Part shown: one piece after another, positions 1-31,187 of the stretch
Layout of the letters: the number at the start of each line of letters is the position of its first letter
Position numbering within the stretch: position 1 is the stretch's first letter
Assembly: GCA_002269645.1 (NCBI GenBank)
Contig: NIVC01002357.1
Location: 1-31,187 of the forward strand
DNA: 31,187 nt
Origin: Macrostomum lignano
Taxonomy: Eukaryota
Reading direction: 5' to 3'
Notes under the pieces: generated by a model
Database searches by the model: none
What the model was told of the DNA's origin: nothing
The model's input: only the letters and a program-made list of their open reading frames with translations
Made by a program: the position numbers and the translations under genes

Positions 1-12
1 TCTGCGGGCCAC

Positions 13-3000
13 AGTCTCCGATCGCTGTTTCTGTGTCTGATGCGTCATCGTCTCCAATCTCTGTTTCTGTGTCTGATGCGTCACCGTCTCTGATCTCTGT
101 TTCTGTGTTGATGCGTCACCGTCTCTGATCTCTGTTTCTGTGTTTGATGCGTCACCGTCTCTGATCTCTGTTTCTGTGTCTGATGCGTCACCGTCTCTGA
201 TCTCTGTTTCTGTGTCTGATGCGTCATCGTCTCTGATCTCTGTTTCTGTGTCTGATGCGTCACCGTCTCTGATCTCTGTTTCTGTGTCTGATGCGTCACC
301 GTCTCCGATCTCTGTTTCTGTGTCTGATGCGTCACCGTCTCTGATCTCTGTTTCTGTATCTGATGCGTCACCGTCTCGATCTCTGTTTCTGTGTCTGATG
401 CGTCACCGTCTCGATCACTGTTTCTGTGTTTGATGCGTCACCGTCTCTGATCTCTGTTTCTGTGTCTGATGCGTCATCGTCTCTGATCTCTGTTTCTGTG
501 TCTGATGCGTCACCGTCTCTGATCTCTGTTTCTGTGTCTGATGCGTCACCGTCTCTGATCTCTGTTTCTGTGTCTGATGCGTCACCGTCTCTGATCTCTG
601 TTTCTGTGTCTGATGCGTCATCGTCTCTGATCTCTGTTTCTGTGTCTGATGCGTCACCGTCTCTGATCTCTGTTTCTGTGTCTGATGCGTCACCGTCTCT
701 GATCTCTGTTTCTGTGTCTGATGCGTCACCGTCTCTGATCTCTGTTTCTGTATCTGATGCGTCACCGTCTCCGATCTCTGTTTCTGTGTCTGATGCGTCA
801 CCGTCTCTGATCTCTGTTTCTGTGTCTGATGCGTCATCGTCTCCGATCTCTGTTTCTGTGTCTGATGCGTCACCGTCTCTGATCTCTGTTTCTGTGTCTG
901 ATGCGTCACCGTCTCCGATCTCTGTTTCTGTGTCTGATGCGTCATCGTCTCCGATCTCTGTTTCTGTGTCTGATGCGTCACCGTCTCTGATCTCTGTTTC
1001 TGTGTCTGATGCGTCACCGTCTCCGATCTCTGTTTCTGTGTCTGATGCGTCACCGTCTCTGATCTCTGTTTCTGTATCTGATGCGTCACCGTCTCCGATC
1101 TCTGTTTCTGTGTCTGATGCGTCACCGTCTCCGATCACTGTTTCTGTGTTTGATGCGTCACCGTCTCTGATCTCTGTTTCTGTGTCTGATGCGTCATCGT
1201 CTCTGATCTCTGTTTCTGTGTCTGATGCGTCACCGTCTCTGATCTCTGTTTCTGTGTCTGATGCGTCACCGTCTCCGATCTCTGTTTCTGTGTCTGATGC
1301 GTCACCGTCTCTGATCTCTGTTTCTGTGTCTGATGCGTCACCGTCTCTGATCTCTGTTTCTGTGTCTGATGCGTCACCGTCTCTGATCGCTGTTTTTGTG
1401 TCCGATGCGTCACCGTCTCTGATCTCTGTTTTGTGTCGATGCGTCACCGTCTCCGATCTCTGTTTCTGTGTCTGATGCGTCACCGTCTCCGATCTCTGTT
1501 TCTGTGTCTGATGCGTCACCGTCTCTGATCTCTGTTTCTGTGTCTGATGCGTCACCGTCTCCGATCTCTGTTTCTGTGTCTGATGCGTCACCGTCTCTGA
1601 TCGCTGTTTCTGTGTCTGATGCGTCATCGTCTCCGATCTCTGTTTCTGTGTCTGATGCGTCACCGTCTCCGATCACTGTTTCTGTGTTGATGCGTCACCG
1701 TCTCTGATCTCTGTTTCTGTGTCTGATGCGTCACGTCTCTGATCTCTGTTTCTGTGTCTGATGCGTCACCGTCTCTGATCTCTGTTTCTGTGTCTGATGC
1801 GTCACCGTCTCTGATCTCTGTTTCTGTGTCTGATGCGTCACCGTCTCCGATCTCTGTTTCTGTGTCTGATGCGTCACCGTCTCTGATCTCTGTTTCTGTA
1901 TCTGATGCGTCACCGTCTCTGATCTCTGTTTCTGTGTCTGATGCGTCACCGTCTCCGATCTGTTTCTGTGTTTGATGCGTCACCGTCTCTGATCTCTGTT
2001 TCTGTGTCTGATGCGTCACCGTCTCTGATCTCTGTTTCTGTATCTGATGCGTCACCGTCTCCGATCTCTGTTTCTGTGTCTGATGCGTCACCGTCTCTGA
2101 TCTCTGTTTCTGTGTCTGATGCGTCATCGTCTCCGATCTCTGTTTCTGTGTCTGATGCGTCACCGTCTCTGATCTCTGTTTCTGTGTCTGATGCGTCACG
2201 TCTCTGATCTCTGTTTCTGTGTCTGATGCGTCACCGTCTCTGATCGCTGTTTTTGTGTCCGATGCGTCACCGTCTCTGATCTCTGTTTCTGTGTCTGATG
2301 CGTCACCGTCTCCGATCTCTGTTTCTGTGTCTGATGCGTCACCGTCTCCGATCTCTGTTTCTGTGTCTGATGCGTCACCGTCTCTGATCTCTGTTTCTGT
2401 GTCTGATGCGTCACCGTCTCCGATCTCTGTTTCTGTGTCTGATGCGTCACCGTCTCCGATCTCTGTTTCTGTGTCTGATGCGTCACCGTCTCCGATCTCT
2501 GTTTCTGTGTCTGATGCGTCACCGTCTCCGATCTCTGTTTCTGTGTTGATGCGTCACCGTCTCTGATCTCTGTTTCTGTGTCTGATGCGTCACCGTCTCT
2601 GATCTCTGTTTCTGTGTCTGATGCGTCACCGTCTCTGATCTCTGTTTCTGTGTCTGATGCGTCACCGTCTCTGATCTCTGTTTCTGTGTCTGATGCGTCA
2701 CCGTCTCTGATCTCTGTTTCTGTGTCTGATGCGTCACCGTCTCTGATCTCTGTTTCTGTGTCTGATGCGTCACCGTCTCCGATCTCTGTTTCTGTGTCTG
2801 ATGCGTCACCGTCTCCGATCACTGTTTCTGTGTTGATGCGTCACCGTCTCTGATCTCTGTTTCTGTGTCTGATGCGTCATCGTCTCTGATCTCTGTTTCT
2901 GTGTCTGATGCGTCACCGTCTCTGATCTCTGTTTCTGTGTCTGATGCGTCACCGTCTCTCTCTGTTTCTGTGTCTGATGCGTCTGTTTCTGTGTCTGATG

Positions 3001-3311
3001 CGTCACGTCTCTGATCTCTGTGTCTGATGCGTCACCGTCTCTGATCTCTGTTTCTGTGTCTGATGCGTCACCGTCTCTGATCTCTGTTTCTGTGTCTGAT
3101 GCGTCATCGTCTCTGATCTCTGTTTCTGTGTCTGATGCGTCACCGTCTCTGATCTCTGTTTCTGTGTCTGATGCGTCACCGTCTCTGATCTCTGTTTCTG
3201 TGTCTGATGCGTCACCGTCTCTGATCCTGATGCGTCACCGTCTCCGATCTCTGTTTCTGTGTCTGATGCGTCACCGTCTCTGATCGCTGTTTTTGTGTCC
3301 GATGCGTCACC
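13..3311. repeat. 36-bp tandem minisatellite, ~90 copies (TCTGTTTCTGTGTCTGATGCGTCACCGTCTCTGATC)
   Basis: Unit read directly. It gives 12-aa periodic ORFs (SVSVSDASPSLI / DGDASDTETEIR / TVTHQTQKQRSE). Recurrent variants (ctctga/ctccga, cacc/catc, tgtg/tgta) and scattered 1-nt deletions are present. Confidence 0.99.
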
Positions 3312-4595
3312 ACCTCTAATCCTGGTCAGTTTATGTACATTCTCCTCTCTCTTTACTCTCGCTCTCTCATCCTGTCTCCTCTGTTTCTCTCGTCCATTCT
3401 CATTGATCGCTCGGAGCCGCTAACTCTCCGCAGTCCAGTTCTGAGACCGTGATTCCTCACTCGCTTGCACTGCTCTTTTTCATGATCCGTTAATCTCTGA
3501 TTCGGTTCTGACGACTCAAGGGAGCTCAGCTGATAAGCGAGAGGAGAGAGAGGAGAAGAAAAGGAGTTGCGACTACTGCCACCTTTCCATTAGTCTGGGA
3601 CCCTCTTTTGACAGTGAATGCGTGACCATTCTCGGTCTAAGAGTCGCATGGCCTCCGCTCCGCTGCTCCCCAACTCCCTAGCAGACAAAAATATCGTCTC
3701 AGCTACGGCCTCCTGCGGTCCGCCTTCTTATCCGCCCACTTCCTCCCCTCAGCTCGAACCGCGAGAGAAGCCTCCTATGCAGCTAGGATAAATTGGGAAT
3801 GGGAGGCGAGCTCAGCGGAGCAAGCAGAATTTCTGGCTAAAGGGAGAGAAAAAAGGGGACAGAGTCAATCAGGACGGCCACAGAGGCATAGCCGGCTGAA
3901 TAAAGTAGATCACCGCCTGGGGGCGATTCCTGTAAATAAGGAGACAAAGGATAGCCGATCCTGATCAGGCATCGCGGCCTTTCCCGCGGATTGCCTTTGA
4001 TTCTTTCTGGGCTGCCGCGCTGCTGACCCCAGACGCGGGTTATGGCTTATAAGCTCTCTCGAGTCAAGAAGGGAGGACTGACGCAGATAGATTGCAGCAG
4101 CGGGACCTCTTGAGTGCTGCTGAGCGCATCTCTTTCCATCTCTCTTCTCCATCTCTTGTCTTCTCTTTAATTGCAAGCTGAGCAGCTGCGGCAGCTGATG
4201 AGGCACTTAGATAAACACACGGGGAGGCTTCTTTGTAGGCAGGTTGCCGTAGCGATTTTAATGGATACTCGTACAGTCTGTTAAGCACAGCCTTCCTATC
4301 TTAGTTCCTCGTTGCTTGCGTGTATTCGAATAGTTGAGGCTTATTAAAAGTGCTAGTGGCTAGGCAAGGCTTTATGAAGCGTGTGTGTTGAACCGAATTC
4401 GAATTCACGTAAGAACTTCTTTGCTTTGATCACTATTTTGCATACATCGCCTCAAAATATTCACGAGTCTACTATGTCTGTGTAGCTATAGCTCTTCTTT
4501 GGAAACCAGCCTCTGAGTTAAGCAGAGTTAGCGGTGGTTAGTACGCAGCTGAATAGCCCCAAAAGGCAACTACCGTGAGCGACGGGCAAAGTAAG

Positions 4596-4733
4596 CTGAG
4601 CTGCAGTTCACCCTGCTGTGATTGTGCAGCAGCTCTGAGCTGCAGTTCACTCTGCTGTGATTGGGCAGCAGCTCTGAGCTGCAGTTCACTCTGCTGTGAT
4701 TGGGCAGCAGCTCTGAGCTGCAGTTCACTCTGC
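4596..4733. repeat. 39-bp tandem repeat, ~3.5 copies (CTGAGCTGCAGTTCACTCTGCTGTGATTGGGCAGCAGCT)
   Basis: Unit seen directly. It ends ~70 nt upstream of the calcineurin B splice acceptor. Confidence 0.95.
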
Positions 4734-4805
4734 ATTTAACCACCTCGCACGTGATGGACATATTGAAGAAAGTCTTTTTACTCTTTACTGCCCGCCTCCA
4801 CCCAG

Positions 4806-4976
4806 GTGCTCAAGATGATGGTTGGCAGCAACCTGAAGGACGCCCAGCTGCAGCAGATCGTCGACAAGACGATCATCTTCGCCGATAAAGACGGCGACGG
4901 TCGAATCTCGTTCAGCGAATTCTGTGACCTGGTCGGCACCATGGACGTGCACAAGAAGATGACCATCGATATTTGA
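4806..4976 (+). CDS. PPP3R1: Calcineurin subunit B (EF-hand regulatory subunit of PP2B), terminal coding exon only; upstream exons are outside the window
   Basis: After a cccag acceptor (AG at 4804-4805) the frame reads [56 protein letters not shown] (TGA 4974-4976). This matches the calcineurin B C-terminus ([37 protein letters not shown]..) including EF-hand 4. No earlier exons were recognisable in 1-4805. This ORF is not in the supplied track. Confidence 0.95.
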
Positions 4977-5864
4977 TCGGATTTTAGCCCCCATCAATCC
5001 GCTGATTAGTCAGACAGACTCCCCGTCTCTGGGTGGACAATCAGTGATTTGCAGCAAAACAAATCGAAAGATGCTTAGCCATCTCTAGTTTTTTTAAACA
5101 AATAAGCACACAACCTTTGTGTCGAATTCATTTACGTAAGTCAAATGTTTTACAAATGGATTGCTAATCTAGCCAACATGGTTCAAGGAATAGAATGGAT
5201 TGTCAATTTCTGTTTTATTTAGGTTTTAGATTAGGCAACTAATATATGAGAATACTATATGTTGCTAAAGGCCTGTGGTAGACCAACCAACTCATTTTTG
5301 GCTGGCGAGTTCATTAAAGACGTGTTCAATGATAATTATTCTGTAGAAGAGGCCGCCATTATGTTTAATCGCTTATCAATGTAGATTCGCTGCTTTTGTG
5401 CTTGTCTAAAAATTGCGTCTGTCATAATCGGCTCGCGTCAATCATTAGTTTTCTATTAGTGCTCAAAACCCACCGCAGTTCATAAACTACAGTGAAACAC
5501 TTGGATCTCAAGGCCTGACCTGATCAAGTCATACGGTTTTTTAACAAGTGCACTACTTTTAGTAGCTTTTGTTTGTTTTTGATTTTTAGTAACTTTTTGC
5601 ATGTCGGCTTTTATTCTCTAAAGCAGTTTATTGAAGCCAACCCGGATTTTGATGTTGGTTTTTGAAGGCCACTGACGGGTTTTGTACTTTTAGTATTCAA
5701 TTTGCGTTGTTCTGGTGCATCACCAAGCACGCTGTATACTGAAACCAATTTCAAAGATTATAGAGTTTGCCATAGGCGACTCAAACTTTTTCAAAAGCTT
5801 TTTTGTAGCAATGCTTTTTACTGTATAGGAAGCCGAATTCTGTTGGATTTTAATGCTTAGCAAC

Positions 5865-5870
5865 AATAAA
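5865..5870 (+). promoter_or_regulatory. Candidate polyadenylation signal (AATAAA) of the calcineurin B gene
   Basis: AATAAA ~890 nt after the stop, followed by U/GU-rich sequence (tgttgtctgttttc). Motif only; no transcript evidence. Confidence 0.4.
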
Positions 5871-6010
5871 AATGTTGTCTGTTTTCAATATTTTTTGTTT
5901 CGTGATAATTTAAACAAGCGCCTGGCTGCAATCTTTTTGTTTAATTTCGCGAATCAAATCAAATTACATTTTTTACTCAATATATTTAGAAACAGACCTC
6001 GCGAATGCAC

Positions 6011-6715
6011 GGGAGGGAAAAGGGAATAGAGAGTGGGGAAGGGAGAGTGGGGAAGGGAGAGTGGGGAAGGGAGAGTGGGGAAGGGAGAGTGGGGAAGGGA
6101 GAGTGGGGAAGGGAGAGTGGGGAAGGGAGAGTGGGGAAGGGAGAGTGGGGAAGGGAGAGTATGGAAGGGAGAGTGGGGAAGGGAGAGTGGGGAAGGGAGA
6201 GTGGGGAAGGGAGAGTGGGGAAGGGAGAGTATGGAAGGGAGAGTGGGGAAGGGAGAGTGGGGAAGGGAGAGTGGGGAAGGGAGAGTAGGGAAGGGAGAGT
6301 GGGGAAGAGAGTGGGGAAGAGAGAGTGGGGAAGGGAGAGTGGGGAAGGGAGAGTGGGGAAGGGAGAGTGGGGAAGGGAGAGTCGGGAAGGGAGAGTGGGG
6401 AAGGGAGAGTGGGGAAGGGAGAGTGGGGAAGGGAGAGTGGCAATGGAGAGTGGGGAAGGGAGAGTGGGGAAGAGAGTGGGGAAGAGAGAGTGGGGAAGGG
6501 AGAGTGGGGAAGGGAGAGTGGGGAAGGGAGAGTGGGGAAGGGAGAGTCGGGAAGGGAGAGTGGGGAAGGGAGAGTGGGGAAGGGAGAGTGGGGAAGGGAG
6601 AGTGGCAATGGAGAGTGGGGAAGGGAGAGTGGGGAAGGGAGAGTAGCAATGGAGAGTGGGGAAGGGAGAGTAAGGAAGTGAGAGTGGGGAGCTGGAGAGA
6701 GTGGTAAAGGAAAGA
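6011..6715 (+). repeat. 14-bp purine-rich tandem array (GAGAGTGGGGAAGG)n, ~47 copies, G-quadruplex-prone
   Basis: Unit seen directly, with alternating GGGG and GGG runs and 2-nt/5-nt loops. It contains an internal 165-bp higher-order duplication. Confidence 0.98.
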
Positions 6716-7137
6716 GATGAAGGCATTGCTTCGCAAGAAGTTTCCGCCAAACATTTTAGATCTCCTTTTTAGTGCATTATAGTGGATTTGTTCAGCCAAA
6801 CTGACATTAAAATCATTTCTTCTAGTTAAAAACCCGCGACTAATGGCCTGTCTGTAATACTTTAAGTAGTGTCACAATTTAACTAATGGGCATCAATTCT
6901 TTAAATGTTTCGTTAAGATGTATTACACTGCGACAAAAAAGAGTCGGTTGAATAAGATATATATTTGTATAGATTAATGGCTGATTTGAACTTCGGACAT
7001 GCAGAAAATCGAAAATCTAAAATGATTGACTTTACAAAAATCTGGGCTAGAAACATCGAATCAAAAAGGTCACGTCCAGCCAGTGCATGGATCGAAAAAT
7101 AAAATAGCGAAGCTCTGGCAGGAGTGATAGCCCTGTT

Positions 7138-11467
<4,330 letters not shown>

Positions 11468-11853
11468 TAAGATTGGCTCGGCAGGTTTTTTGTAGAAATT
11501 TTAAATGCTTCTTTCTTATCTTCTGCAACAGTCGTATCCATTGGCGCGGTTGTCTCCGGTTGAAATTTATTGTTTTTTAAGCCTACCAGTTTTTCCAAGA
11601 TATGTCTGATATCAGCTAGCAGCGAGGAGGCCAGTATTTCAGGAGTCCATGGCAAACTGCTGCACCGCCAAGTCTAAAAGCAGCTAGCCTTAAAATAAAT
11701 TTAAATGAATTGAATATTGCGCACTTATTCTTGTTATTTATTATTGTCGATTGATATAAGAGAGAGATGGGAGAGAATACGCTCGTGGGAATATGTTAGA
11801 TTATGCAAAATATATGAGATGGAGTAGAGATAGTTGGATCGAAAATTTGAACA

Positions 11854-12226
11854 GGTGAGATCAGAGTGAGATCAAAGTGAGAGAAAGGTGAGACATGTGA
11901 GATCAAAGTGAGAGAAAGGTGAGACATGTGAGATCAAAGTGAGAGAAAGGTGAGACATGTGAGATCAGAATTAGATAAAGGTGGGGCATGTGAGATCAAA
12001 GTGAGATAAAGGTGAGACATGTGAGATCAAAGTGAGATAAAGGTGAGATATGTGAGATCAAAGTGAGATAAAGGGGAGACAAAGGTGAGACGTGAGATCA
12101 AAGTGAGAAAAAGTAGGTGAGACATGTGAGATCAAAGTGAGATAAAGGTGAAACTTGTGAACTCAAAGTGAGATAAAGGTGAGGTAGGTGAGATCAAAGT
12201 GAGATAAAGGTGAGACAGGTGAGACA
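11854..12226. repeat. 31-bp tandem array built from GTGAGA subunits (GTGAGATCAAA-GTGAGATAAAG-GTGAGACAT), ~12 copies
   Basis: Unit and 11/11/9-nt substructure seen directly. It is followed by an A9 run at 12230-12238. Confidence 0.93.
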
Positions 12227-12834
12227 AGTAAAAAAAAAGCAGCAAAGCAGAGCTTGCTCTAAAGGTTAGCAGCTCTTGCAGCTGCTCAACGAAACAGCAA
12301 CAAGAAGATCTCAAATAGACTAATTAGATTTCTTCACCCCTGCTGGTCGGGCCACTCCCAGAAATGAATTTCTTCGAAGTATTTTAGCGCACACCCCCAA
12401 CCACACAGGCGCCACTCCTCAACTTGTTATCGAGCAGCCAATTCGCAAATGGCTGGCGCCTCGCTTTCCTTTATCAGTTCGGTCACACAAGGCACTATTG
12501 GATTGGATTGGACTATATTGGACAGAGCAGCTGGCAGGTAATGAATGCAAAAGGCGACGGAGTCGTGTTTAAAGTCCCCACGCCGCATTTTGGACCCTCT
12601 TGGCAACCGCTATCCCTCTGAGCTGACCAAGATACGAGATAAAACTCAGCTAAACGCTCAAGGTGCAAAGCGAGATCGTGACCTGAAGGAGTCGTCTTGA
12701 GCCCACCGTCTGTTCGGAATCCAAGAGCTACCTGCAGCTGCGACCATCCCATTGAATTGAGTAAGCCTTAGTTTCGTTAATTGCTAGTTTATTTTCAGTG
12801 CAGCAAGCGCAGCACATTGAAAACAGAACTGGTG

Positions 12835-13623
12835 CTAACCAGCCAACAAACCAGTTATCCAACCATCTAACAACCAACCAGCCAACACACCAGTTATCCA
12901 ACCATCTAACAACCAACCAGCCAACACACCAGTTATCCAACCATCTAACAACCAACCAGCTAACACACCAGTCATCCAACCAACTAACCAAACCAGCTAA
13001 CACACCAGTCATCTAACCAACTAACCTAACCAGCTAACACACAGTCATCCAACCAACTAACCAAACCAGCTAACACACAGTCCTCCAACCAACTAACCAG
13101 ACCAGCTAACACACCAGTCATCCAACCAACTAACCAGACCAGCTAACACACCAGTCATCTAACCAACTAACCAAACCAGCTAACACACCAGTCATCCAAC
13201 CAACTAACCAGACCAGCTAACACACCAGTTATCTAACCAACTAACCAAACCAGCTAACACACCAGTCATCCAACCAACTAACCAGACCAGCTAACACACA
13301 GTCATCCAACCAACTAACCAAACCAGCTAACACACCAGTCATCCAACCAACTAACCAAACCAGCTAACACACCAGTCATCTAACCAACTAACCAAACCAG
13401 CTAACACACAGTCATCCAACCAACTAACCAAACCAGCTAACACACAGTCCTCCAACCAACTAACCAGACCAGCTAACACACCAGTCATCCAACCAACTAA
13501 CCAAACCAGCTAACACACAGTCCTCCAACCAACTAACCAGACCAGCTAACACACCAGTCATCCAACCAACTAACCTAATCAGCTAACACACCAGTCATCC
13601 AACCAACTAACCAAACCAGCCAA
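12835..13623. repeat. C/A-rich tandem array; first three units 39 bp, then 37-bp (and 35-bp) units (ACCAGTCATCCAACCAACTAACCAAACCAGCTAACAC)
   Basis: The ccagt anchor falls at 12851, 12890, 12929 and 12968 (39-bp spacing), then 13005 (37-bp spacing). Confidence 0.97.
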
Positions 13624-13751
13624 TCGTTAAACGAGTTATCGGAACAAATTTTCAACTAAAAGCTAATTCAGTTCCAGCCATAGACAAGTGCTACGTGTAT
13701 CATTTACGCTTGTTAAAGGAAGTTTTATTCAAATATTGAGATGAAGTCTAG

Positions 13752-14855
<1,104 letters not shown>

Positions 14856-16405
14856 ATGACACCAAATAAGCAGCGCATCGGTAAAAAGGATGTGGGCTGA
14901 AGCTCATTGTGGAAGCTAAAGGTGAAGCAGCAGCACAATGGGTGTAAAAATTACCGCTGACATGACCCTTAAAGATGGAGAAGCCTATAGCTATACGTGG
15001 ATTGGATATGGCTATGCTGGGTCAAAATCAATTTTGGCTCAACTCAATCTACTGATGTAAATCTATTTCAAAATGTTATTTGTTTTATTTGTTCGACTTT
15101 TGCACCGGGTAATAATGTATACAATCTATTTATAGTTTCGGGAGGCTTTTATACGTACTTACTAAATAAGTAGCGTATTCCTTCTTGTACATATTTTTGT
15201 CTTGTTTACGATCAAATCAATCTTTTTATAACTGCAGATGCAATAATAGACTGCGGAGCGAACTCGTGTAACGAACTTGTGTTATACTATATTGGACATT
15301 GTTGAATATATCGGACGTATATTGGGGGTTCCATGAGAATTGCCCGCAGACGAATTGCTCACCGAGCTTTTCCCGATGAAACTTTGTCCACAATGCTTTT
15401 TTCCTGCAGCGTATTTAGCCACGCGGCAGATTTTGTCTGCGTTGCCTCCCAGTGCTTAGTAAGTCTTAATAAAGAGAATTAGGGACAGAGCAACATGGCA
15501 TTGCATGAACTAATAGCTCACAGATGTACCCCAGTTACCATCAAAACGTTTTGGTCGGATAAATCTTTTTAAGAGTTACTAAGCATTGCAGGCAAATCTC
15601 GGCGGGCTCAATGGCAAAACCCCCCATTCAGCGTTAATTCGTTTCCTATAGAGTATGCAAAATGCACTAGCGATAGCGATACGACAGGTATGCTTTCCTT
15701 ACCGCCCAGCTCATTTCTAAGAAAATCGAGTTTAGTAGCCCTTCTACTTCAGTTATCCGTGGCTCGACCCTTTGCAATTGGTTTCAATGTGTACACCCAA
15801 TATATACACCCCATGCGCGCACTCCCAAGTGGTTTTTGTTGCAGTACTGAGAGGTGGCACAGGTAAAACTCAAGAGAATTCAAGAGACAATTCAATAAAG
15901 TTCGATGTAATTAAATGTTAAAAGTCTGCGGATCCTGAAGCCTACAAAAGGCTTACAAAATCTGCTTCTTTTTCTGCGGTATGCTCGTCTTATTAGATTA
16001 CTAGTAGTAGTCTGATTGGAAATGGCTTATTATTTATAAACATCGATTCTCTTTTCTCACTTTATAGAGCTGAATCTAATCCAACTATGGAAAATTTGAT
16101 TCGTCGATAGCTCGATGATATGAGCAGGACGATGCGCGAACGTTTATTGAGTAAGTACGGTCAGCAATGAACAGCTGCTATTCTTCATTCTACACAAGAA
16201 TAGAGGTAAAAAAGCACGACCTGGTGACAAGGCTTGGCTTCATGCGACACACTACTAACATTCTAAGCCTGCTCCGTTCACTGGCCTGAGAAGAGAGAGA
16301 GAAAGAGAGCAGAGTGAGGGAGGACAGAAGATACACCTGGGGCAGAGAGCGGGTCTGTACGGCCTGCCCCACCGCCCCACAGTGTACGCGGCTGCCCCGT
16401 CCAAC

Positions 16406-16420
16406 GTTGCCCCTGACAAC
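16406..16420. promoter_or_regulatory. Candidate RFX X-box upstream of DNAI7/CASC1 (GTTGCC-CCT-GACAAC)
   Basis: The reverse strand reads GTTGTC-AGG-GGCAAC, with a perfect GGCAAC half-site and a 3-nt spacer. It lies ~290 bp upstream of a ciliary gene ATG; RFX control of ciliary genes is established. Confidence 0.5.
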
Positions 16421-16712
16421 AGCGCGAGCCTGGCCCGCCAATTCAAAACTGAAGCAACGATAGAATTTTTTCTACAGCACTTCTCAAATTTGCATTCTTT
16501 AGCCTAGAAGCCAGCACTCAGCAATCGGTTAGACAGGCCCATTGTGCTGCGTGCCTGCAGAAAGCATTGTTGAAGTTGCTCCTTGTTCCCGCCAGAGCCT
16601 TGTCCCCTGGCATCCGGCTTCCGGCCAGAAGCAGCAGAAAACGCAATTTGTGAAGAGTTGTGAAGAGTAGAGCCCATCGTATATATAAAAGACCCCACAG
16701 CAGCTCAGCAGC

Positions 16713-19253
16713 ATGCCATCATCTGGCAAGAAGGGCGGCAAGGGTGACAAGGAGAAGCGAAAGCGCGAGGCCGAGGAGCGCAGACGAATAGCAGAGGAGG
16801 AGGAGCGAATTCGCCAGGAGCAAGAGGAGCGGGAGCGCAGGAAACGCGAGAAAACGGAGGCTGAAGAGCGCAAGAAGCGGGAGAAGGCGGAGCAGAAGGT
16901 GCGCATAGTAGAGCTGGCCCAGCTGCGCGCTCTGCTTGGCGGCTACCACGCCAGCCGGGATGCCCATTTTGCCGCTCTGCGCCGCGACGAGCGCTGGCGT
17001 CGCTACCTGCGCTGCGACGGCTCTCCGGACCCGGTGGTGCTGCCCGAGATCAACACCTACATGGTGGCCTGGCGCGAGGACGACAAGCGGGTGCTTATCG
17101 AGGACGTGCTTGAAGACTCCAAGCCCTGTCTGGGCTTAATCGCCGAGCTCGAGGACCACCTGGCTGATGATGAAGCCAGTCCGGAGCAGGTGCGGCAGTA
17201 CCGCGGCACCATCGCCGATCTGCAGGCGCTGCTGCAGCAGAAGCTCAGCCGGGCAACCTACGAGATGCTGAGGCGGGGCGCCAACGCGGCAGACTCCGAG
17301 ACCATGAACCTGCAGGCCGTGTGGCGCAGCGACACGATCTGCCTGTGCCTGTGGGGCAACCTTAGCAAGAATCCGCGCATCAAGACATTCGAGTTCCCCG
17401 AGTCCGGCATCGGCTTCGACATTCCCAAGGCGTTGACAAAGGTTGGTTGCGCCTACCAGTTCCTGCTCACCACCTTCGACCATTACTCGCCCCAGTCGGC
17501 CAGTTTCTACGCTGTACCAATCAAAAAGGAAGAAGAGGTGGAGCCAGTTGTCGAGGAGGCCGAAGCGGCGGACGAGGCGGAGGGCGAGGGCGAAGGAGCT
17601 GAGAAGGGAGAAGAGCAGGTGGAAGAAGAGCCGGTCCGGGAACCGACTATGGACCTGATGGCGGAGCTGCAGCGAATGGACGGCGAGGAGCCGGAGGAGA
17701 AGGAGCCAGAGCCTGAGCCGGAGGAGGAGCTCGAGACGCCTGAAGAGGACCTCTGCGTGTCGCCACCACCAATGGAGTTCGAGGACTTCGATGGCGAAGA
17801 GGACGCAATGGATCTTCGCGGGTATCACACAATCGGCCCGGTGATGCAGTTCAACATTCTCCAGCTGCCGCCGCAGCCGCAGAACAAACGCGGCTGGACG
17901 ATCGTGCAGCACCTGGTGCCGCCTCAGCCAGTGAGCTTCGACTATCACCCCCAGCCGATTGTGCGCAAGGAACTCGAGGAGCTGCAGCAGCCCGACGAAG
18001 CCGGCGACGTGAATTCGGTGACTGAAGGCAGCAACCCAACGACTGTGAGCAACCAACTCACCGCCACCAGCACGCAGCAGCAAGCAGCCAACAAGAAGCA
18101 GCCAGAGATTGAGAATCCGCCAATTTCGGTGAGCTTCAAGCTCCCATCGAATGTGTTCTATGCCGAGGAACCTAAGGTGGCTTGCTGGGACGCCGAGCGC
18201 AAGGAGTGGCGCACGGACGGCATCGAGGTGACCAAATTCGACGAGGACAAGCGCGTCCTGAATTTCCGCACTTCGGTGTTCGGCACTCTGGGCTTCCTGC
18301 AGGACTTCCACATCAATATGCCATTCCAGCAGTGGGAGCTTCGGCCGCTCGGCACCCGCAGCTGCCGGCTGAGCATCATCGCCAGTATCAACGAAGTGGC
18401 AATCAATGTCAAGGAGGACCTGGTCTGCATCCCGGAGACGCCATCAGACGCGGCTGAAGACAGTCCGGAAGCAGATCCGGAGGTGCAGCTGGGCAAGCGG
18501 GAGCTTTCGCACCTGGAGGGCAAATGGATGCCTGTCAGAAGCCTCATCGCCTGTCTGCGTGCCGCAGGCGTTAACCTGTTCCCGCGCGAGGACTCGTCCA
18601 AGCACGTGGATGTGCCCGACAAGAGCAGCATTGCAGAACAGCGCCTCTACGAGCAGATGGCCCTGCTCAGCCCAGCCATGGCTTTTGCCTGGAGCCGCTG
18701 GAACTCGGAAATCAAGGATCGCGATTCGCTCATCGTACAGGTGAATTATTTTCAAATTGGGTCAAACCCTATAGATACCGCACCCTGAGAGTTCTCTACA
18801 TGCAGGTAATGAAATTGGCTATGCGCAAACGTCATAGGACTTGATCACCCATTTGACTTATTAGGATTTTTATAAGCCACAGTAAAGAGTGAACGGCGGG
18901 AGCAACCTTTGATTCGTTGAAAACCTCGTCATCTTATTAGTTTAGCATCGAAAACATCGAAAATTGACGTCCCACAGGCCTGCGAGCACATGGAGGACTG
19001 CTCGGTTAACGAAGATGACTATTACCTATTCACCGTCACCCGGAGACACGTCCGCCGGCTCAAGATCAAGGAGTTCGCCGAGGAGTTCAGCGACGAGCCG
19101 GACGAGGCGGTTGGTTATCACGCGGATTTCTACAATTCGTTCCAAGAGTTCAGCAGCCAAGAGGCCAAGGACAGGGTGGCCGAGGTGGACTTCCAGTACC
19201 TCAAGACCGTTACGGACCTCCTGTCGGCCACCCGGATGCTGGTGTTCTCATGA
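16713..19253 (+). CDS. DNAI7: Dynein axonemal intermediate chain 7 / CASC1 (Las1) homolog, ~767 aa; exons 16713-18740 and 18978-19253
   Basis: N-terminal K/E/R coiled coil followed by ERWRRYLRCDGSPDP..EINTYM..W (Casc1_N-like), LCLWGNLSKNPRIK, PKVACWD..W..DGI, NMPFQQWELRP, FAWSRWN and C-terminal TDLLSATRMLVFS*. The donor CAG|GTGAAT at 18740/18741 and the acceptor cccacag|GCC at 18977/18978 join in phase 0 (..LIVQ|ACEHM..). Confidence 0.9.
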
Positions 19254-19748
19254 GCCCGATGGCTGCATACATGTAGCTTAACCTGTGCTCACTGGTGTCC
19301 TTTAAATATCTCGGCGAAAGTTTAAAACAATGACTTTTTAATGTTTTAAAGAACAAGATGCTCTTCTGTGAAACCGCTTTTCTATTTCCGTTGCTTAATC
19401 CAAAAATGTGCGAATGCCGACTTCAAATAGACGCCTGCACAGAGTAAATAATGTAAGAGTTTACAGTAGACATGAATTCCGTTTAATTTAGGCTACGCTC
19501 GTACATGTGTAACAGCGTTCTGAAGTAGCTCAGTCATTTCTATCCTACAGGTGTCAAAGAAGGTCTTCGAAGTTAATTAGATTCGATGCAGACTGGAGTA
19601 AGAACTCGCTGACACGGTTGAAATCGAGGTGAACTATTAAAAAATGCAAAATAAGCCCTTTGCAGATCGTCTTGGATGCTTGTCCGTCGTCTTTGGGGCT
19701 TGGGCACCCAAAATTAGCCGCGAGTGGTCGTGCGATTCACACAACAAC

Positions 19749-19890
19749 GAGGGCCAACCCACGAAGGCACAGATTGAGTGTACATATCTGACGATTAGAA
19801 ATTCAAAGGGCCGCTGCACACCCTTTGTGAGCGTCTGCGTGAGTATTGGCGCGATTGCATTTGCTCAAGGAGTCCGCGGGATGGGCAGAA
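19749..19890 (+). repeat. Dispersed repeat fragment homologous to the body of the putative SINE at 26321-26492
   Basis: By-eye alignment gives shared blocks agtgtacatRtctRacga, agggccgctgYacac, tgtgagYgt and tgctca..gagtc.gcgg.atg.gcag, in the same orientation, at roughly 70-75% identity. Confidence 0.65.
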
Positions 19891-19909
19891 TTATTTATAA
19901 CTTATTTTT

Positions 19910-20526
19910 ATCTAACAACAACAACAACAACAACAAACTATAGCAACGCAACTTGGCTTGCCCACTTGCCCAGGCAAGCCAAGTTGGGTTGGGTTGTCAA
20001 AAGGCGCGCGCAAGCGCAGATTTGCGCAGAATAGCGAGTCCGCGGGGGTTGGAGATTTCAGCGGCTCTTAAAAGCAGGTCGACGAAACGCGGACTTCTCG
20101 CCTGACCAAGCCGCCGCGGCCCTTGAATGGATAGCAGCAGCACGTCTTGAAGCGGCTCAGGGCAGTACTGCTCTGCCCGGATGACCTGGCTGGCCAGCTG
20201 TAGGCGCCGGATGCGCAGGGCTGGGTCGGGAGAGCTGGGCCCGTCGGTATAACTCGTCATTGCTGGTGTTGGTGGTGGCGGTCGGCGAGTAGTGGACACT
20301 GAAGGCGGCTCTCAGGAGTCCAGCGTGAACGGCGTCGAGTTGCCGCTCCTGCGGGCCGGTCAGTGTCCACGTTTCAGCATTGTAAAGGAGGACGGTTTCA
20401 ATGACGGCCTGGAACAGCCGCCCTCTCAGCCGATCCGGCAGGGCGGGGCTCTGCAGGACAGTCCGCACGGTGCGGAATGCGCCCCAGGCAAGCGCCCTGC
20501 GTCGTGCTATGTCCTCCGTGATCTAA
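19910..20526 (-). mobile_element. 5'-truncated non-LTR retrotransposon (RTE-like LINE), 3' end only, frameshifted
   Basis: The minus strand encodes EDIARRRALAWGAFRTVRTVLQS..RLFQAVIETVLLYNAETWTL..LLRAAF..SNDELY, then after a frameshift LRIRRLQLASQVIR. These are typical post-RT C-terminal motifs. The stop ends at 19997, followed by a short 3' UTR with a hairpin and a (GTT)7 tail (plus-strand AAC x7, 19914-19934). A candidate 6-bp TSD ATCTAA lies at 19910-19915 and 20521-20526. Confidence 0.85.
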
Positions 20527-21005
20527 GTAAAACGTGAAGTTAACCAAATGCAACTAAGAACTTATTTGCAATCGAAAATTGAGTCGTAAATGACCACCAG
20601 GTCAACTCGTATTTGAGAGCAATTTATATTTTTCGCTAGCCAAACAAACTAAATAACATTATAAGAACAGATGTGGAACAAACCAATAATCAACGTTAGC
20701 TAGGCGTTGCTGCTAGTTGGGCGTCAATGATTTCAGTTCAGAGGTGTGAACACATCTGCACAGGTGTAGTCAGGTATTTTGAATCAGAGAGTCATTAATG
20801 GGGATTGCAGCAGTACAGAGAGATGTTTGATGGAGGTGCACAATGGACTGGCAAGTCCCTTTAGGTGGAACTCCAAGCAAAGATGAGGACACTTTTCTTA
20901 GAAAATGCTTGAAAGTTTGTTGTCATTCTGTATGACATTTATAAACTTTCAAGTTCTCAACAGCGTGTCCATTCCATCTACTTTGAGCAGTGCAGTGGCG
21001 CTCAG

Positions 21006-23024
21006 TTAGCCCTTCTTCACAATGAGCGGGCCGACATTGTCTCCAGTGTCCTTGTTGTGCTGATTGTGCGTCCCATCGCAGTAGGGAAACTGCTTGGACC
21101 GCCAGCACCTGCACATGCACACTTTGTCGCCAGAGATCTCTTCAATGTCCACCGTGTTCACAACCTTGTCTTTGTCCTTCTGCACACTCCAGTTCACTGG
21201 CTGGCTGTGGCTGCTGGCACTGCTGCCAGCAGACTTGCTGGAGAATTTGTAGCGACAGGTGGTGTACACAGAGTAGGCTAGGAAACCAGATGCACCAGTG
21301 AACAGCGTCAGCTTAGCAAGCTCAGATGCTGTGAAATCAATAAGCAAGAATATCAATTAGTTAATTTCAGTGAAATGTCATATGCCTGTTAAAAGTAGAT
21401 TGCAATTGTAGAAAATTATTCAAAAACCAAAAAATTCTATCATACATGGGTCTATTTTGAAGCAACTCCAAAGATAAAATGAAAACTGTTTTTAACTTAT
21501 ACTACTTATTGAAATATAAGTGAACATTCATAAACCTTTGTATGCATGGTAACTAGAAATAGAATGAATAGAATTATATAATAATGCAATGAAGATGATA
21601 AGAAAGGGAGCAGCTCTTAGGGATAAAGGGGTAAGCCTATATTTTATTAACAAATTTGATTGGTTACCCACAGATACTAAAATGACTAGATAGGCCACTC
21701 AAGCATATACTTAGTACGCTTAGTAGGCTAGAACTAGAACAACTGAGGAGGGTAATAAAAATTGGGTGATAGGGTGAGGATAGAGGTTCTGCATAAAGTT
21801 TGAGTGTTAAAACTTGGAAGTAAAAGCCAGTAAATGAACCTTATCTTTAAAAATACATAAAATGCTTCATTTTAACTTACACTACTGAACTGAAAGTAGC
21901 TTGTATACAGATGTGCTCTGAGTGGCTTATTTAGTTATTCTGGTATTTGTAGGTTATCTTTGTAATCCTTTTAAAGCTCATGCTAAAAGGATAAGGCTAC
22001 TCCTCATATCTCCTAATTATTTAGCTACACTGTATATAAACTATGATAGAAGTTTCTAGTGTGACTTATTCAATTATTAAGTAATTGTTAACCAAAGTCC
22101 AAACTATGCTAGGTGCAACCCAAAAAAACAAATTGAAGAGTTAGAAATGCATGCAAAAATTGAGTACAAGCTCACTTTCTCAAATCTAGGCCTGTGTTGC
22201 GACAATAAATGATCTTTTTGGTTTATAATTTGGTTGATTTTTATCTTTCTTGTTTTATACAATTTATAGCAGAAAATCAATATGTATAAACATTTGTTTT
22301 AATACATTATTAATGAGCTTAAAAGCCAAAAAGTTAGAAATTTATGCTTAAATATGAATATTTAAATCTTTAATCCACTTAACACTAACTTTTCCATGTT
22401 ATTCCATGGATTGCATGCTAGGTATGCACATATACTTTTTTCTTAAGTCATATAAGCCAACTGTGCATATTTAACTTTAGGCATGCAAGGCCAATTCATG
22501 CCCAAATTTTCTGGCATATACAGGTATACTACATGATCCAGAATGTGGATTATTATAATTTAAGATCATCAATTATATTGATGAAATATAATACATTTAC
22601 TACTAATATGGCAATAGAAAATTTTATACAATAATGGCATTCAGCCTATATAAGGCCAATTTCGGGCCAACTGCTATTTCATAACATTTTTCATTAAGTT
22701 ACTATAAATTCAGGAGGTCGGGTCGGGTGCAACAAAATAACCAGATTTATCTTAGGGTTAGGCCTAGTTAGATAAATTGAATGCTGGAAACAAGTGTCAA
22801 CAAAATTTGCTTTCATTATATTGAAAAATTAACAGCAAACGTTGGTTGGCTATTTATGCTACTTTTTATTCATCGTTTTTGTCTTGTTAAAAAGAATATC
22901 ACTTAAAAATATTAAATAATTGACGTACCTGAAAGTTTAAAAATCCAAAGAAGCTATCAGGCACAGGAACATTTCGTAGAGTATCAGGAACTAATTCCGT
23001 GATAAAGCGACGATAAAAATTCAT
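21006..23024 (-). CDS. CISD2: CDGSH iron-sulfur domain protein, CISD2/Miner1-like; exons complement(22929-23024, 21006-21328); 1-nt frameshift in exon 1 as sequenced
   Basis: Exon 2 has the TM helix, the [11 protein letters not shown] segment and the motif [32 protein letters not shown]. Exon 1 reads [28 protein letters not shown].., matching the CISD2 N-terminus (LPAYLKRLPVPESITGF). The donor is CAG|GTACGT and the acceptor ttcacag|CA. The phases differ by 1 nt (see findings). Confidence 0.9.
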
Positions 23025-24575
23025 GAATACGACTTGAAAACAAATATTAGTTAAAAATTATTTATATTTATTTTTCGGACTACAGACTTTTTGTCAATTT
23101 TATAATTAAATACAGAGCTTGGCAAATTAAACAAGCTTCAATGTAAAATGATCAAGTCATTTGTTTCTAAGAAAATCTAAGTTAAAAATCACAACCTAGT
23201 TTCTGTGAAAAATTTTGAGACGAAAAAGGTAAGCTAGAACAAAGAGACAAGTGTATATTTAAGTATTTTGAATGATTAAAACGTAAAGCCCATGCTTTCA
23301 GCTAAAATTTTCTTGGTAACTGTAAATGGTGTTTAAATAAAATATACAAACAATTTAAAATAGAATTTCGACGGAAGCTATCGTCAGAGCCGCAATCTTC
23401 CTATATACTAAAATAATACTATATTAGAAGATACTAGATCGGAATAATATAATAATATAAAATGAAGAATACAGTAATATAAAATATAATATAATTCTAA
23501 AATACTAAATGTGAGTGGCATAACTACGATTTTCCGTTGCGATTCATACGAGCTACATTGGCTGGTTGGTCTGTAAACCAATGTTTGTAATTCGGAAGTT
23601 CATAAATAATTAGATATATACCATTTTAGGGCTAAAAAACTAAACAGAAAAATTTACTGTATTGGGTAATGAATTTAAGACGACACCCGGCATTCATGCA
23701 GTGAAAATCCAGCGATTCCCAAGTGCAGTGTCTTATACTTTAGTTGTCCATACGGGTACATCCCCGCCCCCCACTATCTCAGTAGCTACAATGAAAACGC
23801 GTACTTATGACACGGACTGTCGGCAGGAATCGAGCATGGTAATTCCGTACGTGTGTGTGCAAGCCAAGGACTAACTCAAGTAGTTTTTAATTGCGAGCTA
23901 CAATGGAATGAGGTATAGTATAGCAACATGAACAAGGACAAACATCAAGACTGAAGTGGATAGCAATCTCGTACATGTAGTACTGTATATTTGCGTTGGT
24001 CTCTCGATCTTTCTATGCAATTGTATATAAGAGAGCCGAGAGGAGCTATAGAAGCTATTATTAAGGAGCTCGGAGTGTAACTTAGCTGAGTTTCGCGTGC
24101 TATAGATTTAGAGTCAATAATTATATATGTACTTAACACATGTAGCTACATGTGCATGCAGTTAGGACAAATAGTTGCTTTAAGTACTGGCTACAAAACA
24201 TTCGACTTGACTCGCTAATGAGCTAGGATCTTTTACAACAAGCAAGCAATAAGCGTGAAATACAAAAAGAGATTGTATAAGCATTAATTTGAAGACACCG
24301 ACAAGCAAACCTGCCAGTGCTAAAAATAACACAGTGATAAGGGTCAGATGCAATTAATTGAGAGAATTATACGGAAACGTTTAACAGCAGGCACGTTCAA
24401 CACAGCTTCGGTTGCAAATAAAATTCTGGCCACTTAATAATTGATAGAACAGATGTCCCCGTGAAGGATACTTGACGGACTCCAATCACAAAGCTACATT
24501 TGGGTACTGAGTTGCTAAGGAAAAACTGACAACAGTGACAATTTTTCAAATCCAATGCTGCATCACAGAACTCCA

Positions 24576-25499
24576 TCAGCGCAGAATGACAGCGAGTTTA
24601 TCCGCACTTTGTACGCTCAGCTTCCAAGTGACGTTATGTGAGGTGGTGTACAATAGCCGCGGCGGCGAGGTCATGTTGCCGCCGGCCCAGTCGACAGCGC
24701 AGCCGTCGGTTACGTCGAGAGCTACCATGAGGCCGAGATCGCCCGAGCAGCCGCCGTAAGCATAATTGATGAACCAGCGACGCTCGAGTATGCCATCAGA
24801 ATGACCTTCGATGCTGAAGTAGTTGAAGGTCCTGCTGGCAAGGTCGGTGACGGGCCAGCTGGCCTTCAGCCGGTCCCGAGAGAACCAGTTGGTCCTGTTT
24901 AGCTCGTGAGGCGACGCTGAGAGGTCGAAGGTGACCTTCACGACGACGGAGTCGGCGACAGAGAGCTGGACGACGGCCTCCTTGAAGGTGAGCTTCGGCG
25001 CTACGGTGGGCAGCTGGTCGATGGCGCTGGCGCGGAACAGGTCGGGCAGGAGGCTGGCGGACCCGGGTGTGCCCTGGACGGCGGAGCCGTTGCTGCGGCT
25101 CGGCGAGTCGACCAGATCGAACGACTTGACGCCGACGCCCGCTCGGATGCTCAGCGCGAGGAAGCCGCGCTCGGCGATGTCGCAGGACACGAGGCAGCGG
25201 CCCCCTGCCGAGGCCGAGACGGGGCAGGCGGCGAAGTCGCCGCAGTCGGTCGGGCGACGCTCGCAGACACCGGCGGCGGCGTCCCACGTGACCGACTCGC
25301 CCGCGGCGGCTCCCGTCGGCTGCGGCAGGTCCGGCCGGAAGCAGCCGCGGACGCCTTGGCTGCCGCTGGCGACTCGAACCGGCGGCTCGCAGATCGATGC
25401 GAACTGCGACTCCGTGAAGCAGCCGAGCTGTCCGGCGGCGGCCCCGGCGGCCAGCAGCAGCGCCAGGCACGTCAGGAGTGTCGCACCGGACGACTTCAT
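24576..25499 (-). CDS. Secreted Cys-rich protein of unknown function, paralogue A (307 aa), intronless
   Basis: ATG, then a hydrophobic signal peptide (LLTCLALLLAAGAAAG), 8 Cys in the N-terminal part and a C-terminal WFSRDRL..DL..FSIEG..RRWFINYAYGGC..D.G..C module. Codon usage is GC3-rich like the other real genes, and two paralogues conserve the frame. Confidence 0.85.
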   Translation of the reverse strand: MKSSGATLLTCLALLLAAGAAAGQLGCFTESQFASICEPPVRVASGSQGVRGCFRPDLPQPTGAAAGESVTWDAAAGVCERRPTDCGDFAACPVSASAGGRCLVSCDIAERGFLALSIRAGVGVKSFDLVDSPSRSNGSAVQGTPGSASLLPDLFRASAIDQLPTVAPKLTFKEAVVQLSVADSVVVKVTFDLSASPHELNRTNWFSRDRLKASWPVTDLASRTFNYFSIEGHSDGILERRWFINYAYGGCSGDLGLMVALDVTDGCAVDWAGGNMTSPPRLLYTTSHNVTWKLSVQSADKLAVILR

Positions 25500-26187
25500 T
25501 GTTCAGTGCAAGTCTATGTCAGTGGTTTGGCCAGTCGATTTTTCTCTTCCAGTTTTGAGCGGCTCTAACGCTTGCTGGTTTTAGAGCATTTATTTCGCTT
25601 GCTGCCGGATCCAGCAAAACTTTTTGCGGATTGGCTGGGGGATTTTGGTCTCGCCCTGCAGACTCATCAATTATTGGGCACGGCCATCTTTGCAGGACTC
25701 CGGAGATCCGCAAGACGGCTGTTTTGACAACGAAGTGAGGGGCTTGCAAGCTGAGTTGCTGTACTCTTCAAATTGCAAGAGTGGAAAAGTTTGCGTCCGA
25801 TTAGGCATAGAAAACCTGCTTACTCAGGCTACGTTAAAAAGAATTTGAAGCAGCAATGTTAGCTACTAAGCACGCATTATTGTTCCCTCCTGGGGACCAG
25901 CGGCTGCGGATTAATTAATTAATGATGAGGCTACTCAGGAAGACTGGCTGGAGGAAGAGGCAACTGTTTCAGGCAGAAACTTTTCTTAACAAGTGGAGGA
26001 CTTTAAACTGTTTCGACTGCAAGAAATTGCCAGCCAAAGTATTGGAGAGGCGCGCTGGACTCTGCGACTAAGAGGCAGAATTCGTTTTCAAAATAAATGT
26101 ACATTTATGCATTCCATGTGGAGTTTCTAGACCGAACACTTTTACCCGTTGTAAAAGAAGACAATTGGTGCAAAATCCGTTGTTGTC

Positions 26188-26500
26188 GTTGTGGCAGCCT
26201 AGTAGTCCAGTGCGGTGTTCTGATGTGCCAACGGCCCAGGTTCGATTCCAAGTGCAGTCACATTAATTTGAGGCTAAATTTGAATCTCGGCTTGACTCTG
26301 CTCGTGCAATTAACGCACTTGAAGGTCAACTCCCAAGGCAAAGTGAAGTGTACATGTCTAACGACAAAGAAAGTTAGGGCCGCTGTACACTCCTGTGTGA
26401 GTGTGTGTGCCTGTGCGTATGACTGAGTACGTATCCGCGCGCTTGGACCCTTGGAGTGTGCCTGCTCAGGTGAGTCGGCGGAATGTGCAGTAATGCCTCT
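26188..26500 (+). mobile_element. Putative tRNA-derived SINE (degenerate tRNA head 26188-26260 plus body shared with 19749-19890)
   Basis: Perfect B-box GGTTCGATTCC at 26239-26249 and an A-box-like CAGCCTAGTAG at 26195-26205. Spacing is tRNA-like (position 8 to T54 = 46 nt), but the acceptor and T stems do not pair, so this is not a functional tRNA. The downstream body has a second diverged copy in the window. Confidence 0.55.
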
Positions 26501-26954
26501 CGCAGGTTGTGCGACAATGTCGCTTAATGTGCGCCAGTGTGCACACACCATCCTGCCTCTAATAAAACACGAGTAAAAGAAGTCTAGCACATATTCGAAC
26601 TTCATTTGCAATGCGGCAGGACAGAAGGTGAGAAGTCAATTTACCGCTACGCAACTGATAATCCCCCCCTATTACCGATAATGCAAATTCAGACAAAGCT
26701 GGCCATATTTGCCAGCCATTTAATTCGCACTGGACATTGTCTCTTGGCCTTGACAATTCCTTAAAATCTTTGCATACGTGACTGACATTTAGGATACCAA
26801 AACATTGATAGTTAAATTTAAGTTTTTACGGATTTATTGATATTTGCAAAGACTGGTTACCATAGCAGTATAAGGTATCGAACCTGAAGTAGAAGAGCGG
26901 CAATTATAGATGTTGTGCTACTAACTATCTGCACTGAACCATAGAAGATTCATT

Positions 26955-27490
26955 GCACGTCGCAACGCCTCTGGATCTCCTCCAGGCTTCCCTCTGCACG
27001 TCCCAACGCCTCTGGATCTCCTCCAGGCTTCCCTCTGCACGTCGCAACGCCTCTGGATCTCCTCCAGGCTTCCCTCTGCACGTCGCAACGCCTCTGGATC
27101 TCTCCAGGCTTCCCTCTGCACGTCCCAACGCCTATCTGGATCTCTCCAGGCTTCCCTGTGCACGTCCCAACGCCTCTGGATCTCTTCAGGCTTCCCTGTG
27201 CACGTCCCAACGCCTCTGGATCTCTCCAGGCTTCCCTGTGCACGTCCCAACGCCTCTGGATCTCCTCCAGGCTTCCCTCTGCACGTCCCAACGCCTCTGG
27301 ATCTCCTCCAGGCTTCCCTCTGCACGTCCCAACGCCTCTGGATCTCCTCCAGGCTTCCCTCTGCACGTCCCAACGCCTCTGGATCTCTCCAGGCTTCCCT
27401 CTGCACGTCCCAACGCCTCTGGATCTCCTCCAGGCTTCACCCATCGCGTCCCAACGCCTATGGATTTGCGGGCTTCACTCATCGTGTCCC
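26955..27490. repeat. 41-bp (40-43 bp variants) tandem array, ~12 copies plus degenerate terminal units (GCACGTCCCAACGCCTCTGGATCTCCTCCAGGCTTCCCTCT)
   Basis: The gcacgt anchor falls at 26955 and 26996 (41-bp spacing). The array lies between paralogues A and B. Confidence 0.97.
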
Positions 27491-27796
27491 AAAGTCTAAA
27501 TAAAACTCATTTGCGTCAAATTTATAGTACTGAGGCCGAGCTTCCAAGCCGACCACAGTCACCACATCTGAAATATATTTCCTCAAAGATGAAACTTCGT
27601 TCTACTGATAATAAACTGACTGGATAGCAAGGAATTCTTTAGACTAAATTGCAGCCGGGCTCAGAATTTAAGACAGAAAGAGCATTACTGTGCATTGTGC
27701 GCAAGTTTCGGATTGCAAAACATTCGGTCTAAAATGGATAACACTGCCAGCAGCAGCCACCCTCTGCACTGCCAGCTCACACTGGTTTCAGGCAGC

Positions 27797-28702
27797 TCAG
27801 CGTAGGGTCACGGCCAGCCTGTCAGCAAGCTGGAAACTGCTCTTAAACGCCACATCCGACTGCGTGCTGTACACCAGCCGCGGCGGCGAGGTCACACTGC
27901 CGTTGCCCCAGGAGGCAGCGCAGCCGTCGGTTATGTCGAGAGCCACCATGAGGCCGCGGTCTCTGTTGCAGCCGCCGTAAGCATAATTGATGAACCAACG
28001 GCGCTCAAGTTTACGCTTGACATGACCCCCAATGCTGAAGTAGTTAAAGCTCTTTCTGGCGAGGTCGGTGACGGGCCAGCTGGCCTTCAGCCGGTCCCGA
28101 GAGAACCAGTTGGTCCTGTTTAGCTCGTGAGGCGACGCTGAGAGGTCGAAGGTGACCTTCACAACGACGGAGTCGGCGACAGAGAGCTGGACGACGGCCT
28201 CCTTGAAGGTGAGCTTCGGCGCTACGGTGGGCAGCTGGTCGATGGCGCTGGCGCGGAACAGGTCGGGCAGGAGGCTGGCGGACCCGGGTGTGCCCTGGAC
28301 GGCGGAGCCGTTGCTGCGGCTCGGCGAGTCGACCAGATCGAACGACTTGACGCCGACGCCCGCTCGGATGCTCAGCGCGAGGAAGCCGCGCTCGGCGACG
28401 TCGCAGGACACGAGGCAGCGGCCCCCTGCCGAGGCCGAGACGGGGCAGGCGGCGAAGTCGCCGCAGTCGGTCGGGCGACGCTCGCAGACACCGGAGTCGG
28501 CGTCCCACGTGACCGACTCGCCCGCGGCGGCTCCCGTCGGCTGCGGCAGGTCTGGCCGGAAGCAGCCGCGGACGCCTTGGCTGCCGCTGGCGACTCGAAC
28601 CGGCGGCTCGCAGATCGAGGCGAACTGCGACTCCGTGAAGCAGCCGGGCTCAGCAGCGGCGCCCACCAGCAGCACCAAGCACGTCAAGAGTGGCGCAATC
28701 AT
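27797..28702 (-). CDS. Secreted Cys-rich protein of unknown function, paralogue B (301 aa), intronless
   Basis: The first ATG is at 28702 (MIAPLLTCLVLLVGAAAEPG signal peptide); the supplied ORF starts at a TTG. The core is nearly identical to paralogue A and it ends ..LADRLAVTLR*. Confidence 0.85.
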   Translation of the reverse strand: MIAPLLTCLVLLVGAAAEPGCFTESQFASICEPPVRVASGSQGVRGCFRPDLPQPTGAAAGESVTWDADSGVCERRPTDCGDFAACPVSASAGGRCLVSCDVAERGFLALSIRAGVGVKSFDLVDSPSRSNGSAVQGTPGSASLLPDLFRASAIDQLPTVAPKLTFKEAVVQLSVADSVVVKVTFDLSASPHELNRTNWFSRDRLKASWPVTDLARKSFNYFSIGGHVKRKLERRWFINYAYGGCNRDRGLMVALDITDGCAASWGNGSVTSPPRLVYSTQSDVAFKSSFQLADRLAVTLR

Positions 28703-29295
28703 TTTTGCAGACAAATTTTCAACTGGTGAAAAGCAGCAGTGCGAAAACAACGAGGGAACAAAAAAGCGGCCATGTTTGATCTCTTATACCTGACCCAGTT
28801 AACTTCCCAGTTAACTGCACACTCTGGCCAGAGGGGGATTCTCTAGCAAGTAAAACGTGTTGAGCCGGGCTGAGCAGCTCAGTAAGGTGCTCAGAGTGCC
28901 GGTCTGTTTACTCAAATTTCCGCTAAAGGCTATCAAAACACGCCGTTTCTATGGTGACGGGGCCAGCGCAATTCTTCCGCAAATTTCCTCGGTAGGAGAA
29001 ACGAATTCACTACTCAGTTATCAGCAAACAATTGCGTTTGACACTAAAGGTGAGTCAACTTGGGTAACTTAGATTTTTGCAAAAAGCAAAGAGGATTTTT
29101 GTGACGCTTTCAAAATTTCCTGCAGTCGTCAAATATCCTGCAGGTAACGGGCTAGTCACACAATGAGCTGCTTAAAGTGGAAGCCGTATTCAGGCATACA
29201 AGGCTTGGGCTCAGTCGGCTCTCCCTCAAAATTCCAATGCAAATTGAACCACAGCTTAACTCTTGCAACAAGACGCCATAGAAGTGCGTCCGCAT

Positions 29296-29309
29296 GTTTC
29301 CATGGAAAC
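29296..29309. promoter_or_regulatory. Perfect palindromic RFX X-box GTTTCCATGGAAAC between divergently transcribed paralogues B and C
   Basis: Exact match to GTTNCCATGGNAAC. It lies ~230 bp upstream of the C ATG and ~590 bp upstream of the B ATG. Confidence 0.7.
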
Positions 29310-29535
29310 GCAGTGCTTACCCCAAGCAATTTTATAATTGGTACCCAGCAGGTGCGTTTCCTGCAAGCCTTCTTAAATTATTAACCAAGCAATGAGTCTG
29401 CCTGTTTACGAACTGCCAAGCAGCACAGGGCCGGTGGGGAAGCTGGCAGGTATACGCTCGTAATATATGCGGAAGAATGGGTAGAGAGGAAAACTGCTTT
29501 AAGTTGATTCTAACGTAATCCACTGTACGACAGAC

Positions 29536-30451
29536 ATGGCGCATGCGAGGGTGCCGCTCCTGACGTGCCTGGCGCTGCTGCTGGGCGCCGGGGCCGGACA
29601 GCCCGGCTGCTTCACGGAGTCGCAGTTCGCATCGATCTGCGAGCCGCCGGCTCGAGTCGCCAGCGCCAGCCAAGGCGTCCGCGGCTGCTTCCGGCCGGAC
29701 CTGCCGCAGCCGACGGAGCCACCGCGGGCGAGTCGGTCACGTGGGACGCCGACTCCGGTGTCTGCGAGCGTCGCCCGACTGACTGTGGCGACTTCGCCGC
29801 CTGCCCCGTCTCGGCCTCGGCGGGAGGCCGCTGCCTTGTGTCCTGCGACGTCGCCGAGCGCGGCTTCCTCGCGCTGAGCATCCGAGCGGGCGTCGGCGTC
29901 AAGTCGTTCGATCTGGTCGACTCGCCGAGCCGCAGCAACGGCTCCGCCGTCCAGGGTACGCCCGGGTCCGCCAGCCTCCTGCCCGACCTGTTCCGCGCCA
30001 GCGCCATCGACCAGCTGCCCACCGTAGCGCCGAAGCTCACCTTCAAGGAGGCCGTCGTCCAGCTCTCTGTCGCCGCCTCTGTCGTCCTGAAGGTCACCTT
30101 CGACCTCTCGGCGTCGCCTAACGAGCTGAACAGGACCAGCTGGTTCTCTCGGGACCGGCTGAAGGCCAGCTGGCCCGTCACCGACCTCGCCAGCAGGACC
30201 TTCCACTTCTTCAGCATTGCTGGCGATGCTAGTGAACAGCGTCGCTGGTTAATTCACTATTATTACGGCGGCTGCCCGGGTGATCTTGTACTCATGGTAC
30301 TCGTAGCTCTCGACGTAACCGACGGCTGCACTGTCGACTGGGCCGGCGGCAACATGACCTGGCCGCCGCAGCTGGTGTACAGCACGCAGCCGGACGTGCC
30401 GCTTGAGACGAGTTCCGCCTTGCTGACAAGCTGGTCGTGACGCTACGCTAG
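29536..30451 (+). CDS. Secreted Cys-rich protein of unknown function, paralogue C (305 aa if two 1-nt deletions are restored); possible pseudogene or assembly errors
   Basis: Signal peptide MAHARVPLLTCLALLLGAGAGQPG. GGG has become GG at 29715-29716 relative to A/B (ACG GGA GCC), and an apparent TTT has become TT at 30413-30414. Restoring both gives ..SFRLADKLVVTLR* (TAG 30449-30451), matching the A/B C-termini, and a length of 918 nt (a multiple of 3). Confidence 0.8.
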
Positions 30452-31187
30452 GATCTCTGAAGCAAGCCTCGATAGCCAATGATTTGGCAGAGCTAACATG
30501 CACTCCATGCGTTCGAAGTGTCGATTCACACATAAAATAACTACATACGATACGAACTAAGCGCAATCTCTCCGTGTCAATCCGTGTCAAATCTATCAAT
30601 CAAAGCTTATTCGTAGAAATGAAATTTCGTCATAAATAAAACGATTACGTAATCAATTCAATGATTATCCTCTGACTGTTTAGTAGAGCCAGTCCATTAT
30701 TAAATATAATATACGAGTATATTGTTATTCGACATAGTGCCAGCTTGAACTACAATTAGCAGACAACAAACAACTGGACCGCAGTAAACGGGTGGCAATA
30801 TAATTAATTGTCTTATAAGATGATCAATGGGGTCTGCGGCTCACACTACTTATCTACTCAACTATAACTGCTCAAAGCCAGACGGAAGCGTTTTTAATAT
30901 AAATAATATAATTTTATGTTCATTTGCACTGCTTCCTACTGAAATAGAATAACAGTTAAATTAACTAATAAACAACAAAAAAAGTTAGAAATACAATTTC
31001 GAAGCTTTGTTAGAAAGCGCGCAAACTACTAATTTAGTAGTGAGTAGCTGAAAAATTGCAATTAAAATAAGAAAAAATTCCACAAAAAAGCTTGCAGCTG
31101 CAAAACCGGATGCTAGAAAATCCTCATTTGCAGCGCAATCTGGAATATAATACGATTGTGAATGAAAACAACAATTTATATTAATAT

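What the first reader, a model, noticed from the sequence alone, without database searches (positions are those of the whole stretch)
24576..30451. Three-gene secreted-protein cassette with a homogenised constant core and a hypervariable C-terminal module
Seen: over ~585 bp (A 24841-25425 vs B 28062-28646) I count only 6 substitutions (3 amino-acid changes in ~195 aa, synonymous sites also conserved). The last 86 aa differ at about 30 positions. Changes cluster in short segments between invariant anchors: FSI-EGHSDGIL / GGHVKRKL / AGDASEQ-(E)RRW; GGC-SGDL / NRDR / PGDL; C-AVDWAGGNM / AASWGNGSV / TVDWAGGNM. B becomes markedly basic. The 5' and 3' flanks of the three genes show no similarity. 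Inference: the duplicates are old, gene conversion keeps the N-terminal core constant, and the C-terminal domain diversifies, as expected for a recognition or effector family (innate immunity, allorecognition, mucus/adhesion, toxin, reproductive protein). From memory the C-terminal WFS..RL..S..DL..FSI.G..RR.FI...YGGC..D.G module resembles an unnamed domain in predicted marine-invertebrate secreted proteins. I cannot name a Pfam family for it.
Basis: partly seen in the sequence, partly recalled or inferred. Interest (0 to 1): 0.8.

Follow-up and report, generated by a model that had tools for sequence, protein, structure and literature searches.

The report
Gene-converted fibrinogen-like gene trio, flatworm
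Three neighbouring, unannotated genes for a secreted, distantly fibrinogen-like protein in the flatworm Macrostomum lignano keep a nearly identical middle by copying sequence from one another, while their older, different ends are stable, not hypervariable: ordinary gene-family evolution in an uncharacterised protein family.

Summary
Genes A (24576-25499, -) and B (27797-28702, -) differ at 6 of 585 core bases and at 30 of the last 86 residues. The flanks are unalignable.

The window is contig NIVC01002357.1 of Macrostomum lignano (GCA_002269645.1). The genes are not annotated there.

Gene conversion of the core is well supported:
- dS is 0.03 in the core against 0.4-0.8 at the ends.
- The gene is a significant mosaic.
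- A second syntenic copy of the locus shows no locus-specific signal in the core. There B differs from its counterpart B' at 8 sites, and A differs from B' at 5. Paralogs share polymorphisms.

"Hypervariable" is not supported:
- C-terminal dN/dS is 0.3-0.7, and at most 0.9 in the chosen loops.
- The module differs by only 0.8-1.6% between the two locus copies.
- Its variable positions are the ones that vary across the whole family.

The C-terminal "module" is not a separate domain. It is the last third of one roughly 230-residue domain. That domain belongs to a large unnamed family found in Myxococcota, corals, molluscs, echinoderms, amphioxus and flatworms. A confident model of a relative matches ficolin and fibrinogen folds.

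Function is inferred only: an extracellular ligand binder.

The parts
24576..25499 (-). Gene A: intact single-exon CDS, 307 aa plus stop. It has a signal peptide (residues 1-~23), a Cys-containing N-terminal stretch, then a divergent fibrinogen-related-like domain that runs to the C-terminus.
   Evidence: ORF. The domain is matched by the family profile over residues ~110-307. An exact copy lies in contig NIVC01003180.1. A 98.4% identical intact counterpart A' lies in NIVC01000396.1. The signal peptide is by inspection only.
27797..28702 (-). Gene B: intact single-exon CDS, 301 aa plus stop, starting at the ATG at 28702. Its C-terminal third is basic.
   Evidence: ORF. pI of the C-terminal 86 aa is 10.0. 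An intact 98.0% identical counterpart B' lies in NIVC01000396.1.
29536..30451 (+). Copy C: inverted and head-to-head with B. The frame is broken twice by 1-bp deletions, in a GG run at 29715-29716 and a TT run at 30413-30414. With both restored it reads 305 aa and ends in the family-typical ...LADKLVVTLR*.
   Evidence: The same sequence, frameshifts included, is in the redundant contig NIVC01003180.1. C is absent at the syntenic position of NIVC01000396.1, where synteny breaks at window 29502.
24843..25424 (-). Homogenised (gene-converted) tract in A, codons 26-219.
   Evidence: Maximum chi-square segment with 6/582 differences to B. dS is 0.026. GC3 is 0.91.
28064..28645 (-). Homogenised tract in B, the counterpart of A 24843-25424.
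   Evidence: Variants are shared with A, A' and C across the two locus copies.
29605..30185 (+). Homogenised tract in C. It is slightly older or less often converted: 18-21 differences in 582 nt to A, A', B and B'.
24579..24842 (-). Locus-specific C-terminal third of A (codons 220-307). It is the last third of the same domain, not a separate module.
   Evidence: A-B dS is 0.83 and dN 0.25. It differs at only 2/258 nt from A'. Synonymous sites of the last 26 codons are saturated against B and C.
27800..28063 (-). Locus-specific C-terminal third of B.
   Evidence: It differs at 4/258 nt from B'.
30186..30448 (+). C-terminal third of C. It is a mosaic: like A in codons 256-280 and like B in codons 281-309.
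   Evidence: Site patterns. Runs test P<5e-5.
26954..27465 (.). 41-bp minisatellite (12.6 copies) in the A-B spacer. It is not part of the genes. Its length varies between the locus copies.

Best explanation
This is a small local gene family in the neopolyploid flatworm Macrostomum lignano. It holds two intact genes (A, B) and one probably decaying copy (C).

The encoded proteins are secreted, Cys-containing and carry N-glycosylation sequons. Their single globular domain is a very divergent member of the fibrinogen-related-domain (FReD) superfamily. It belongs to a large, unnamed family that keeps only the FReD/COLFI-like N-terminal half and has its own C-terminal half.

The duplicates are old. 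Recurrent interlocus (non-allelic) gene conversion keeps a ~0.58-kb central tract (codons ~26-219) almost identical among the copies. The signal-peptide codons and the last ~88 codons carry the older, locus-specific divergence.

Shorter and older exchanges have also made the C-terminal third a mosaic. That third evolves under purifying to relaxed constraint. The fold-determining anchor residues are fixed and the intervening positions drift. It is not measurably hypervariable.

What is shown: the anatomy, the conversion signatures, membership of the protein family and the fold class of that family.

What is inferred: the proteins act extracellularly as ligand binders, lectin-like by analogy with ficolins, tachylectins, FREPs and intelectins. 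A and B have different ligand or charge preferences through their C-terminal thirds. The conversion tract stops where it does because divergence beyond it is too high for heteroduplex formation. Selection for paralog-specific ends may also contribute.
For: Conversion:
- Core dS is 0.026 (A-B) and 0.075-0.09 (to C). It is 0.26-0.50 in the signal-peptide codons and 0.39-0.83 in the C-terminal third.
- Breakpoints are significant.
- Informative sites switch topology along the gene: A=C in codons 1-26, A=B in 27-221, A=C in 256-280 and B=C in 281-309. Runs test P<5e-5.
- GC3 is 0.91 in the tract and 0.70-0.73 after it.
- Flanks are unalignable.

Independent test with a second syntenic copy of the locus (NIVC01000396.1, 95-99% identical in its flanks):
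- Core differences out of 585 are A-A' 2, B-B' 8, A-B 7, A-B' 5 and A'-B 7, so there is no locus-specific signal.
- At codon 108, A and B' have ATC while A' and B have GTC. Together with codon 76 this gives all four gametes.
- B' shares C's states at codons 194 and 204.
- The ends are strictly locus-specific. In the C-terminal third A-A' is 2/258 and B-B' 4/258, against A-B 72/258.

Constraint:
- C-terminal dN/dS is 0.30, 0.40 and 0.72. At the anchors it is 0.05 (A-B), and in the chosen loops 0.6-0.9.
- Varying positions coincide with family-wide variable columns.

Protein identity:
- The proteins have no Pfam or NCBIfam hit.
- The profile search finds 1160 cluster representatives at E<=1e-3. 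The domain is usually C-terminal.
- Relatives carry the VYCDM..DGGGWT motif. They hit only the first ~50 positions of PF00147, the first ~100 of PF01410, and NF040941.
- The AlphaFold model of relative P0002 has pLDDT 93. It matches M-ficolin, FGL1, tenascin, angiopoietin and intelectin at E 2e-7 to 1e-5 with TM 0.45-0.56.
- A's own model (pLDDT 68) retrieves only FReDs, weakly.

Origin:
- The window's aquaporin is in NCBI on a 31187-bp contig.
- That contig is NIVC01002357.1 of GCA_002269645.1.
- M. lignano is a neopolyploid (PMC10733133, PMC10468722).
Against: - There is no expression evidence. A, B and C are not among the called genes of the NCBI record, so they might be weakly expressed or silent.
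- Function rests on fold analogy only. The FReD signature (GGGW) is lost in A/B/C. The C-terminal half does not align to the ligand-binding P subdomain of fibrinogen gamma.
- A's own structural model is of modest confidence.
- I cannot say whether NIVC01000396.1 is an allele or a homeolog.
- Only five sequences were available, so site-level positive selection cannot be excluded. One candidate is codon 252, which changed in both A/A' and B/B'.
- The direction and dates of the conversions are not resolved.
- All sequences come from one long-read assembly with demonstrable homopolymer indel errors.
Confidence: 0.73

Rival explanations
1. The C-terminal third is a recognition module under diversifying selection. 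Selection for diversity is what keeps conversion out of it, as in immune or reproductive recognition families.
For: - The differences lie between invariant anchors and change charge strongly. B's C-terminal pI is 10.0, and B' adds N252K.
- Codon 252, next to the invariant Cys251, has states S, P, N, K, P and S in A, A', B, B', C and P0008. It changed non-synonymously in both locus pairs.
- Local windows have dN>=dS: codons 256-285 and the B-C tail, omega 1.2, not significant.
- In canonical FReDs the C-terminal part carries the binding site (established knowledge).
Against: - Overall omega is 0.30-0.72, significantly below 1 for A-B and A-C.
- The loops were chosen after the fact for being variable, yet still give omega 0.6-0.9.
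- The module is as stable as the rest of the gene between the two locus copies, with 2 non-synonymous and 4 synonymous changes.
- Synonymous divergence is as large as expected for age alone.
- Variable positions are the family-wide unconstrained ones. They are spread over strands and loops alike.
- The module itself shows conversion mosaicism.
Confidence: 0.13
2. Assembly artefact. The identical core is a collapsed or chimeric repeat, and the mosaic pattern was produced by mis-joining reads of a polyploid, repeat-rich genome.
For: - The assembly has redundant contigs and homopolymer indel errors. Two 99.95% identical representations differ by 5 indels in 10.2 kb.
- M. lignano is a neopolyploid that is hard to assemble (PMC10733133).
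Against: - A and B differ at 6 core sites and have distinct ends and flanks.
- The A-B arrangement is found in two diverged contigs (the window and NIVC01000396.1), each with its own variants. The A-B-C arrangement recurs only in the near-identical contig NIVC01003180.1.
- A related copy with the same core and yet another C-terminal mosaic exists in an independent older annotation (P0008).
Confidence: 0.04
3. No conversion. The duplication is recent, extreme constraint (including on synonymous sites) acts on the core, and both ends evolve fast.
For: The core is GC-rich (GC3 0.91). It carries long ORFs in other frames, so an overlapping constraint cannot be dismissed by inspection alone.
Against: - Synonymous divergence at the ends is 10-30 times that of the core, and the flanks are unalignable.
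- Topology changes along the gene.
- Polymorphisms are shared between paralogs across the two locus copies, with four gametes. Constraint cannot produce that.
- Alternative-frame ORFs are expected in GC-rich DNA.
Confidence: 0.03
4. The copies are non-functional relics: unexpressed ORFs of a dying family, with conversion only a by-product of proximity.
For: - None of the three is annotated in the NCBI record.
- C is frameshifted and missing from the second locus copy.
Against: - A and B are intact in both diverged locus copies.
- All family-invariant residues are kept.
- dN/dS is well below 1 at the anchors (0.05 for A-B) and in the core (~0.3).
Confidence: 0.07

Closest known systems
Fibrinogen-related domain (FReD, Pfam PF00147) proteins: ficolins, tachylectin-5, FGL1, tenascin, angiopoietins, snail FREPs
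   Same: - Secreted proteins with one globular domain of ~220-230 residues at the C-terminus.
- Relatives of A/B/C keep the A-subdomain motif (VYCDM..DGGGWT) and hit PF00147 positions ~2-55.
- A confident model of a relative superposes on ficolin, FGL1 and tenascin at TM 0.45-0.56, E about 1e-7.
- hhalign aligns the first half to fibrinogen gamma at 80% probability.
- Multigene families with gene conversion are known for snail FREPs (established knowledge).
   Different: - A/B/C give no PF00147 hit and have lost GGGW.
- The C-terminal ~110-150 residues (NWF..R..SSW.DL..N.FSI.G..RRFFIN..YGGC..D.GW..C.W..Y..AD..AV.VR) align to no FReD P subdomain.
- There is no Ca2+-site motif.
- There is no IgSF, collagen or coiled-coil partner domain.
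NCBIfam NF040941 (GGGWT_bact), 'fibrinogen-like YCDxxxxGGGW domain-containing protein' of bacteria, mostly Myxococcota
   Same: Bacterial members of the same family profile (P0002, P0040, P0048, P0084, P0154, P0171) hit this 46-position model at 46-78 bits. They continue with the same C-terminal half as A/B/C.
   Different: The model covers only the N-terminal 46 residues. A has no hit. The part that differs among A, B and C is not described by any curated model.
Fibrillar collagen C-propeptide domain (COLFI, PF01410)
   Same: Coral and bacterial relatives hit COLFI positions ~17-112 at or just above the cut-off.
   Different: Only the N-terminal part matches. There is no collagen triple helix upstream, and A/B/C give no hit.
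Intelectins / X-type lectins (human ITLN1, Xenopus XEEL)
   Same: - The pattern is the same: a short FReD-like N-terminal match followed by a family-specific remainder.
- The relative's model hits 4wmq and 4wmo at E 8e-7 to 5e-6.
- The profile weakly hits XEEL by sequence.
   Different: TM is lower (0.34-0.43) than to ficolins. There is no alignable intelectin-specific region. Not a member.
Partial concerted evolution of tandem paralogs, for example the human gamma-globin pair, RHD/RHCE and opsins (named from general knowledge)
   Same: Old duplicates with a sharply bounded, nearly identical tract, divergent ends and flanks, shared polymorphism between paralogs and raised GC3.
   Different: Nothing unusual in mechanism. 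The particulars are the inverted third copy, which is probably a pseudogene and shares variants with B and B', and the neopolyploid background.

Membership tests
Fibrinogen_C (PF00147) / canonical FReD | Pfam PF00147 match above the gathering score | tested here: not met
   A, B and C have no hit at E<=1. Relatives pass only through positions ~2-55 of 221.
Fibrinogen_C (PF00147) / canonical FReD | A-subdomain signature C..(Y)CDM..(D)GGGWT | tested here: not met
   A reads ...RCLVSCDIAERGFLALSIR. The Cys and Asp are kept, and GGGW is replaced by ERGF.
Fibrinogen_C (PF00147) / canonical FReD | FReD three-dimensional fold | tested here: inconclusive
   The model of relative P0002 (pLDDT 93) matches FReDs at TM 0.45-0.56 and probability 1.00. 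A's own model (pLDDT 68) retrieves only FReDs, but at E 0.04 and TM 0.30-0.37.
Fibrinogen_C (PF00147) / canonical FReD | P-subdomain with a Ca2+ site and ligand pocket (FST.D.DND ... C..GGWW..C) | tested here: not met
   hhalign aligns only the first ~100 columns to fibrinogen gamma. The PDB profile search matches only the CDM..GGGW stretch.
Unnamed FReD-like family (profile built here; 1160 representatives) | Significant sequence similarity over the ~190-residue domain | tested here: met
   BLASTP of A to P0002 gives 9e-14 and to P0001 3e-15. Against the representatives it gives 1e-14 to 4e-26 for relatives at 30-48% identity (5e-133 for P0008, 80% identical).
Unnamed FReD-like family (profile built here; 1160 representatives) | C-terminal motif set: W205-F, R210, S214, D219-L, N226-x-F-S-I-x-G232, R240, F243-I, C251-x-x-D254-x-G, C267-x-x-x-W271 (C-x-W in most relatives), Y284, A299-D, and the domain ending the protein | tested here: met
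   Present in A, B and frame-restored C. 136 of 200 domain hits end within 15 residues of the protein's C-terminus.
Unnamed FReD-like family (profile built here; 1160 representatives) | N-terminal-half motifs W.LAFRG and HYRN..LDNW | tested here: not met
   A/B/C have FLALSIRAG and no HYRN/DNW equivalent. They form a divergent Macrostomum branch.
NCBIfam NF040941 GGGWT_bact | Match above the 30-bit cut-off | tested here: not met
   A has no hit. Bacterial relatives score 46-78 bits.
Snail-type FREPs (IgSF + FReD diversified immune lectins) | One or two N-terminal IgSF domains joined to a canonical FReD | tested here: not met
   No IgSF or other Pfam domain in A/B/C. The N-terminal ~80 residues are predicted with low confidence.
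Intelectin / X-type lectin | Intelectin-specific fold beyond the FReD-like start | tested here: not met
   Foldseek TM to 4wmq/4wmo is 0.34-0.43, below the ficolin values. The sequence match is limited to the GGGW stretch.
Paralogs under interlocus gene conversion (concerted evolution) | Synonymous divergence heterogeneous along the gene, with sharp boundaries | tested here: met
   dS is 0.026 against 0.83. Maximum chi-square is 150 against a null maximum of 26.
Paralogs under interlocus gene conversion (concerted evolution) | Phylogenetic incongruence along the gene, and polymorphism shared between paralogs | tested here: met
   Site patterns and runs test. The five-sequence table shows four gametes at codons 76/108, and B-B' differences are at least as many as A-B'.
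Families under diversifying selection | dN/dS > 1 in the variable region, and excess non-synonymous differences between alleles or homeologs | tested here: not met
   Omega is 0.30-0.72 over the whole C-terminal third and 0.6-0.9 in the chosen loops. There are 2 non-synonymous and 4 synonymous changes between the locus copies. Power is low with five sequences.

The most novel reading that the evidence does not exclude
The trio may be a templated-diversification unit. The frameshifted, inverted copy C (and further copies elsewhere in the genome) would serve as a silent donor. Short conversion tracts from it would shuffle variants into the expressed genes A and B. Suggestive signs are that B' carries C's states at codons 194 and 204, B carries them at 75 and 76, and A' carries one at 252. 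The locus-specific C-terminal thirds, with a hot spot at codon 252 next to the invariant Cys, would set the ligand specificity of a flatworm recognition-lectin family (immune, reproductive or adhesive). In that case the unnamed FReD-like family found from Myxococcota to amphioxus would be a new class of lectin.
Probability: 0.1. Interest if true: 0.6.

Novelty: new member of a known kind. Interest (0 to 1): 0.3.

Why it matters
- **Annotation.** The work adds two or three unannotated genes to the Macrostomum lignano reference. It also shows that a conspicuous 'constant core / variable end' pattern here is ordinary partial concerted evolution and not a hypervariable recognition system.
- **An uncurated family.** Its wider use is as a pointer to a large, phylogenetically scattered domain family. 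The family has at least 1160 clusters at 50% identity in Myxococcota, corals, gastropods, echinoderms, amphioxus and flatworms. No curated model describes its C-terminal ~150 residues, and no member has a known function. A Pfam-type model and one ligand-binding experiment would give names to thousands of 'uncharacterized' proteins.
- **A testable system.** The locus is also a compact case for studying interlocus conversion in a neopolyploid animal in which transgenesis and RNAi are established.

Tried and rejected
- **Pfam, NCBIfam and PDB by sequence.** Pfam on A/B/C gave nothing except a chance DUF5490 hit at E 0.26. NCBIfam on A gave nothing. A PDB sequence search with the first profile gave only a chance reductase hit.
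- **Word-indexed homology search.** It returned only 2, 4 and 28 proteins. It missed the 80% identical Macrostomum protein P0008, which the exhaustive profile search found. Its sparse output should not be read as rarity.
- **Exact look-ups.** A and the Casc1 ORF gave nothing. A, B and three other ORFs gave nothing. Only the aquaporin ORF from its first ATG worked, and that identified the contig.
- **Collection scans.** A metagenome scan for close relatives of A found none.
- **NIVC01000396.1 beyond the break.** The 1.5 kb held there has no similarity to the window. I could not tell whether C' lies further on.
- **P subdomain.** hhalign of the family profile to fibrinogen gamma did not reach the P subdomain.
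- **RNA genes.** tRNA and Rfam scans of the window were negative.
- **Literature.** Searches for the family in Macrostomum or molluscs found nothing specific.
- **Host.** I first guessed an arthropod host from the 7tm_6/Trehalose_recp hits. This was rejected once the contig was identified.
- **Burial of variable residues.** It could not be computed because the model's coordinates are not returned. Only secondary structure was used.

Full report
**1. What is in the sequence**

The region holds three copies of one single-exon reading frame.
- A: 24576-25499 (-), 307 aa.
- B: 27797-28702 (-), 301 aa from the ATG.
- C: 29536-30451 (+), inverted and head-to-head with B.

No further copy is in the window.

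- There are 6 substitutions in 585 bp between A 24841-25425 and B 28062-28646.
- There are 3 amino-acid changes in 195 core residues and 30 in the last 86.
- B's C-terminal third is basic, with pI 10.0 against 6.0 and 5.0.
- The flanks do not match each other.
- A two-breakpoint maximum chi-square test places the low-divergence tract at codons 26-219. Chi-square is 150 against a largest value of 26 in 200 permutations.

One is a GG run at 29715-16 where A/B have GGG. The other is a TT run at 30413-14 where B has TTT. With both restored, C ends in the family-typical ...LADKLVVTLR*.

**2. Where the window comes from**

The closest protein found is a Macrostomum lignano UniRef entry, P0008. It is a 2216-aa fused gene model, 80% identical to A over residues 23-287.

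The window's aquaporin ORF, read from its first ATG, is in NCBI on a contig of exactly 31187 bp. That contig is NIVC01002357.1 of assembly GCA_002269645.1. The called genes of that record are a 7tm_7 receptor, the aquaporin, Casc1 and a CDGSH protein. They do not include A, B or C.

M. lignano is a neopolyploid with duplicated subgenomes (PMC10733133, PMC10468722).

**3. Evolutionary analysis within the window**

Nei-Gojobori estimates:

| Region | A-B dS / dN | A-C | B-C |
|---|---|---|---|
| Core (codons 27-221) | 0.026 / 0.007 | dS 0.075 | dS 0.09 |
| Signal-peptide codons | dS 0.26 | dS 0.28 | dS 0.50 |
| C-terminal third | 0.83 / 0.25 | 0.58 / 0.23 | 0.39 / 0.28 |

dS is therefore strongly non-uniform.

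Informative sites change topology along the gene:
- A=C in the signal peptide.
- A=B in the core (17 sites against 3 and 4).
- A=C in codons 256-280 (11 against 4).
- B=C in codons 281-309 (27 against 5 and 4).

A runs test gives P<5e-5, also within the C-terminal third alone. That third is thus a mosaic too and is not exempt from exchange. GC3 is 0.91 in the tract against 0.70-0.73 after it. This fits long-term GC-biased conversion but does not prove it.

**4. Test with other copies of the locus**

Through the window's own aquaporin and CDGSH proteins I fetched syntenic contigs.

*NIVC01003180.1* is a redundant copy, 99.95% identical over 10.2 kb.
- Its only differences are five 1-bp homopolymer indels. 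The assembly therefore does contain such errors.
- A, B and C, including both frameshifts, are identical in the two contigs.
- At that error rate I expect ~0.2 indel in C per contig. I therefore think the frameshifts are more likely real, but the contigs may share reads.

*NIVC01000396.1* is a diverged second copy, with flanks 95-99% identical.
- It has intact A' (98.4% aa identity) and B' (98.0%).
- Synteny breaks at window 29502, 34 bp before C's ATG. The 1.5 kb beyond is unrelated.

The five-sequence table is decisive:

| Region | A-A' | B-B' | A-B | A-B' | A'-B |
|---|---|---|---|---|---|
| Core (of 585 nt) | 2 | 8 | 7 | 5 | 7 |
| C-terminal third (of 258 nt) | 2 | 4 | 72 | 71 | 71 |
| Signal-peptide codons | 2/78 | 2/60 | 13/60 | 15/60 | 13/60 |

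- In the core, counterparts are no closer than paralogs.
- Codon 108 is ATC in A and B' but GTC in A' and B. With codon 76 this gives all four gametes.
- B' shares C's states at codons 194 and 204, and B shares them at 75 and 76.
- The ends group strictly by locus.

This is the signature of recurrent interlocus conversion confined to the central tract.

**5. Is the C-terminus hypervariable?**

- Overall omega is 0.30 (Fisher P=3e-5 against neutrality), 0.40 (P=0.003) and 0.72 (not significant).
- The invariant 'anchor' codons give omega 0.05 for A-B.
These were chosen for being variable, so this is an upper bound.
- A's last 26 codons are saturated at synonymous sites against B and C (pS 0.8-0.9). 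This indicates great age.
- Between the two locus copies the third shows 2 non-synonymous and 4 synonymous changes, no more than the rest of the gene.
- Positions that vary among A, B and C are the columns that vary across the family. Mean entropy is 2.62 against 1.70 bits, P=5e-4.
- These positions lie in strands and loops in the same proportions as constant ones.

The data fit old divergence under purifying to relaxed constraint. One curiosity remains. Both non-synonymous changes between locus copies hit codon 252, next to the invariant Cys251. It reads S, P, N, K and P in A, A', B, B' and C, and S in P0008.

**6. What the protein is**

A, B and C have no Pfam or NCBIfam match. An exhaustive profile search finds 1160 cluster representatives at E<=1e-3 and 100 at E<=1e-30.

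The matched unit covers A residues ~110-307. It usually ends the protein (136 of 200 hits) and is sometimes repeated. The 'module' motifs are the best conserved part of that domain.

Named members come from Myxococcota, corals, gastropods, a crinoid, a starfish, amphioxus and Macrostomum. All are 'uncharacterized' or 'hypothetical'.

Many relatives start with ...Y.I.P...F.VYCDM..DGGGWTMV. They hit only:
- the first ~50 positions of Fibrinogen_C;
- the first ~100 positions of COLFI;
- the 46-position NCBIfam model GGGWT_bact.

Structure and profile comparisons:
- A profile search of PDB sequences touches tenascin, XEEL, angiopoietin and ficolin through that stretch only.
- AlphaFold2 of relative P0002 gives pLDDT 93. 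It superposes on M-ficolin, FGL1, tenascin, angiopoietin and intelectin at E 2e-7 to 1e-5 and TM 0.45-0.56.
- A's own model has pLDDT 68, with the N-terminal ~90 residues unreliable. It retrieves only FReDs, but weakly.

I conclude that this is a divergent branch of the FReD superfamily with its own C-terminal half. A/B/C form a further diverged Macrostomum sub-branch. They have lost GGGW and the HYRN..DNW motifs but keep every invariant residue of the C-terminal half.

By inspection, A has a signal peptide, 11 Cys and four N-x-S/T sites.

**7. Mechanism and function**

*Shown:* old local duplicates; recurrent conversion of codons ~26-219 among A, B and C-type sequences; locus-specific, constrained ends; family and fold class.

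*Inferred:* the products are secreted ligand binders of lectin type, and A and B differ in specificity or charge preference through the C-terminal third. The tract ends where sequence divergence (~25%) no longer supports heteroduplex formation. Selection for distinct ends may contribute, but the data do not require it.

No expression data were available. The genes are unannotated, so a silent-relic reading keeps some weight. Intact frames in both locus copies and omega well below 1 argue against it.

**8. Verdict**

The 'hypervariable recognition module' inference is not supported. The finding is an ordinary case of partial concerted evolution. Its interest lies mainly in flagging unannotated genes and a large uncurated FReD-like family.

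Noticed in passing
window 1-31187: The window is the whole contig NIVC01002357.1 of Macrostomum lignano GCA_002269645.1. Contig NIVC01003180.1 repeats its last 10.2 kb at 99.95% identity. The only differences are five 1-bp homopolymer indels, at window 22122, 22944, 23766, 30941 and 31033. This gives a direct measure of residual indel error and of redundancy in the assembly.
   Followed up: yes
window 29502 / L004 1-1503: In the second syntenic copy (NIVC01000396.1) similarity to the window stops 34 bp before C's start codon. The junction is low-complexity (A8...G10...T5C7), and the next 1.5 kb is unrelated. This could be a deletion of C, an insertion, or a rearrangement between the inverted B/C repeats. 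I could not extend the locus.
   Followed up: partly
codon 252 of A/B/C (A 24744-24746; B 27965-27967; C 30276-30278): The residue after the invariant Cys251 is S, P, N, K and P in A, A', B, B' and C, and S in P0008. It is the only codon with a non-synonymous change in both the A/A' and B/B' pairs within the C-terminal third. It may be a selected or hypermutable site. One site is only an anecdote.
   Followed up: partly
window 10-3311, 6029-6690, 11853-12224, 12837-13620, 26954-27465: The window is unusually rich in long minisatellites. There are 92 copies of a 36-mer, 48 of a 14-mer, 21 of a 37-mer and 12.6 of a 41-mer. The 41-mer array between A and B, and the 37-mer array, align with variable register and length to the other locus copies.
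   Followed up: partly
window 8829-11335 (-): Two long ORFs are separated by a 44-bp tandem repeat (9605-9828). They correspond to an annotated 801-aa gene with 7tm_7/Trehalose_recp hits, an insect-type gustatory-receptor-like protein in a flatworm. It has a long disordered, Arg/Ala-rich N-terminal extension.
   Followed up: partly
window 16713-18788 (+): The Casc1/DNAI7-like gene is annotated with different product lengths in the locus copies: 651 aa in NIVC01000396.1 and 767 aa in the window and others. This suggests a gene-model or indel difference between copies.
   Followed up: no
window ~26195-26262: The stretch ...TAGTCCAGTGCGGT...GGTTCGATTCC... looks like tRNA A-box and B-box elements, perhaps a tRNA-derived SINE or a decayed tRNA. 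ARAGORN and Rfam found nothing there.
   Followed up: partly
P0008 (UniRef A0A1I8IVZ4) residues ~1305-1571: A fourth member of the subfamily is buried in a 2216-aa fused model named 'Protein-tyrosine-phosphatase'. It has the same core (with C's D183A state) and another C-terminal mosaic: B-like GGHVK, DR and ASWGNGSV with C-like QLVYSTQP. The word-indexed homology search missed it entirely.
   Followed up: partly
family-wide: The same domain occurs in Myxococcota proteins next to myxobacterial Cys-rich repeats (DUF4215/TIGR02232). It also occurs in scattered marine invertebrate phyla. This patchy bacteria-animal distribution might reflect horizontal transfer or ancient origin.
   Followed up: no
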